From NCBI GenBank assembly GCA_041576165.1, contig JBFGLM010000006.1:32001-96000 (forward strand): a stretch of DNA of 64,000 nt, in the 5' to 3' direction. Below, one piece after another: positions 1 through 64,000 of the stretch. This stretch comes from Acidimicrobiia bacterium (GTDB lineage: Bacteria; Actinomycetota; Acidimicrobiia; Spongiisociales; Spongiisociaceae). The position numbers were made by a program, and so were the translations under genes. Below the pieces are notes generated by a model that worked only from the letters and a program-made list of their open reading frames with translations, was not told where the DNA came from and ran no database searches. The first letter of the stretch is position 1. Each line of letters begins with the position of its first letter.

Positions 1-573
1 TTGCAGGACGTTCAAGACCGCCCTGACCGTCACCCGATCCGAAACCTCGAGGCGAGTCAGCATTGCTTCAGCTTCATCGAGCCGATCCCGGAAGCGCTCG
101 AGGGTCTGCAACTCCTGATTGACCTTGCCGACCAGGGCCTGCGGGGTCTCCAACTCCATCTTGCGGTCCCCGACGAAGATCGTGGCGACGTGGCGCTCTT
201 CCGAGACCGCCACCACGGGGCGTTTCGTCTGGCGCGCCACCCGCTCGGCAGTCCGGTATCTGGCACCGGTCTCGGTGGTGGGCACTGAGGGATCGGGCAG
301 CAGATGCGTATTGGCTCGGAGGATGTACTCGCACTTGTCGTCGAGCACGATCGCGCCGTCCATCTTGGCGAGCTCGGCGAGCTTGGCCGTAGTGAACTCC
401 GCTTCCTTCAGGACGAACCCGCCGGTGCAGATTTCTTCGACTTCAGGGCCGGATCCCAACACGACGAGGGCGCCGTTGCCGCTCTGCATGACGCGCTGGA
501 GCGCATTCCGGAGGGCAGTTCCGGGCGCCAGTATCGCAACGACTTCGAGCAAGGTCGAGGAACCCACGGGCAT
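1..573 (-). CDS. disA: DNA integrity scanning diadenylate cyclase DisA (5' part; runs off left edge)
   Basis: Manual translation from ATG 573: MPVGSSTLLEVVAILAPGTALRNALQRVMQSGNGALVVLG...LAELAKMDGAIVLD...LLPDPSVPTTETGARYRTAERVARQT. DAC-domain DGA motif present; lies downstream of radA. Not in the ORF track because its stop is outside the window. Confidence 0.93.
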   Translation of the reverse strand, partial: MPVGSSTLLEVVAILAPGTALRNALQRVMQSGNGALVVLGSGPEVEEICTGGFVLKEAEFTTAKLAELAKMDGAIVLDDKCEYILRANTHLLPDPSVPTTETGARYRTAERVARQTKRPVVAVSEERHVATIFVGDRKMELETPQALVGKVNQELQTLERFRDRLDEAEAMLTRLEVSDRVTVRAVLNVLQ

Positions 574-679
574 TGATCGGAGGCTACTACAGCGCTTTGA
601 CTGCGCGACGTTCCGCTGTAACAAATCATGCTATCGGATGCCGGCCCGGGGCAATGGCGGGTCGCCGGCGCCAACTTCC

Positions 680-862
680 GGCTGCCGCGGCCCTTGAGGG
701 CACCCTCCAGCCTGAGGGGGTCAGCCGATAGGCAGCGGAACGGTCCGACCGGAGGTAGCGATCGTCGCGACACCGCTCTCCGAGATGGGCTTTTGCACCA
801 GTCGCGTAGCAAGCGTGGTACACATCCGACGAGACAGTGGCCTATCCGCTGACCCCCTAAGG
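680..862. mobile_element. Tandem MITE-like inverted-repeat elements between radA and disA
   Basis: 23-bp imperfect terminal inverted repeats at 711-733 (cctgagggggtcagccgataggc) and 840-862 (gcctatccgctgaccccctaagg). The adjacent 687-706 (gcggcccttgagggcaccct) recurs exactly near 51426-51445. Confidence 0.55.
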
Positions 863-2158
863 AAGAGTCAGTCCGGCACGGACCAAGGCCTCGTCCACTC
901 GATGCACGCCACCCGGGCCTGGGGCGAGAACCCGTTCGATTCCCATCCGCTCTGCCTCCTGTCGGCGGCGCTTGCCGAGGCTCGCCTGGCGTACCTCGCC
1001 GGTGAGGCCGACCTCGCCCCACGCTGCCACCGACCCCAGCGGTTTGTCCAGGAGGGATGACGACAACGCCAGCATGATGGCCAGATCGGCCGCGGGCTCG
1101 GTGACACGAATCCCGCCCACGACGCTGGCGTAGGCTTCCTTGCCGCCGAATCCCAGACCGGCATGGCGTTCGAGCACGGCCAGCAACTGGTGAACCCGGG
1201 CCGGCTCGAGACCGCTGAAACTGCGCCGGGGCTGGACGGCCTGGGTCGAGCAGACCAGGGCCTGCACTTCGACCAGCACCGGCCGCCGTCCCTCCATGGT
1301 CGGCAGCACGACTGTGCCCGGCACCGAGCCGCTCCAATCGCCGACGAGGGCTGCGGAGGGATCCGCTACCTCCGCCAAGCCCTCATGCTGCATCTCGAAG
1401 AGACCGGCGAGATGTGTGGCTCCGAATCGATTCTTCAGCGACCGGAGCATGCGGAGCTCATGATCCGCGTCCCCCTCCAAATACAGCACCACATCGACCA
1501 TGTGCTCGAGGATCTTGGGACCGGCGATCCCGCCATCTTTGGTGACGTGGCCGATGAGAACGACGGCGGTGGCGTGGTCCTTGGCGAAGCGGATCACTCG
1601 GGCGGCGCACTCCCGAATCTGCGCCACCCCGCCGGCGGTTCCACCGACCTCGGGGGCGCTCACCGTCTGAATCGAGTCAACGATCAACAGGTCCGGCCGG
1701 GTATGGTCGGCCGCATCGATGATCTGATCGATGCCGTCGACAGCCAGGAGGTCGACGCCATCACCCCGGATCCCCAACCGCTCGGCGCGGAGGCCCACCT
1801 GGTCGGCCGACTCCTCCGCCGATGCGATCAGAACTTGGCGGCCGGCTGCCGCCAGCGAACCTCCCACCTGCAGAAGCAGCGTCGACTTGCCTACTCCCGG
1901 CTCTCCCCCGATGAGCACCGCTCCTCCGGGCACAATCCCGCCGCCGAGCACCCGATCGATCTCGCCGATGCCGGTTGCCATCCGTTCGACGGGCGCGTCG
2001 CCCACCTTGGCAAGCGGGATCGGCTCCGGCCGGTCCCGGACACGTCGCGAGCTGGCAGCTTCTGCCTCTTCGACGAGTCCGTCGTCCGAGCGGCACTGGG
2101 GGCAAAACCCCATCCACTTGGAGGAGCGATATCCGCACGCAGCACAACGAAATGACAC
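857..2158 (-). CDS. radA: DNA repair protein RadA/Sms
   Basis: N-terminal C4 zinc finger (CAACG...CPQC), Walker A GEPGVGKST, KNRFG motif, Lon-like C-terminus. Confidence 0.97.
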   Translation of the reverse strand: MSFRCAACGYRSSKWMGFCPQCRSDDGLVEEAEAASSRRVRDRPEPIPLAKVGDAPVERMATGIGEIDRVLGGGIVPGGAVLIGGEPGVGKSTLLLQVGGSLAAAGRQVLIASAEESADQVGLRAERLGIRGDGVDLLAVDGIDQIIDAADHTRPDLLIVDSIQTVSAPEVGGTAGGVAQIRECAARVIRFAKDHATAVVLIGHVTKDGGIAGPKILEHMVDVVLYLEGDADHELRMLRSLKNRFGATHLAGLFEMQHEGLAEVADPSAALVGDWSGSVPGTVVLPTMEGRRPVLVEVQALVCSTQAVQPRRSFSGLEPARVHQLLAVLERHAGLGFGGKEAYASVVGGIRVTEPAADLAIMLALSSSLLDKPLGSVAAWGEVGLTGEVRQASLGKRRRQEAERMGIERVLAPGPGGVHRVDEALVRAGLTLP

Positions 2159-2167
2159 GCTGCGACC

Positions 2168-2317
2168 TTACCGGCGCAGTGTGACATTGATCAGCACGGC
2201 CGCGATCACCCCGACCGCGACCAGCAAACCGACTCCGCCCAGCAGCGAGCCGGTAGCCCACAGTTCAGTTTCACGAAGCGCCAACACCCGCAGAACGTCC
2301 AAAAGTCGACTCGGCAT
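2168..2317 (-). CDS. Small single-pass membrane protein (49 aa)
   Basis: ATG 2317: MPSRLLDVLRVLALRETELWATGSLLGGVGLLVAVGVIAAVLINVTLRR. Hydrophobic helix with basic tail; ends 9 nt before the radA start. Confidence 0.5.
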   Translation of the reverse strand: MPSRLLDVLRVLALRETELWATGSLLGGVGLLVAVGVIAAVLINVTLRR

Positions 2318-2351
2318 GGCACAATACCCACGCTTGGTGAGGAAGGAACCT

Positions 2352-3269
2352 TTGACGGACAAGCCAGATGAGTGGAGTGACCCGCTGGACGCGATCGATT
2401 TCGAGGAGTTCACGCTCGAAGAGCCGGTCTCGTACGACGAACCAGCGGACTATCCCACAGCCGAACCGCCTCCTCCGGCGCTGATCACCTGCCCGTCGTG
2501 CGGGGCCGCGCAGCCCGCCACGAATCGGCACTGCGAGCAGTGCGGCGCGCGGCTCAGCCAGTCGGCGTTACCCGTGGCCCCCCGGCCACTGGCAGGAATG
2601 ACGGCAGGGACCCGGGCCCTGGCCGTGCTGGCGTCGGTCATCGGCGTTGTGGTGATACTGGCGCTGTTGCTCAATGTGTTCTCCGGTGGCGATGAAACGG
2701 CGCCGGCTGACGACGCAGCGGCATCCGATGTTTCAGAGACCACTGCCCCGGCGCCGTCCACGGGCCCGATCGGCCGGGTGACGCCGATCGACGTGCGCTG
2801 CTCGACCGAACTCAACGACACCAGCCTGGCGTGCCGCAATTTGATTGATGGCTCCTCGGATCCGTGGAACGATGCCAGCCTCCAGGGGGTCGGCGCCCAG
2901 ATGACGTTCACATTCGCAGAGCCCGTGGAGCTGGAACAGATCCATTTCTTCAATCTCGAAGATGATGTGCGGTTCGCTCGCAACTACCGCATACGCGGAA
3001 TCGAGATCCAGGCAGATGACCTGCCCGGGCTGCCCGTCATCGAGGAGATCGACAACGACAACTCCCGCCCCCATGTGGTCACCATCAATACGCTCGGTAC
3101 CACCCAGGTGATCATCTCGGTCAACAGCACCTGGCCTTCGGAAGCGGTCGACGGCAAGGCTTTTGACGAGCTGGCCATCCAGGAGATCGAGTTCTGGGGC
3201 CGGGTGGTAGCCGAGCCGGAGGTGCCGGCGGACGATGCGGGTGACGACTCTGGAGGGTCGGACGGCTAG
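2352..3269 (+). CDS. Bitopic membrane protein: zinc ribbon, TM helix, discoidin/galactose-binding-like C-terminal domain
   Basis: TTG 2352 after gaggaagg. CPSCG...CEQCG zinc ribbon, TM segment LAVLASVIGVVVILALLL, C-terminal beta-sandwich pattern (NLIDG...W...LAIQEIEFWG). Confidence 0.75.
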   Translation: MTDKPDEWSDPLDAIDFEEFTLEEPVSYDEPADYPTAEPPPPALITCPSCGAAQPATNRHCEQCGARLSQSALPVAPRPLAGMTAGTRALAVLASVIGVVVILALLLNVFSGGDETAPADDAAASDVSETTAPAPSTGPIGRVTPIDVRCSTELNDTSLACRNLIDGSSDPWNDASLQGVGAQMTFTFAEPVELEQIHFFNLEDDVRFARNYRIRGIEIQADDLPGLPVIEEIDNDNSRPHVVTINTLGTTQVIISVNSTWPSEAVDGKAFDELAIQEIEFWGRVVAEPEVPADDAGDDSGGSDG

Positions 3270-3359
3270 CCACTTCGCTCGGGCAACAACCCGGCCGCCA
3301 GCGCCCACGGCCCAAGCCCTGTTCTGGCGCAACGGTGGCGTTTCGTCTCTGAGCCGGTC

Positions 3360-4625
3360 ATGAAGCTCTTCGACCCGAGCGATCCGAACTTCATCGACGA
3401 CCCATATCCCCGTCTGGCCGAGCTGCGCGAGCGGACACCGGTTGAGTGGGATCGCGATTCTGGGTTGTGGCTGCTCACCAGACACGCTGATGTCGACAGC
3501 GCTCAGCGGGACCGGCGCTTGGGCCGCGTGCGTGGCGGCCACGCCGAGCCTTCCGACTTCAGGCCGTTGCGGGAGCTGAAGCTCAGCCTCGATCCCTCGC
3601 CGTATTACCTGATTGAGCGCTATTCGTTGCTCATGCTGGAACCGCCGGAACACACCAGGATCCGGGCACTGGTGTCGCGAGCTTTCACGCCCCGCCGGGT
3701 GCGAGAACTGCGGGGTCCCATAACCAGGATCGCCGACGACCTGCTCGCCGGTCTCGCCGGTGCCGACGGGTTTGACCTGCTGGCGGATTACGCCCAGCCC
3801 TATTCGATCAGGGTGATCGCATTGTTGCTCGGGGCTCCCACCGACCACGCCGACGATCTACTGGCGTGGTCGCATCAGATCGTCAAGATGTACGAACTGG
3901 CGACGACGGTCGCCGAGGCGGAGGCCGCCATCCGCGCCGCAGCCGAGTTCACGGAATGGACGGCAGACCTCATCGAGCAACGGCGACGCACACCGCAGGA
4001 CGATCTCATCACCGCCCTCTGCCACGCCGAGACCGAGGATGGCGTGCTGTCCGACGCCGAAATCGTCTCGACGGTGATCCTCCTTCTCAACGCCGGCCAC
4101 GAAGCCACCGTCAACACGATGGGTAACGGCATGACCGCGATCTTGCGCCATCTCGGCACCTGGAAGTCGATTGTCGACGGCACGGTTGAGCCGGCCGTGG
4201 CGATCGAGGAGATGATGCGCTGGGATCCGCCTCTCCAGCTTTTTGAACGCTGGGTCCTGGCCGACGACTTCGAAATCGGGGGCATCCACATCCCTCGCGG
4301 CGACAAGGTGGCGATGCTGTTCGGATCCGCCAACCGCGACCCCCGCCAGTTCGACGACCCCGACCGCTTCGACGTCGCCCGGGGCGACATCTCGCACATT
4401 ACCTTCGGCGCCGGCGTCCACTACTGCCTGGGGGCTCCCCTCGCCCGCCTCGAGCTGGAGGTGGCAGTGGCCCGCCTCGCCGCCCACCGCCCTGACCTGG
4501 AGCTGGCGGCAGACCCGATCCGTATCCCCGCCTTCGTGATTCGCGGCTACGAATCGGTGATGGTCGCGGCACCGGCGGCGCCCCCCTCCGACAGCTTTGG
4601 GCGCGTAACCAAAGGGGGAGTTTGA
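3360..4625 (+). CDS. Cytochrome P450
   Basis: Heme motif FGAGVHYCLG, EEMMR (ExxR), I-helix AGHEAT. Confidence 0.97.
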   Translation: MKLFDPSDPNFIDDPYPRLAELRERTPVEWDRDSGLWLLTRHADVDSAQRDRRLGRVRGGHAEPSDFRPLRELKLSLDPSPYYLIERYSLLMLEPPEHTRIRALVSRAFTPRRVRELRGPITRIADDLLAGLAGADGFDLLADYAQPYSIRVIALLLGAPTDHADDLLAWSHQIVKMYELATTVAEAEAAIRAAAEFTEWTADLIEQRRRTPQDDLITALCHAETEDGVLSDAEIVSTVILLLNAGHEATVNTMGNGMTAILRHLGTWKSIVDGTVEPAVAIEEMMRWDPPLQLFERWVLADDFEIGGIHIPRGDKVAMLFGSANRDPRQFDDPDRFDVARGDISHITFGAGVHYCLGAPLARLELEVAVARLAAHRPDLELAADPIRIPAFVIRGYESVMVAAPAAPPSDSFGRVTKGGV

Positions 4626-4790
4626 GGGGGAAAGGCTCCTGCCGTCCCCCTCAACCTGGGGCGCAGCGACCCGGGCGGTGCGACCCAGCAAAAAGTGCGC
4701 GCGGCCGAAGGCCGCACCTAAAACAACCGCCACCGAAGGTGGCGCATGCGCCCCGATCCTGATCGGGGCGCTCCCACTCGCCGGCGGCGA
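4612..4790. repeat. Cluster of GC-rich hairpins (REP-like/terminator region) between convergent genes
   Basis: ttgaggggga...tccccctcaa, gcggccgaaggccgc, cgccaccgaaggtggcg, gcgccccgatc-ct-gatcggggcgc. Confidence 0.5.
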
Positions 4791-4791
4791 A

Positions 4792-5586
4792 TCATCCCCA
4801 GCAGTCGCGGGAGGCGTTCCAGTGGCGCCAGCCACCGCCTTCATAGACGAGCCAGGCGGCGACGGCGGTGTTGGCCACCGGATCGAAAACATCGGAGCCG
4901 GCGTATCCCGCACTGGCCGCTCGTGGCGGCCACATCGAGGCCAGGTGCTGAAAGAGCCCGGACGCGGTGGAGCGTGGATTCTTGGCTTCCGGGACGCCCC
5001 GGCTCTCGCAGTCCACGACGGCAACGGCCAGGTCGACGTCGCTGGTATCGAAGAAATGGGCGATCAAAGGCCGCCAGTCCTCGGCTCCTTGCGGATCGAG
5101 CGGGACCAACCGCTCCAGATGGGGGGCGCGCGGTACCTCCGCCTGGAGGCTCTGCGAGGGCGCGGCCGCGGTCCTGGTCTCTTCGACCGCCGCCGGGGTC
5201 TCTGCGTCGGCTGCCTGTGGCTCTCCCGACGTCCCGGTTGAGTCATCGTGCTCGTGAGCGGCATGGGTGTGGGTCGTGGTTGTTGGAAGGCACCGAGGGT
5301 TGTCGCCGTCGATGTCGCAGATCCACTGGGTTACTGACTCCCCCACCACCGGCTCAGGCGTCGTCGGCAGCGGCGGAGGGACGGCAGCCAATCTCGCTTG
5401 CAGGCCCGCATCGGCCGTCGTGGCGGTCGACCCGGCGGAGGTGGTGGACGCAGGCACCGCCTCCGTGATGACCTCACTTTGAGGGGCAGCGCCCCCGCTC
5501 AGCCAGGCACCGCCCGCCAGCGGAAGCCCGATGAGGATGGACAGTGCGGTGAACAGCGACGCGGCGCGTCGAAGGTGATACCGCAT
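4792..5586 (-). CDS. Secreted lytic transglycosylase (SLT/Rpf-like C-terminal domain)
   Basis: ATG 5586 after GGAGGT. Signal/TM helix, low-complexity linker, C-terminus VVDCESRG...NPRSTASGLFQH...DPVANTAVAAWL..GGWRHW. Confidence 0.85.
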   Translation of the reverse strand: MRYHLRRAASLFTALSILIGLPLAGGAWLSGGAAPQSEVITEAVPASTTSAGSTATTADAGLQARLAAVPPPLPTTPEPVVGESVTQWICDIDGDNPRCLPTTTTHTHAAHEHDDSTGTSGEPQAADAETPAAVEETRTAAAPSQSLQAEVPRAPHLERLVPLDPQGAEDWRPLIAHFFDTSDVDLAVAVVDCESRGVPEAKNPRSTASGLFQHLASMWPPRAASAGYAGSDVFDPVANTAVAAWLVYEGGGWRHWNASRDCWG

Positions 5587-5794
5587 GTTGATACCTCCTG
5601 GATATGGAGGGGAAGAAGCAAAAGGGCGCAACCATAGTTGCGCCGGGCGGCACTCTAACGTACGAGCCCGGCCCCGCCAAGGCTGCACACCGATGGGCTA
5701 GTCACACCCTGTACCCCGATACCAAGCAGCTACGCGGCAGGCTCTATCGCACCAGCGCCCGGTGCACGAGCTCGGGGGTGCCACAATCGGCCTC

Positions 5795-6715
5795 ATGTCG
5801 ACGCTCATCATCGACACCGACACCGCATCGGACGATGCGGTTGCGCTGATCATGGCTGTTCGCCATTCTGAAATAGCCGCCGTCACCACCGTCGCCGGCA
5901 ACTGCGGAGTCGAGCAGGCTACCCGCAACGCGCTCTACACCATGGAGCTGTGCGGCGCCGACGTCCCTGTCTATCAAGGATCGGCCCGGCCGTTGCTGCT
6001 CGAACCCCGCTATGCCACCTGGTTTCATGGTCAAGATGGGCTGGGCGATCAGGGCTATCCCGCACCCGCCGGCCAACCCGAGGCCGAACACGGCGTGACC
6101 GCGTTGATCAGGTCGGTCCGGGAGAATCCCGGTTGCGTACTGGTAACGCTCGGCCCCCTCACCAACGTGGCGATGGCGATCCGGCAAGCGCCGGACATCA
6201 TCTCGCAGATCGACCGATGTGTGGTCATGGGCGGGACAGCAAACGTCATCGGCAACGTGACTCCAGCTGCCGAGTTCAACCTGTGGTTCGACCCGCACGC
6301 CGCGGCCATGGTGTTCGACTCCGACCTGCCGATCGAGATGGTCGGCTGGGAGATCTGCCGCGGTGAGGCCGGCCTGAACGTTGAGGAGCAGGCAGCGCTG
6401 CGGGGCCTCGGTACCGACGTGGCGAGCTTCATCCTGGACTGCAATACGACGGCGCAGGCGGCGATTCGCCGCCAATCGGGTGGTTCGACACTGGAGCTGC
6501 CCGATCCGACCGCAATGGCAGTGGCGCTCGAGCCCGACATCGTCGTCCGACACTCCTCGCGCCACCATGTGTCGATCGAGCACCATTCGGAACTGACCCG
6601 CGGGATGTCCGTGGTTGACTCCTTCGACGTGACCGGCAAGTCACCGAACACCACCATCATCCGCTCGATCGACGTCGAGAGGTTCAAGCAGCTGATCTTC
6701 GAATCTGCGGGCTGA
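5795..6715 (+). CDS. Inosine-uridine preferring nucleoside hydrolase
   Basis: DTDTASDD motif, LGPLTNVA, GNVTPAAEFN...DPHAA. Confidence 0.95.
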   Translation: MSTLIIDTDTASDDAVALIMAVRHSEIAAVTTVAGNCGVEQATRNALYTMELCGADVPVYQGSARPLLLEPRYATWFHGQDGLGDQGYPAPAGQPEAEHGVTALIRSVRENPGCVLVTLGPLTNVAMAIRQAPDIISQIDRCVVMGGTANVIGNVTPAAEFNLWFDPHAAAMVFDSDLPIEMVGWEICRGEAGLNVEEQAALRGLGTDVASFILDCNTTAQAAIRRQSGGSTLELPDPTAMAVALEPDIVVRHSSRHHVSIEHHSELTRGMSVVDSFDVTGKSPNTTIIRSIDVERFKQLIFESAG

Positions 6716-6806
6716 TCAGCGCTTTCGCTGCTTGCCAAGTGGGCTGAGCCGCATACGGGCGAGAGGTCTGATGCGTCACCGAGCTAGCGCACGCGGGCGC
6801 GCGCGA

Positions 6807-8099
6807 TCATTCTTTCACCCATATTCGGCCGTCGGCGGCGGGCATTCGGAGTCGGCGAGTGGCGAAGAGGAGGACGATGATGACGGAGATGAACGGCGTG
6901 ATCTGCGGCAGCTGGTTGGGCACCGAGTCGGACACGAGATAGAAGTAGCCGACGATGATCCCGACTCCACCCATCCCAACAGCTTCCAAGTAGCGCTTCC
7001 GCACCAGAGCACGGATCGCGAAGATCAACAGCGCGACCGTTACGAAGAGCAGGAGTGCATGCGGGGCACTCGGATCGCGCAGCCGGAGCGTTTCGGTGAA
7101 CCCGAACAGCAGAGCGCCTGCTGCAGTACCCCCGGGCCGCCAGTTGCCGAAGATCATCGTGGCGAGGCCGATGAAACCCTTCCCACCAGTCTGAGCCTCC
7201 TTATACAGGCCAGAAAGCTGAACTGACAGGAATCCTCCACCGAATCCCGCCAGGAAACCCGAGATGACGACGCCGTAGTACTTGTAGCGATAGACGTTGA
7301 TCCCGAGCGAATCCGCTGCGTCCGGATCCTCGCCGCAGCTGCGCAGCCGCAACCCAAACCGGGTGCGCCACAGCAGGTACGCAGAGAATGGAACCACCAA
7401 GATGGCGAGCAGGGTCAGCCACGACATCTGGAACACGAAACCGCGCACGACTCCGGCCGCCTCGCTCAGCAGGAAGATATCAGCCCGTTCGATCGCACCG
7501 AGGATGTCCGGGCTCTTCCAGTTTCCTATATCGCCACCGGCGAGGAATGGGACGTCGAACGTTCCCACTCCCTGCACGGTCGGCGACTGGGTGATCGAAC
7601 CTCCGTATTCGGGAAATATCAGACCTGACAGATAGCGCGTGATGCCCGGCGCCATCACAAAGATGGCGGTGCCGGCGATGATGTGGTCCACTGCGAACGT
7701 GACCGTGGCCACCGCCATCAACAGGCCCCCAGCTCCCCCAGCGATGGCTGCCATGAGCAACCCGACCCATGGGCTACCGGATACGATCGTTCCGTAGGCT
7801 CCGAACCAGGTGCCAAGCACCAGCATGCCTTCGAGCGCGATGTTGACGACGCCGGACCGCTCCGAGAACATGCCACCCAGGCCGGCCATGAGGATGGGGA
7901 TCGACCAGGCGACGGCGATGCTCCAGGTGCCGGATGATGTGAGGTCGGTTGTCGGGATGCGGGCGAACTGCTCCGTGAGGGCCAGCAGGACGATGCCCGC
8001 CACGAGGTAGACAACCCAGCGAGTGCGGCCGGTCAGACGGTGCCGGACCGTCCGCGCCGCCGGCTCGGGAGCCGGGCGTTCGATGGTCGGTGCCGTCAT
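6807..8099 (-). CDS. Nucleoside/simple-sugar ABC transporter permease
   Basis: ERSGVVNIALEG, GLRLRSCGEDPDAADSLGINV, GKGFIGLATMIFGNW. Confidence 0.92.
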   Translation of the reverse strand: MTAPTIERPAPEPAARTVRHRLTGRTRWVVYLVAGIVLLALTEQFARIPTTDLTSSGTWSIAVAWSIPILMAGLGGMFSERSGVVNIALEGMLVLGTWFGAYGTIVSGSPWVGLLMAAIAGGAGGLLMAVATVTFAVDHIIAGTAIFVMAPGITRYLSGLIFPEYGGSITQSPTVQGVGTFDVPFLAGGDIGNWKSPDILGAIERADIFLLSEAAGVVRGFVFQMSWLTLLAILVVPFSAYLLWRTRFGLRLRSCGEDPDAADSLGINVYRYKYYGVVISGFLAGFGGGFLSVQLSGLYKEAQTGGKGFIGLATMIFGNWRPGGTAAGALLFGFTETLRLRDPSAPHALLLFVTVALLIFAIRALVRKRYLEAVGMGGVGIIVGYFYLVSDSVPNQLPQITPFISVIIVLLFATRRLRMPAADGRIWVKE

Positions 8100-9184
8100 G
8101 CCTCGGCCCCCGTCATCGCCGCCGCAGCCTTGGCGGCTTCGATCCGCCGGTATCGCTCGGCGATGGAGTAGGCCACCACCACCGCCAGAATGATCACCCC
8201 TTGAATGATCACAACGATCTCCCGCGGGGCGTCACCCCGGACCTCCAGCACTCCCGAGGCCCGGCCCAGCCAGCCGAACAACAGGGCGCCGACGGCGATA
8301 CCCGCCGCATGGTTGCGGCCCAGCAACGCGACAGCGATGCCGGCGAATCCAAGACCCTGAGTAAAACGCAGGCTGTAGGCGTGGGTGTCGCCGAGCAACT
8401 CCGGCAGGCCCACCAGGCCAGCAACGGCGCCCGACAGCAACATCGCAACGACAATGGTCCGCTTGGGATCGACCCCACTGGCCTCCGCCGCGTCGGGATT
8501 CTGGCCGGTGGCCCGCAAGTCATAGCCCAGGCTGGTCCGGTTGATCAGCAGGTGGTAGCCGACACCCACAACGATCGCCACCAGCACGAACCCCCACAGG
8601 CTGGAGCGGGTGCCTCCAAATACTGTGTCGGAGATGAAATCGAGGGACGGGAAATGGCCCGACGGAGGGATATCGCCGAGCGCAGTGTCGAGGCCAGGGT
8701 CGGGAACGTCCCACACGCCAAGCAAGTAGGAAACGATCCCGCCGACCGCGATCGCATTGAACATGATGGTCGAGATGACCTCATGCACGTTGCGAGTGAC
8801 CTTCAACACGCCGGCCAATCCCGCCCACATGCCACCGACCGCCATCGCCGTCAGGATGATCAAGCCGACGTGCAGCACCGCAGGTAGGGACATGACCGCA
8901 CCGACCTGGGCGGCGATGAATGCGCCCAGAATGTACTGGCCCTCGACGCCGATGTTGAACAGGCTCATCCTGAACCCGATGGCGACCGCCACACCGGACA
9001 GGTACAGCGGCGTCGACCAGTTGATCGTCTCTACGAGGGTATTCGGCCGAAAACCGAACTCGACGAGGTTCGCGAACGCAGTGAATGGGTTCGTTCCCGA
9101 GATGAGGAGCACGATCGAGGAGACGATGAATGACAGGACGACGGCTGCGATGGGAGGTGCGAGCGTCAACAGACGAGGATTCAC
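8096..9184 (-). CDS. Nucleoside/simple-sugar ABC transporter permease
   Basis: GTG 9184 overlaps the ATPase stop; LFNIGVEGQY, GFAGIAVALLGRNH. Confidence 0.92.
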   Translation of the reverse strand: MNPRLLTLAPPIAAVVLSFIVSSIVLLISGTNPFTAFANLVEFGFRPNTLVETINWSTPLYLSGVAVAIGFRMSLFNIGVEGQYILGAFIAAQVGAVMSLPAVLHVGLIILTAMAVGGMWAGLAGVLKVTRNVHEVISTIMFNAIAVGGIVSYLLGVWDVPDPGLDTALGDIPPSGHFPSLDFISDTVFGGTRSSLWGFVLVAIVVGVGYHLLINRTSLGYDLRATGQNPDAAEASGVDPKRTIVVAMLLSGAVAGLVGLPELLGDTHAYSLRFTQGLGFAGIAVALLGRNHAAGIAVGALLFGWLGRASGVLEVRGDAPREIVVIIQGVIILAVVVAYSIAERYRRIEAAKAAAAMTGAEA

Positions 9185-10704
9185 GATGCCGCCTCCCTGG
9201 CGCCGGTCATATAGCTCCCCAGATCGCGGGGGGTGACGGTCGCCGGATCGAGGTCGGCCACCAACCGTCCCCGCAACATGACGTGGATGCGGTCGGACAG
9301 GCCGATCAGCTCCTCGAGATCGGCCGAGATGAGCAGGATTCCCATGCCCGACGCTCGAGCCGAGCGCAGCTCCTCCCATACGGCGGCTTGAGCTCCGACG
9401 TCGATACCCCGCGTGGGGTGTGCGGCAATCAGGAGGCTGATGTCGGAGGCAAGTTCCCTCCCCACGATGAGTTTTTGCTGGTTCCCGCCCGAGAGGGCGT
9501 GCGCCATCACGTCCACATTCGGCGTTCTGACGTCGAACCGTTCCACCACGTGCCGGGCGTGCTCCCGGGCCGCATCGGGATCGATCCAGAAGCCTGATTT
9601 CACGAACGGGGCCTGCTGCTGGCGCCCGAGCATGTCGTTCTCCCACAGCGGCGCGTTCAGAATCAGACCCCGTCGGTGGCGGTCTTCCGGAATGTACCCG
9701 ACGCCGGCCTCCCGCATCTTGCGAACCGGCCAGCTCGTCACGTCTTTGCCGTTGAGATGAACCGTGCCTGCATCCGCCTTGCGAATCCCGAGTATTGCCT
9801 CCACCAATTCGCTCTGTCCGTTGCCTTCCACGCCCGCGATCCCGACGATCTCTCCCTTGTGGACGGTCAAATCCACGTCTTGGATGGGGACGTCGGTGGC
9901 CGTACCCGCGACCGAGAGATCGCGGATCTCCATCACTGTCTCGTCCTGTACCGTCGATTCGCGGGTTTCGGGGGTCGGCAGCTCGGAGCCGACCATCAGC
10001 TCGGCGAGGTCCCGGGCGGTCACGTCTTCGGGCTTCACCGTGGCAACGTTCCGGCCCTGCCGGAGAACGGTGATCGTGTCCGCGATCTCGAGAACCTCCT
10101 CGAGTTTGTGGTCGATGAAGATGATCGTATGGCCTTCGGCCTTCAACTCCCGCAGATTGCGGAACAGCTCCTCGACTTCTTGGGGCACGAGCACTGCGGT
10201 CGGCTCGTCGAGGATGAGAATCTTCGCGCCGCGGAACAAGACTTTGATGATCTCGACGCGCTGACGTTCCCCAACGCCGAGCGTTTCGACGAGTTCGTCT
10301 GGTTCGACCTCGAGACCGTATGACCGGCTGACCTCGGCAATGTGTTCGTGCGCTTCGTCGAAGTCGAGGCGGCCGCCGTTGAGGGTTGGTTCGGCCCCGA
10401 GGATGACGTTCTCGAGCACCGTGAAGTTGTCGGCCAGCATGAAGTGCTGGTGCACCATCCCGATCCCGGCTGCAATCGCGTCCGTAGGCGAGTGGAATTC
10501 GACATGCTGCCCGTTGACATACATCTCGCCTTCGTCCGGCCGGAGCATGCCGTAGAGGATCTTCATGAGGGTGGACTTGCCGGCGCCGTTTTCACCGGCG
10601 ATAGCATGGATCTCGCCTGACTCGACCCGCAGGTTCACGTCGTCGTTGGCTACCACGCCCGGAAACCGTTTCGTGATCCCTTCGAGCAACACAGCGGGCT
10701 CGAT
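9181..10704 (-). CDS. Nucleoside ABC transporter ATP-binding protein (two ABC domains); start probably ATC 10704
   Basis: GENGAGKST, LILDEPT, LSGGNQQK. AAGGAGG lies 5 nt before ATC 10704; the ORF-track TTG 10746 has no SD. Confidence 0.93.
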   Translation of the reverse strand: MEPAVLLEGITKRFPGVVANDDVNLRVESGEIHAIAGENGAGKSTLMKILYGMLRPDEGEMYVNGQHVEFHSPTDAIAAGIGMVHQHFMLADNFTVLENVILGAEPTLNGGRLDFDEAHEHIAEVSRSYGLEVEPDELVETLGVGERQRVEIIKVLFRGAKILILDEPTAVLVPQEVEELFRNLRELKAEGHTIIFIDHKLEEVLEIADTITVLRQGRNVATVKPEDVTARDLAELMVGSELPTPETRESTVQDETVMEIRDLSVAGTATDVPIQDVDLTVHKGEIVGIAGVEGNGQSELVEAILGIRKADAGTVHLNGKDVTSWPVRKMREAGVGYIPEDRHRRGLILNAPLWENDMLGRQQQAPFVKSGFWIDPDAAREHARHVVERFDVRTPNVDVMAHALSGGNQQKLIVGRELASDISLLIAAHPTRGIDVGAQAAVWEELRSARASGMGILLISADLEELIGLSDRIHVMLRGRLVADLDPATVTPRDLGSYMTGAREAAS

Positions 10705-10751
10705 GATGTCCTCCTTCAGTCCCGCAAGCCAACGGCCCGGCACCAAAATAA

Positions 10752-10781
10752 CGTGGGACCGGACATTAGCCCGGTCCCACG
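10752..10781 (-). terminator. Intra-operon hairpin after the BMP lipoprotein gene
   Basis: cgtgggaccgg...ccggtcccacg, followed on the minus strand by ttatttt. Confidence 0.65.
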
Positions 10782-10803
10782 AGATCTCGCTGGTTCTGCT
10801 GGA

Positions 10804-11835
10804 CTATGCGGGTGACGTCGGTACGACGATGTCGCCGTCGATGATCTGCTGCTTGAACTCGTCGAGCTGATCCGCGATATCGTCGACGAAGCCACCGCTG
10901 GTCGAGTAACCCACGCCGTCGACGGAGAGGTCGAACACGACCGGACCCGGGGAGAACTCGTCGTTGGCTTGCGCTTCGATCGTCTCGAACACGGCAACGT
11001 CAACTCGCTTCAGCATCGACGTGAGGATGTACTCCTGGACGTCCTCACCTGCGGTCAGGTACTGATCAGAGTCGACCCCGATGGCCCATACCTTGGTGTT
11101 GTTCGCTTCGGAGTATTCCTTGGCAGCCTGGAACAGGCCGGCGCCGGTGCCGCCCGCCGCGTGGTAGACGATGTCCGCACCCTGCTCGAACATGGACTGA
11201 GCGATGACCCGTCCAGATGCCGGATCATTGAACCCGTCGAAGTTGGGCGGTTCTGTCACATACTGGGAGATGATCTCTATGTCAGGGTTCACGGCCTCGA
11301 CCCCGGCGATGAAACCAGCCTCGAACTTCTGAATGAGTTCGATGTTGACTCCACCGATGAATCCAACCTTGTCCGTCTGCGTCTTGAGCGCGGCAGCAGC
11401 TCCAACCAGGAACGATCCTTGCTCCTCGGCGAACACGAGGCCGGCGACGTTGGGCAGGTCGACCGAAGCGTCGTCCACGATGGCGAAGTTGACATCGGGG
11501 TTCGCAGTCGCCGCATTCGTCATCGGCTCGGCGAACAGGAACCCGACCCCGAACACGAGGTCGTTGCCCTCGGCCTGCAGGTTCAACAACTCCTCGCGGT
11601 TCGAACCGGTCTCATCCGCCGATGCTTCTGACGCACTGACACCCAGCTCGTCCGTAGCCCGATCGAGCCCAGCTGCGGCCGAGTCATTGAACGACTGGTC
11701 CCCACGGCCGCCGATGTCGTACACGAGCCCGATCGGGACGCCGTCGCCGCCGCCCGAATCGTCGCCGCACGCAGCTGCGACCAGCGCCAATACCGCGATG
11801 AGGAGCAGCCACCGTGTTTTCCTCACTACATTCAT
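10804..11835 (-). CDS. BMP-family (PnrA/TmpC-like) nucleoside-binding lipoprotein
   Basis: Lipobox VAAAC, GGRGDQSFN, FAEEQGSFLVG, IGVDSDQ, SMLKRVD. Confidence 0.95.
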   Translation of the reverse strand: MNVVRKTRWLLLIAVLALVAAACGDDSGGGDGVPIGLVYDIGGRGDQSFNDSAAAGLDRATDELGVSASEASADETGSNREELLNLQAEGNDLVFGVGFLFAEPMTNAATANPDVNFAIVDDASVDLPNVAGLVFAEEQGSFLVGAAAALKTQTDKVGFIGGVNIELIQKFEAGFIAGVEAVNPDIEIISQYVTEPPNFDGFNDPASGRVIAQSMFEQGADIVYHAAGGTGAGLFQAAKEYSEANNTKVWAIGVDSDQYLTAGEDVQEYILTSMLKRVDVAVFETIEAQANDEFSPGPVVFDLSVDGVGYSTSGGFVDDIADQLDEFKQQIIDGDIVVPTSPA

Positions 11836-11940
11836 CCGTTCTTCCTCCTATGTCGGGTACGCCCCAGGGGAAGTCGCGTACCGTGCGGTACTTTAACCCC
11901 AGAATGCTGGGGCGGCCTCGTTTGGGACTCGCGCCGCTGG

Positions 11941-13017
11941 TCAAACCGTCGCCCGTTCCAGCGCATTCACGAGGTCGGCGATCAGATCATCGCCGGCTTC
12001 GAGACCCACCGACAACCGGATCAGTCCTTCCGGTGCAGCCGGATCGACGGTCCGCCGATGCTCCGCCAGCGATTCGACTCCACCCAATGATGTTGCCGCC
12101 GCGAAGAGTCGCAAATGCTGCATCAGCCGGGAGGCCGCGTCATACGAGTCCAGCTCCAACGACAGGATGCCCCCGCCGAGATTCATCTGGCGGCGAGCGA
12201 CATCCACGCCCGGCTGGCCGGGCAGAAACGGATACCACACCTGGAGCCCGCGCCCGGCAAGCTCCTCGGCGATCCGGGTGGCGGACTCGGAAGCGCGGGC
12301 GACCCGGAGCGCCAGGGTGCGGACCCCGCGCAGGGTGAGCCATGTCTCGAGGCTTCCCGGAATCGAACCGCCCCGGCTGCGATGGCCCCGCAAGTCGTCT
12401 GCCAACGCCGAATCCGTAGTGACTAGCACGCCACCGATAGCGTCGGAGTGGCCGCCGATCGCCTTGGTGGTGGAGTGCATGACCGCGTCCGCGCCCAGTC
12501 GGAGTGGCTGTTGGATGATGGGGGTGGCGAAAGTGCCGTCGACCACGAGCTTGCCGCCCGCCCCGTGTACCTGTTCGGCAGCAGCAGCGATGTCGGTGAC
12601 CAGACACTTGGGGTTGGAGGGGGTCTCGACCCACAGCAGGTCACCCGCGCCGACTGATTCGTGACTGCCCAGCTCCAGCCGGCCGGCGGCCGCCTCGGCC
12701 TCGGCCCAGGCCCGGGTACCGTGATACACCTCGGACGGCAGCAACAGACGGCGAGGTGCGATGACCTGGACCACCGCCGCGATGGCCGCCATGCCTGACC
12801 CGAACGTGACTGCCTCGCCCCCATCGAGCGCACCGAGCACGGCCTCGAGCCGGCGCCTGGTCGTGACCTCGGGGTCGCGGATGTAGACCGGCCCCTCCCC
12901 CGCCGAGCGGTCGAAGGTGGTGCTCACGTGGAGTGGCGGAGCCACGTCCGCCACCTGCTCGATGCCTTTGTCGGCATGAAGGGCGAGGGTGGCTGGATCC
13001 AACGGGCCGTCAGGCAT
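11941..13017 (-). CDS. Cys/Met metabolism PLP-dependent enzyme (cystathionine gamma-synthase/lyase family)
   Basis: FGSGMAAI, WVETPSNP, HSTTKAIGGHSD (PLP lysine), ATSLGGVESL, IRLSVGLE. Confidence 0.93.
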   Translation of the reverse strand: MPDGPLDPATLALHADKGIEQVADVAPPLHVSTTFDRSAGEGPVYIRDPEVTTRRRLEAVLGALDGGEAVTFGSGMAAIAAVVQVIAPRRLLLPSEVYHGTRAWAEAEAAAGRLELGSHESVGAGDLLWVETPSNPKCLVTDIAAAAEQVHGAGGKLVVDGTFATPIIQQPLRLGADAVMHSTTKAIGGHSDAIGGVLVTTDSALADDLRGHRSRGGSIPGSLETWLTLRGVRTLALRVARASESATRIAEELAGRGLQVWYPFLPGQPGVDVARRQMNLGGGILSLELDSYDAASRLMQHLRLFAAATSLGGVESLAEHRRTVDPAAPEGLIRLSVGLEAGDDLIADLVNALERATV

Positions 13018-13137
13018 GGCCGCAGACGATAACGCCGTCCGCGATCCGACGTGCCGCGCCACCGGAAGTCCGGTGCCAGGCCGGAACCGGCGGGGCGGAC
13101 ACGCCGGACCAAGGACGGCGTCTCGAGCGGAGCGGAT

Positions 13138-14820
13138 CTACGTCACACGACCGCCGGTGAGCGAGTCGGTGAGGGTCCGAAATTCTGACCAGCGGCCGTG
13201 GGCCAGCAGGTGGGCTTGCATCGGCCAGGTTCCGGGGTCGTGGATGCGGAAACGAGGACCGGCCTCGTCCAGGATCCGTTGCAGACGCTCGCTGCTCGAT
13301 CGAGACAGCTCCATCCAGGTGGTGATCCCGGCGGCGTGGCACAGGCGCTCGATCTGCGGGCCGATTCCCTCCACCAGCGTCAGCTCGTCCAGCTTCACCC
13401 GGTGACCGAGGACCTGTTTTGCCTCGCCCAGGTCGGGTTGCGGCTGGTCCGCCGGCGACCTGGTGTCCGGGTAGCGTCCGCCGTCGAGATGATCGGCCAA
13501 CCGGAGGAATTCCTCCCACCTGCCGTTGGCGAGCAGCCCGGCCTGTATGGGCCAGGTCTCCGGATCGTGCATCCGGAATCGGCGACCGGCGTCTTCGAGG
13601 ATTCCACGCAGGGTGGCGGTGTCGGTCGCCGCCAGGCCCCGCCACGTGTCGATGCCGTTGGTCGAGAGCAGACGGGCTATCGCCGGCCCGACACCCTCCA
13701 CGAGGGTCAGGTCTTCTGCCTGGACCCGGCGCCCCAGCACGGATGCTGCCGATGAAGTATCGGGATCCGGCGTCTTCAACGCGGCTATCTCATCGCGGAG
13801 GTCGATGACCTCTACCTCGAGAGGCTCCAGCACATTGATCCGAGTCCGGAGGCTGCTCAGCTCGGCATCGGTCGTCTCCAGCTCGTTGACCCGAGCCAGC
13901 AGCTCGGGGATCCGGGCGTTGTCGGATCGAAGTGATGCAACCTCTCGGTTCAGCTCGGTCAGCTCGGCGATACGGCCTTCCAAGTCCCCGATTTGGCGGC
14001 TGAGCGCCTCGACGTCATCCGCACCGGATTCCGGGGCTTGCTCCACGCGAGCGGTGAGCTCGGCGTTGAGAGCCTCCAGCTCACCGACACGAGCCCGCAG
14101 CTTGCCGGCTTCGGCGGTTGACCGGTCCAGCCCCGCTACCCGGCTTCGCAGCTCAGCCAGCTCAGCGGTATCTGCCTCCAGCTCCGCCGCTCTGGCCCGG
14201 AGCCTTTCCAGCTCGCCGGCGGCAGCGTCCAGCGCTCCATATTTGTTTGTGAACCCGGCAACGGTATCCACCTTGGCTTCCAGCTCACCGATCGTGCCGC
14301 GCAGTCTCCCCAACTCAGCATTCGCGTCCTCCAGCTCTCCAATCCGCGACCGCAGAGCGGCCAGCTCCGCGTTCTCCGTCTCTAGCTCACCTATCCGCAC
14401 CCGCAAGCCCGCTAGCTCGGCGTTGTCCATCTCCAACTCAGAAATGCGAGCCCGCCAGCCCGCCAGCTCCGCGTTCTCGGACTCAAGCTCGGTGATGCGG
14501 GCGGCCATTGCCGGGACCTCACTCTCGAGCGGTTCGAGTTCACAGATCCGTGAGGTCAAGCCCGTGTGCTCGGCTTCGGCGGCGGCGAGGCGGTCGCTGA
14601 GCGTGGCCGCTTCCCCACGGGCGGCTTCGGCTCGAGCGGCATGCTCATCAGCAGTGGCCAGATTCGCTTCCGCCAGCGTGCGCAAGCCGGACAGCTCCTC
14701 CAGCTGTCGGTTGCGGCGGCTGATCCACCATGAGCACCACCAGTAGGCGAGGCCCACCAGAAAGCCAACGATCAGCGCTCCGATCACCCACGGCAGTATC
14801 TGTGTGAAGACGTAACCCAT
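13138..14820 (-). CDS. Membrane-anchored coiled-coil protein with two C-terminal HhH-like (COG3743/DUF4332-like) modules
   Basis: N-terminal TM helix, long coiled coil, duplicated (D/E)LTLVEG(V/I)GP.I.RL....GI.TW..L...HDP.TWP.QA.LLA.GRW.EF. Confidence 0.85.
   Translation of the reverse strand: MGYVFTQILPWVIGALIVGFLVGLAYWWCSWWISRRNRQLEELSGLRTLAEANLATADEHAARAEAARGEAATLSDRLAAAEAEHTGLTSRICELEPLESEVPAMAARITELESENAELAGWRARISELEMDNAELAGLRVRIGELETENAELAALRSRIGELEDANAELGRLRGTIGELEAKVDTVAGFTNKYGALDAAAGELERLRARAAELEADTAELAELRSRVAGLDRSTAEAGKLRARVGELEALNAELTARVEQAPESGADDVEALSRQIGDLEGRIAELTELNREVASLRSDNARIPELLARVNELETTDAELSSLRTRINVLEPLEVEVIDLRDEIAALKTPDPDTSSAASVLGRRVQAEDLTLVEGVGPAIARLLSTNGIDTWRGLAATDTATLRGILEDAGRRFRMHDPETWPIQAGLLANGRWEEFLRLADHLDGGRYPDTRSPADQPQPDLGEAKQVLGHRVKLDELTLVEGIGPQIERLCHAAGITTWMELSRSSSERLQRILDEAGPRFRIHDPGTWPMQAHLLAHGRWSEFRTLTDSLTGGRVT
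14281..14500 (-). repeat. 51-bp (17-aa) degenerate tandem repeat inside the coiled-coil gene
   Basis: ARITELESENAELAGWR / ARISELEMDNAELAGLR / VRIGELETENAELAALR / SRIGELEDANAELGRLR. Confidence 0.85.
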
Positions 14821-16269
14821 TCATCCCTCCAAGAATTCGATGCGGCGGTTCTGTGCGCGTCCAGCTGCAGTGGTGTTCTCGGCCACCGGTTGCGCTTCGC
14901 CATAACCAACCGGAAGCAATCTCGCGGCCGCCACGCCCTGCCCTGCCAGATAATCCCAAACGGTCTCTGCTCGGGCCTGACTCAACGCCAAGTTGGCGGC
15001 CTCGTCCCCCCGATCGTCGGTATGCCCTGCGATCTCGATACGCACCTGACGGTCGACGCTCATGGCACGGGTCAGTACGTCGGCGACTCGATCAAGAGTG
15101 GCGGATCCGTTCTCCGTCAGCTCAGCGGACCCGGATGCGAACGTGATCGTGTCGCGCGCCAGCACTTGTTCGATGGCACGGGTTGCTGCTTGGCCGGCGT
15201 CGATGTCCGTCCGTGCCCGCGCTGCGTCTGCCCCCTCCGCTGCCACGGTCAGATTTGCCAGACCGTCCAATGAAGAGGCAGTGCCGCGGATGCCAAGCGT
15301 GGCGTCACGCAAACGTAGGTCGCCGGACTCGAGCGCTCCGGGGAGCAAACCGATCAGGTCGGCCGCCTCAGCGATGGCTTCCATCTGCTCCGCCGTCGCA
15401 GCGACTCCTTCGACAGTTAGTTCGTCGACCACTCCGGCGCCGCCGAAGGCCGCCTCGGCGGCCGCCACCAGCTGCGTGCGGGCGGCCTCGTCGGGGACCA
15501 CCCCGGTGAGGCTGATACCCGTGGCCGTCAGCACGGCGCTGAAATCCGTCGCCGCCACCCGCGGGGCCAGAATGTCGGCCCGCCCTTCGATACCCGTCAG
15601 CGACTCGATCGACGATCTGAGTGAGCGGGCGCTCGCAACGGTCGCCGCTTCGCCACGCACCGCCAGCGTCGAATTGTCGAGCGCTAGCCGTCCCGACGCG
15701 AGCCGTTCGGGAAGCAGATCGATCACGTTCGCCAGCTCGGTTGCGGCCGCAGTCACTTCCGGTGCAGCGACAACACCTCCCACCATCAGGTCGTAGGTAG
15801 TGTTCTGCTCACCAAAAGCTGATTCGGCGGCGGCCACGAGCAACGCCCGGGTCGCCTCGTCAGGGACCACGCCCTGGAGGATCATGCGGCCACCGTCCAC
15901 GGTGCCGGTGACGTCGATATTGCCGGCGTTGACATCGATGGCGGCTGCCGTCACCTCGGTCGGGGCCGGGGGCGCCGACTCGGGCTCGCCGCCCGTACCG
16001 ACGAAACGTACATCTTGGGTGGCTGCCAGAGCACCGGCGACGGATAGCGCGTCGGTTTCGAGCATGTGGGGACCTGCGAGCGTCACGTTCCGGTAGGCGA
16101 CGTCATCGACGGTGACTTCCTCCATGCCCGCCACGTCGAGTGCGGAGCGGACGGAATCCGCAACGTCGGTTTCGACAGTGGTACAGGCCCCGATCGTGAA
16201 CAGGGCAGCCAGGCCGACCAGCATCGGTACCAACACCGGCGCGCGCATCAGACGGCACAGGCGAGCCAT
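14821..16269 (-). CDS. Lipoprotein with BON-like repeats and C-terminal OmpA peptidoglycan-binding domain (ArfA/Rv0899-like architecture)
   Basis: ATG 16269 after GGAGGAG. Lipobox TIGAC, repeated L.GVVPDEA.R..LVAAAE.AFG, C-terminus GHTDDRG..NLALSQARA..GYGE..NRRIEF. Confidence 0.88.
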   Translation of the reverse strand: MARLCRLMRAPVLVPMLVGLAALFTIGACTTVETDVADSVRSALDVAGMEEVTVDDVAYRNVTLAGPHMLETDALSVAGALAATQDVRFVGTGGEPESAPPAPTEVTAAAIDVNAGNIDVTGTVDGGRMILQGVVPDEATRALLVAAAESAFGEQNTTYDLMVGGVVAAPEVTAAATELANVIDLLPERLASGRLALDNSTLAVRGEAATVASARSLRSSIESLTGIEGRADILAPRVAATDFSAVLTATGISLTGVVPDEAARTQLVAAAEAAFGGAGVVDELTVEGVAATAEQMEAIAEAADLIGLLPGALESGDLRLRDATLGIRGTASSLDGLANLTVAAEGADAARARTDIDAGQAATRAIEQVLARDTITFASGSAELTENGSATLDRVADVLTRAMSVDRQVRIEIAGHTDDRGDEAANLALSQARAETVWDYLAGQGVAAARLLPVGYGEAQPVAENTTAAGRAQNRRIEFLEG

Positions 16270-16406
16270 CGACTCCTCCATGGGTAGCGGACGGCTCGTT
16301 AAGCCTGTCCTCTCTCTCACCTGGTTCGACGGAGGAGTCCAGCGAAAGTTCCCTCGCTATTTCCACGCGCGACTGCCGGAGCGGTCAGACGTTTGGAGGA
16401 GGTGCG

Positions 16407-16435
16407 GATAGGGCCGCCCTCGGGGCGGCCCTATC
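16407..16435. terminator. Hairpin terminator after clpC
   Basis: gatagggccgccc-tcg-gggcggccctatc, immediately downstream of the stop. Confidence 0.75.
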
Positions 16436-16438
16436 GGC

Positions 16439-18937
16439 TCAGTTCTCGGTGTCGGCCAGGTCGACAGGCGGAACGTCAGGCGTCTCGACCATCTCGAACG
16501 TCAGTTCGTCCACCTCTTCGTCGACATCCACCACGATGGTGGTACCGGCCGAGAAGTCGCCCATGAGGACCTTCTCCGACAGCGGATCCTCGAGGTGGCG
16601 CTGGATAGCTCGACGGAGCGGACGGGCCCCCAGCGACTGGTCGTAGCCCTTTTCCACCAGGAACACCTTGGCGTCGTCGGTGAGCACCAGGTCGAGTGCC
16701 TGGCTGGCGAGCTGCTCCCGGTCCCGAACCAGCATCAGCTCGACGATCTCCTTGACCTCGTCCTTGGTCAGCTCGTGATAGACGATGACCTCGTCGATCC
16801 GGTTGAGGAACTCCGGACGGAAATGTCGCTTCAGCTCTTCGGTGACCTTCTCTTTCATCTTCTCGTAGGTCACCTCGTCCGAATCGTGCTGGAAGCCGAT
16901 CGCCTTCTTACGCAGATCGGCCGTTCCCAGGTTGGACGTCATGATGATGACCGTGTTCTTGAAGTCGACCTGGCGCCCTTGCGCATCGGTCAGGCGGCCA
17001 TCTTCCAGGATCTGCAGCAGCGTGTTGAAGACGTCTGGGTGCGCCTTCTCGATCTCGTCGAATAGCACCACCGAGAAAGGCTTGCGCCGGACCGCTTCGG
17101 TCAGCTGCCCGCCCTCGTCATAACCCACGTATCCGGGAGGGGACCCGACGAGCCGGCTCACCGTGTGCTTCTCCATGTACTCGGACATGTCCAGCTGAAT
17201 GAGGGCGCTCTCGTCGCCGAACAGGAATTCGGCCAGCGTCTTGGCGGTCTCGGTCTTCCCAACCCCGGACGGCCCCAGGAATATGAACGAGCCGGACGGG
17301 CGCTTGGGGTCTTTGAGACCGGCGCGGGTGCGGCGGATGGCCCGACTGACCGCGCTGATCGCGTCGTGCTGGCCGATGATCCGCTTGTGCAGCTCGGCTT
17401 CCATGTTGACGAGCCGGGCGGTCTCCTCCTCGGTGAGCCGGTGGACGGGGATACCCGTCCACTGGGCGAGAACCTCGGCGATCTCGTCTTCGTCGATCAC
17501 CGAGCCGATCGGCGTTCCGGCCGCGGCCAGGTCGGCCTCGTGCTGGGCGCGTTCCCCTAGCAGCGTACGTTCCTGGTCGCGCAGCTGTGCGGCCCGCTCG
17601 AAATTCTGTGTCTGGACCGCGTCGGATTTGTCCCTGCGAACCTGATTGAGGCGCTCGTCGATCTGCTTGATCTCGGGCCCGCCACCCTTGCGATAGATGC
17701 GGTTGCGGCTTCCCGCCTCATCGATGAGGTCAATTGCCTTGTCCGGCAGGAATCGATCGGAGATGTAGCGGTCGGCCAGATTGGCCGCCATCACCAGGGC
17801 GTCATCGGTGAAACGCACACTGTGGTGCGCCTCGTAACGGTCCTTCAGACCCTGCAGGATCTGGATGGTCTCGGCCACCGTCGGCTCTTCGACCTGCACC
17901 GGCTGAAACCGGCGCTCCAGCGCAGAGTCCTTTTCGAGGTATTTGCGGTACTCCTCCAGGGTGGTGGCCCCGATGGTCTGGAGCTCGCCCCGGGCCAGCA
18001 TCGGCTTGAGGATGCTGGCAGCGTCGATCGCTCCCTCGGCCGCCCCGGCGCCTACCAGGGTGTGGATCTCGTCGATGAAGAGGATGATGTCGCCCCGGGT
18101 CTTGATTTCCTTCAGGACCTTCTTGAGGCGCTCCTCGAAATCTCCTCGGTAGCGCGAGCCGGCCACCAGGGCACCGAGGTCGAGGGTGTAGAGCTGCTTG
18201 TTGGTGAGCGTCTCAGGAACCTCGGAATTGACGATCTTCTGCGCCAGGCCTTCGACAATCGCGGTCTTCCCGACGCCCGGTTCACCGATCAGCACCGGGT
18301 TGTTCTTGGAGCGGCGGGAGAGAATCTGCATCACACGCTCGATCTCTGTAGCTCGGCCGATGACGGGATCGAGCTTGCGCTCTCTCGCCATCTGAGCCAG
18401 GTTGCGACCAAATTGATCGAGCACGGTAGAGCCCGACGGCCCGGACTCGCTGCTGCCGCGACCGGACTGGGTGGAACTGGCGGCGGTTTGTTCCTCACCT
18501 GATACCCCGGACAGCAGCTGGATGACGGTTTGACGAACCTTGGGGAGGTCGGCCCCCAGCTTCTGCAGCACCTGGGCGGCGACGCCTTCCCCTTCCCGGA
18601 TCAAACCCAGCAGGATGTGCTCGGTCCCGATGTAGTTGTGGCCGAGCTGCAATGCTTCGCGCAAAGACAGCTCGAGGACCTTCTTGGCGCGCGGGGTGAA
18701 GGGGATGTGGCCGGACGGCGACTGCTGGCCCTGGCCGATGATCTCAACGACCTGGCTGCGAACTGAATCCAGGTTGATTCCCAGGCTCTCCAAACCACGC
18801 GCGGCGACGCCTTCGCCTTCGTGGATTAGGCCAAGGAGGATGTGCTCGGTTCCGATGTAGTTGTGGTTGAGAAGCCTCGCCTCTTCCTGCGCAAGGACCA
18901 CGACCCGGCGGGCCCTGTCTGTAAATCGCTCAAACAT
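16439..18937 (-). CDS. clpC: ATP-dependent Clp protease ATP-binding subunit ClpC
   Basis: [21 protein letters not shown], two AAA+ modules ([16 protein letters not shown]), UVR-like middle domain. Confidence 0.98.
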
Positions 18938-19080
18938 CGGCGATCAGCCTCCTAACGGTCCGACGCACCCAAATCTCTGGCCATCGGGTGCGCCTCGCGG
19001 AGTATAGCCCCGGGCTGCACCAAGCTTCGCGGCTCCCGTCCGGCCCGGACAAGTCCGATTCAAAGCCCGTTTCACAGATA

Positions 19081-19108
19081 CAACCCCCATCCCTCCGTGG
19101 CGCATTCC
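19081..19108 (-). promoter_or_regulatory. Putative SigH/SigR-type promoter for clpC
   Basis: Minus strand GGAAT-N19-GTTG. A TATACT -10 also occurs at 19001-19006. Confidence 0.55.
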
Positions 19109-19175
19109 GCCGATTATCGGTGCGTCGATCGAGCACTACCATGCTGGCGGTCAGCAAGGTATTGGTGTTTTCGGA

Positions 19176-20174
19176 ATGGACGCTCCGGCCCTGAAGGACC
19201 TCGTCACCATCCCCGAAGTGTGGGAACGGGTTGAGCGTGTAGAGGTCCGTCTCCTCGATGTGTCCACCTCCGATGACGCCTTTCTCACCAAGGTTGCTCA
19301 GCATCTGATCACCGCCGGGGGCAAGCGATTCCGGCCACTTCTCGCCCAGCTCGGGGCCGAGCTCGGGCCCGATCTCGATGACCGGGCGATCGACGCCGGG
19401 GCGGCGGTGGAACTGATCCACATCGGCAGCCTCTATCACGATGACGTCATCGACGAAGCCGAGACCCGGCGGGGTGCCGTTTCCGTCAACGCCAACTGGA
19501 GCAACACGATTGCCATCCTGGCCGGAGATTTTCTCATGGCCCGCGCCTCCGAGGTGGCGGCCGCCACGCTGGGGCAGGAGGCGGTCAGGTTGCTGGCTCG
19601 CACATATGCCGAGCTGGTCGAGGGCCAGACTCTCGAGCTGCAGTTGACGGACGATCTGACCCATGAGGCCAACGAGTACTACCGGGTGATCGGCGGCAAG
19701 ACCGCCAGCCTGATCCGCACCTCAGCCCGGCTGGGGGCGATGGCGAGCGATGCCGCGCCCGACACCGTCGAGGCGGTGAGCACTGCTACCTGGGAGCTCG
19801 GGATGGTGTTTCAGATCACCGACGACGCCCTCGACCTGGTGGCCACCGAGGAGGTCCTCGGCAAGCCGACCGGTTCCGATATTCATCAGGGCGTGTACAC
19901 CCTGCCGGTGCTCAAAGCCCTGCACGGCCCCGACGGTGAGCGGATTCGTGCGTTGCTCTCGGTCCCCCGGCCCTTCGCCGATGAAACCGTCACAGAGGTG
20001 ATCGGCCTGGTCCGCAACAACGGCTTCGTCGACCAGACTCTCGACGAGTGCGACACCCGCCTCGACGTCGCCGCCGCCGCCATCGCCGTCCTCCCGGAAG
20101 GCCCCGTCCGCGACATCTTCGCCGCGATGGGCCGTTTCCTGATAGACCGCGTCACCATCGCCCGCGACGCGTAG
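19176..20174 (+). CDS. Polyprenyl diphosphate synthase (HepT/IspB family)
   Basis: GGKRFRP, HDDVID..RRG, KTASL, FQITDDALD. Confidence 0.95.
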   Translation: MDAPALKDLVTIPEVWERVERVEVRLLDVSTSDDAFLTKVAQHLITAGGKRFRPLLAQLGAELGPDLDDRAIDAGAAVELIHIGSLYHDDVIDEAETRRGAVSVNANWSNTIAILAGDFLMARASEVAAATLGQEAVRLLARTYAELVEGQTLELQLTDDLTHEANEYYRVIGGKTASLIRTSARLGAMASDAAPDTVEAVSTATWELGMVFQITDDALDLVATEEVLGKPTGSDIHQGVYTLPVLKALHGPDGERIRALLSVPRPFADETVTEVIGLVRNNGFVDQTLDECDTRLDVAAAAIAVLPEGPVRDIFAAMGRFLIDRVTIARDA

Positions 20175-20181
20175 GCGGCAA

Positions 20182-20251
20182 AGCCACAGGCACAGCTACA
20201 GCCGCAGCCACAGGCACAGCTGCAGCCACGGCCACAGGCACAGCTACGGCT
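20182..20251 (+). repeat. Degenerate 6-nt tandem repeat array (GCCACA/GCTACA/GGCACA)
   Basis: agccacaggcacagctacagccgcagccacaggcacagctgcagccacggccacaggcacagctacggc. Confidence 0.85.
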
Positions 20252-20269
20252 GGGGGGTCGACGGATCGT

Positions 20270-20627
20270 GAGGTCAGGCTGGAGGCGCTGGCGATAGCGG
20301 GTCAGAAGCGTTTTGTTTCCTCCGTCAGAGCTGCAAGTTCCACGTATCGCGCCTACTCGAGCAATCGAAGGTCACTCGCAAGGAGTAGGAGGTAGTCCGT
20401 CTCGCTCGCGGAACCGAGGGCGATTCCCAAGAAGTGTGAGAACTCTCGGGCACCTCGTCGAGCGCTGCCCTCTGCAATGTTCGCTGGGATCGATACAACG
20501 GCTCTTCGCAGTTGGTCTGTCAGCCTGTACCCATCTCGTCAGATGGGAACGCCGCCGTCCCCGCGTACGCGGCTTTCACCAGCTCATGGGCAGACTGCCA
20601 GCCCTTGATGGTCCGAAAGTCGCGCAT
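20270..20627 (-). pseudogene. Four-helix-bundle protein (TIGR02436/23S rRNA-IVP family) pseudogene
   Basis: MRDFRTIKGWQSAHELVKAAYAGTAAFPSDE, frameshift, YRLTDQLRRAVVSIPANIAEGSARRGAREFSHFLGIALGSASETDYLLLLASDLRLLE, in-frame TAG, ARYVELAALTEETKR. Confidence 0.88.
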
Positions 20628-20723
20628 GGCGCCCACAATCGCGCCTGGGTACGACAATCCGCGTGGCCCCACTGCAGCTCTGCTCCTCGACGGGCCGATT
20701 ACTCCGGAGCAACAACCCGCCCC

Positions 20724-20773
20724 GGCTGTAGCCGTAGCCCCTCCGGCTGTGGCCGTAGCTGTGGCTGTGGCTA
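20724..20773 (-). repeat. Inverted copy of the 6-nt repeat array
   Basis: ggctgtagccgtagcc...ggctgtggccgtagctgtggctgtggcta; overlaps the lysS stop. Confidence 0.8.
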
Positions 20774-22303
20774 CTCCGGCCGCATGGTGGGGAACAGCAG
20801 CACGTCCCGAATGTGATGGCTGTCGGTGAGCAACATGACCAGGCGGTCGACGCCGATGCCGAGGCCGCCGGTGGGCGGCATGCCGTACTCGAGCGCCAGT
20901 AGAAAGTCTTCGTCGACCGACATGGCCTCTTCGTCGCCGGCCGCCTTCGCCCGCGCCTGGGCCTCGAAACGAGCCCGCTGATCGATCGGATCGTTCAGTT
21001 CGGTGAAGGCGTTTGCGTACTCGGCGCCGGCGATGAACAGCTCGAACCGCTCGGTCAGCTGCGGATGTTCGCGGTGCTCGCGGGCCAGCGGCGATACCTC
21101 TTTGGGATGATCCATGACGTAGGTCGGCTCCCAGATGTGGTCCGCGACCAGGCCTTCGAAGAGCTGATCGATGATCTTGCCCGGGCCCCAGCCGTCTTGC
21201 ACCGCGATGCCGTGCTCGTGCGCCAGGCCGACCAGCTGATCCCGGTTCAGTTCCAGCAGCGCCTCTTGGCTGGTCGCCTCGGCAACCAGATCGACGAGCC
21301 GGGCCCGCCGGTAGGGCGGCGTGAGGTCGATCTCCCGATTTCCGTACGTGATCCGGGTGGTGCCGTGGACGGCCTCGGCCACAGCTGCAACGATCTCCTC
21401 GACCATCGCCATGATGTCGCGGTAGTCGGCGTAGGCCTCGTACGACTCGAGCATCGTGTACTCGGGATTGTGGGTCGCATCGACGCCCTCATTGCGGAAC
21501 ACCCGGCCGATCTCGAAGACCCGTTCCAGGCCACCCACGATCAGCCGCTTCAAGTGCAGTTCAGTGGCGATACGCAGGTACATATCGATGCCCAGCGCGT
21601 TGTGATGGGTCTGGAAGGGGCGGGCGAGCGCCCCGCCGGCGAGGGTTTGCAGCACCGATGTCTCGTATTCGATGTAGCCCCGGGCGGTGAACTGATTCCG
21701 CAGCTCGGCCACGATGCGTGCCCGGGCCTGGGCGATACGGCGCGACTCGTCGTTCACCATCAGATCGAGGTAGCGCCGCCGCGATCTGGTCTCGATGTCC
21801 TGCAGCCCGTGCCACTTCTCCGGCAATGGCCGAAACGCCTTGGCCTGAAGCACGAAATCGCCCACCCGGACGCTCAGCTCGCCCCGCCGGGTGGTCATGA
21901 CCTCTCCCTCGGCCCAGATGAGGTCGCCGCCGTCGAGGTCGCCGAACCGAACGAATTCTTCGTCGCCCAAGGTGCTGGGGTCAACGAACAGCTGAACGCG
22001 TCCCGAGGCGTCTTGCAGGACACCGAAAATCAGCCGCCCGAGCTCCCGGACATTCATCAAACGGCCGGCCACCCGCACTCTCTCGCCGGTTTCGGTCCCG
22101 GGGCCGAGGTCGCCGTATTGCGTGTGCAGCTGCGCCGCAGTGTGCGAGGGCTTGTGGCCCAGCGGGTATGCCTCGGCACCCGTAGCCCGAATTGCCGCCA
22201 CCTTCTCCAGCCGGCGCCTGGTCAACGGATGGTCGGACAGCGCCAGGCCGGGTTCAACTGGCTGTTCCGGGTCGTGGTCGGCAGGCGCGGATTGGTCGGA
22301 CAT
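20771..22303 (-). CDS. lysS: Lysine--tRNA ligase (class II)
   Basis: LPEKWHGL, RRRYLDL, YLRIATEL.LKRL, FRNEG, EYGMPPTGGLGIGVDRL. Confidence 0.98.
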   Translation of the reverse strand: MSDQSAPADHDPEQPVEPGLALSDHPLTRRRLEKVAAIRATGAEAYPLGHKPSHTAAQLHTQYGDLGPGTETGERVRVAGRLMNVRELGRLIFGVLQDASGRVQLFVDPSTLGDEEFVRFGDLDGGDLIWAEGEVMTTRRGELSVRVGDFVLQAKAFRPLPEKWHGLQDIETRSRRRYLDLMVNDESRRIAQARARIVAELRNQFTARGYIEYETSVLQTLAGGALARPFQTHHNALGIDMYLRIATELHLKRLIVGGLERVFEIGRVFRNEGVDATHNPEYTMLESYEAYADYRDIMAMVEEIVAAVAEAVHGTTRITYGNREIDLTPPYRRARLVDLVAEATSQEALLELNRDQLVGLAHEHGIAVQDGWGPGKIIDQLFEGLVADHIWEPTYVMDHPKEVSPLAREHREHPQLTERFELFIAGAEYANAFTELNDPIDQRARFEAQARAKAAGDEEAMSVDEDFLLALEYGMPPTGGLGIGVDRLVMLLTDSHHIRDVLLFPTMRPE

Positions 22304-22479
22304 GGCGCGGCAGGGTAGTCACGCCGAGCTCGCCTCTTGGGGGCAGCGGCGATGGCCGGTCGAGGGGCGATCTCCGGCCGCGCGCTTCTCCATGAATTGC
22401 CTAAAGATCGGCTCAGGGGGCCCGACGGGATGGTCGATAACTAGAACAGTCACACCCACTGTGACTAGTCAAGGGGGAT

Positions 22480-22640
22480 GCCTAGGCGCTGCCTGGGTAC
22501 GACTCGGACGGTTAGCCGTCCGGTGCAGATTTCTCCTTGCGGCTCACCGTCTCCGGACGGGAGGAGACGAAGTCGTACCTACGGCTTCGACACATCTGCA
22601 CGACAGGCCACCGCTCCGGCGGTGGCCTGTCGAGGTTTTG
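22480..22640 (+). ncRNA. Candidate structured RNA (unassigned)
   Basis: Multiple perfect helices including crossing pairs 22496-22504/22571-22579 and 22523-22530/22594-22601; ends in a terminator-like hairpin. Confidence 0.4.
22601..22640. terminator. 14-bp hairpin terminator downstream of folK; U-tract on + strand
   Basis: cgacaggccaccgc-tccg-gcggtggcctgtcg-aggttttg. Confidence 0.75.
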
Positions 22641-22646
22641 GAGGCC

Positions 22647-23618
22647 TCACCACAACCACGGAATCATGCGGCGCGGTGTGGACCTCCGATACGCCCCGTA
22701 GTCCGGGTAGATCCTCTCCAGCCTCCGTTCCTCGAACCGAGCCTTGACCGAGAAGAACGCCGCCGTCACGAGGGCCAGTCCCAGTCCCACCCAAGACCGG
22801 AGTGCTAGAGCAAAACCCACCGCCCCCAGCGAAACCGCTCCGTACAGCGGATGGCGCACCAAGCGATAAGCGCCGCAGGTCACCAAGCGAGCTCCCTCGA
22901 GCGGTTCCGGGAACGGGGTCAGATCCCGACCCAGGGACACCGCGCCACCGGCGCCCAGCGCCGCCCCGGCAATCAGCAAAGCCCCACCAAGTGCCGGCAC
23001 CAGCCCGCCGACCGCAGAAATCTGGTGTCGGTAGGTGATCGAGGTAGCTCCCAACGCTCCCAGCAGCACTGCCTGGGTCGCCACCCACACCCCACCCCGA
23101 GAGCCGGAACCATTCGCGCGTGGTTCGAGCCGGGCCCAGCCGGGACCCTCCATCAGGTCCAGATCCTGATCTGCCACCATCCGGAGCTCGGCCAGCAGAT
23201 CACGGCCGAGCGGATCCACCGCGTCGGGCCATACGGCCAGCAGCGGCTCGAGCACGAAGCGCCGTTCGTGAAAACGGGGGTGAGGCACTGTCAGCTGCTC
23301 AGTGTCGATCACGCGCTCGCCGTAGAGAATCAGGTCGAGGTCGAGAGTGCGGGGTCCCCACCGTACCTCTCGGACCCGACCCGCCGCGGCCTCCACTCCA
23401 TGCAGCGCCCGCAGCAGCTCAGCGGGTCCGAGGTCGGTGTCGAGGAGCACAACTGCGTTGAGGTAGGCCCCCTGATCGGGACCGCCCACCGGTGCCGTCT
23501 CGTACAGCGGCGAGACGGCCACAACGGTGCCGAGCTCCGACAAGCCGGCCAACCCGGTCGCCAGGTGGCGGCGGCGATCGCCCAGGTTCGACCCGATCGC
23601 GACAGCTGTCCGCGTCAT
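22647..23618 (-). CDS. folK: HPPK (FolK) fused to an isoprenylcysteine-carboxyl-methyltransferase/PEMT-like membrane domain
   Basis: IGSNLGDR, RWGPRTLDLDL, PHPRFHERRFVL; then TM helices with LVTCGAYRLVRHPLY and EERRL...YGAYRRST.RMIPW. Confidence 0.92.
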   Translation of the reverse strand: MTRTAVAIGSNLGDRRRHLATGLAGLSELGTVVAVSPLYETAPVGGPDQGAYLNAVVLLDTDLGPAELLRALHGVEAAAGRVREVRWGPRTLDLDLILYGERVIDTEQLTVPHPRFHERRFVLEPLLAVWPDAVDPLGRDLLAELRMVADQDLDLMEGPGWARLEPRANGSGSRGGVWVATQAVLLGALGATSITYRHQISAVGGLVPALGGALLIAGAALGAGGAVSLGRDLTPFPEPLEGARLVTCGAYRLVRHPLYGAVSLGAVGFALALRSWVGLGLALVTAAFFSVKARFEERRLERIYPDYGAYRRSTPRRMIPWLW

Positions 23619-23980
23619 CGTGTCCGTGTGATCGACACCACCACATCGGAGAACGCCACTGTGATCGCCGCATGCGGCTTGTGAACGGACACATCGACGG
23701 CGTTCACACGCGGGTCCTCGAGCACTACATCGGCGATTCGTTCGGCGACGCGCTCGATGAGCTGATGCTGTTCTTTCGCCACCCGATCGTGGATGGCCGT
23801 AGCCATGCGGCCGTAGTCCACCGTGTCGGCCAATTTGTCGGAGGCGCCCGCCGCCGTCAGGTCTGCGTAGATCGTGACATCAACGATGAACACCTGCCCG
23901 GTCTCACGCTCGTCGCCGAAGACGCCATGGTGCGCAAAGACCTTGAGACCACGGAGATGGATCCGATCCAAGGCGCTCAA
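23615..23980 (-). CDS. folB: Dihydroneopterin aldolase
   Basis: HHGVFGDERETGQ.F, DTVDY, LIE, VHKPHA. Confidence 0.96.
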   Translation of the reverse strand: MSALDRIHLRGLKVFAHHGVFGDERETGQVFIVDVTIYADLTAAGASDKLADTVDYGRMATAIHDRVAKEQHQLIERVAERIADVVLEDPRVNAVDVSVHKPHAAITVAFSDVVVSITRTR

Positions 23981-24450
23981 CCGCCCGGGATCAGGGCTCG
24001 GCCCTCAGGTCCAATGGGGCGGCCGATTATCTCCTGGATGACGGCGGCTGCCACGATCTGGTTCTCGATCAAACCGGAATGGACCAGGAAACCTGCCAGG
24101 AGCCCAGCGACGGTGTCGTCGAGGTGATCGCGATGGACCAGCACGACGGCGGCGGCGTCCGACAACAGCTCAGTGAGGGTGCCGAAGATCCGCTTGACGT
24201 CCTCGGGGGTCACTTCACCTTCCAAGGGCTGATGGATGACCGAGAGACCGGCGTCTTCGTAGCTCGCAAGGTTCTGGTTACCGGTCAAGAGTGAGAGCAC
24301 GGTGGTCACGCCGTTCTCACGCAGCCAAGCGATCTCTTCCTCGCGCCGGACGCGCCGGTGCTGGAAACCATGCCCGCCGATACGTTCCGCGACCGCCAGC
24401 TTGCTGGCGATCACCCAAACAAACTGGCGTGGCTTCAACCCCGTCGCCAA
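23977..24450 (-). CDS. Protein-tyrosine-phosphatase-fold protein lacking the catalytic CX5R
   Basis: TTG 24450: MATGLKPRQFVWVI...LRENGVTTVLSL...VLVHRDHLDDTVAGLLAGFL. Confidence 0.7.
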   Translation of the reverse strand: MATGLKPRQFVWVIASKLAVAERIGGHGFQHRRVRREEEIAWLRENGVTTVLSLLTGNQNLASYEDAGLSVIHQPLEGEVTPEDVKRIFGTLTELLSDAAAVVLVHRDHLDDTVAGLLAGFLVHSGLIENQIVAAAVIQEIIGRPIGPEGRALIPGG

Positions 24451-24472
24451 CGATCCCCGTCCCTCTCCGTTC

Positions 24473-25288
24473 TCACGAACGCACGATAGCCTCGGCCACG
24501 CGCCTGGCGTCCTCCGCAGCCCCAACGTTGTGGGCCCGCACGACAAAAACCCCGGCAGCGACCGCCAGTGCAACAGTCGCCGCCGTGGCAACGTCTCGTT
24601 GGTCGACGTCCCGGCCGGTGATCTTCCCGAGGAACGCCTTGCGAGACGTCCCGAGCACGACCGGAAATCCCGTCGCCACGAATTCGTGAATGTGAGAGAG
24701 CAGCGTGAGGTTGTGGTCGATCGTCTTGCCGAATCCGATGCCGGGATCGATCGCGATCGAGTCCCGGTCCACGCCCCCCGCGTGGGCGGCCTCGGCGCGG
24801 CGCAGCAGTTCAGCGAGAACGTCCCGGACTACGTCGTCGTACCGCGGATCGATTTGCATGGTCCGTGGTGTCCCCTGCATATGCATGATGATCAGCCCGG
24901 CGCCTGTGCTGGCCGCCACCCCGACCATGTCCGGGTCGCTCAAACCGGTGACGTCGTTGATGATGCAGGCGCCGGCTTCGAGTGCGGCGGCGGCAACGGT
25001 GGCCTTCGATGTATCGATCGATACCAGAGCCCCTTCGGCTGCCAAGCTTCGAACCACCGGGAGCACCCGGGCCAGCTCCTCATCTGCCGCTACTTCGTTC
25101 GCGCCGGGACGGGTCGATTCTCCGCCCACGTCGAGAATCCGCGCCCCTTCACCCCAGAGGCGCCGGCCGTGTGCGATGGCTGCGTCCGGATCGAGATAGT
25201 CACCCCCGTCGGAGAACGAATCAGGTGTGACGTTGACGATTCCCATGACCAGCGATGACTCGAGGCTGTGCTCACGCACGCGCCACAC
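24473..25288 (-). CDS. folP: Dihydropteroate synthase
   Basis: MGIVNVTPDSFSDGG, DVGGESTRPG, DPGIGFGK, GTSRK. Confidence 0.97.
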   Translation of the reverse strand: MWRVREHSLESSLVMGIVNVTPDSFSDGGDYLDPDAAIAHGRRLWGEGARILDVGGESTRPGANEVAADEELARVLPVVRSLAAEGALVSIDTSKATVAAAALEAGACIINDVTGLSDPDMVGVAASTGAGLIIMHMQGTPRTMQIDPRYDDVVRDVLAELLRRAEAAHAGGVDRDSIAIDPGIGFGKTIDHNLTLLSHIHEFVATGFPVVLGTSRKAFLGKITGRDVDQRDVATAATVALAVAAGVFVVRAHNVGAAEDARRVAEAIVRS

Positions 25289-25295
25289 GCTGATG

Positions 25296-25886
25296 TCACC
25301 TGCCTCCGTTGAGGAGTGAGAAGGCCTCCGCCCGGGTGGCGGCGTTCTCGGCGAAGATGCCGCGAACGGCCGAGGTGATCGTCAACGCGCCCGGTTTCTT
25401 GACACCGCGCATGCCCATACAGAGATGTTCGGCCTCGATCACGACCGCCACCCCGCTGGGTTCGAGCGCCTCCATCAATGCTTCCGCCACCTGGGTCGTC
25501 AGCCGCTCTTGCATTTGGGGACGTTTGGCAAAACCCTCCACCAGGCGCGCCAGTTTGGAGAGGCCGGTCACCTTGCCGTCCGGCATGTAGGCCACATGGG
25601 CCTGGCCGTGGAACGGCAGAAAATGGTGCTCGCACATGGAATAGAAAGGTATGTCACGCACCATGACCAGTTCTTGATGGTTCTCGTCTGAGAACACCGT
25701 GGTTAGTTCCTCGCACGGGTCGTGACCGATTCCCGAGAACACCTCGGTGTACATCTTGGCCACTCGGCGCGGGGTGTTGAGCAAACCTTCGCGATCGGGG
25801 TCCTCGCCGAGGGCAATCAGAATGTCGCGCACCGCGGCCTCGATCCGTCCCAGGTCTGGGCTCCGAAGTTCGTGAACCGTCGCCAT
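25296..25886 (-). CDS. folE: GTP cyclohydrolase I
   Basis: [30 protein letters not shown]. Confidence 0.97.
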
Positions 25887-27811
25887 CAGCGTGCTTCCGA
25901 GCGAGCGGCCGCGACACCGTCTGCGGGCGTTTGCTCCTTCTGAGCCGGTGCCTGAATCCTGCCAGACACGTCGTCATCGGCGTGTTCCCACTTGCGCACG
26001 TCGAAGAAGATCTCCCCGACTTCCTTGGCGCTCACCGTCTCCTGGTCGATCAGGTGCTCCGCAATACGGTGCAGCGCATCCACGTGGGTGGTGAGTATCT
26101 CGCGCGCCTCATCGTGCGCCTGGGAGATCAGTGCCCGGACCTCATCGTCGATGTTGGAGGCGACGTCATCCGAGTAGTCCTGCTGCTGAGAGTAATCACG
26201 CCCCAGAAACACCTCGCCGGTCGACTTGCCATATTTCATGGGACCGAGCTTGTCGCTCATGCCGTAGTCCATGACCATCCGGCGGGCGAGCTCGGTGGCT
26301 TTCTCGATGTCGTTCGAGGCGCCGGTGGTGGGGTCGACGAAGATCAGTTCCTCAGCCGCCCGGCCCCCCATCAGCATCGCCAGCTGATCGATCAGCTCGC
26401 TCTTGCGCATGTAGTTCTTGTCTTCGACGGGCAGCGCCAGCGTGTAGCCGCCCGCTCGACCGCGGGGAATGATCGTGACCTTGTGGATCGGGTCGGCGTT
26501 GGGCAGCGCGAAACCGACGAGCGCGTGGCCGCCCTCGTGGTAGGCGGTGATCTTCTTCTCGGTGTCCGACATGACTCGACTCTTGCGTTCGGGGCCGGCG
26601 ATCACGCGGTCGATCGCCTCTTCCAGTTCGTCCATCGAGATCTTGGTCTTGTTACGGCGCGCGGCCAGGAGAGCCGCCTCGTTGATCAAGTTGGCGAGGT
26701 CGGCACCGGTGAAGCCGGGGGTCTGGCGGGCTAGCACCTCGACGTCGATCTCTTCTTCCAGCGGCTTGCCCTTGGCGTGCACGCCCAGGATGGCCTGCCG
26801 GCCCTTCAGGTCGGGTCGATCAACCACGATTTGCCGGTCGAATCGGCCGGGGCGCAGCAGCGCGGGGTCGAGAATGTCGGGGCGGTTGGTGCCGGCGATG
26901 ACGATGACGCCGCTCGACACGTCGAACCCATCGAGTTCCACCAGCAGCTGGTTCAGCGTCTGCTCACGTTCGTCGTGGCCACCGCCCAGGCCGGCACCAC
27001 GGTGACGCCCGACGGCATCGATCTCGTCGATGAACACGATGGCCGGAGCCTGGGCCTTGGCCTGTTCGAAGAGGTCGCGAACCCGGCTGGCGCCGACACC
27101 CACGAACATCTCGACGAAATCCGAGCCCGAAATCGAAAAGAACGGAACCCCGGCTTCGCCGGCCACCGCCCGGGCCAGCAGTGTCTTGCCGGTGCCCGGC
27201 GGCCCGTACAGCAGCACACCTTTGGGAATCTTGGCGCCCATCGCCCGAAACTTCTGAGGGGACTGCAAGAATTCCTTTAGCTCATGCAGCTCCTCGATTG
27301 CCTCTTCGAGACCGGCTACGTCGCTGAACGTGACCTTCGGTTGATCCTTCGTTACTTGTTTCGCCTTGGCCTTCCCGAACTGCATCACCCGGCTGCCGCC
27401 GCCCTGCATCTGCATGACGATGAACACCATGAAGCCAAGCAGGAACAGCCATGGCAAGAAGCTGATGAAGAAATCGAACAGGGTGGGCGGTTCGGGATCG
27501 GTGACAAAATCGATGTTGTCGTTCGCCAGCAGATCTTCTGTCAGCTGGCCCTCGAATTCGGACGGGTAGTTCGTGGTGAACTCCACCGCACCGTCGGTCG
27601 CCGGGATCGGTTCGCGCAAGGTGCCTTCGATGACGAGCGACTTCTCCAGCAAGGTGACCTTTTCGATGTTGCCCGCCGCCAGCTGGGCCTGGAATTGATC
27701 GAGGCTGAGCTCCTCCGGGGCAACGGCGGTGGTGAACAACCGCTGACCGAGGATGATCAGCAGAAACACCACGAGGCCATATACCAACAGGGTTCGAGAA
27801 GTTCGATTCAC
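25886..27811 (-). CDS. ftsH: ATP-dependent zinc metalloprotease FtsH
   Basis: Two TM helices, [20 protein letters not shown]. Confidence 0.98.
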
Positions 27812-27972
27812 GTGGTTCCTCTTGCGGACAAATCACTCTGAGCGTGAGCCGAGCGGTGTGGCAGCCATCCAGGTGCCTATCGCACTCCGGAACGCCCGCC
27901 TAACCGTATCAAACCCCGCCAGGGCTGCCCACCATGGTATGGCGATCCTGCGATTATGTAGACCTGCAGGCC

Positions 27973-28500
27973 TCACCGTTCATGCTCTTCGAGCACGCCG
28001 ATGTACGGAACGTTGCGGTATTTCCCGGCGTAGTCCAGCCCGTAGCCGATGACGAAATCGGGCCCAATGCTGAAGCCCATGTACTTCACGTCGATCGACA
28101 CGCTCTGAATCCCCTCTTTCACGAGCAGTGCGGCCACCTCCAGCGTCGCCGGCCGCCGCACCCGAAGGCTCTTGAGCAGGTAGTTGAGGGTTAGCCCCGA
28201 ATCGATGATGTCCTCGACGATGATCACGTCACGTCCCGCGATCTCCTGGTCGAGGTCCTTGAGAATGCGAACGACGCCAGAGGTCTGGGTTGCGGCACCA
28301 TAGGACGACACCGCCATGAAATCGAACTCAACCGGGAGGTCGATCGCCCGCGCGAGGTCGGCCATAACGACGAAAGCGCCCTTCAGCACCGCCACCATCA
28401 GCACATCCCGGCCCTGATAGTCGGCGGTGATGGCCGCTCCCATCTCGGCGATCTTGGCGGCGATCTCCTCTTCCGAGATCAGCACCCGGCCTGCTCTCAC
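27973..28500 (-). CDS. hpt: Hypoxanthine phosphoribosyltransferase
   Basis: GTG 28500 overlaps the tilS stop; VLKGA, SSYG, IVEDIIDSGLTL, FVIGYGLD. Confidence 0.96.
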   Translation of the reverse strand: MRAGRVLISEEEIAAKIAEMGAAITADYQGRDVLMVAVLKGAFVVMADLARAIDLPVEFDFMAVSSYGAATQTSGVVRILKDLDQEIAGRDVIIVEDIIDSGLTLNYLLKSLRVRRPATLEVAALLVKEGIQSVSIDVKYMGFSIGPDFVIGYGLDYAGKYRNVPYIGVLEEHER

Positions 28501-29798
28501 GGTCCCTCCTGTACGGCGCCGACGCAAAGGTAGCGCCGCGTGCCCTCTCCCACCCAACCGACAAAGGCTCGCCGCACGCCCGGAATCCAGATCACGTCGG
28601 CGCCGGCTGCCACCACCGGCCACGAAGCCGCCACCGAAGCGTCAAGTCCGGCTTCGGCGAAGGCGGCCTTGAGGGCCTTCGTGCCGGAGCGCAGCCGAAT
28701 GATGTCGGATTCGGTGCCCGGCCGCACCTGGACCGTCGTGGGGATCTCGTCGGCATCGAACACCTCCGCCCACGGCGAGAGAGAGAAGTGTGAAGGCGCC
28801 GCATCGGAGATGTGTCCCTCGAACCGCCATGTCGCCCAATCGAGCGTGCCCAGCCAGTCCCACGCGACTCGGCCGGGAACGGGCTGGCGTTCGTTCACGA
28901 TTTCAAGTCGCTGGCCCACCCGGCGCACCGTGAGGCCGGCCGGCACCGCGGCGGCACCACCCTCGCGGGCGATCCGCCGAATCTCCTCCACATCCTGGAA
29001 ACGCAACCCCCGGTCCGCTCCCGCGGCGGCCAGCCCGGCCCGGATGGCCCGTCGGGCCAGCGCCACCGGAAGTGTGTTGAGGACCGGGCAGACGAGGCCC
29101 GATCCGGCCCGGCGGGCCGTTTCGGCGGCCAGATACGCCACATCGTCCTCCACCAGGCGGGCAAACCTCGCCAGCGCGACCGAGGTGCCCGGAGCCACCG
29201 AACCTTCGATGTCCCCGAGCAGTCGCAAACGGATGAAGTTGCGGCGCAACGCCAGGTCCAGGTTGGCCGGGTCGTCCCGGTACGGGAGCGCGATGAGGGC
29301 CGCCAGCTCTCGGAGTTCCTCCCGCCTGATGCCGAGGAGCGGGCGGTGGATCCGGTCCCGCTGGCGGGGCATGCCGGCGAGCCCGCCTAGGCCTGTGCCC
29401 CGCAAGAGATTGCCGAGCACCGTTTCGGCTTGGTCATCGAGGGTGTGGCCCGTCAACAGCATTTCATCGGGTGCCAACGCCGCCGTCAGCGCCTCGTACC
29501 GGGCGTCACGGGCTGCGGCTTCGGGCGACGAACCCTGCCTGGGTTCGACCGACACCACCTCGATCGGCAGGGCGAGGTGGTCGGCTACGGCGCGGGCGGC
29601 GTTCTCCATCCGGTCGCTGATCGGCCAACCGTGGTGGACGTGGAGCGCCCGCCCCGGTCCGCCCCGTAGCTGTGCCAGCCAGGCGAGTACGCCCGAGTCG
29701 GCGCCGCCGCTCAGCGCGATCAACCAGGGAGCAGGGGGCAGCTCGGCTCGGTCTTGGACCGAGTCGGTCAGAGCCTTCAGCCGACTCGACCGAGCCAC
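28497..29798 (-). CDS. tilS: tRNA(Ile)-lysidine synthetase
   Basis: ALSGGADS, GHTLDDQAET, RPLL, DPAN. Confidence 0.95.
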   Translation of the reverse strand: MARSSRLKALTDSVQDRAELPPAPWLIALSGGADSGVLAWLAQLRGGPGRALHVHHGWPISDRMENAARAVADHLALPIEVVSVEPRQGSSPEAAARDARYEALTAALAPDEMLLTGHTLDDQAETVLGNLLRGTGLGGLAGMPRQRDRIHRPLLGIRREELRELAALIALPYRDDPANLDLALRRNFIRLRLLGDIEGSVAPGTSVALARFARLVEDDVAYLAAETARRAGSGLVCPVLNTLPVALARRAIRAGLAAAGADRGLRFQDVEEIRRIAREGGAAAVPAGLTVRRVGQRLEIVNERQPVPGRVAWDWLGTLDWATWRFEGHISDAAPSHFSLSPWAEVFDADEIPTTVQVRPGTESDIIRLRSGTKALKAAFAEAGLDASVAASWPVVAAGADVIWIPGVRRAFVGWVGEGTRRYLCVGAVQEGP

Positions 29799-30817
29799 GT
29801 CTCCGGGTCCTCTATCTCGGCCCGGGTTGGGAGCGAGTCGGGCCCCTCCCACGCGGCGTCGATAGCAGACCAACCGGCCCGCCGCTCGACCGCTTTGACG
29901 AACCGCTCGCCCAATTCGTACTGGCGCAGTTTCATCTCCATCCCTGTGAGGCGCATGAAGGCCGCCATCCGGGGATCCTTGCGGCGACTCTTCAAAAGGC
30001 CGGACATCCGCTTTTGCGTGACCAACGTCCGGGCCCCGATGCGGTCCATGACGACATGGCCATGTCCCTCCAGCAACGACATCAGCGCCTGCACCCGGTC
30101 GATCGACTCGCGTTGCTCCGGGGTAGCGAAGAGACCGAGCAGCCCGGCCTCGCCGACGAGGGGTTCGCCGTCCGATCCGGCCCGGCGGACCTCAGCTATC
30201 AGCCTGGCCAGCCGACCCGGGTCGGGTTTGGCCATGCTCATCAGTTCCTGAATCAAGCCGAGGAAATAGTCCTGCATCCACGGCACACCCACGAACTGAA
30301 GCCGGTGGGTCGATTCATGCAGCGCCAGCCAGAATCGAAACTCGGAGGGCCGGAACTGGTGCTGGCGCTCGAGTGCGAGGATGTTCGGAGCGACGAGGTA
30401 GACCGTGTCACCTGAGCCTGCCGCCGGCAGCACGAGCTCGTACTGGCCGAGGACGCGCCGGGCCAGCACGCCGAGCAGGGCGCCCATCTCGGCCGCGGCG
30501 AACCTCTGGCCGAGTACCGACACCGACCGCCCCGAATCTCCCAGGCGCTCTGCGATCGCTTTCTCAGCCGGAGCCAGCAAGACGCTGAAGAACTCGAGGT
30601 TGCGCTCGACCCACTCCCGGCGACCGATCACCATTACGTCGGGCCGGCCGTCGCCCACCAGACCCGTCTCGTCGACGACCATGGCGGCGGCCCGGTGGAC
30701 CAGATCGGGCGCCTGCTGCGCGAGAGCTTCGAAGTGATACGTGTGCTCGAGTGGGTGTGAGCCCGCGACCCGGGCGGCAATCTTGGCGGCCGAGTCCCAG
30801 CGGATGGTGGAGGTCAC
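29777..30817 (-). CDS. Zinc-dependent metalloprotease, DUF2342/Rv3626c family
   Basis: RVLGQYE, LHESTHRLQF, MSLLEGHG; conserved position upstream of tilS. Confidence 0.9.
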   Translation of the reverse strand: MTSTIRWDSAAKIAARVAGSHPLEHTYHFEALAQQAPDLVHRAAAMVVDETGLVGDGRPDVMVIGRREWVERNLEFFSVLLAPAEKAIAERLGDSGRSVSVLGQRFAAAEMGALLGVLARRVLGQYELVLPAAGSGDTVYLVAPNILALERQHQFRPSEFRFWLALHESTHRLQFVGVPWMQDYFLGLIQELMSMAKPDPGRLARLIAEVRRAGSDGEPLVGEAGLLGLFATPEQRESIDRVQALMSLLEGHGHVVMDRIGARTLVTQKRMSGLLKSRRKDPRMAAFMRLTGMEMKLRQYELGERFVKAVERRAGWSAIDAAWEGPDSLPTRAEIEDPETWLGRVG

Positions 30818-31185
30818 TCCACTACCCGGTACCGAGCCTTCGTGACCTTGACGAAGTACGCAATGATCGTCCCAATGACGGCCAAGCCTCCAAGGACAAG
30901 TGTCATCGGCACCAGGAATCGAAAGGTCCACTCAGGGGTGGCGGCAGCCTCATCTTCCGGCTCGATCGGCACAGCCGGTTCCGGTAGGTCCGCCGGGATG
31001 GACACCTCGGCACCTGCCGGGGCCTCTTCCCCTTCGGCCGGCTGCCCTTCGGTGTCGGCCGGCTGCTCGGTTTCCGCCGTGGCCAACACGATGCCGGGAG
31101 ACGCCATCGCCGGCAGCGACAGCGCCAGCAGCACTGCGACGAGCGAGATGAGGTAGGCAATGCGACGCATCATGGTGGTGGACAT
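30814..31185 (-). CDS. Small membrane protein (signal peptide, acidic linker, C-terminal TM helix)
   Basis: MSTTMMRRIAYLISLVAVLLALSLPAMA...WTFRFLVPMTLVLGG...KARYRVVE; stop overlaps the next start. Confidence 0.7.
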   Translation of the reverse strand: MSTTMMRRIAYLISLVAVLLALSLPAMASPGIVLATAETEQPADTEGQPAEGEEAPAGAEVSIPADLPEPAVPIEPEDEAAATPEWTFRFLVPMTLVLGGLAVIGTIIAYFVKVTKARYRVVE

Positions 31186-31267
31186 GCGTGCACTGTAACT
31201 CACCCGGTTCCCGGCGAGGAAAATTGGAGACGACCGGGCGGCAGCCTGTCGTCGATCGCCCGAGCCG

Positions 31268-31501
31268 CTATTCGGGGTTCCGGAAATAGTCGCGCAGGCG
31301 CTCGATGAATTCGGTGGGAGGCTCGGCGCGCGAGCTTTCCCGGATCTTCTCCCGCAACCGCTGTTCGAATGCGAAACCGTCCGAGCAGTCATGGCATTTG
31401 CGAAGATGGAAACGGACCCGCACCCGTCGGTACCACGTAGCCTCTCCATCCAGGTAGGGATAGACCCGGGCAATGGTTTCGTCGCAGTTACGTTTCCCCA
31501 C
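31268..31501 (-). CDS. rshA: Zinc-binding anti-sigma factor (RshA/RsrA family)
   Basis: C...YPYLDGE...HLRKCHDC (HxxxCxxC); directly after sigH. Confidence 0.88.
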
Positions 31502-32087
31502 CGTTGGCCTCTCGTTCTTGTGAGCCGGCGCCAACGAGCCCGCGCTCCTGTGCAAATTCCCACAACGTCTTCTGTAGAGCTTTTCTTCCGCGATGCAGCC
31601 GGGACATGACCGTTCCGATCGGGACGTCGAGAATGTCGGCAATCTCCTTGTACGCGAAGCCTTCGACATCCGCCAGCAACACGGGCATGCGGAAGTGTTC
31701 CGGAAGGGCCTCGACGGCGGAGATCACATCAGCTTCGGCGAACTGCTCGAGCACTTCCGCTTCGGCGCTGCGGCCGGCGTCGGCCGTTTGGGCAGAGCCG
31801 ATCCGCTTGTAGAGGTAGAGGTCTTCGACCTCGCCCAGGTCCACTTCGGTGGGCCGGCGTTGTGCCTTGCGGTAGCGGTTGATGTAGGTGTTGGTGAGGA
31901 TGCGGTAGAGCCACGCTTTGAGGTTGGTGCCTTCTTCGAAGGTGTCGTACGCCCGATAGGCCTTCAAGTAGGTCTCCTGCACGACATCCTCAGCGTCGGC
32001 GGGGTTGCGGGTCATGCGCAGGGCAGCCGAGTACAGCTGCGGGGCGTACTGCATCGCATCCCGCTCGAAATTCGCTTGATCGGCCAC
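31488..32087 (-). CDS. sigH: ECF sigma factor SigH/SigR
   Basis: [54 protein letters not shown]. Confidence 0.93.
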
Positions 32088-32238
32088 CGTGAGTCCTCAC
32101 GCCGGGTCAGTGGCAGGCACGATACCTGAGCGGCGGACGGGCGTGGCCATCGGCGGGGGCTCGGTGTACCGGGACAGGAGGCCGAGCGTCGGAGGCCTCA
32201 ACCCGGGCGCGACGCGGGTCGATTACCATGACCGGCAC

Positions 32239-32314
32239 GCCGGAGTAGCTCAGTCGGCAGAGCGGCTCACTCGTAATGAGCAGGTCAGGGGTTCGATTCC
32301 CCTCTCCGGCTCCA
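32239..32314 (+). tRNA. tRNA-Thr (CGT)
   Basis: gccggag...ctccggc acceptor stem, anticodon loop ctCGTaa, GGTTCGATT T-arm, encoded CCA. Confidence 0.97.
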
Positions 32315-32410
32315 GGTATGGAGCCGTCACAGTGCAGAGAGAGGCAGCACCTCCCATTGCGCTCTTCATGACGGGCCGCGGCGAGGTAGGCCGTGTGCGA
32401 CGGGGTGTAT

Positions 32411-32853
32411 CTAGGTGACGGCTTCGTCGCCTGCCACCGCCCAATCGACCGGGAGTCGCCACGGGCCAGCGTCGAGAGCCAGCACCACGCGGTATACGAT
32501 CATTTGGTCAGTCCATGGCAAGGCGGCAGCGCTGCTGAGCATCGACTGCCGCAGCTCTCGTGTCGTGATCGCAGCTCTGGCAACGGAGGCGCGAGACTCA
32601 GACTCGACTTCGGCGGGCACCGGTTCATCGAGTCTCCGGATCGACAGCAGATTCGAAACTCCGTCCAGAATGCGTAGGGTCTCGACAGCCAACTGCGACA
32701 GCTGGGTGCGGAGCACGTTTCGTAGCTCGACACGCAACCTCGCGACTGCGCGGCACGCCCTCCCGCGTAGCCACCGCCGAACAGAGCGAGGACGGCAACC
32801 ACCAGGTCCGCGAGCGACAACGACAAGTCAAGAGAGTTGAGCACTGTGTCCAT
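32411..32853 (-). pseudogene. Frameshifted hypothetical membrane protein remnant
   Basis: MDTVLNSLDLSLSLADLVVAVLALFGGGYAGGRAAQSR continues in another frame as LRVELRNVLRTQLSQLAVETLRILD...; lies downstream of the tRNA 3' end. Confidence 0.45.
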
Positions 32854-33043
32854 CGAACGTTGACGGCGAATCCCGTCGGCTTGTACGTGCCTCAGTCCGG
32901 CTCCGCGCGACGCAGCCGGCACCACCATCCGCAGTCAACGCACTGCCAGCTCGCATCAAGAGCGGCGAACGCGGACGGCGAACGCGGATATCAGCGAGCA
33001 CAGCCGGGGTTGAGCAGGCGGCCCCGAGTTGAGGCCGGCGTGA

Positions 33044-33712
33044 TCAGCTCGTCCCGGGCTCGGTCTTCCGGGGTGACGCCTCGGCCATTTCTGTCAGCTG
33101 CGTCCCTATCCATGTTTGCCAGGCGCCCATGATCGCCGTGAGGGGGTCCTCGTAATCGAGGAAGTCATCGGAATTGATCGGCGCGCCGACGCGAACCCAC
33201 ACTTTGGCCGGGCGCAGTGTGAGTGTGCCGAGCGGCATCGTGTCCTGCGTTCCCCACACGGCGACCGGCACAATCTGAGCGCCCGTGCGCAAGGCGAGCC
33301 AGGCGGCACCCTTGCGCGGCTCCTCCTCCCCCCAAAAAGTGACCCGGCGTCCCTCGGGAAAAACGCCGACGGCGCCGCCCGACTCGAGATGGGCCAGCGC
33401 CGCTCGCATGGCCGACACCGGATAACGCGTGCGCGGCAGCGGGATTGCACCGAGCAATCGAAAGACCCGGTCCATCATCGGAACGTTGCCCCACAGCTCA
33501 TCCAACGCCAGAAAGCGCATCGGTCGCTTCACGCCCAGGCCGACAAAAGGCGGGTCGGGGTGCGCGAAGTGGTTGGGAGCTACCACCAGCGGACCCCGCG
33601 GTATTGGCGCCTCTTTCCGCAGGTCGAGGTTGAACACCAGCGCGCCGACCAGCCGGGCCGGGTACCACAGCAACCGCCAGAGCAGCCGTTTGGCCCACCC
33701 GAACTCAGGCAT
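33044..33712 (-). CDS. Lysophospholipid acyltransferase (PlsC family)
   Basis: NHFAHPD (HX4D), VFPEGRR, IVPVAVWG. Confidence 0.9.
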   Translation of the reverse strand: MPEFGWAKRLLWRLLWYPARLVGALVFNLDLRKEAPIPRGPLVVAPNHFAHPDPPFVGLGVKRPMRFLALDELWGNVPMMDRVFRLLGAIPLPRTRYPVSAMRAALAHLESGGAVGVFPEGRRVTFWGEEEPRKGAAWLALRTGAQIVPVAVWGTQDTMPLGTLTLRPAKVWVRVGAPINSDDFLDYEDPLTAIMGAWQTWIGTQLTEMAEASPRKTEPGTS

Positions 33713-34769
33713 CGGCGCCCAGGGCGGCGAACAGGGAAGCCAGCACGAGGTGTGGCCGCTGATTGGCCTGCAGCGCAGTCACGGCGTCCAGCACTCGCTC
33801 GGCGTTGCGCACAGCAGCCGCCGGAGTAATCCGGACGAGATCGGCCGCCGGGATGTCCTTGTTGCGCACCGGTCCCCCGAACTGAGCGACGGCCGCGTCG
33901 ACGTACCAGGAAGCGAGCATCTCCAGCCCGGAGATGGTCAAGGCCTGACTCGCCCGATGTAAAGCTCGGTCGTGACGCTCTCTCATCGCCCGAGTGAAAT
34001 CGGAGCCGCTCTCGGCGGCCACCGCCACCTCATCCTGCTGCTGGCGTCCAATCCCCGCAAGGAGCGGCTCCGCAGAAGCCAGCATCTCCTCGGCCAGCCG
34101 GAACGACTCTCCGGGCTCTGGTCGCACCCGGGCGGGAACCGACAGCCACGCGTCGCGAAATCGGGTCGATTCCTCTTCGGTGGCAAAGGCGAGGGCCAGT
34201 CCGGGCCGCCCGCCCGAGATGCGGGCAACTTCGCCGGCCCGCGCGTGATCAACGCCCCGGCTGGCCAGGCCGTGCGAGATCACCTCGTCTGGTACCCGCC
34301 CAAAGCGGATGGTGCGGCAGCGGCTGGCAACGGTGGGCGGCAGGTCGTCCTCCGAGTCGGCGATCAACACGAAGATGGTCGACGCGGTCGGCTCTTCCAG
34401 GGTCTTCAGGAGCGCGTTCGCGGCCGCTTCCGACATCGATGAGGCCTCATCGAGCAGGAACACCTTCCTGCCCGATTCCACCGGCGTTCGATTCGCATGC
34501 GAAATGGTGGCGCGGGCCTGGTCGACCCCCATCATCGTCCGGCCCTCCGGTGTCACGATCACGAGGTCCGGGTGGCCGCTGGTCTCGGCCCGCCGTCGGC
34601 TGTTCTCGTCCTCGGTGAGGAGACGGGCCGCGAAGAGTCGGGCGATTGTGGCTTTCCCGAGCCCGGGCGGACCGACGAACAAGTAGGCCTGGGACGGCCG
34701 CTCGAGCTCTCGATCCAGAAGATCGATGACCCGCTCGTGCCCGATGATGCGTCCCTGTACGTCTTTCAC
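33705..34769 (-). CDS. holB: DNA polymerase III subunit delta'
   Basis: AYLFVGPPGLGK, HPDL, AANALLKTLEEP, TVASRC; follows tmk. Confidence 0.93.
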   Translation of the reverse strand: MKDVQGRIIGHERVIDLLDRELERPSQAYLFVGPPGLGKATIARLFAARLLTEDENSRRRAETSGHPDLVIVTPEGRTMMGVDQARATISHANRTPVESGRKVFLLDEASSMSEAAANALLKTLEEPTASTIFVLIADSEDDLPPTVASRCRTIRFGRVPDEVISHGLASRGVDHARAGEVARISGGRPGLALAFATEEESTRFRDAWLSVPARVRPEPGESFRLAEEMLASAEPLLAGIGRQQQDEVAVAAESGSDFTRAMRERHDRALHRASQALTISGLEMLASWYVDAAVAQFGGPVRNKDIPAADLVRITPAAAVRNAERVLDAVTALQANQRPHLVLASLFAALGADA

Positions 34770-35374
34770 GGCCCAACACCCAGTAGTTCGGCGACCCTGG
34801 ATTTCACGGTATCCAGCGGTTGTGACGCATCGACGACGACGACCCGATCGGGCTCGGCCGCGGCGAGGTCGTGAAACGCGGCTGCCACTCTGGCCTGAAA
34901 CTCGACACCTTCGGCTCCGATCCGGTCGGCCACCTGCTGCCGGGCCAGGCCAACCTCAGGGGACACGTCGAGCAGGACCACGAGATCCGGCCACGTGCCC
35001 TCCAGCCCGGCCTCATTGACTGCCCGCACGTCTGCCACGCCCAGGTTGCGGGCGCCGCCTTGGTACGCGAGCGAGGAGTACACGGACCGATCCGAGATCA
35101 CCCACTCGCCCCGGGCGCGGGCCGGACGGACGACCTCGGCCGCCAGTTGCGCCCGGGCGGCGGCCAGCAGCAAGGCCTCGGTCCACGGGTCCAACCGGAA
35201 CTCGTGTGACAGCAAGATCGAACGAATGGCTTCTCCCGCCGGCGTGCCGCCTGGCTCGCGCACCTCCGTCACCGGCGCACCGTTCTCACGCAAACGGCCG
35301 CTCAGAAAGCGCGCAACACTGCTCTTGCCTGTGCCCTCGATACCTTCGAGGGCGACGTATCTCCCGGACATCAA
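34766..35374 (-). CDS. tmk: Thymidylate kinase
   Basis: EGIEGTGKS, REPGG, DRSVYSSLAYQG. Confidence 0.96.
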   Translation of the reverse strand: MMSGRYVALEGIEGTGKSSVARFLSGRLRENGAPVTEVREPGGTPAGEAIRSILLSHEFRLDPWTEALLLAAARAQLAAEVVRPARARGEWVISDRSVYSSLAYQGGARNLGVADVRAVNEAGLEGTWPDLVVLLDVSPEVGLARQQVADRIGAEGVEFQARVAAAFHDLAAAEPDRVVVVDASQPLDTVKSRVAELLGVGP

Positions 35375-36762
35375 TCGTCCACTCGCCGCTTTCCTCGGAT
35401 GGCATTGAACGTGTCCGATGCGTCCTTGATCGAGCGGTACAGCTCCGAGCTGAGTTTCGGCCGGAGGAAGATCGAGCGCATCGACCAGAGAGTACCGAGC
35501 CCCGAAGCCAGGATGATCACTCCGCCCAACACGAGCACGTTGCGGATGCCGTTGTCGAACGGTTCGGGGAACCGGCGGTTCAGCGCCGCAGCCACCGCCA
35601 CCGCCAATGTCACCGAGACCAGGAACGCGGTCCGTACCAGCGTGAACAAGGCTGCGAACGTTCGGCCGCGGAGGGTGTCGTCCACCGTTTCGTGCAGGTG
35701 GGTGAAGCCCATCACATATGCCATTCCGACGGTCACACCGGCCACGAATACCCAGCCGGCTGCGCCCCAGACCGTCGCCGACATTGCAGCGAAGGTGATG
35801 GCCAAACCCGTGAGACTCAGCGAGATTGCGAAGGTCAGATCGCGGCGGGTGAGCCCCGAGGAAAACACGGCCACCGCCAGCATGCCGGCGCCCACGCCCA
35901 GGCCGAGGGCGGTAACCAGGATCCCGAAACCAGAGGCGCCCGCCAGGAGGACGTTACGGCTGAAGGGCTGGCCCAACGCGATGAGAGCGCCGCCGCCAAA
36001 CAGCGCCGTCGCCATCCCCAGCACCACGGTCCGAACCGTGCGGACGCCGCCCACGAACCGGAAGCCCTCCAGCAGGTCTCGCAGCGGTTGTCGTAGGTCC
36101 ATTCCGGTGCGGGGAGCCCGGGTGGTGTCGTTCTTCACCAGCTCCGGCTTGGGGATGGCGATGGTGGCGACGATCACACCCGACAGGACGAAGGTGACGG
36201 AATCCAGCGCGAAGGCGAGGCTTTCGGCTGTGTCGAAAACAAAGAATCCCCCGGTCCGCTCGGTAGCGGTGGCCAGGGCCGCGAACAGCGCCGAGCCGAG
36301 CGGGCCGGTCCCGTAGGCGGCGGCCAGCGACAGGCTGTTGGCCGCCACGAGTTGCTCCGGCGCCACCAGCGTGGGCATGGCGGCCTCCCGCGCCGGCTGG
36401 CGGATGAGAGTCAGCATCTCGAGGACGAAGTTGATGAGCGCCAGCGCCCACAGGCCGATACCCGCCCCACTCGTCTCGGCGATCGGAGCGACGAACAGCA
36501 GGGCCAGGACCAAAACGCCACGACCGAAATCGGAGACCACCATCGTTCGTTTGCGATCCATCCGATCCGCCAGGACCCCTGCCAGGGCCCCGAACAGCAG
36601 GCCGGGGATCAGCCGGCTCACCAGCGGCACCAACACTCCCGAGCTTCCACCGATGGAGTCCGCAAGTGTCAGCGAGGCGAAAAATGTGATCCAATCCCCC
36701 AGGGACGAGATCGCACTCGCCCACCACAGCCGAGCAAATGGCCCGCGCCGTATCAGGTCGAT
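35371..36762 (-). CDS. MFS transporter upstream of tmk; start probably ATC 36762
   Basis: The frame extends 42 codons past the ORF-track start (IDLIRRGPFARLWWASAISSLGDWITFFA...) and is bounded by an in-frame TAG; motif A GVLADRMDRK. Confidence 0.88.
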   Translation of the reverse strand: MDLIRRGPFARLWWASAISSLGDWITFFASLTLADSIGGSSGVLVPLVSRLIPGLLFGALAGVLADRMDRKRTMVVSDFGRGVLVLALLFVAPIAETSGAGIGLWALALINFVLEMLTLIRQPAREAAMPTLVAPEQLVAANSLSLAAAYGTGPLGSALFAALATATERTGGFFVFDTAESLAFALDSVTFVLSGVIVATIAIPKPELVKNDTTRAPRTGMDLRQPLRDLLEGFRFVGGVRTVRTVVLGMATALFGGGALIALGQPFSRNVLLAGASGFGILVTALGLGVGAGMLAVAVFSSGLTRRDLTFAISLSLTGLAITFAAMSATVWGAAGWVFVAGVTVGMAYVMGFTHLHETVDDTLRGRTFAALFTLVRTAFLVSVTLAVAVAAALNRRFPEPFDNGIRNVLVLGGVIILASGLGTLWSMRSIFLRPKLSSELYRSIKDASDTFNAIRGKRRVDD

Positions 36763-36891
36763 GAGGGCTCCCCTTTGCTACTGAACCGCCGGTCTCGTGG
36801 CCGGACGGGTCAGGGTCACTGCAGACTGGGACGATACCAGCGCCGGGCGAGAAAACAGTGATGTTGGCGACGCCTGCGACCGATTGCTGTC

Positions 36892-36918
36892 TTGACATTC
36901 TCCCCAAGCCCTTACTAT
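36892..36918 (+). promoter_or_regulatory. Putative sigma-70 promoter for topA
   Basis: TTGACA-N15-TACTAT upstream of GTG 36930; spacer shorter than canonical. Confidence 0.4.
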
Positions 36919-36929
36919 TTGTTTTTCGC

Positions 36930-39539
36930 GTGGCTAAACCACTCATCATCGTCGAGTCACCTGCCAAGGCCCGCACGATCGCCGGATATCTAGGCAGCGA
37001 CTACGAGGTCACTTCGTCCGTCGGACACATTCGCGACCTCCCTCGCAGCGCGTCTGAAATACCCAGGAGCTACAAGTCGGAGGCGTGGGCCAAGGACTGG
37101 GGCATCAATATCACCGACGGCTTCGAGCCGCTGTACATCGTGCCCAAGGAAAAGAAGGACACGGTCAAGACCCTCAAGGCGCTTGTGAAAGACGCATCCG
37201 AGGTCTACCTCGCCACGGACGAGGATCGTGAAGGTGAAGCGATCGCCTGGCACCTGTCGGAGGTTCTGAAACCAGCGGTGCCGGTGCAGCGGATGGTATT
37301 CCACGAAATCACACCTGATGCGATCCGCCAGGCCATCGAGAACCCCCGCCAAATCGACGAGAACCTGGTCGACGCCCAGGAGGCCCGGCGCACGCTGGAT
37401 CGTCTGGTCGGCTACGGGGTTTCGCCAGTTCTATGGCGCAAGGTGAAGCCGCGCCTGTCGGCCGGGAGGGTGCAGAGCGTCGCGGTGAGGGTGATCGTCG
37501 AGCGGGAACGGGAGCGGATCTCATTCGTGGCGGCGGGCTACTGGGATTTGGAGGGAAGCTTCACTACTCGGGATGACGAATCGTTCACCGCCAAGCTCGT
37601 CACACTCGAGGGCCGGCGACTCGCCACCGGCCGCGATTTCGGCGACGACGGCCGGTTGCGGTCCGATGACGTCACCGTGCTCGACGAACCGGCCGCAGCC
37701 CAGCTGGCGGCGGAGTTCGATGGGGTGGAAATGGACGTCCGGTCCGTCGAGCGCAAGCCGTACACGCGAAACCCGTATCCACCTTTCCGCACTTCCACGC
37801 TCCAGCAAGAAGCATCCCGCAAATTCCGGTTCGGGGCGGCCCGGACGATGTCCGCCGCCCAGCGGCTGTACGAGAACGGCTACATCACGTACATGCGGAC
37901 CGACAGCACCGAGCTCTCCGAGGTCGCCCTCCAGACGTCCCGGGCCCAGATCAGCGAGCTATACGGGGACGAATATCTCTCCAAGACCGCAAAGCAGTAC
38001 GCCAACAAGGTCAAGAACGCCCAGGAAGCGCACGAAGCAGTGCGCCCGGCCGGCGACGCCTGGAAGACACCCGAAGCGGTCGCAGCCGAGCTACAGGATT
38101 CTGACCAGATCAAGGTGTATGAACTGATCTGGACCCGCACGCTGGCATCACAAATGGCCCCGGCCCGGGGGGAGAGTGTCTCAATCCGCCTCGGCGGGAC
38201 GACCACTGCTGGCCGCGTTGTCGAGTTCGCTACGTCGGGCAAGACGATCACATTCCCGGGCTTTCTCAGGGTCTACGTGCAAGGCAGCGATGATCCGGAA
38301 GCTGATCTCGATGATCAGGAGCGCCGCCTGCCGGTCATGGCCGAAGGCGATCCGCTGGCGGTGGATCAGGTCGAAGCCAAGGGTCACACGACGAAGCCCC
38401 CGGCCCGCTTCACCGAGGCGTCTCTCGTCAAGCGCCTGGAGGAACTGGGAATCGGGCGCCCGTCCACCTACGCCTCGATCATTCAGACGATCATCAACCG
38501 GGGCTACGTGTGGAAGCGGGCCAACGCCCTGATTCCGTCGTTCATTGCGTTCGCGACGATCACCCTGCTCGAACAGCACTTCCCGGATCTGGTCGACTAT
38601 GCCTTCACAGCCAAGATGGAGGACGACCTCGACAAGATCGCCCGCGGTGAAGAGGCCCGGGTTCCCTGGCTCGACCGGTTCTTCAACGGCAACGGACAGC
38701 CGGGACTCAAGGACATGGTGTCGGAGGATCGGATGGAGGAAATCGACGCCCGGGAGATCAACTCGATTCCGATCGGGGAGGACGATGAAGGCCGGGCAAT
38801 AGTCGCCCGGGTCGGTCGCTACGGCCCGTACATCGCCCGTGGCGAAGAGACCGTTTCGATCCCCGAGGACATGCCTCCAGATGAACTGTCCGTCGGGCGG
38901 GCCGTGGAGCTGCTCAGTACACCCAGCGGGGACAAGATCCTGGGGACCGATCCCACGACCGGTCTCACGGTGCTCGCTCGCAACGGCCGCTTCGGCCCCT
39001 ACGTTCAGCTCGGAGAGATCGAGGAGGGATCCAAGGAGAAACCCAAGACGGCCTCGCTCTTCAAGAACATGTCGATCGACGAACTTTCCCTCGACCAGGC
39101 GCTCCAGCTCCTGTCACTGCCGCGGAGCGTCGGCCCGCATCCAGAGTCGGGCGAGGAGATCATCGCCGCCAACGGGCGCTACGGGCCGTACATCAAGATG
39201 GGCAAGGACACCCGGTCCTTGGAAACCGAGTCTCAAATCTTTGACGTCACTCTCGAAGAGGCACTGGCCCTCCTGGCACAACCCAAGCGCCGCCGGGGCC
39301 AAGCCGCCGCCCAGCATCCCCTGCGGGAACTCGGAAAGGATCCCGTCTCGGGCGGGGAAGTCGTCGTCAAGGACGGCCGCTTCGGCCTCTATGTGACTGA
39401 CGGCGTTGTGAACGCCAGCTTCCAGAAGGCGGACAGCGTCGATGGCATCACCCTGGAGCGGGCGGCCGAATTGCTCGAAGCTCGCCGCGACCGGATGAAG
39501 GCCAAGGGCCAGTGGCCCCCCAAGGGAGCCGCCCGCTGA
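36930..39539 (+). CDS. topA: DNA topoisomerase I (actinobacterial type, Topo_C repeats)
   Basis: LIIVESPAKA, ATDEDREGE, SAGRVQS, GYITYMRTDS, C-terminal GR(F/Y)GPY repeats. Confidence 0.98.
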   Translation: MAKPLIIVESPAKARTIAGYLGSDYEVTSSVGHIRDLPRSASEIPRSYKSEAWAKDWGINITDGFEPLYIVPKEKKDTVKTLKALVKDASEVYLATDEDREGEAIAWHLSEVLKPAVPVQRMVFHEITPDAIRQAIENPRQIDENLVDAQEARRTLDRLVGYGVSPVLWRKVKPRLSAGRVQSVAVRVIVERERERISFVAAGYWDLEGSFTTRDDESFTAKLVTLEGRRLATGRDFGDDGRLRSDDVTVLDEPAAAQLAAEFDGVEMDVRSVERKPYTRNPYPPFRTSTLQQEASRKFRFGAARTMSAAQRLYENGYITYMRTDSTELSEVALQTSRAQISELYGDEYLSKTAKQYANKVKNAQEAHEAVRPAGDAWKTPEAVAAELQDSDQIKVYELIWTRTLASQMAPARGESVSIRLGGTTTAGRVVEFATSGKTITFPGFLRVYVQGSDDPEADLDDQERRLPVMAEGDPLAVDQVEAKGHTTKPPARFTEASLVKRLEELGIGRPSTYASIIQTIINRGYVWKRANALIPSFIAFATITLLEQHFPDLVDYAFTAKMEDDLDKIARGEEARVPWLDRFFNGNGQPGLKDMVSEDRMEEIDAREINSIPIGEDDEGRAIVARVGRYGPYIARGEETVSIPEDMPPDELSVGRAVELLSTPSGDKILGTDPTTGLTVLARNGRFGPYVQLGEIEEGSKEKPKTASLFKNMSIDELSLDQALQLLSLPRSVGPHPESGEEIIAANGRYGPYIKMGKDTRSLETESQIFDVTLEEALALLAQPKRRRGQAAAQHPLRELGKDPVSGGEVVVKDGRFGLYVTDGVVNASFQKADSVDGITLERAAELLEARRDRMKAKGQWPPKGAAR

Positions 39540-39680
39540 GCGACCGATAGCCCTCCCGAACCAGCGAGGAGGACTCGGCCACGAAGACGGAGGGCAGTGC
39601 CCGGCCCGCACCGCACAACCGCCTCGCAGCCTTCGGGAGGCCTCGCGGCGGACCCTGGGTTCCAAAACCCCCGAGTCGGC

Positions 39681-39947
39681 TCAGGCGAGTCCGGAGCACG
39701 GCTCCCGGGCGGGCCCCGCCTCGGTCCGGTGCGCGTGACCGCCGCCACTGCGGCTGGCCAGCCAGCGGTGATAGGCTGCGGCGATCTGCAGATCAGCTCG
39801 CGTCCACGACAACCCTCGGGTTTGGATGACGTCGGACGTGCCGCACGACTGACATCTGACCAGCGTCAGCGCTGTCCCTGTAGCCGATGTCACTTGCACA
39901 CCGCCGCAGCCGCGGCAGCCCTCAGGCGTTGGTGTCGTATCTCCCAT
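39681..39947 (-). CDS. Small hypothetical protein with two CxxC motifs
   Basis: ATG after agagggga; CRGCG...CQSCG. Confidence 0.5.
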   Translation of the reverse strand: MGDTTPTPEGCRGCGGVQVTSATGTALTLVRCQSCGTSDVIQTRGLSWTRADLQIAAAYHRWLASRSGGGHAHRTEAGPAREPCSGLA

Positions 39948-40014
39948 GGCTTCCCCTCTCGTCCATCCTGCAATAGGACGAGGAACCCGCGATCAAGTTC
40001 CTGGGTCTGTGGGC

Positions 40015-41070
40015 CTATTCGACAGCCCGGTCAAGCCCCTCGGCCCACCGTTCCATCACCGCCTGCCACGTCCATTCGTCTTCCGCCGCTTTGCGGGCCG
40101 CAACCCCCATTTCGGGGCGTTGCAGGATCCGCTCCACGGCTGCGACGATTTGGTCCACGGTCTCGGCGATATACCCCGTTTCGCTCGGGATCACGGTCTC
40201 GGGTGCGCCACCGGAGGTCCCGGCCACGACCGGAAGGCCGGCGGCGGCTGCCTCCAGATAGACGATGCCCAGACCTTCCACCTCGAGACCCGCCCACCGC
40301 GATCGGGCGGGCATGACGAACACGTCCATGGTCTGATATACGCCGGGCAGCTCGTCCCAGGGGATGCCGACTTCCATACGTACAACAACGGACGACCTCG
40401 CCGCCCGGCGACGGATACGGCGTTCCAGCCGGCCCTTCCCCACAATCAACACATCGATCTCATGACCGCGCCGGGCGAGTTCTTCGGCGGCTGTAATGAC
40501 CCGCACATGCCCCTTGCGGGGGATGAAGCGTGACACGCAGCCGAGTGTGATCGGCCCCGGAGTGCGTTCGACCGGGCGGAACAGATCGACGTCGACACCC
40601 GCCCCGAGCACGAACGGTCTGGCGCCGCTCAGCGCTTCGACCCGGGAGGCGGTGTAGCGGCTCACGGCGAACAGCCCGTCGGCCGACCGCAACGTTGCGG
40701 CAAGAATCTGACGAAGGCCGGGCACGACCGCCGGCAGGGTCACCTCCGCGCCGTGCGTCAGGACCACAAACGGGACGTCGGTCCGGGCGCGAATGGCGGC
40801 CCCGAGCTGCGCGAGAGGGGTGGGCGCACCGTACACGACCACGTCGGGCTCGAACTCGCGAACGTGACTGATCACCCAGTCCCGCGTGACGGGAACCGGC
40901 AGCATCCAACTCCGGTCACCGCGGAAGACGTGGGGCGGATCCGTCGCTCCCGCGTGTGCCGGTCCCAGCACCCGGATGGGACCGTCATGGCGGCTCACGA
41001 GGTTAGCGAGGTACTGCTGAATGCCACCCGGCTTGGGCGGATAGTCGTTGGTCACCATCAGTACTCGCAT
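40015..41070 (-). CDS. GT4 glycosyltransferase (PimB'-like mannosyltransferase)
   Basis: VTNDYPPKPGGIQ, SRFIPRKG, EGLGIVYLEA, SGGAPETV. Confidence 0.92.
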   Translation of the reverse strand: MRVLMVTNDYPPKPGGIQQYLANLVSRHDGPIRVLGPAHAGATDPPHVFRGDRSWMLPVPVTRDWVISHVREFEPDVVVYGAPTPLAQLGAAIRARTDVPFVVLTHGAEVTLPAVVPGLRQILAATLRSADGLFAVSRYTASRVEALSGARPFVLGAGVDVDLFRPVERTPGPITLGCVSRFIPRKGHVRVITAAEELARRGHEIDVLIVGKGRLERRIRRRAARSSVVVRMEVGIPWDELPGVYQTMDVFVMPARSRWAGLEVEGLGIVYLEAAAAGLPVVAGTSGGAPETVIPSETGYIAETVDQIVAAVERILQRPEMGVAARKAAEDEWTWQAVMERWAEGLDRAVE

Positions 41071-41145
41071 AGCAGGGCAGTTTGGCTCGGCGACCGATCC
41101 GAGGCGAACCTCGCGGGAGCGGAACGGTCACGCCGATCCGGCCGG

Positions 41146-42384
41146 TCAATGGTTCAGGTGGTACGCAACGTTGTACTCGCTGATGAGCGGCCCGTCGCTG
41201 GTCACAACCACCCGGCTGACGGCGGTGTTGCCCAGCCGTTGCATCGACCGATAACTGGTGTGATCCAGGCTGAGGATGCCGGCGATGTAGCTGCGGATGG
41301 CCAGGCCATGCGACACCACTCCCAGCCGCGACCCGGGGTGGCGCTCGGCTATCGCCTGAACCGAGGCCGTCATTCGCCGCTGCACCTCTTCGAAGTTCTC
41401 GCCGTTGCGGCCGCGCCGGACATCCTCCCGGCCCGACTGCATGGCTGCGATCTCGTCCGCGAAGTCCGCCAGGACCTCCGGCCACAACCGCCCCTGCCAC
41501 TCCCCCATCGCGATCTCCATCAAACGTTCGTCACACACGATGTCGGTGTTGGGAAAGGCAAGCTGGGCCGTCCGGGCGGCCCGTCCCGACGGCGACGTGT
41601 ACACGAAGTCGACGGCGCCGATCCACTCCGCCAGCCGGCGGGCCTGCTCTTCCCCGTCCACATGCAGTCCCCAGTCGGCCTGGCCCTGCACCCGGTGCTC
41701 GAGATTGGCATCCGTGACGCCGTGTCTGACAAAGTCGAGCGCCACAGCGCCGTCGTCCAGGCGCTCCCGGGTCCAGTCGCTGAGGGGGCCGAGGTGGCCA
41801 GAGTCGTTGTACCGTTCGACGACGGCCCGCCCGTTCTCGTCGATCTCAAGCTGGGTGATACCGGTGTTCGTCATGGGTCCGAACAGCCGGAACGCATGCT
41901 GGTCGGTCTGGAGATAGTTCCCCAAGATCGTGTTATTGGTGCCGCCGTGACCAACGATGAGGATCCGATCATCGGGATTTGCGAATTCGATGATCGCGGC
42001 CAGGTCGGACGTGATACGCGCCGTGAACTCGTCCACCGTCTCACCTGTCCCGCCCCACCGGATCGGCTCCCCCGCTCGGAGCGCGGCGAGCTCGTCCGGG
42101 AAGCGATCCGACACCTGGTCAAACGTGAGGCCGTCCCACTCGCCAAGGTCCATCTCCACGAGCGATTCTCGTGGCTCGGCTTCGAACCCGGCAAGACGTG
42201 CGGTCTCGACCGCCCGGTCGAGCGTCGAGGACACAACACGGTCGAAGTGACCGAGATCAACACGACGTCCCAGCGCCCGCGCCTGGCTGCGGCCGCGGGC
42301 AGTGAGCGGGGCGTTGCCGCGACCCTGCCACAAGCGCGCCGCGTTCCCTTCGGATTGCGCGTGGCGGATCAGTGTCAGCTGCAT
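41146..42384 (-). CDS. Tandem two-domain histidine phosphatase family protein
   Basis: RHAQS..EMDLGEWDG..GHGG and RHGVT..EIAMGEWQG..SHG. Confidence 0.9.
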   Translation of the reverse strand: MQLTLIRHAQSEGNAARLWQGRGNAPLTARGRSQARALGRRVDLGHFDRVVSSTLDRAVETARLAGFEAEPRESLVEMDLGEWDGLTFDQVSDRFPDELAALRAGEPIRWGGTGETVDEFTARITSDLAAIIEFANPDDRILIVGHGGTNNTILGNYLQTDQHAFRLFGPMTNTGITQLEIDENGRAVVERYNDSGHLGPLSDWTRERLDDGAVALDFVRHGVTDANLEHRVQGQADWGLHVDGEEQARRLAEWIGAVDFVYTSPSGRAARTAQLAFPNTDIVCDERLMEIAMGEWQGRLWPEVLADFADEIAAMQSGREDVRRGRNGENFEEVQRRMTASVQAIAERHPGSRLGVVSHGLAIRSYIAGILSLDHTSYRSMQRLGNTAVSRVVVTSDGPLISEYNVAYHLNH

Positions 42385-42466
42385 TGCGGCCCCCGACCAA
42401 AGACAGGGTCGAGGATAGGCCAGCCGGAACGCCAGCCGGTCCGGAAGCCGAGGCCGGCGCCCGAGT

Positions 42467-44530
42467 TCAGATGAACGCGGACGCGAAGATCAATGACACG
42501 ATCGTCATGACCTTGATCACAATGTTCATCGCCGGGCCCGACGTGTCCTTGAACGGATCCCCGACGGTATCGCCGATGACGGCAGCCTTGTGCTGATCAG
42601 AGCCCTTGCCGCCGTACGCGCCCGCCTCGATGAACTTCTTGGCGTTGTCCCAGGCCCCCCCGGCGTTCGCCATGAAGATCGCCAGCAAGAACCCCGTCAC
42701 CAATGCTCCCGCCAGCAACCCGCCCAACGCCTCAGGATCGAAGAAGCCGACCACGAGCGGCAGTGCAACTGCCAACGCCCCCGGCAGCAACATCTCCCGC
42801 AAGGCAGCATTGGTCGCGATGTCGACGGCGGTGGCGTAGTCAGGTTTGGCCTCCGACTTGCCCTCGAGCAGACCGGGAATATCGCGGAACTGGCGACGGA
42901 CTTCCTCGATCATTTTGAACGCGGCCCGGCCCACCGCGTTGATGGTCATCGAAGCAAATAGGAACGGGAACATCGCGCCCAGGAACAGACCGACCGTCGT
43001 CCCCGGGTTCGTGATGTCGATGGACTCGAGCCCGACCGCCTGTGTATACGCCGCAAACAGAGCCAGCGCAGTCACGGCGGCCGACCCGATCGCGAAGCCC
43101 TTCCCCAGGGCTGCGGTGGTGTTGCCGAGGGAGTCGAGAGCGTCAGTCGCTTCCCGCACCTCGGGCGGCAAGTGCGCCATCTCGGCGATGCCGCCTGCGT
43201 TGTCCGCGATCGGCCCGTAGGCGTCGACCGCGACGGTTATGCCCAGGGTCGAAAGCACGCCGATGGCCGCGATCGCCACTCCGTAGATGCCGCCGCCCTC
43301 ACCCATCGCCCAGTTACCGGCCCAGAATGCACCGCCGATCCCGGCCGCCACGACGATCACCGAGAAGGCCGCGGAGCGCATTCCCTCCGCGATGCCGGAG
43401 AGAATGACCGTGGCCGGTCCGGTCTCCGACTGGCGGGCGATCTCCTTGACGGCCTTGTAGTGGTCGGAAGTGAAGATCTCCGAGATCTTCCCGACGATTA
43501 TGCCGACCAAAAGGCCAACCAACACGGCCAGGAAGATGCCCAGAGGGTTCTCGACGCCGCTGTCCCCGTTGAACACCAGGAACGTCAGCCCGAGCACGGC
43601 CAGACCCGTGATCACTGCGGCGACATTGCCACCCCGGTGCAACGCGGCCGACAAATTGGCATCGGGCCCGGACACCCGGACGAAAAAGGATCCGATGATC
43701 GCGGCGAACATTCCGGTTGCGGCGACGGCCAGCGGGAAGATGATCGCCTCGTCGATGAAGCTGCGTCCGGTGAACGCCAGCGCCGCATATGCCACCGGTG
43801 CCACGATCGAGCCGATGTAACTCTCGAACAGATCGGCGCCCATCCCGGCCACATCGCCGACGTTGTCACCCACGTTGTCGGCAATCACCGCCGGATTCCG
43901 CGGGTCGTCCTCAGGTATGCCGGCCTCGACCTTGCCGACCAGGTCGGCGCCCACATCGGCTGCCTTGGTGTAGATCCCGCCGCCGACCCGAGCGAACAGC
44001 GCGATTGACGAAGCGCCCAAGCCGATGGCCGCAAGCACATCGTACTTGTTGTCGATGTCGAGGACGTTGACGAAAACCAGATAGCCGAGCGCCACGCCGA
44101 GCAACCCGAGGCCGGCCACGGTGAATCCCATGACCGCGCCACCCCGAAAAGCCACCGGAAGCGCCTGCGCCACTCCGCCGGCGTGGGCGGCTTCGGCGGT
44201 GCGGGCGTTGGCGGCGGTAGCGATTCGCATTCCGATGAATCCGGCCAGCCCGGACAGGAAGGCCCCGAAGATGTACGCAATGCTCCCCCACGGAAATCCC
44301 CAATCGAGAACCACCGCGATGATCACGGCCATCACGACCACGAAGCCCGCCACCCACGTGTACTCGCGCCGCATGAATGCGTCCGCGCCCAGGCGTATCG
44401 CAGCCGACAGCTCTTGCATGCGATCGTTGCCCTGGTCGGCCGCCAGCACCGCCCTGGCGTAAAACCACGCCAGCGCGACCGCCGCCACCCCGGCGACGAG
44501 CGCGATGACCAACAGCACATCAGATGACAT
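42467..44530 (-). CDS. hppA: Membrane-bound cation-translocating pyrophosphatase (K+-dependent signature)
   Basis: GGIYTKAADVGADLVGKVE, DNVGDNVGD, GNTTAA, GDTVGDPFKDTSGP. Confidence 0.97.
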   Translation of the reverse strand: MSSDVLLVIALVAGVAAVALAWFYARAVLAADQGNDRMQELSAAIRLGADAFMRREYTWVAGFVVVMAVIIAVVLDWGFPWGSIAYIFGAFLSGLAGFIGMRIATAANARTAEAAHAGGVAQALPVAFRGGAVMGFTVAGLGLLGVALGYLVFVNVLDIDNKYDVLAAIGLGASSIALFARVGGGIYTKAADVGADLVGKVEAGIPEDDPRNPAVIADNVGDNVGDVAGMGADLFESYIGSIVAPVAYAALAFTGRSFIDEAIIFPLAVAATGMFAAIIGSFFVRVSGPDANLSAALHRGGNVAAVITGLAVLGLTFLVFNGDSGVENPLGIFLAVLVGLLVGIIVGKISEIFTSDHYKAVKEIARQSETGPATVILSGIAEGMRSAAFSVIVVAAGIGGAFWAGNWAMGEGGGIYGVAIAAIGVLSTLGITVAVDAYGPIADNAGGIAEMAHLPPEVREATDALDSLGNTTAALGKGFAIGSAAVTALALFAAYTQAVGLESIDITNPGTTVGLFLGAMFPFLFASMTINAVGRAAFKMIEEVRRQFRDIPGLLEGKSEAKPDYATAVDIATNAALREMLLPGALAVALPLVVGFFDPEALGGLLAGALVTGFLLAIFMANAGGAWDNAKKFIEAGAYGGKGSDQHKAAVIGDTVGDPFKDTSGPAMNIVIKVMTIVSLIFASAFI

Positions 44531-44689
44531 CGAGGAGCCTCTCTCCCTCTAGCTCAATGCAAAACCGGCCGGAGTATAGGAGTGGAACCCTGGGCTAACC
44601 CGAATCCGGTCGGCACCCAGATCAGTCCTCGAGCGGCACACCCGATCCTCAAATGGGCGCATAGCGGTCTCGTCCGTAAAGTGCCCCCG

Positions 44690-45952
44690 ATGCACCGCAC
44701 CGTGGCCCTGCTCCTCGCCGCCGGATTGGCGTTGGCCGGGTGTAGCCGGTCGGATGGCGGCGGGTCGACTAACACAACATCCGAACCAGCACCAGGGGCA
44801 ACTGCGAGCTCAGCGCCGGCGCCGTCGACCACGGTCGCACCGACAACTTCGTTGCCGACCGCCGTGACGGTGACGACCGCTATTGAAGGGGCCGACGGTG
44901 CCATGGCCGCGGCAATCGCTGCGGTGTACACCGCGGCGCTCAATCCGGAGCAGGATGCCGAAGGCGTGCCCGCCGGCCTCCTCTCCCAGTTCAAGGAGAG
45001 GGCCCCGCAGCCGGGGCCGGTCACGATCGCGGGCTCCGTGACCACGGGCAGGATCCTCGACACAGATATCGCCGTCTTCACGTCAGGCCACGACGTGGTG
45101 TTGCTCGCCGGCGCGCCCGGCGTGGACTCGGGATCGGCGACGGGCTGGGAGGTCGCCGGCGCCAAGCTCGCCAGCCTGGACGAGCCGGCGTGGTACGGCA
45201 ACGCGCCGCGACTGGTGTTGGTGCTCGGCTCCGACGCGCGGCCCGGCCAGAAGGTGACCGGATTTCGAGCGGATTCGGTGCACGTGGTTGCGTCCGTACC
45301 TGCCACCGGCGAGGGCTCCGTGGTGGGGATACCCCGCGATTCGTGGGTGGAGGCCTCGTATGGTCGCCAGGCGAAGCTCACCAACACGATGGCATCCCGC
45401 GGTCCGGAGGTGGTGCTCGAGACAGTGCGCCTGCTCACGGGACTGGAGCTGGAGGGTTACCTGGTGACCGGGTTCCAGGGCTTCGAGGGTCTGATCGATG
45501 CGTTCGGCGGGTTCTCCATCACCGTTCCGTATGGCATGGCGGACCCCAAATCCAACGCCTACTTCAACGCAGGGGTCCAGCAGTTCGACGGCGCTGATGC
45601 GCTGGCGTTTTCGCGAAACCGCACCGACACACCCCGGGGGGACTTTGGGCGCCAGCTCAACCACGGCCTGGTGATGCTGGCAATGCTTCCCGAGGTGCAG
45701 GAGCGGGGTGTCGCGCAGCTGCCGCAGCTGCTGGAGATACTCACTCGGTTCGTGATCACCGATCTCGACGCGTCCGACCTGCTGGCGATCGCGGCATCGA
45801 GTTTCGAACTAGACCCGGAGAAGGTGAGCAACGTGGTCGCCCCGGGCCGGGCGGGATCCACCTCGGGCGGCGCCAGCGTCGTTTTCCTCGGGGATGAAGC
45901 GTTCGAGTTGTTCGATGACGTGGCGGACGGGGTGGTGGACGGAACGTACTGA
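44690..45952 (+). CDS. LCP (LytR-CpsA-Psr) family lipoprotein
   Basis: Lipobox LAGC; LVLGSDAR, RADS, IPRDSWV, ALAFSRNR, GDFGRQ. Confidence 0.9.
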   Translation: MHRTVALLLAAGLALAGCSRSDGGGSTNTTSEPAPGATASSAPAPSTTVAPTTSLPTAVTVTTAIEGADGAMAAAIAAVYTAALNPEQDAEGVPAGLLSQFKERAPQPGPVTIAGSVTTGRILDTDIAVFTSGHDVVLLAGAPGVDSGSATGWEVAGAKLASLDEPAWYGNAPRLVLVLGSDARPGQKVTGFRADSVHVVASVPATGEGSVVGIPRDSWVEASYGRQAKLTNTMASRGPEVVLETVRLLTGLELEGYLVTGFQGFEGLIDAFGGFSITVPYGMADPKSNAYFNAGVQQFDGADALAFSRNRTDTPRGDFGRQLNHGLVMLAMLPEVQERGVAQLPQLLEILTRFVITDLDASDLLAIAASSFELDPEKVSNVVAPGRAGSTSGGASVVFLGDEAFELFDDVADGVVDGTY

Positions 45953-46108
45953 TACCCAACGAGGGGCCGCATATGTGTGCGGCCCCATGGTGTTGGCGGC
46001 ATCCCCCACGAGCGGCCGGTTGCCCGTCCGCTCGCCGGCTGCCTCTGTATACGACGCAGCGTCCCCGGCTGGATGATCTATCTCCCGAGACTCGCGATAC
46101 TGCCGCCG

Positions 46109-47293
46109 GTGCTGGGGAGATTCGCCACCTCGATCATCGTGCTGATCGCGGCAACGGCCGTTGCCGTCCCGTCGGGCGCGCTGGGAGATCTCCCGCCAGG
46201 CGGGACCTTTGCGGACGACGACGGGAGCGTGCACGAAGGAGCGATCGAGGCCCTGACGGCTGCCGGTATCTCCTCAGGGTGCGGACCGGAGCGATTCTGC
46301 CCGGCCCGGCTCTTGACTCGGTCCGAGATGGCCGCCTTCCTGGCGCGGGCCCTGGCTCTACCCCCCAGCTCCAACGATTGGTTTGCCGACGACAACGACC
46401 ACCTCTTCGAAACAGAGATCAACAGCATCTCCGCCGCTTCCGTCACCCAAGGGTGCAATCCGGGCATGTTCTGCCCGGATGAAACGATGAGCCGGGGGCA
46501 AATGGCATCTTTCCTCGCTCGAGCCTTCGCCATCCCGGCGACTGATATCGACGCCTTCAGCGACGACACGGGTTCGGTGCATGAAGCATCCATCAACGCA
46601 ATCGCCGCCGCCGGCATAACGACCGGGTGCGACGATGGCCGGTACTGCCCGCTCGAGCGCGTTCGGCGCGATCAGATGGCGTCGTTGCTGGTACGGGCGA
46701 TGCGCCTCGAGTTGATCGTGCCTCCGCCGCGAGCCCCCCAGCTGTGTCGTACTGCCGACCCGGCTTCGCCGACCGGCACGTTTACGACTGCCGCCGGCGG
46801 GCATCCTCCGTCGCCCGGCGGTGGAACCATCTGGCGCTACGCGGTGCAGGTCGAAGTGGGGCTGGGTATCGATCCGAACTGCGTAGCGGCCTCGGTGGCA
46901 ATGGTGCTGGCCGACGAAGCTCGCGGCTGGGGCAGCAGCGGTGCCCGATCGTTCGAACGAGTCGATCCGGCCGCAGCCGACTTCATCGTGACGCTGGCGT
47001 TCCCGTCCACCACCGACCAGCTGTGCCATCCGATCCGAACCGGCGGGATCTATAGCTGCTGGAGTGGTCGCCAGGCGGTGCTGAACTCGTGGCGATGGGA
47101 GGCGGGCGCCGCCGCCTACGCCGAGGTCGATCAGTACCGGATCTACCTGATCGGTCACGAGGTGGGACACGCGCTCGGATTTGGTCACCGGAGTTGTCCG
47201 GGAGCCGGTCAACCGAGCCCCGTGATGATGCAACAAACGAAGTCGGTCGGCTCCTGCACGCCCGATCCCTGGCCCGAGTCATACGAGCTCTAG
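46109..47293 (+). CDS. S-layer homology (SLH) domain protein with DUF3152-like zinc metalloprotease domain
   Basis: Three SLH-like repeats (FCP...TRSEMAAFLARA); C-terminus HEVGHALGFGH...PVMMQQT. Confidence 0.88.
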   Translation: MLGRFATSIIVLIAATAVAVPSGALGDLPPGGTFADDDGSVHEGAIEALTAAGISSGCGPERFCPARLLTRSEMAAFLARALALPPSSNDWFADDNDHLFETEINSISAASVTQGCNPGMFCPDETMSRGQMASFLARAFAIPATDIDAFSDDTGSVHEASINAIAAAGITTGCDDGRYCPLERVRRDQMASLLVRAMRLELIVPPPRAPQLCRTADPASPTGTFTTAAGGHPPSPGGGTIWRYAVQVEVGLGIDPNCVAASVAMVLADEARGWGSSGARSFERVDPAAADFIVTLAFPSTTDQLCHPIRTGGIYSCWSGRQAVLNSWRWEAGAAAYAEVDQYRIYLIGHEVGHALGFGHRSCPGAGQPSPVMMQQTKSVGSCTPDPWPESYEL

Positions 47294-47369
47294 CCCGTTA
47301 CCGCCGTCCCGGCGTCGGAATCCGCCCGGGGGGTGCAGCCAGGTTGGATAGGCCGGACCCGGCCCGGTC

Positions 47370-47681
47370 CTAGTGACGTCAGGAGGGCTGGTGCTTGTGA
47401 TTCACCTCGACTCTGAGCGCCCGCCACAGGACACGATTCTTTGTCACGACATGCGCCGACGACGCCCAGCTCATCAAGCTCGGAGCGACGAGAAACCGTA
47501 CGTCGTCGATCAGGACCCGCTTGTAGGGCCGGATGTTCTTTCCCTTCAGGTGGGTGTCGACCGACACCTCGGCTTTGCCACCTCACGAGATGGGTGGGAT
47601 GAAATCCAATGCGACGGTTCCGCCGCGCCGGCGGGCCAGCTCGAGGGCTTCCTCGTCTGCCGTAACTGTGAAGTTCAGCAC
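47370..47681 (-). CDS. Candidate selenoprotein with two in-frame TGA (Sec33, Sec101), HesB/CC-Se-like
   Basis: GTG 47681 to TAG 47370 in one frame: MLNFTVTADEEALELARRRGGTVALDFIPPIS-U-GGKAEVSVDTHLKGKNIRPYKRVLIDDVRFLVAPSLMSWASSAHVVTKNRVLWRALRVEVNHKHQPS-U-RH. A hairpin follows each TGA. Confidence 0.72.
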
Positions 47682-47690
47682 CAGCTGAAG

Positions 47691-48965
47691 CTACTGGATC
47701 GGCGGAGATATCCCCTCTGACACCGCAGCCGATGGAGCCAGCACCCGGCGATAGCGCAGCCGCAGGCTCATCACCGCGACCGCAGCGGCTGCGCCGGCCA
47801 GCGCCAGGACGGAGAAGCTCTGCCAGTCGAGGATGACGCCCGAGGCCACGGCCGCCACCGCTCCCGAGATCCACGTCACGGCGTCGGCAACTCCCTGCAG
47901 CCGTACTCGGGTACTCCCGGTCGCGGCGTCGGTCACCAGTGCGCTGGCCGCAACGAAACCGAAGTTCCACCCGACCCCCAGCAGGAACAGCGAACCCATC
48001 AGGAGCGCTCGGTCCCCACCGCCTGCCGGGGCCGCCAGCAGCGCCGCCACCACAAGCAGAATCTGGCCCGTCACGATGATCGGTACCTTGCCGTACCGGT
48101 CCGACAGCCAGCCCGTCACGGGGGAGAAGAAGAACATGCCGAAGGTATGCGCCCCGATGACCAGACCGACCAGCGTCAGGTTCTCTCCCGCGTCCCGGAT
48201 GTGGATCGGGGTCATCGCCATGATCAGCACCATCACGAATTGCCCGACGCTCAGCGCAGCTAGGGCGTAGCGAACGACCGGAGTCCGCACGGTCGGGCCG
48301 AGCGGCATGCGGTGCGACTGGGTCGGTCCGGTGGGATCGGGATCTTCGGTGAACGTCAGCGGATCGGGTCGCAGCAGGAGACCGAGTATCAGCGCTGCGC
48401 CTCCCACCAGAATCGCCGCCACCAGCAGACCGCCTGCCAACGCTGGGAAGGCCAGCGTCTTGGCCAACCGCTCGGCAGGCGCCAGCAGCAGCGGCCCCGC
48501 AACCGAGCCCACCGTTCCCGCCCAGACGATCGCAGAGATGGCCGATGCTCGCATGTGGGCCGGGGCCACGTCGGCGGCGGCATATCGGCTCAGCCGATCG
48601 CCCGACGCGCCGAGACCGAAGAGAAAGAAGCCGGCCAGCAACAGCGGAAAGACCCCGACCCGCACTGCCACGGCTCCGGTCAGCATCCCAGCGGACGCAA
48701 CGCTCAACGACAATCCGAAACCGGGGCGCCGGCCACGGCGTGCCATGAACGCGGCCAGGGGCGCGACGCCTGCCGCAAGACCGAAAGTCGCCAGCGCGGC
48801 GGGTATCCCGCTCCAGCGAGCGGCTCCCAGCATTTCCGCCGCAGCCAGCGGCGCTACCGTCACGGCCGCGATGAACGCGGTGCGATTTATCCCGGCCGCG
48901 ACAAACAGCGTGACCAGAAGGCGTTGACGGGTGTGGGGCCTGGCGACGGTGTCGGTCACCGGCAC
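47691..48965 (-). CDS. MFS transporter
   Basis: About 12 hydrophobic helices; MARRGRRPG and GWLSDRYGK loops. Confidence 0.9.
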   Translation of the reverse strand: MPVTDTVARPHTRQRLLVTLFVAAGINRTAFIAAVTVAPLAAAEMLGAARWSGIPAALATFGLAAGVAPLAAFMARRGRRPGFGLSLSVASAGMLTGAVAVRVGVFPLLLAGFFLFGLGASGDRLSRYAAADVAPAHMRASAISAIVWAGTVGSVAGPLLLAPAERLAKTLAFPALAGGLLVAAILVGGAALILGLLLRPDPLTFTEDPDPTGPTQSHRMPLGPTVRTPVVRYALAALSVGQFVMVLIMAMTPIHIRDAGENLTLVGLVIGAHTFGMFFFSPVTGWLSDRYGKVPIIVTGQILLVVAALLAAPAGGGDRALLMGSLFLLGVGWNFGFVAASALVTDAATGSTRVRLQGVADAVTWISGAVAAVASGVILDWQSFSVLALAGAAAAVAVMSLRLRYRRVLAPSAAVSEGISPPIQ

Positions 48966-49019
48966 CAGTGTACGGCCATCGTACCCGCCCGCTGTCGTCT
49001 CCGATCCCGGCCGCCGGCG

Positions 49020-49703
49020 CTAGCCGATGCGGCGTTTCCAGCCCAGCTTGGGATGAATACCCCGCGGCGGCCAGTAGCCGTCGTTGCGATACGCCCAGTA
49101 CTCAAAGGGGTTGTCGTAGTAGGCGACCGTTTCGATGGCGTTGAACAGGCGACCTCTCACCACGGGCCACAGCATGAGACCGACGATGCCGCCCATCACC
49201 AGCCATCCGCCGTATGTGATGTGAAACAGAGGACCGAACCAGCGGTTTTGCCAGATGTGCAGCTCCTCGTGGGCCGTGACGAACCGGCGGCGTCTGCGCG
49301 CTCGCTCCGACTCCCCTTTCAGCCCCACCTTGCCGCCCGCGTTGGAGATGACGTTGCCCATCGACAGCGCGAACCCGCCCCGCAGCGACGCGCCGGCGGC
49401 GTAGACGTGGCGGCACCGTCGCCGGCTGAGCGACTCGACATAGCCAGATCCCGGCCACACAACATTGACGGCATGGAGGGCCAAACCCAGCGCCGTCCCG
49501 ACGAGTCCCCATGTGGAGTCGAGGATCGCGGCCGTCCAGCCCCGCCTGCTTCGCCAGTCGTAGATCCCCGCGAACCCGGACACCACCCCGTTGAGCGAGC
49601 CGAGCAAGAACCCCAACGCGGGCAACCCCACCAGCGATCCGGTGGCCCAACCAGCGACCCCACCACCGGCACCCACCGCGAGGGCCTCGACCACCCGCCG
49701 CAT
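49020..49703 (-). CDS. Membrane protein with Gly-rich N-terminal helices and HEELH zincin-like motif
   Basis: ATG 49703 overlaps the upstream stop; FVTAHEELHIWQNRWFG...YYDNPFEYWAY. Confidence 0.75.
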   Translation of the reverse strand: MRRVVEALAVGAGGGVAGWATGSLVGLPALGFLLGSLNGVVSGFAGIYDWRSRRGWTAAILDSTWGLVGTALGLALHAVNVVWPGSGYVESLSRRRCRHVYAAGASLRGGFALSMGNVISNAGGKVGLKGESERARRRRRFVTAHEELHIWQNRWFGPLFHITYGGWLVMGGIVGLMLWPVVRGRLFNAIETVAYYDNPFEYWAYRNDGYWPPRGIHPKLGWKRRIG

Positions 49704-50548
49704 CAGAGGATGAATCCCTTGTGGAACAGCGCCAGGCCGTCCATGGTCGCCGCCACCGCGCAGTGCAGCGCCGCCCCCCACCAGATCGATCTGGTCTTGA
49801 GGGAGAGGGACCCCAGCACGTATCCGCCAACGATCGCCGCCAGTGCCTCGGCCACCGGCTTGGTGTAGTGGAGCATGTTGTAGGGAACGATCATCACGAA
49901 CACCGCCATGAACCCCAGGCGTCCTTTCAGCCCGTGCACCAGAAAGCCGCGAAAGAAGAACTCCAACGCCACGAACTGAGCGGCATAGACCACCCACCAG
50001 ATCCACATGTTGGGCCAGAGGTCTTCGCCCGGGGCCAGGTCATAGAAGGGATATTTCGCCTGGAACGCCGCCGTGGTGGACGCCACCACGATGAAGGGGA
50101 GCGAGACCGCAAACAACACCAGATATGTGCGGGCCTGGGGGAGGATCCCCCGAACGGTGGTGCCGAACGCACTGATTTGCTCCCTGAGAACGAAGCGAAT
50201 GACCAGCCAGGGGATCGCCACATAACTCAACACCTGGACGATGCCCCAAAACGCAAGCCCGTTGAGCTCCCGATTGGCCGACTCGAAGAAGGCGCGTCGG
50301 CTGGCGGCCGCCAGCCCGTCCAACCCCAACGCGTCGACCATGCCTATGAACCAGAACGGCCGGCTGGTCGCCCCGAAGTTGAGGGCGGTGAGTGCGACCG
50401 CCGCAGTGACGAGAATTATGGCGACCCGCCGGTTCGCCTCGGCCGGCGGGACCGACGCCCGGTACTGGTCGGACTCGGCATCCGTGCGGTCCGCCAGGTC
50501 CCTGAAAAAGCCCCGTCGAGAACGCACAGGCACGGTGTCCGCGGTCAT
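49703..50548 (-). CDS. CPBP family intramembrane glutamic endopeptidase (CAAX protease-like)
   Basis: LEFFFRG, HYTKP..E, SIWWGAALH. Confidence 0.9.
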   Translation of the reverse strand: MTADTVPVRSRRGFFRDLADRTDAESDQYRASVPPAEANRRVAIILVTAAVALTALNFGATSRPFWFIGMVDALGLDGLAAASRRAFFESANRELNGLAFWGIVQVLSYVAIPWLVIRFVLREQISAFGTTVRGILPQARTYLVLFAVSLPFIVVASTTAAFQAKYPFYDLAPGEDLWPNMWIWWVVYAAQFVALEFFFRGFLVHGLKGRLGFMAVFVMIVPYNMLHYTKPVAEALAAIVGGYVLGSLSLKTRSIWWGAALHCAVAATMDGLALFHKGFIL

Positions 50549-50727
50549 GGCGGCGGAGCGTAGTCCCGACCCGGTCCGTAGCTGCTGAGGGCGTGCGCGG
50601 ATCGGCCATAACCTTGGACAATGTCGACAACAGCCGGCTACCCAGACCAGCGCGATACCGCATGTTGGTGCGATCTGGAACGAAACGCGAAGGCCAGGGA
50701 CCGTTCCCCAGCTTTACCGCGCACGCC

Positions 50728-51405
50728 CTACGCCAGCCGGGCGAGGGTGGGAGGAAGCTCGGCCAGTTGGTGAATGACAGCGACGGCGGTCGATGAACCC
50801 GAGTTCCTCCTATCGAGGAGGATCGCACGGATTCCGGCGGCGTGGGCCCCGGCCACGTCGTAGTCGTCGTGGTCCCCAACCATGATCGCCCGGCTCGGAT
50901 CGACATCTCCCATGCGGGTCAGCGCGAGCAGGAACAGCTCCGGGTCCGGTTTGGGCACACCCTCGATCGGGCCAAGCACCGTCGCATCGAAAAAGCGCCC
51001 GAGGCCGCCCGCCTCGGGGCCTTTGGTACCGTTTGAGACAAGACCCAGCCGGTACTGCCCGGCGAGCTGTTCCAAAGTCGGAACGGTATCGGGGAACAGC
51101 GGCAGGTCCCGGCTCAGGCCATCCAAGAAAGCCTCGGTGAGCTGGTCGACCAGTGCCGGATCGACAACGCCCACCTCGCAGAGCGCCAGCTCGAAAGTCC
51201 GTCGCCGCAGACCGACCACATCGGACTGGCCGTACTCCAGTCCGAGCCGGCGCCGAATCTCGATCACGTGGCGTTCGTCGATTTGACCGATGAGGGGATG
51301 CACGCCCGCAGCCAGGTCCAGCACGGACCGCGTCACGCTTCGGGCGGCCAGCTGGAAATCCCACAGAGTGTCGTCGGCGTCGAAGAGGACTGCATCGATC
51401 CCCAC
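50728..51405 (-). CDS. HAD-family hydrolase
   Basis: FDADDTL, SNG, KPDP, MVGD...DVAGA. Confidence 0.92.
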   Translation of the reverse strand: MGIDAVLFDADDTLWDFQLAARSVTRSVLDLAAGVHPLIGQIDERHVIEIRRRLGLEYGQSDVVGLRRRTFELALCEVGVVDPALVDQLTEAFLDGLSRDLPLFPDTVPTLEQLAGQYRLGLVSNGTKGPEAGGLGRFFDATVLGPIEGVPKPDPELFLLALTRMGDVDPSRAIMVGDHDDYDVAGAHAAGIRAILLDRRNSGSSTAVAVIHQLAELPPTLARLA

Positions 51406-51410
51406 GCCGC

Positions 51411-51528
51411 CAGCCTAAGGCTGGAGCGGCCCTTGAGGGCACCCTGTGGCCGAGAGTTCGAATCACACCCGGCCACTCGGTCCAACGGTCGGCTGTAGCG
51501 CCCCCTCAGGGGACCTTGCAGCCTAAGG
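51411..51528. mobile_element. MITE-like element
   Basis: cagcctaagg at both ends (51411-51420, 51519-51528); imperfect internal terminal IRs; 20-bp identity with 687-706. Confidence 0.5.
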
Positions 51529-51547
51529 TTCGCCCATTCCTCGCGAG

Positions 51548-51571
51548 TCAGGCGCCGGACCCGGCGCCTGA
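51548..51571. terminator. Hairpin downstream of the small peptide gene
   Basis: tcaggcgccgg-ac-ccggcgcctga. Confidence 0.6.
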
Positions 51572-51634
51572 AGACGTGTTGTTGAAGACTCTCGGTGGGT
51601 ACTCAGTCCCAACCGAGTCCTGCTGCGGCCCGCA

Positions 51635-51832
51635 TCAGCTCCACGACCCGCCGAGCAGCTGCACTCCGCCGGGGATGCCGCCCCCGAACTCATAGACCGT
51701 CGGAGCAGCCGGCGCATCATCCTGGTCGGGGATCGTGTAGACCGGGCCGGATACACCGACCACGAGCGTGGCCGCAACGACGGCGCTCGCGATCCACTTT
51801 CTCAGACTCCAGCCTTCGGAGCGGCGTTTCAT
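51635..51832 (-). CDS. Small secreted peptide (65 aa) ending in GGSWS
   Basis: GGGAGGT SD plus ATG 51832; MKRRSEGWSLRKWIASAVVAATLVVGVSG...FGGGIPGGVQLLGGSWS. Confidence 0.7.
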   Translation of the reverse strand: MKRRSEGWSLRKWIASAVVAATLVVGVSGPVYTIPDQDDAPAAPTVYEFGGGIPGGVQLLGGSWS

Positions 51833-51992
51833 TGTGACCTCCCTGCGATTCACCGAACCTTGTTTTCGTCCGGTTCTCGCCCAAGCTGGAGGACGGTTAA
51901 TTCGTCACCCGCGCTGACTAGTGCCCGGCGCACCCCGCCGCCGGTGGCGTCAGCTCCCGCACCGCGTTCCCGGCGACGGGCCCGGGAAGGCG

Positions 51993-53546
51993 TCAGCCCC
52001 GTGCCACCTGGTCGCGCAGCACGCGGCGGAGAATCTTTCCGGACGCCGATTTCGGAATCTCCTCTAGAAAGGTGACCCTCCGAATCGCCTTGTAGTGAGC
52101 CACCTGGCCGCCGACGAACTCCATCAGCTCATGGCCCGACGCTTCGAGGCCGGGTTTGAGCACGACGTACGCGGCGGGTATCTCCCCGGCCTCCTCGTCG
52201 GGGAGCCCGACCACCGCTGCGTCGGCGACGGCCGGATGGGTCAACAGCAGCGCCTCCAACTCGGCCGGCGGCACCTGAAAGCCCTTGTATTTGATCAGTT
52301 CTTTCAGGCGGTCGACGATGTAGAGGTGCCCGTCATCGTCGAAATGTCCAATGTCGCCGGTGTGCAACCACCCGTCGTCGTCGATCGTCGCCGCAGTGGC
52401 ATCGGGGTTGTTCAGGTAGCCCGCCATTACCTGTGGACCCCTCACCCACACCTCGCCGTCCTGCTCAATCCCCACCGGCTCGCCCGACGCCGGGTCCACG
52501 ATCATGGTTTCGGTGTTGGCGATCGTGACACCAACCGAGCCCGGTTTGTACTCGCCTTCCGGCGTGCTGTGAGACACCGGAGACAGCTCCGTCATGCCGT
52601 AGCCCTGGACCACCGCGCAGCCGAGCCGCTGGTTGACCTCAGCGGCCAGTTCCGCCGACAGCGGGGCTGCACCGGAAAACACCTGGCGCAGGGCACTCAG
52701 GTCGTATTTGTCGACGATGGGATGCTTCGCCAAAGCCACCACGATGGGCGGAACGACAAACGACCGGGTGACCCGGTATTCCTCGTGGATCCGGAGGAAC
52801 TCCTCGAGATCGAACCGAGGCATGGTCACGACGGTCGTCCCCACCCGCAAACCGAGGTTCATGAGAACCTGCATCCCGTAGATGTGGAAGAACGGCAGGA
52901 CGGCTATCGCTACTTCGCCTTCTTCGATAGTCACGACCGGCATCGTTTGTTCGAGGTTGGCCACCAGGTTGCGGTGGGTGAGCATGACGCCTTTCGACAG
53001 CCCGGTCGTCCCCGACGAGTAGGGCAGCACGACCAGGTCTTCGGGAGCGACCGGCACCTGGGCGTCCAGCGGTTCACCGAAGAGCGTGTCCAGGGACGGA
53101 GCGACCTCGGCCTCGCCTAGGACATAGATCTCCCGGACACCGGTATCGGCGGCCGCAGCCCGCGCTGTCTCGAAGAACATCGGCACGGTCACCATGATCG
53201 AGGCGCCTGCGTCCTCCAGCTGATGGTGGACCTCGCGAGCGGTGTACGTCGGATTGATCGTTGTCACGACCCCACCGGCCAGCGCTGCCGCGTGAAACAC
53301 CACCGCGTATTCGGGCACGTTCGGCGCCATCAGCGCCAGCACCTGGCCCTTCTGAAACCCATGCGAGACCAGGCCCCCGGCCAGGCTGCGCACGGCAGCC
53401 TCCAGCTGGCCATAGGTATATGTCCGGCCCGAGGGCCCGTCGATCAGCGCCGGCTTGTCGGCGAGGCGGCCGGCTGCTGCGAACACATACTCGAACAGGG
53501 GCTCAGTCGGGATCGCCACGTCCGGGAACGGGCTGGTGTGGATCAC
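51993..53546 (-). CDS. 4-coumarate--CoA ligase-like AMP-binding enzyme
   Basis: PYSSGTTGLSKG, QGYGMTE, GWLHTGD, DRLKELIKYKGFQV, PKSASGKILRR. Confidence 0.93.
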   Translation of the reverse strand: MIHTSPFPDVAIPTEPLFEYVFAAAGRLADKPALIDGPSGRTYTYGQLEAAVRSLAGGLVSHGFQKGQVLALMAPNVPEYAVVFHAAALAGGVVTTINPTYTAREVHHQLEDAGASIMVTVPMFFETARAAAADTGVREIYVLGEAEVAPSLDTLFGEPLDAQVPVAPEDLVVLPYSSGTTGLSKGVMLTHRNLVANLEQTMPVVTIEEGEVAIAVLPFFHIYGMQVLMNLGLRVGTTVVTMPRFDLEEFLRIHEEYRVTRSFVVPPIVVALAKHPIVDKYDLSALRQVFSGAAPLSAELAAEVNQRLGCAVVQGYGMTELSPVSHSTPEGEYKPGSVGVTIANTETMIVDPASGEPVGIEQDGEVWVRGPQVMAGYLNNPDATAATIDDDGWLHTGDIGHFDDDGHLYIVDRLKELIKYKGFQVPPAELEALLLTHPAVADAAVVGLPDEEAGEIPAAYVVLKPGLEASGHELMEFVGGQVAHYKAIRRVTFLEEIPKSASGKILRRVLRDQVARG

Positions 53547-53655
53547 GGGCGTACCTCCAAGACGGTCGACACCAGTCTGCTACTTCCCGACTCGGTGTGC
53601 AGGTGCCGTGATCGGCGGTGCGCCGGTGGTGGCCGGTCTCTGGCAACATGACATC

Positions 53656-55935
53656 GTGGACAATGGCCCCACCGACGAACGCGACCTCGAGGGTCTGCTT
53701 TCCTCCTGGGCAGACGATCCTGATCTCGCCGGGGACCTGGTTCACCGCCGGGTCGTTCGCGGCCACGACGCCGCGTTCGCGGACTTGTCGGATCCTTTGC
53801 CCGGTGCGTTGCGGTCCCGGCTGGCCGACCAGGGAATCACCCGCCTCTACCGCCACCAGGTCGACGCGGTGGACAGGATCCGGGCCGGTGACCACACGGT
53901 GCTCGTCTCCGGGACTGCTTCGGGGAAGACGCTGTGTTACCAGATTCCCATCGCCGAACAGATCCTCGAACAACCCAGGTCGAGCGCACTGTTGCTGTTC
54001 CCGACCAAGGCGCTGGCCCAGGATCAATTGCGCTCGTTCGGTCGGCTGCGGATCCCCGGCCTCAGCCTGGCCACCTACGACGGCGACACGCCCGTCGAGG
54101 AGCGCAGCAGCGTCCGCCGGTCGGCCAACGTGATCTTCACCAACCCCGACATGCTCCATTACGGAATTCTCCCCAACCACGGGAAGTGGGCCGAGTTCTT
54201 CCTGCGCCTGCGCTTCGTGGTCGTAGATGAGATGCATGTTCTGCGCGGCATGTTCGGCAGCCATACGGCGCTGATCCTCCGACGCTTGCGGCGGATTGCC
54301 CGCCACTATGGGTCCGAACCGACATTCGTGTTCGCCAGCGCCACGATCGGCAACCCAGCCGATCTGGCCCGTCGCCTCAGCGCGCTGGAGGTCGGCGTCG
54401 TGGCAGGTGACGACTCGCCGGTGGGCGACAAGCTCATTGCGATGTGGAACCCACCCCTCGAAGACGCCGATCTGGGGATTCGGCGCTCTTCGATGGCAGA
54501 AACCACGGATCTGTTCGTCCGTATGGTCGGTAGCCGTCTGCACACGATTGTCTTTTCGCGCAGCCGCAAGGCCACCGAGCTGGTCTATCGGTGGGCCAAA
54601 GACCGGCTGCCGCCCGAGCTCGCCGACCGGATCGCCCCTTACCGGGCCGGGTACCGGGCGGAGGATCGGCGCGCCACCGAAGCCCGGCTCTTCGGAGGCG
54701 AGTTGCTCGGAGTCACGGCCACCAACGCCCTCGAGCTGGGCATAGATGTCGGCAGCCTCGACGCTGCCATCATCAACGCCTTCCCCGGCACCCTCGCGTC
54801 CTTCCGCCAGCAGGCCGGACGAGCGGGCCGCACCAAAGACGAAGCGCTAGTGGTGCTGGTGGGCGGCCACGACGCCCTCGACCAGTACTACATGACCTAC
54901 CCAGAGGAGCTGTTCAGCCGTCCCCCCGAGGCCGCAGTGGTCAACCCGGCCAACCCGTTGGTGGCCGAAGCGCACACTGCGTGCGCGGCGTACGAATTGC
55001 CACTGGACATGTCGGATCGTGAGTTGCTCGGGGACGGTTTCGAAGAAGCCGCCAATCGGCTCGTGCAGGCCGAGCACCTGCGTCTGCGGGACGGCCGCCT
55101 GCACTGGGCCCGGCGCACAAACCCGGCACCCGATATCAACCTTCGATCCTCCGGCGGCCCCACCTATGTCATCCACGACACCGTCGGAGAACTACTCGGG
55201 ACGGTCGAACAAGAAAGGGCGTTTCGGGATGCGCACGAGGGGGCGGTCTACCTCCACCAAGGCGACACCTACGTCGTGGAGCAGCTTGATCTCCAACGGC
55301 ACGAGATCAGGGTGCGGAAAGCGTCGCTCGACTACTACACCCAGCCGAAGGAAGAAAAGGCGATGGACGTGCTCGACGTCGAAGCCAAGGGTCCGCTGGG
55401 GGCACTGACCCACTGGCTGGGCCGCGTGCGGGTGGAGTCAGCGATCATCGGATTTCAGCGGAAGAGGCTGGGATCCGGGGAGAGCATGGGGATGGAATAC
55501 CTCGACCTGCCCTCCACCACCTTCGACACCGAGGCGTTCTGGTTCACCTGCGCTGACCAACTCGTGCGCGCAGCCGGGGTAGAGGCGGCAGAGCTCCCCG
55601 GCACCCTGCACGCCGCGGAGCACACTGCGATCGCCATGATGCCGCTGTTCGCAATCTGTGATCGGTGGGACATCGGGGGTCTCTCGACGCCATACCACCC
55701 CCAGATGGGTCCGAACACAATCTTCATCTACGACGGATACCCGGGCGGGGCCGGAATCGCCACCGTGGCGTATCCTCGGGGCGAGGATCTGCTCTCGGCA
55801 ACGCTGGCTGCGCTGGAGGCGTGCCCATGTGCGGCCGGTTGCCCGTCCTGTGTGCAATCCCCCAAGTGCGGCAATTTCAACGACCCGCTCTCGAAAGGCG
55901 GCGCCATCCGGTTTCTGCGGGCGGCGCTGCGCTGA
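53656..55935 (+). CDS. DEAD/DEAH helicase with C-terminal DUF1998 (SftH/MrfA/Hrq1 family)
   Basis: TASGKT, DEMH, SATIGNP, QQAGRAGR, C-terminal CPCAAGCPSCVQSPKCGN. Confidence 0.95.
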   Translation: MDNGPTDERDLEGLLSSWADDPDLAGDLVHRRVVRGHDAAFADLSDPLPGALRSRLADQGITRLYRHQVDAVDRIRAGDHTVLVSGTASGKTLCYQIPIAEQILEQPRSSALLLFPTKALAQDQLRSFGRLRIPGLSLATYDGDTPVEERSSVRRSANVIFTNPDMLHYGILPNHGKWAEFFLRLRFVVVDEMHVLRGMFGSHTALILRRLRRIARHYGSEPTFVFASATIGNPADLARRLSALEVGVVAGDDSPVGDKLIAMWNPPLEDADLGIRRSSMAETTDLFVRMVGSRLHTIVFSRSRKATELVYRWAKDRLPPELADRIAPYRAGYRAEDRRATEARLFGGELLGVTATNALELGIDVGSLDAAIINAFPGTLASFRQQAGRAGRTKDEALVVLVGGHDALDQYYMTYPEELFSRPPEAAVVNPANPLVAEAHTACAAYELPLDMSDRELLGDGFEEAANRLVQAEHLRLRDGRLHWARRTNPAPDINLRSSGGPTYVIHDTVGELLGTVEQERAFRDAHEGAVYLHQGDTYVVEQLDLQRHEIRVRKASLDYYTQPKEEKAMDVLDVEAKGPLGALTHWLGRVRVESAIIGFQRKRLGSGESMGMEYLDLPSTTFDTEAFWFTCADQLVRAAGVEAAELPGTLHAAEHTAIAMMPLFAICDRWDIGGLSTPYHPQMGPNTIFIYDGYPGGAGIATVAYPRGEDLLSATLAALEACPCAAGCPSCVQSPKCGNFNDPLSKGGAIRFLRAALR

Positions 55936-55972
55936 GCCGTTTGCCCCGGGCGGGGCTGAGCTGGCCGCGGGC

Positions 55973-57460
55973 TCACCTCCACGGCATCAGCTCTGTCTCC
56001 GTTCGGTACAGGATCCGATCACGCACCGCCCGCGCGCGATCCAGTTCGAGGTGGGGCAGCTGCACGTCGCCGACGGCGGTGTGGATCACAACCGTGGCGA
56101 GACCATGGCGGCGGTGGAAGATGGTTTGCACCAGCGACACCGCCTGGGTCTTGTGCAGTGCCAGCGACTGACGGGTGCGGACGACGGGCCCATGCACCAC
56201 CTCGAGCGTGTCGGCGGAGAGCGTCCACCGCCACCGCCGGCGTGCAACCGGAGCGATCAGCGCCACCGTCAGCGGCCACAGCACAACCGCGGCCGCCCGC
56301 CAACCGACCAATACCCACGCGATCAGGCCGGCGGCTACAGCCGGCACTATGCCGATCCAGGTGATCCAGCGCTGCACAGCCAGAACTGAGATGGGGCGGG
56401 CGACACCCCCGACGGGAGGCAACAGCAGCGATCTAAGCCCTACGAGTTCTTCCGGTTTGGTGCCGGGCAACACAATGGAATCGTTCCGGCTCCCGAGACT
56501 CGAGGCGGTCGGCAACGTCACGTGGCTGATGGCGGCACGCCGCTGGAGCGGATTCTGGCGCTCCCGAATCAATTGGATCCGATCGAACGCGGCGGATCGC
56601 TCTGAGCGGCTGAGGAGGCCGGAGGTGCTCCGCAGGCGGTCGCCCTCGACGACCAGCGTGAGGTCGTGGTATCGCAACAACGTCGACCCGAACCACAGCC
56701 CCCCGAACACCACCAAGTATGCAACCACAGCGAGACCGATCAGCGCGACCAACGGCAGGTCGACCGTATCTCGGAGTTGGAGCAGTTCGCGCTCGGTCAC
56801 GCCGAGCGCATCCCCGAGCTCCTGGATCAGCACGACCAGGGGCGCAACCAGCGCCAGGTCGGCCAGCGGGTTGCGGGTCAGGGCGACGTATACCAGGTCG
56901 CGTACGCGGCGGCGCAGCAGCACCTGGGCCGGTTCGGGTGCGTCGACGGTGTCGGGCACGGGCCGTTCGGGGACGGCTCCCTCGCCGGCGCCGCCGGCCT
57001 GGGTGACGGCGTGGCGAAGTGCGATCGCCGTCGGGCGGTCGATCGCTTCGAACTGGAACTCGGATCCGGCGGATCCGGCAGTTTCAATCCGGGCCCGCAC
57101 CAGGCCGATCGGGCGGTGGAGGAATTGTTGTTCGATGTGGACGCTCTGGATGCGTGACAAGGGGATCGTGATCCGCTCGATCGCGACGAGGCCGCTCGTC
57201 ACCACCAGGTCGCCCCCCTCGATGTGGAACGTCCTACGCCACCAGGTTGCCGCAGACAAGATCGCCAGCACCAGCGCGCCGACCACCGCCACCGCCAGCA
57301 ACAGCACGGGAGTGCGACCGGACAGGACCGCCACGGCGGCTATGGCCAGGTTGGCAAGGCCGACCCGGCGCAGCAACCGGCCGGCGATGAATATCAGCGA
57401 CCAGATGCTCTCACGACTGGGTTCGGCGAACGGTTGGGAGACCTGATGTTGGTCATCCAT
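55973..57460 (-). CDS. Membrane protein with bacterial PH domains (YdbT-like)
   Basis: Repeated RIQSV...Q...R..GL...IETAG modules between TM helices. Confidence 0.85.
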   Translation of the reverse strand: MDDQHQVSQPFAEPSRESIWSLIFIAGRLLRRVGLANLAIAAVAVLSGRTPVLLLAVAVVGALVLAILSAATWWRRTFHIEGGDLVVTSGLVAIERITIPLSRIQSVHIEQQFLHRPIGLVRARIETAGSAGSEFQFEAIDRPTAIALRHAVTQAGGAGEGAVPERPVPDTVDAPEPAQVLLRRRVRDLVYVALTRNPLADLALVAPLVVLIQELGDALGVTERELLQLRDTVDLPLVALIGLAVVAYLVVFGGLWFGSTLLRYHDLTLVVEGDRLRSTSGLLSRSERSAAFDRIQLIRERQNPLQRRAAISHVTLPTASSLGSRNDSIVLPGTKPEELVGLRSLLLPPVGGVARPISVLAVQRWITWIGIVPAVAAGLIAWVLVGWRAAAVVLWPLTVALIAPVARRRWRWTLSADTLEVVHGPVVRTRQSLALHKTQAVSLVQTIFHRRHGLATVVIHTAVGDVQLPHLELDRARAVRDRILYRTETELMPWR

Positions 57461-58064
57461 CGAGGCGCGTCCGGCTGAGAACCATTTCCCTGGTCCGCTC
57501 CGCAGTGGCGGGGGAAAGTCCCGGCACGACCAAATCGGCTGATCCACTGCCGGCTGTGAAGATCTCCAGCGACGCCAGCCGGAACGCCCGCTCGATGGCG
57601 CCGGCCGATACTGAAACATGCTGGACTCGGGAGAAGGGCACGGTGGTCACCGACCGACTGAGGAAACCCCGCCGAAATGAGACGTCATGCTCGCGAAGCG
57701 TCCAGCCGCGGTAGGCATACTCAACCCAAACGAGCACCGTCGCACCCACGGTCAGCACCAAGGCCGTGATGATCGCCAGCGTCTCCACCCAGGCCGGGGC
57801 GGGCGCCAGCTGGGCGGCGAGGATGGTGACAACCGTGACGCCCAACCAGCCCGACACCGTGGTCAGCACCCGCACCGTGCGATAGGCCGGATGCAGCGCC
57901 TGGTAGTGGTCCTCGTCGAGCTGCGGCAACGCGGCCACGTCGAGCGGGTCATTGCGGAAATCCGGGGGCGGGGACGGACCTGATCCGGAGGGATCGTCGG
58001 ACTCCGCGGACGGGGTGGAATGGGCGGCGGCCTCGGGATCCCCGAACGAGCCCGTTGTGTTCAT
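57453..58064 (-). CDS. Membrane protein with bacterial PH domain (YdbS-like)
   Basis: Two TM helices then VPFSRVQHV...GAIERAFRLASLEIFTAG. Confidence 0.88.
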   Translation of the reverse strand: MNTTGSFGDPEAAAHSTPSAESDDPSGSGPSPPPDFRNDPLDVAALPQLDEDHYQALHPAYRTVRVLTTVSGWLGVTVVTILAAQLAPAPAWVETLAIITALVLTVGATVLVWVEYAYRGWTLREHDVSFRRGFLSRSVTTVPFSRVQHVSVSAGAIERAFRLASLEIFTAGSGSADLVVPGLSPATAERTREMVLSRTRLDG

Positions 58065-58720
58065 GCAATCGCCACGAACAGCCGGTCGGCTGCGTATGCC
58101 CCGACACCCACCGGCTGCCCGTTGACCTTCACCGTCAAAGCGCCGTGCGGGTCCTTCTGGACCAGCTCCACGCAAGCGCCGGGTCGCAAACCCGACTCGT
58201 CAAGGTATTGCATCATTTCGGCGTCCAGTTCGAGCTCCTCGGAGATGCGTTCGAGCTCGAGGTCCTCACCCCGCTCCATATCCGACATCGGCTTCATCTT
58301 GGGTGGTTTGTAGCCGGCCCCCGGGATGGGGTTGCCGTGCGGACAGGTCTTCGGGTCTTCCATCACCGCCCACATCGCCGCCTCGACATCGTCGGATATC
58401 GTCGTCTCCCACACCTCGGCCTCGGCATGCACTTTCGACCACGGCAGCTTCAACACCTCAGAGAGGAAGCGCTCGGCCAGCCGGTGGCGCCGGACCACGA
58501 CGGCCGCTAGGTGACGTCCTTCTTCAGTGAGATTGATATGCCCGTCCACCGTGACGAGGCCTTCGCCGGCCATCCGGTGGACCATTTCTGAAACGCTCGC
58601 CCGGCTGACGCCCAGCCAGTCCGCGATGCGGGCCTGGATGACCGGGATGCCTTCCTCCTCGATCTCCCAGATAGCTTCGACGTATTCGCGGTATCGCACC
58701 GAATAGGTGGTGTCGGCCAT
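58061..58720 (-). CDS. DtxR/IdeR-family metal-dependent repressor with FeoA-like C-terminal domain
   Basis: ARIADWLGVSRASVSEMV, RRHRLAERFL, HAEA..WE, CPHGNPIPG. Confidence 0.95.
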   Translation of the reverse strand: MADTTYSVRYREYVEAIWEIEEEGIPVIQARIADWLGVSRASVSEMVHRMAGEGLVTVDGHINLTEEGRHLAAVVVRRHRLAERFLSEVLKLPWSKVHAEAEVWETTISDDVEAAMWAVMEDPKTCPHGNPIPGAGYKPPKMKPMSDMERGEDLELERISEELELDAEMMQYLDESGLRPGACVELVQKDPHGALTVKVNGQPVGVGAYAADRLFVAIA

Positions 58721-58821
58721 GGGAGGATCGTAGCCCACCGGTCCTGGAAGGTGCCCGGCGGTTGTTCGCCCAGCGACGGGCAGATTCTTTTGTAGGGGCA
58801 GCCAAAGGTAAGCTGTTAGGG

Positions 58822-59907
58822 ATGCTGAACATCACCCGTCCGGACGGCGAGACAGCCGCGTCAGCGGAATCAGCGCCGCACGTGCGAGTCGGAGGTCTGG
58901 TCAAGACATTTGGCGGATTCACCGCCCTGAGTGGCGCGTCTTTCGACGTGGATCGTGGCCGTACGCTGGCCATTGTGGGCCCGTCGGGGTGTGGCAAGAC
59001 GACGCTCCTGCGCATCATCGCCGGGCTCGACGTCCCCGACGCCGGGAAGGTGATCATCGGGGGGACGGTGCTGACCGGTCCCGCCGGAGTGGTCGCACCC
59101 GACCGCCGCCGGGTGGGCATGGTCTTCCAGGGCGGGGCGCTGTTCCCGCATATGACTGTGGCCGAGAACGTCGGCTATGGCATCCCGCAGGCACCAGACC
59201 GCGACGCCAGAATCCGCGCCAAGCTCGCCATGGTCGACCTGACCGGATTCGAGCACCGCTATCCGGACAGTCTGTCGGGTGGCCAAGCACAGCGAGTGGC
59301 TCTGGCCCGGGCGCTGGCTCCTGAGCCCGACGTATTGCTGCTGGACGAGCCATTCGCCAACCTCGACGACGAACTGCGGGTGCGCGTGCGCTCCGATGTC
59401 GCGGCGCTGCTGCGGTCACTGGAGATCACCGCAATCTTCGTGACCCATGATCAAGAAGAGGCGTTTGTCATCGGCGACGAGGTCGCGGTCATGCGCGATG
59501 GCTCGATCGAACAGGTCGGCGTCCCCGCCGAGATCTACCACCATCCGGCGTCGGCATGGATCGCACGGTTCGTCGGCGACGCCAACATCCTGCCCGGCAT
59601 CCGGGACGGTGAACTGATCGACACCGCCATCGGCATGCTTCCAACCAACGCAGTGTCCGGCACCTCGGTTGCGGTGATGGTGCGGCCCGAGCAGCTGGAA
59701 ATCATCTCCGGCAGCCGGGGCATCATCACCGGAGTCGAGTTCTACGGACACGACACCGCCTACATGGTCGACGTGGCAGGCGAGCAGGTGATCGTGCGCA
59801 TGCTCTCGGCCCCTCGCCACCGTCTCGGAGACACGGTGGATGTCCGTCATCTGGGCGGCGTAGTGCATGTGTTCGAGGACCAGCCGGTGGCACAGGCCGG
59901 AGTATGA
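58822..59907 (+). CDS. Fe3+ ABC transporter ATP-binding protein (FbpC-like)
   Basis: GPSGCGKT, LSGGQAQR, LLLDEPF, TOBE-like tail. Confidence 0.9.
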   Translation: MLNITRPDGETAASAESAPHVRVGGLVKTFGGFTALSGASFDVDRGRTLAIVGPSGCGKTTLLRIIAGLDVPDAGKVIIGGTVLTGPAGVVAPDRRRVGMVFQGGALFPHMTVAENVGYGIPQAPDRDARIRAKLAMVDLTGFEHRYPDSLSGGQAQRVALARALAPEPDVLLLDEPFANLDDELRVRVRSDVAALLRSLEITAIFVTHDQEEAFVIGDEVAVMRDGSIEQVGVPAEIYHHPASAWIARFVGDANILPGIRDGELIDTAIGMLPTNAVSGTSVAVMVRPEQLEIISGSRGIITGVEFYGHDTAYMVDVAGEQVIVRMLSAPRHRLGDTVDVRHLGGVVHVFEDQPVAQAGV

Positions 59908-59925
59908 CCGGCATGGCGTCGTTTG

Positions 59926-59939
59926 TTAGGGCGACCTGA
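59926..59939. promoter_or_regulatory. Putative DtxR/IdeR operator
   Basis: TTAGG-GCGA-CCTGA matches TTAGG-N4-CCTAA with one mismatch; a weaker copy TTAGG-GATG-CTGAA lies at 58816-58829. Confidence 0.5.
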
Positions 59940-60027
59940 CATATCCTGACTGGAACACCTTGCGAGACCGCATGGCTGCTTCCTAATCTCGCGGTCGTGC
60001 CATCACCCCCAAGACGAGGAATTCACG

Positions 60028-61029
60028 ATGAAGCACATCCTGGCGGCGATCTGTGCCCTGGCGCTCGTTGGGACCGCATGCGGCACCGGTGGTGATGACA
60101 AGCTCACGGTGTACTCGGGACGGAGCGAGGAGCTCATCGGACCGCTCATCGAGCAGTTCAGCGACCGCACCGGCGTCCCGGTCGAGGTGAAATACGACTC
60201 GTCATCGAATCTGGCGCTGCTGATTTCCGAGGAGGGGGATCGCACTCCCGCCGACATCTTTATTTCGCAGAGCCCCGGCGCGATCGCCTTTCTGGCGGGA
60301 CAGGATCTGTTGCAGCAACTAGACAGCCGCCTGCTCGATCTGGTCGCACCAGGATTTCGCAGCGCCGAGGGCCTATGGGTCGGGCTATCGGGCCGGGCCC
60401 GGGTCATCGTCATGAATCGTGATCTCGTGAATCCCGATGAGCTGCCCGGATCGGTGTTCGAGCTGACCGAGCCCCAATACGCGGGGAAGGTGGCGCTGGC
60501 GCCCGCCAACGGGTCCTTCCAGGATTTCGTCACAGCCATGCGTATGACCCATGGCGATGACGCGGCGGCTGAGTGGTTGCGCGGCATGTCCGACAATCGG
60601 TCTCCGACCTATGCAAGCAACTCGGCGATCGTGGATGCGGTTGCGCGTGGCGAGGTGCCGATGGGGCTCGTCAACCACTACTACAACTTCCGTGCTGTGG
60701 CCGAGGACCCGTCGTTGCCATCCGAGAACTACTACTTGCCCGGTGATGACATCGGCTCACTCATCATCATCACCGGCGTCGGCATCCTGGCGGCTTCGGA
60801 CAACTCGGAGGATGCCCAATCGCTGATCGAGTTCCTTTTGGGGGCGGACGCTCAGACGTACTTCACGAACGAAACGTTCGAATACCCGCTGGCCACCGGC
60901 GCCCGACCGTGGGAAGGCCTCCCGCCGCTCTCGGACATCGGCGGATTGACGCCCGACTTCGAGGAGCTTGGCGGCGGACTCGAGCGCACCAAGCAGCTGA
61001 TCGATGCGAGCGGCTTCGAGAGCTCGTGA
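60028..61029 (+). CDS. Fe3+ ABC transporter substrate-binding lipoprotein (FbpA/FutA-like)
   Basis: Lipobox GTAC, VYSGR, VNHYY iron-binding tyrosines, TFEYP. Confidence 0.93.
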   Translation: MKHILAAICALALVGTACGTGGDDKLTVYSGRSEELIGPLIEQFSDRTGVPVEVKYDSSSNLALLISEEGDRTPADIFISQSPGAIAFLAGQDLLQQLDSRLLDLVAPGFRSAEGLWVGLSGRARVIVMNRDLVNPDELPGSVFELTEPQYAGKVALAPANGSFQDFVTAMRMTHGDDAAAEWLRGMSDNRSPTYASNSAIVDAVARGEVPMGLVNHYYNFRAVAEDPSLPSENYYLPGDDIGSLIIITGVGILAASDNSEDAQSLIEFLLGADAQTYFTNETFEYPLATGARPWEGLPPLSDIGGLTPDFEELGGGLERTKQLIDASGFESS

Positions 61030-62593
61030 CGCCACACCGATACGGCGTCGGCGCGGCCGCCCGGCGACGGTGTTCACCGGTGCGGTCCTGGTCGTCTTCG
61101 CATTGCCGATCGCGTTCCTGGCCTGGGAAACGCTCGCCAACGGTACCGAGACACTGGCGATCGTCTGGAGCAGTCAGACCGCGGCTCCGCTGTTCCGGTC
61201 GCTGCTGATCGCCACCAGTGCGTCGCTCGGCGCCGGGCTCCTGGGGACCTCACTGGCCTGGATCCTGGTGCGGTTGCGGGTACCCGCCCACGCCTGGTGG
61301 CGGGTGCTGGTGCCGTTGCCGCTGGTGATTCCCTCATTTGTAGGTGCGACGGCCATTCGTTTCGCGTTCGGGCCCGGGGGACTTGTTCCCTTTCTGCCCC
61401 GTTTCGAGGGCTTTTGGGGAGCGTGGGCGGCGTTGGTGGCGTTCACGTACCCGTACGTGTATCTACCGGTGGCGGCGCGATTACAGAGCCTTCCCCCCGC
61501 GCTCGAGGACGCGGCCCGGCTCCTGGGGAGCAGGGCACCGCGTATCGCCCGCACCGTCATCTGGCCGCAACTCCGAGGGTCGATCACCGCCGGCATGTTG
61601 CTGGTCTTCTTGTACGCATTGAGCGACTTTGGAGCCGTGTCGATCATGCGCTACGACACGCTGACCCGTGCCATCTTTTCTGCCCGTCTCGCGGCCCCGA
61701 CCACGGCCCTCACTCTGGGTTTCGTGCTTGCGGTGGTCGCTCTGCTGGTCGCAGCCGGCGAACGACACGTGACAGCCGAGAGCGACACCCGCTCGGACGG
61801 ACGCCCCCGCTCCTCCTCCCCCGTTGATTCTGCCTGGCTGTGGGCCGTGCCGCTCGCCGCAGTCGGGCTGGGGTTGTTGGCTCCTGTCGTGGCGTTCATC
61901 GTGTGGTGGCTGCGGGGCTCGCTGGCCGCGGGTGGGGGCTGGGGTGCGTTGGGGGCCAGCTTCTCCGACCTCGGGGCAGCTGCCGTGAACTCGGCGCTGG
62001 CCGGCCTGGTTGCCGCGGCGGTCGCCGCCGCCGTGCTCCTGCCGGTTGCGTTGGTAGCCGCCCGTCCCCGGACCCGCGTCGCACATCTGGCGCCGGTCAC
62101 CACGTCCGCTACCTTCGCGCTACCCGGACTGGTGATCGCCTTTTCCATCGTGTTCTGGGTTGTCCGGTCTCCCGACTTCGTGTTTGCCTTCTACCAAACG
62201 TTCCCGCTGCTGATCGTGGCCTACGTCATACATTTCGGCGCCCAAGCGCTGCGGCCGATGACGAGCGCGGCGGCGGCGCTGCCCCCCGCACTCTCGGAGG
62301 CGGCCGGCACCCTGGGCGCGGGCACGTGGCGCCGGTTGCGAACCATCCACCTGCCACTGATGACACCCGCCATTACCGCCGGCGCCGGCCTCGTCATGCT
62401 GTCGGTCCTCAAAGAGCTTCCGGCCACACTGCTGCTGGCGCCGCCCGGATTCCAGACGCTCGCCACCAAGGTGTGGGGGGCCGCGGAGGAGGGCTTCCTG
62501 GCCGACGCGGGGGCGGCATCGCTCGCCCTGATCGCCCTGTCCGGGGCGTTGTCGTGGTTGGTGCTGTTGCGCCCGGATCCCACCCGTAGATGA
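61004..62593 (+). CDS. Fe3+ ABC transporter permease (FbpB-like); start uncertain (ATG 61004 or GTG 61070)
   Basis: Two EAA loops (LEDAARLLG, LSEAAGTLG), LSDFG, KELPATLLL. Confidence 0.92.
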   Translation: MRAASRARDATPIRRRRGRPATVFTGAVLVVFALPIAFLAWETLANGTETLAIVWSSQTAAPLFRSLLIATSASLGAGLLGTSLAWILVRLRVPAHAWWRVLVPLPLVIPSFVGATAIRFAFGPGGLVPFLPRFEGFWGAWAALVAFTYPYVYLPVAARLQSLPPALEDAARLLGSRAPRIARTVIWPQLRGSITAGMLLVFLYALSDFGAVSIMRYDTLTRAIFSARLAAPTTALTLGFVLAVVALLVAAGERHVTAESDTRSDGRPRSSSPVDSAWLWAVPLAAVGLGLLAPVVAFIVWWLRGSLAAGGGWGALGASFSDLGAAAVNSALAGLVAAAVAAAVLLPVALVAARPRTRVAHLAPVTTSATFALPGLVIAFSIVFWVVRSPDFVFAFYQTFPLLIVAYVIHFGAQALRPMTSAAAALPPALSEAAGTLGAGTWRRLRTIHLPLMTPAITAGAGLVMLSVLKELPATLLLAPPGFQTLATKVWGAAEEGFLADAGAASLALIALSGALSWLVLLRPDPTRR

Positions 62594-62774
62594 GTGAGCG
62601 CCGACGCCGATCCTGTTTTGAATGTGGGCAAAGAATCATTTGACGGGAGCCACGAAACGCGGGACCATGTTGATTGTCATATACCGGTCGGTTCCGCTCA
62701 GCCGTCAGCTGCCAGGGAGTCAGGGTCCCAAACATCATGGGGCTGGCGGAGCCCTCCCTTTGCCGGAGTCCGTG

Positions 62775-63347
62775 ATGGCCAGGGTTGAAATAACGGAAGA
62801 CGAACTAGTAGCCGGGTCGTTTCCCCCCGTGTGCGCAAAGTCGGGTGAGCCTACTCGCCATCTCGTGGCGATGGACATTCGCCTACCTCACCCGATGACA
62901 CGCTGGCTGGTGGTCGCCGGCATCATCCCCTACTTCGTATGGCGCCAGCTCTTTGCGCACCGAGTCGCCGCCAAGATCCCGCTGAGTCAGGCGCTGATCG
63001 AATTGCGTCGCCGCCAGCATGCGTTGCTCCTGGTAGCGGCTGCCGGCGGCACCGCGGCGGCCGGGATCGGAACGGCGCTGCCCGGTGGCAGTACGCGGGC
63101 CGCGATGATTGTCACCGGACTGGTCGTCGCGGTCGGGGCACACATGGTCCTGGCGGGTTGGCGACGCGAGACGACCATCCGGTTCACCGCCACCCGTTAT
63201 GGGACGGTGGTCGTCGACCGCATCCACCCGACTTTCCGTAGCGCCCTCGCCGCCGGAGGGGGTGGATCGGAGATGACATCCGTGAGTTCCTCAGTGCGGC
63301 CCGTCCCGGCGCCGACTTCCGTGCCTCAGCAGCGTCAGTCGGCCTGA
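62775..63347 (+). CDS. Hypothetical membrane protein
   Basis: MARVEITEDELVAGSFPPVCAKSGEP; three hydrophobic segments; RIHPTF. Confidence 0.7.
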   Translation: MARVEITEDELVAGSFPPVCAKSGEPTRHLVAMDIRLPHPMTRWLVVAGIIPYFVWRQLFAHRVAAKIPLSQALIELRRRQHALLLVAAAGGTAAAGIGTALPGGSTRAAMIVTGLVVAVGAHMVLAGWRRETTIRFTATRYGTVVVDRIHPTFRSALAAGGGGSEMTSVSSSVRPVPAPTSVPQQRQSA

Positions 63348-63370
63348 CCCAGCCGAGGGGGCCAACCGGC

Positions 63371-63763
63371 TCAGCCCTCTCCCAGCAACGCGAGCGGCTC
63401 CATCACCGCGCTGCTGGTAGCCCGGAACGTGCGGCGTCCCAATCCGACGATCTCGGTAGTGGCGGCCACCACCACGGTCACGCGCCGCGGGGCGTACGAC
63501 CGATCGACACGGCAATCGCACGAAACCAACTGGACCCCGTGCAGCGTGGCGAATCGGCCGGCTTCCGTCTCCGGGTCGCCCACCGATCCGAATGGACGAA
63601 AGGTCACAGCGGCAGCGGCAAGTGCCGCGGCATCGGCTGCGCTTGCCGCTCGATTGCGGGCGATGAATGCCTGCCCGACACCGCCGACCAGGACGGCCAG
63701 CACCATCGCCAGCGCGGTGGCGGCGACCGCCAGCGGCACGAGCGAACCTCTGTCTGATCTCAT
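63371..63763 (-). CDS. Tad/Flp pseudopilin, Rv3654c/TadE-like
   Basis: DRGS prepilin-like site, hydrophobic helix, AASAADAAALAAA. Confidence 0.85.
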   Translation of the reverse strand: MRSDRGSLVPLAVAATALAMVLAVLVGGVGQAFIARNRAASAADAAALAAAAVTFRPFGSVGDPETEAGRFATLHGVQLVSCDCRVDRSYAPRRVTVVVAATTEIVGLGRRTFRATSSAVMEPLALLGEG

Positions 63764-64000
63764 GTTTCGACGCGCATCACCGCCCGGCCGCTCACGCGCA
63801 CAGTTGTGCCCCCCAGCACTGCGGCCGCTACCCGATGGACCACCGTCACCTGCACGGAGGCCTCGGCGCCGACCACGGCCGGACGCGAGACGGTGATGAC
63901 AGCAGTCTGAGCCAGGCGGGGCCCGAGCGCCGATCTCACTCTCTGGACGGCCCGGTCGGTGTCGGGAGTGGTCGATGCCACCCGTGCTCCTTCGCGGGCC
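63760..64000 (-). CDS. TadE-family pseudopilin (3' part; start beyond right edge)
   Basis: Open frame from the edge: AREGARVAST...VRVSGRAVMRVET; stop overlaps the next tad gene. Confidence 0.75.
   Translation of the reverse strand, partial: AREGARVASTTPDTDRAVQRVRSALGPRLAQTAVITVSRPAVVGAEASVQVTVVHRVAAAVLGGTTVRVSGRAVMRVET

What the first reader, a model, noticed from the sequence alone, without database searches (positions are those of the whole stretch)
47370..47681. Hidden gene with two in-frame TGA codons: candidate double-selenocysteine HesB/CC-Se-like protein
Seen: the ORF track gives only a 62-aa middle fragment (47379-47567). The same frame extends both ways through TGA to a coherent 103-aa product that fills the gap between its neighbours: GTG 47681, TGA at codon 33 (47583-47585, context FIPPIS-U-GG), TGA at codon 101 (47379-47381, context HKHQPS-U-RH), TAG at 47370. 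A TAGCTT -10-like hexamer ends 6 nt before the GTG, consistent with a leaderless start. Known: bacteria recode UGA as Sec using a SECIS immediately 3'. HesB-like/CC-Se selenoproteins have an N-terminal strand-helix-strand followed by x-U-G-G near residue 30-35, which matches site 1. TGA is a normal stop in clpC, topA and others here, so this is not a genetic-code change. Inference: a small redox or metal-handling protein with a second Sec in a His-rich C-terminal HxHxxxUxH motif. I do not recognise this arrangement from described families. selA/selB/selC/selD are not in this window.
Basis: partly seen in the sequence, partly recalled or inferred. Interest (0 to 1): 0.9.

Follow-up and report, generated by a model that had tools for sequence, protein, structure and literature searches.

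The report
Small protein with two selenocysteines
A gene that standard gene finders cut into pieces encodes a 103-residue protein with two selenocysteines, shaped like an iron-sulfur carrier protein, and it belongs to an unannotated branch of a known selenoprotein family common in uncultured marine Acidimicrobiia.

Summary
The minus-strand frame 47681-47370 reads through two TGA codons (33 and 101) to give a 103-aa product. Both TGAs are kept in 8 of 8 homologues found among 60 related genomes and in 20 distinct Acidimicrobiia MAG loci. More distant homologues have Cys at each position. Each TGA is followed 17-22 nt later by a hairpin with a GGU(C)-type loop. The first hairpin is invariant at nucleotide level and is lost wherever Cys replaces Sec. 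The second covaries and lies wholly behind the stop codon. The genome holds tRNA-Sec, selA, selB and selD.

The predicted fold is SufA/IscA (HesB)-like (Z 10.1). Profile comparison ties the family to NCBIfam NF041239, the CC/Se motif family (probability 99%). All 18 members tested score below that model's cut-off, so public collections hold only truncated fragments.

I read it as a real double selenoprotein. Sec33 sits at the first cluster-ligand position of IscA. The tail HxHxPT-U-x-H-stop replaces the IscA CxC motif. Metal or cluster binding is inferred, not shown. It is a new variant of a known kind.

The parts
47370..47681 (-). Coding sequence of the 103-aa double selenoprotein (GTG start, Sec33, Sec101, TAG stop at 47372-47370)
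   Evidence: Translation. The N-terminus and both ends align with homologues.
47583..47585 (-). TGA codon 33, read as selenocysteine (site 1)
   Evidence: TGA in 15 of 18 aligned family members and Cys in 3. It aligns with the first ligand Cys of IscA and with the first C of the CC motif of NF041239 members.
47553..47568 (-). SECIS 1: hairpin GGUGUC-GGUC-GACACC, loop 20 nt after the TGA; it encodes part of E-V-S-V-D-T
   Evidence: Invariant at nucleotide level, synonymous positions included, in 9 of 9 and 21 of 21 members. Absent in 3 of 3 members with Cys at site 1. Contigs of other organisms match only 47535-47573.
47379..47381 (-). TGA codon 101, read as selenocysteine (site 2), two codons before the stop
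   Evidence: TGA-NNN-CAY-stop in 20 of 20 distinct MAG members. Cys-x-His-stop in L034, L082 and L033 and in 19 fragment clusters.
47350..47365 (-). SECIS 2: hairpin GGGCCG-GGUC-CGGCCU, loop 19 nt after TGA101, wholly in the 3' untranslated region
   Evidence: A hairpin of at least 5 bp is present in 20 of 20 double-Sec members, with covarying stems (100% paired against 57% when arms are swapped). There is no T-run and no terminator call here. It is absent in the Cys-site-2 members L034 and L082.
47691..48965 (-). Upstream MFS transporter gene, stop 9 nt before the selenoprotein start; probably co-transcribed
   Evidence: Pfam MFS_1. It is syntenic upstream in L023, L024 and L025 only.

Best explanation
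Window 47681-47370 (minus strand) is a real gene for a 103-residue protein in which both in-frame UGA codons are recoded as selenocysteine by the bacterial SelB/SECIS mechanism. UGA33 uses a hairpin inside the coding region. UGA101 uses a hairpin that lies entirely behind the stop codon. The protein has the fold of A-type iron-sulfur carriers (IscA/SufA/HesB). It is a distant, so far unannotated clade of the CC/Se motif (seleno)protein superfamily (NCBIfam NF041239). Sec33 occupies the position of the first cluster-ligand Cys of IscA. The flexible C-terminal tail H95-x-H97-x-P-T/S-U101-x-H103-stop stands where IscA has its Cys-x-Cys ligands. The following step is inferred, not shown: the two Sec residues and the three invariant His form one site that binds a metal ion or an Fe-S-type cluster, or another selenophilic ligand, probably between the subunits of a dimer as in IscA. 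Shown here: gene, recoding signals, Sec/Cys pairing, Sec machinery, fold and family relationship. Inferred: what the site binds and what the protein delivers.
For: Conservation. 8 of 8 homologues in 60 relatives have both TGAs. 20 distinct double-Sec loci were found in MAG records, 17 of 21 loci titled Acidimicrobiia or Acidimicrobiaceae. There are 32 invariant residues on both sides of both TGAs.

Sec/Cys pairs. Site 1 is Cys in L035, L036 and L041. Site 2 is Cys in L034, L082 and L033. A natural Cys/Cys form exists, P0007.

SECIS. A pattern of at least 5 bp stem with a GGU loop 16-24 nt after the TGA follows 15 of 15 site-1 TGAs and 8 of 9 site-2 TGAs. It follows 0 of 11 terminal TGA stops and 0 of the Cys codons tested. 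It follows 621 of 131,966 (0.47%) of all TGA triplets in the genome. Site-2 stems covary.

Machinery. tRNA-Sec (79.9 and 72.9 bits, anticodon TCA), selA, selB and selD were found.

Sequence integrity. Both TGAs are intact in contigs of three further runs.

Fold. AlphaFold mean pLDDT is 87.9. The Foldseek top nine are SufA, IscA or HesB-like (best E 1.4e-4, TM 0.68). VIA-align gives Z 10.1 to SufA (rmsd 2.5 over 88 residues) and Z 9.8 to IscA.

Profiles. Comparison with IscA genes of relatives gives probability 64%, E 6.6e-5, with site 1 aligned on the GGCSG Cys. Comparison with CC/Se members gives probability 99%, E 3e-18.

Annotation gap. Of 148 library hits, 29 are N-terminal pieces that end just before site 1 and 98 are pieces that start just after it.
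Against: There is no direct evidence of selenium insertion or of expression; no RNA run was listed. Site 2 lies two codons before the stop, so termination at UGA101 would give a nearly identical 100-aa product, and both products may be made. One double-Sec member (L023/L070) has a GGG loop rather than a GGU loop at site 2. For two others my simple hairpin finder picked a different hairpin, 25 and 28 nt away. G039 carries the gene and a tRNA-Sec, but selA and selB were not found in its assembly, which is 98% complete. The window's genome is a MAG with 7.5% contamination and holds two sets of selA, selB and selC. The link to IscA at sequence level is weak (64%). No member hits PF01521 or TIGR01911, and CC/Se members alone do not match IscA. 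Gene neighbours give no functional clue and no suf/isc context. The model was built with Cys in place of Sec, and its last 3 residues have pLDDT 58.
Confidence: 0.8

Rival explanations
1. It is a single selenoprotein. Only UGA33 is recoded. UGA101 is the working stop codon, and the hairpin behind it is a transcription terminator or stabiliser. The protein then ends ...HKHQPS.
For: The site-2 hairpin sits just after the gene end, where terminators sit. Sec insertion always competes with release factor 2. In public collections 16 fragment clusters end exactly there as called by gene finders.
Against: The two codons after TGA101 and the stop that follows are kept in frame in 20 of 20 members. His is always encoded, by both CAC and CAT, and all three stop codons are used. 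Homologues with Cys end C-x-H-stop. The loop lies 17-22 nt from the TGA in 18 of 20. The hairpin has no T-run and was not called as a terminator. It is missing in the Cys-site-2 members L034 and L082.
Confidence: 0.1
2. The gene and both Sec residues are as in the best explanation, but the site is a redox pair. Sec33 and Sec101 would form a diselenide (a selenenylsulfide or disulfide in the Cys forms) and act as a low-potential thiol/selenol oxidoreductase or a selenium/sulfur relay, not as a metal or cluster carrier.
For: According to the review PMC13188914 (passages), most uncharacterised prokaryotic selenoproteins are thought to be redox proteins. Both positions swap between Sec and Cys. 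NF041239 members carry an adjacent CC at site 1 and no C-terminal ligand, which fits a redox pair as well as a metal site.
Against: Three invariant His surround site 2 (H95, H97, H103), which a simple redox pair does not need. The fold matches are all Fe-S carrier proteins or their relatives. No thioredoxin-like fold or CxxC/UxxC motif is present.
Confidence: 0.25
3. It is not a selenoprotein. It is a decaying pseudogene, a chance open frame in GC-rich DNA, or TGA is read as another residue under a changed genetic code.
For: GC-rich DNA gives many long spurious frames. The protein has no Pfam hit.
Against: There is 49-71% identity across both TGAs in 8 genomes, with both stops in register. Cys, not Trp, Gly or Arg, aligns at both sites. 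TGA ends 11 of the family's own genes. Hairpins are present only where TGA is present. tRNA-Sec and selA, selB and selD were found.
Confidence: 0.02

Closest known systems
[quoted passage not shown]
   Same: About 100 residues with the same full-length architecture. The profile-profile match has probability 99%, E 3e-18, over 92 columns. All 18 aligned members hit this model end to end. Site 1 is the same column as the first C of the family's CC motif.
   Different: Scores are 16-36 bits against a cut-off of 40, so NCBI's rule would not name these proteins. Site 1 is x-U-G rather than C-C or C-U. The window's clade adds a second Sec in an HxHxPT-U-x-H-stop tail, which the named members P0151 and P0171 lack.
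A-type Fe-S carrier proteins IscA, SufA, ErpA and HesB (Pfam PF01521; PDB 2d2a, 1x0g, 1s98, 1r94)
   Same: Same fold: Z 10.1 and 9.8, TM 0.6-0.68. Similar length. The Sec/Cys of site 1 aligns with the first ligand Cys (GGCSG). A second ligand-bearing flexible tail lies at the extreme C-terminus.
   Different: No HMM match to PF01521 at E up to 10. The C-terminal C-x-C is replaced by U-x-H, preceded by H-x-H. There is no isc or suf gene context. The genome also has an ordinary PF01521 gene elsewhere, at G000:C24:50198-50506.
HesB-like selenoprotein, TIGR01911 (motif UxGP, 1 Sec, per the table in PMC13188914; counts in PMC1794560)
   Same: A HesB/IscA-fold protein with Sec at the first ligand position.
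   Different: No match to TIGR01911 in any of 18 members at E up to 10. The motif here is U-G-G/K, not UxGP. It has two Sec residues instead of one.
'UXX-star' and double selenoproteins of Haft and Tolstoy 2025 (NF041114, NF041211, NF041212, NF047649 and NF045648 as listed in PMC13188914)
   Same: Sec is the third residue from the end, so the SECIS must lie behind the stop codon. There are two Sec residues in a small protein. A metal-ligand role is suspected.
   Different: No match to any of those models in the NCBIfam scan. The fold and family are different. I could not read the original paper, which is not held, so I know these families only from the review's table.

Membership tests
Bacterial selenoprotein gene (UGA recoded by SelB/SECIS) | In-frame TGA conserved in register in orthologues, with conservation on both sides | tested here: met
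   8 of 8 homologues in 60 relatives. 20 distinct MAG loci. Invariant residues flank both TGAs.
Bacterial selenoprotein gene (UGA recoded by SelB/SECIS) | Homologues with Cys aligned to the TGA | tested here: met
   Site 1 is Cys in L035, L036, L041 and P0004-P0010. Site 2 is Cys in L034, L082, L033 and 19 fragment clusters.
Bacterial selenoprotein gene (UGA recoded by SelB/SECIS) | Stem-loop with G/U in the apical loop at a fixed short distance 3' of the UGA | tested here: met
   15 of 15 at site 1 and 8 of 9 at site 2 by a fixed pattern, against 0.47% of genome TGAs. 20 of 20 have a hairpin at site 2, with covariation. bSECISearch itself was not available.
Bacterial selenoprotein gene (UGA recoded by SelB/SECIS) | tRNA-Sec, SelA, SelB and SelD in the genome | tested here: met
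   all over the curated cut-offs. Caveat: the genome is a MAG with 7.5% contamination. selA is over the cut-off in 57 of 61 genomes of the order.
Bacterial selenoprotein gene (UGA recoded by SelB/SECIS) | Selenium demonstrated in the protein | not testable with these tools
   Needs 75Se labelling or mass spectrometry.
CC/Se motif family, NCBIfam NF041239 | Score at or above the curated cut-off (40 bits) | tested here: not met
   The window protein scores 18.4 bits. 18 of 18 relatives score below 40, best 35.6.
CC/Se motif family, NCBIfam NF041239 | Common descent and full-length architecture | tested here: met
   hhalign probability 99%, E 3e-18, 92 columns. HMM matches span positions 1-89 of 91.
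CC/Se motif family, NCBIfam NF041239 | Adjacent C-C or C-Sec dipeptide at site 1 (read from named members P0151 and P0171 and the family name) | tested here: not met
   The window has S-U-G. Named members have N-C-C-A or G-C-C-G.
IscA/HesB A-type carriers (PF01521) and HesB-like selenoprotein (TIGR01911) | HMM match to PF01521 or TIGR01911 | tested here: not met
   No hit at E up to 10 in 18 of 18 members.
IscA/HesB A-type carriers (PF01521) and HesB-like selenoprotein (TIGR01911) | The IscA fold | tested here: met
   The Foldseek top nine are all of this family. VIA-align gives Z 10.1, 9.8, 8.9, 8.8 and 8.1.
IscA/HesB A-type carriers (PF01521) and HesB-like selenoprotein (TIGR01911) | Three ligand Cys: one after strand 2 and C-x-C at the C-terminus | tested here: inconclusive
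   The first ligand aligns with Sec33 at 64% probability. The C-terminal C-x-C lies outside the aligned columns. Here that place holds U-x-H after H-x-H.
UXX-star selenoprotein families (NF041114, NF041211) | Sec followed by two residues and the stop | tested here: met
   U-R-H-TAG in the window. U-x-H-stop in 20 of 20.
UXX-star selenoprotein families (NF041114, NF041211) | HMM match to those models | tested here: not met
   They do not appear among the NCBIfam hits at E up to 10.

The most novel reading that the evidence does not exclude
This is an IscA-fold 'seleno-carrier'. Its binding site would be built from two selenolates and three imidazoles (Sec33, Sec101, His95, His97, His103) in place of the three thiolates of A-type carriers. 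That would give marine Acidimicrobiia either a cluster or metal chaperone with selenium ligands or a dedicated selenium/selenide relay. Natural Sec/Sec, Sec/Cys and Cys/Cys forms exist side by side, which would make ligand-by-ligand comparison possible. The first SECIS is so constrained that it fixes the peptide E-V-S-V-D-T across classes of Actinomycetota.
Probability: 0.35. Interest if true: 0.8.

Novelty: new variant of a known kind. Interest (0 to 1): 0.62.

Why it matters
The family is common in uncultured marine and sediment Acidimicrobiia, yet it is invisible in annotation. In a library of 1.84 billion representative proteins it appears almost only as 29-residue heads and 62-70-residue tails cut at the TGAs. 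NCBI's nearest model misses every member tested. Recognising it would add a double-Sec clade to the selenoprotein catalogue. It would link the CC/Se family to the IscA/HesB fold. It would provide another clean natural example of a bacterial SECIS that works from behind the stop codon. The natural Sec/Sec, Sec/Cys and Cys/Cys series would allow a test of what selenium ligands do in a carrier-type metal site.

Tried and rejected
Pseudogene, chance frame and changed genetic code were rejected.

Leaderless start: no promoter-like site was found in 47200-49200. The upstream sequences of homologues are not conserved. An MFS gene ends 9 nt upstream.

Rfam: no family matched 47250-47750 at E up to 1.

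PDB by sequence profile: no match at E up to 10.

Word-index protein search with the read-through protein found only two 62-aa fragments.

Gene neighbourhood as a clue to function led nowhere. MFS is upstream only in the 3 closest loci. Elsewhere the neighbours are GcvP (7 loci, divergent), adenosine deaminase, a PLP enzyme, YwiC, a CN hydrolase and an AlaX-like protein. In another actinobacterial clade the gene sits between rne and rplU-rpmA.

Co-occurrence with selA was not discriminating, because selA is over the cut-off in 57 of 61 genomes.

No RNA holder was listed for the stretch, so expression could not be examined.

MAFFT alignment of the site-2 region was not structure-aware. I replaced it with hairpin-anchored counting.

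Haft and Tolstoy 2025 is not held. I know it only through the review's table. Supplements of all papers were closed and may list this family.

Searches for prior description: 'selenoprotein' + 'HesB-like' + 'bacteria', 'UXX-star' and 'selenoprotein' + 'Acidimicrobiia'. Passages were read in PMC13188914, PMC1794560, PMC12013277, PMC2398784 and bioRxiv 10.64898/2026.04.03.716425. None describes this clade.

Full report
**What is there.** On the minus strand, the frame that starts at GTG 47681 runs to TAG 47372-47370. It passes TGA at 47585-47583 (codon 33) and TGA at 47381-47379 (codon 101). Under table 11 only the 62-aa piece 47379-47567 is listed. Its apparent GTG start lies inside the hairpin described below. 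An MFS transporter gene (Pfam MFS_1) ends at 47691, 9 nt upstream on the same strand.

**Is the frame real?** A six-frame search of 60 related genomes found a homologue in 8. All 8 had two in-frame TGAs at the same two places, at 49-71% identity. The own genome has one copy. Aligned, the nine proteins share 32 invariant residues spread on both sides of both TGAs. These include F-I/V-P-P-I-S-U-G-G, V-S-V-D-T and H-x-H-x-P-T/S-U-x-H. In every case the stop codon (TAG, TAA or TGA) follows directly after U-x-H.

A scan of one genome per species found 21 loci. 17 were titled Acidimicrobiia or Acidimicrobiaceae, 1 Actinomycetota, 1 'bacterium' and 2 Gammaproteobacteria MAGs. After removing duplicates of the window's set, there were 20 distinct double-Sec genes and one with Cys at site 2 (L082). 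One more locus was cut by the contig end.

Independent metagenome contigs from runs X2, X4 and X5 (two studies) carry the window's gene with both TGAs unchanged. Sequencing error is therefore excluded.

**Sec/Cys pairs.** A sample of 400 genomes of the phylum gave 12 convincing homologues (15 of 401 genomes with a match at E up to 0.01; three hits, L043-L045, are weak and look unrelated).

- L034 has TGA at site 1 and Cys at site 2, ending EHQHGPA-C-QH-stop. L033, from an unpublished genome (G322), shows the same.
- L035, L036 and L041 have Cys at site 1.
- L037-L040 and L042 have TGA at site 1 and C-terminal CC, CxxC or a single Cys.

In the 18-row alignment A4 the site-1 column is invariant Sec/Cys, and the site-2 column is Sec/Cys in at least 90% of rows.

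**Recoding signals.** After TGA33 the sequence GGUGUC-GGUC-GACACC forms a 6-bp hairpin whose loop starts 20 nt after the codon. It was identical at every nucleotide, synonymous positions included, in 9 of 9 and 21 of 21 members. The Ser codon just before the TGA switches between TCN and AGY. In the three members with Cys at site 1 the hairpin is destroyed and the peptide relaxes from EVSVDT to EAAIDT or EIAFDT.

After TGA101 every one of 20 double-Sec genes has a hairpin of 5-8 bp. It starts a few nucleotides behind the stop codon. The loop lies 17-22 nt after the TGA in 18 of 20. The loops are GGUC (6), GGU (3) and other G-rich forms. The stems differ between species but stay paired: 100% of the five inner pairs are paired, against a mean of 57% and a maximum of 73% when arms are swapped between sequences in 1000 trials.

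A fixed pattern (stem of at least 5 bp, GGU in the loop 16-24 nt after the TGA) gave these counts:

| Codons tested | With the pattern |
|---|---|
| Site-1 TGAs | 15 of 15 |
| Site-2 TGAs | 8 of 9 |
| Terminal TGA stops of family members | 0 of 11 |
| Cys codons tested | 0 |
| All TGA triplets in the genome | 621 of 131,966 (0.47%) |

The site-2 hairpin has no T-run and was not called as a terminator. It is absent in the Cys-site-2 members L034 and L082. Single-sequence folding energies are not exceptional (z -0.5 and 0.0), so the evidence is comparative rather than thermodynamic. Rfam has no matching family.

**Machinery.** The assembly (161 contigs, 96.5% complete, 7.5% contamination) holds the following, all over the curated cut-offs:

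- two tRNA-Sec genes (79.9 and 72.9 bits, anticodon TCA);
- two selA genes;
- two selB genes;
- one selD, which itself carries an in-frame TGA.

selA is over its cut-off in 57 of 61 genomes of the order. The Sec trait is therefore general there, and co-occurrence cannot discriminate.

One result counts against the reading. G039 has the double-TGA gene and a tRNA-Sec at the very start of a contig, but no selA or selB was found. An assembly gap is likely but not shown.

**What kind of protein?** Pfam gives nothing. NCBIfam gives one family, NF041239 'CC/Se motif family (seleno)protein'. It matches end to end but below its cut-off: 18.4 bits for the window, and 16-36 bits for all 18 members, against a cut-off of 40.

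A profile search of 1.84 billion representative proteins found 148 hits:

- 29 N-terminal pieces that stop just before site 1;
- 98 pieces that start just after site 1, at the GTG inside the hairpin;
- 14 full-length forms with Cys at site 1;
- 7 others.

Of the 98 pieces, 16 end HxHxP(T/S/G) right before a stop, as expected of double-Sec genes. 19 end HxHxxxCxH. 18 have another C-terminal Cys.

The weakest full-length hits carry CC at site 1. One of them, P0151, is named 'CC/Se motif family (seleno)protein' in RefSeq. An alignment of such proteins matches the window's family with probability 99%, E 3e-18, and site 1 falls on the first C of the CC. The actinobacterial proteins themselves are unnamed or 'hypothetical'.

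**Fold.** AlphaFold2 with alignment A4, with Cys standing in for Sec, gave mean pLDDT 87.9 and pTM 0.78. The last residues score 58. The nine best Foldseek matches in the PDB are SufA, IscA, HI1723, AQ_1857, a putative Fe-S biosynthesis protein and YneR. The best is 2d2a_A with E 1.4e-4 and TM 0.68. VIA-align gives Z 10.1 to SufA (rmsd 2.5 Å over 88 residues), 9.8 to IscA with its [2Fe-2S] cluster, and 8.9 to DsrR.

A profile of 19 ordinary PF01521 genes from relatives (A5) aligns with A4 at probability 64%, E 6.6e-5, over 84 columns. This places site 1 on the Cys of GGCSG, the first cluster ligand. The IscA C-x-C ligands lie at positions 99 and 101 of about 102. The window has U101-x-H103 of 103, preceded by H95-x-H97. 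CC/Se members alone do not match IscA, and no member hits PF01521 or TIGR01911. The IscA link therefore rests on fold plus one modest profile match.

**How it most likely works.** Shown here: a conserved gene, two UGA codons each with its own SECIS-like hairpin, Sec/Cys exchange at both sites, Sec machinery in the genome, an IscA-like fold, and kinship with the CC/Se family.

Inferred: SelB-bound Sec-tRNA is recruited to UGA33 by the coding-region hairpin and to UGA101 by the hairpin in the 3' untranslated region. The product brings Sec33 and the tail H-x-H-x-P-T-U-x-H together, as IscA brings Cys35, Cys99 and Cys101 together, to bind a metal ion or cluster. A redox-active Sec33/Sec101 pair is the main functional rival. 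Gene context does not help. The MFS gene is upstream only in the three closest loci, and other neighbours are unrelated housekeeping genes.

**Comparison with what is known.** The 2026 review PMC13188914 (passages read) lists 119 prokaryotic selenoprotein families or subfamilies, most with a single Sec. It lists CC/Se (NF041239) with 1 Sec and HesB-like (TIGR01911) with motif UxGP and 1 Sec. It also lists several 'UXX-star' and double selenoproteins from Haft and Tolstoy 2025. None of those models matches here.

A 2026 preprint reports universal Sec machinery and single-Sec predictions in Actinomarina, another group of Acidimicrobiia, without describing this family. deep-Sep's nine new families do not include it.

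I could not read Haft and Tolstoy 2025 or any supplements. My claim is therefore limited: this clade is not covered by NCBIfam release 20.0 and was not found in the papers searched.

**Verdict.** It is a new variant (a two-Sec, His-rich-tail clade) of a known kind (the CC/Se superfamily with HesB/IscA fold), not a new category. Its function remains inferred.

Noticed in passing
G000:C1:171385-172317 (own genome, outside the window): The genome's selD (397 bits) carries one in-frame TGA, so it is probably itself a selenoprotein.
   Followed up: no
G000 contigs C1/C145 (tRNA-Sec) and C24/C100 (selA, selB): The MAG holds two full sets of tRNA-Sec, selA and selB. With 7.5% contamination this may mean two strains or organisms in the bin.
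   Followed up: no
G000:C24:50198-50506 and selA at C24:55512-56828; likewise G001, G029, G033, G034 and G035: The ordinary IscA/PF01521 gene lies 3-6 kb from selA on the same contig in at least six genomes of the order. This may be conserved synteny or a functional link. I did not examine it.
   Followed up: no
window 47535-47573: In four metagenome runs, contigs of other organisms match only this roughly 37-nt stretch (the site-1 hairpin and its flanks) and diverge on both sides. Their loose ends again read ...IPPIS-TGA-GGx.
   Followed up: partly
L038, L039, L040 and L042 (other Actinomycetota): Single-Sec homologues with C-terminal CC or CxxC sit between an RNase E/G-like gene and rplU-rpmA (ribosomal L21/L27-like ORFs). 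I recognised these neighbours by eye from the ORF translations and did not scan them.
   Followed up: no
L035, just 3' of the Cys/Cys homologue: The last codons plus the stop codon (…C-S-L-TGA and about 14 following bases) are repeated in tandem at least three times behind the gene.
   Followed up: no
window 45977-47293 (+) and 49703-50548 (-): The neighbours are a protein with an SLH domain plus DUF3152, convergent with the selenoprotein gene, and an Rce1-like CAAX protease family protein.
   Followed up: partly
L080 and L088 (records titled Gammaproteobacteria MAGs): Two of the 21 double-Sec loci come from bins labelled Gammaproteobacteria, although their sequences group with the Acidimicrobiia ones. 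Mis-binning or mislabelling is likely.
   Followed up: no
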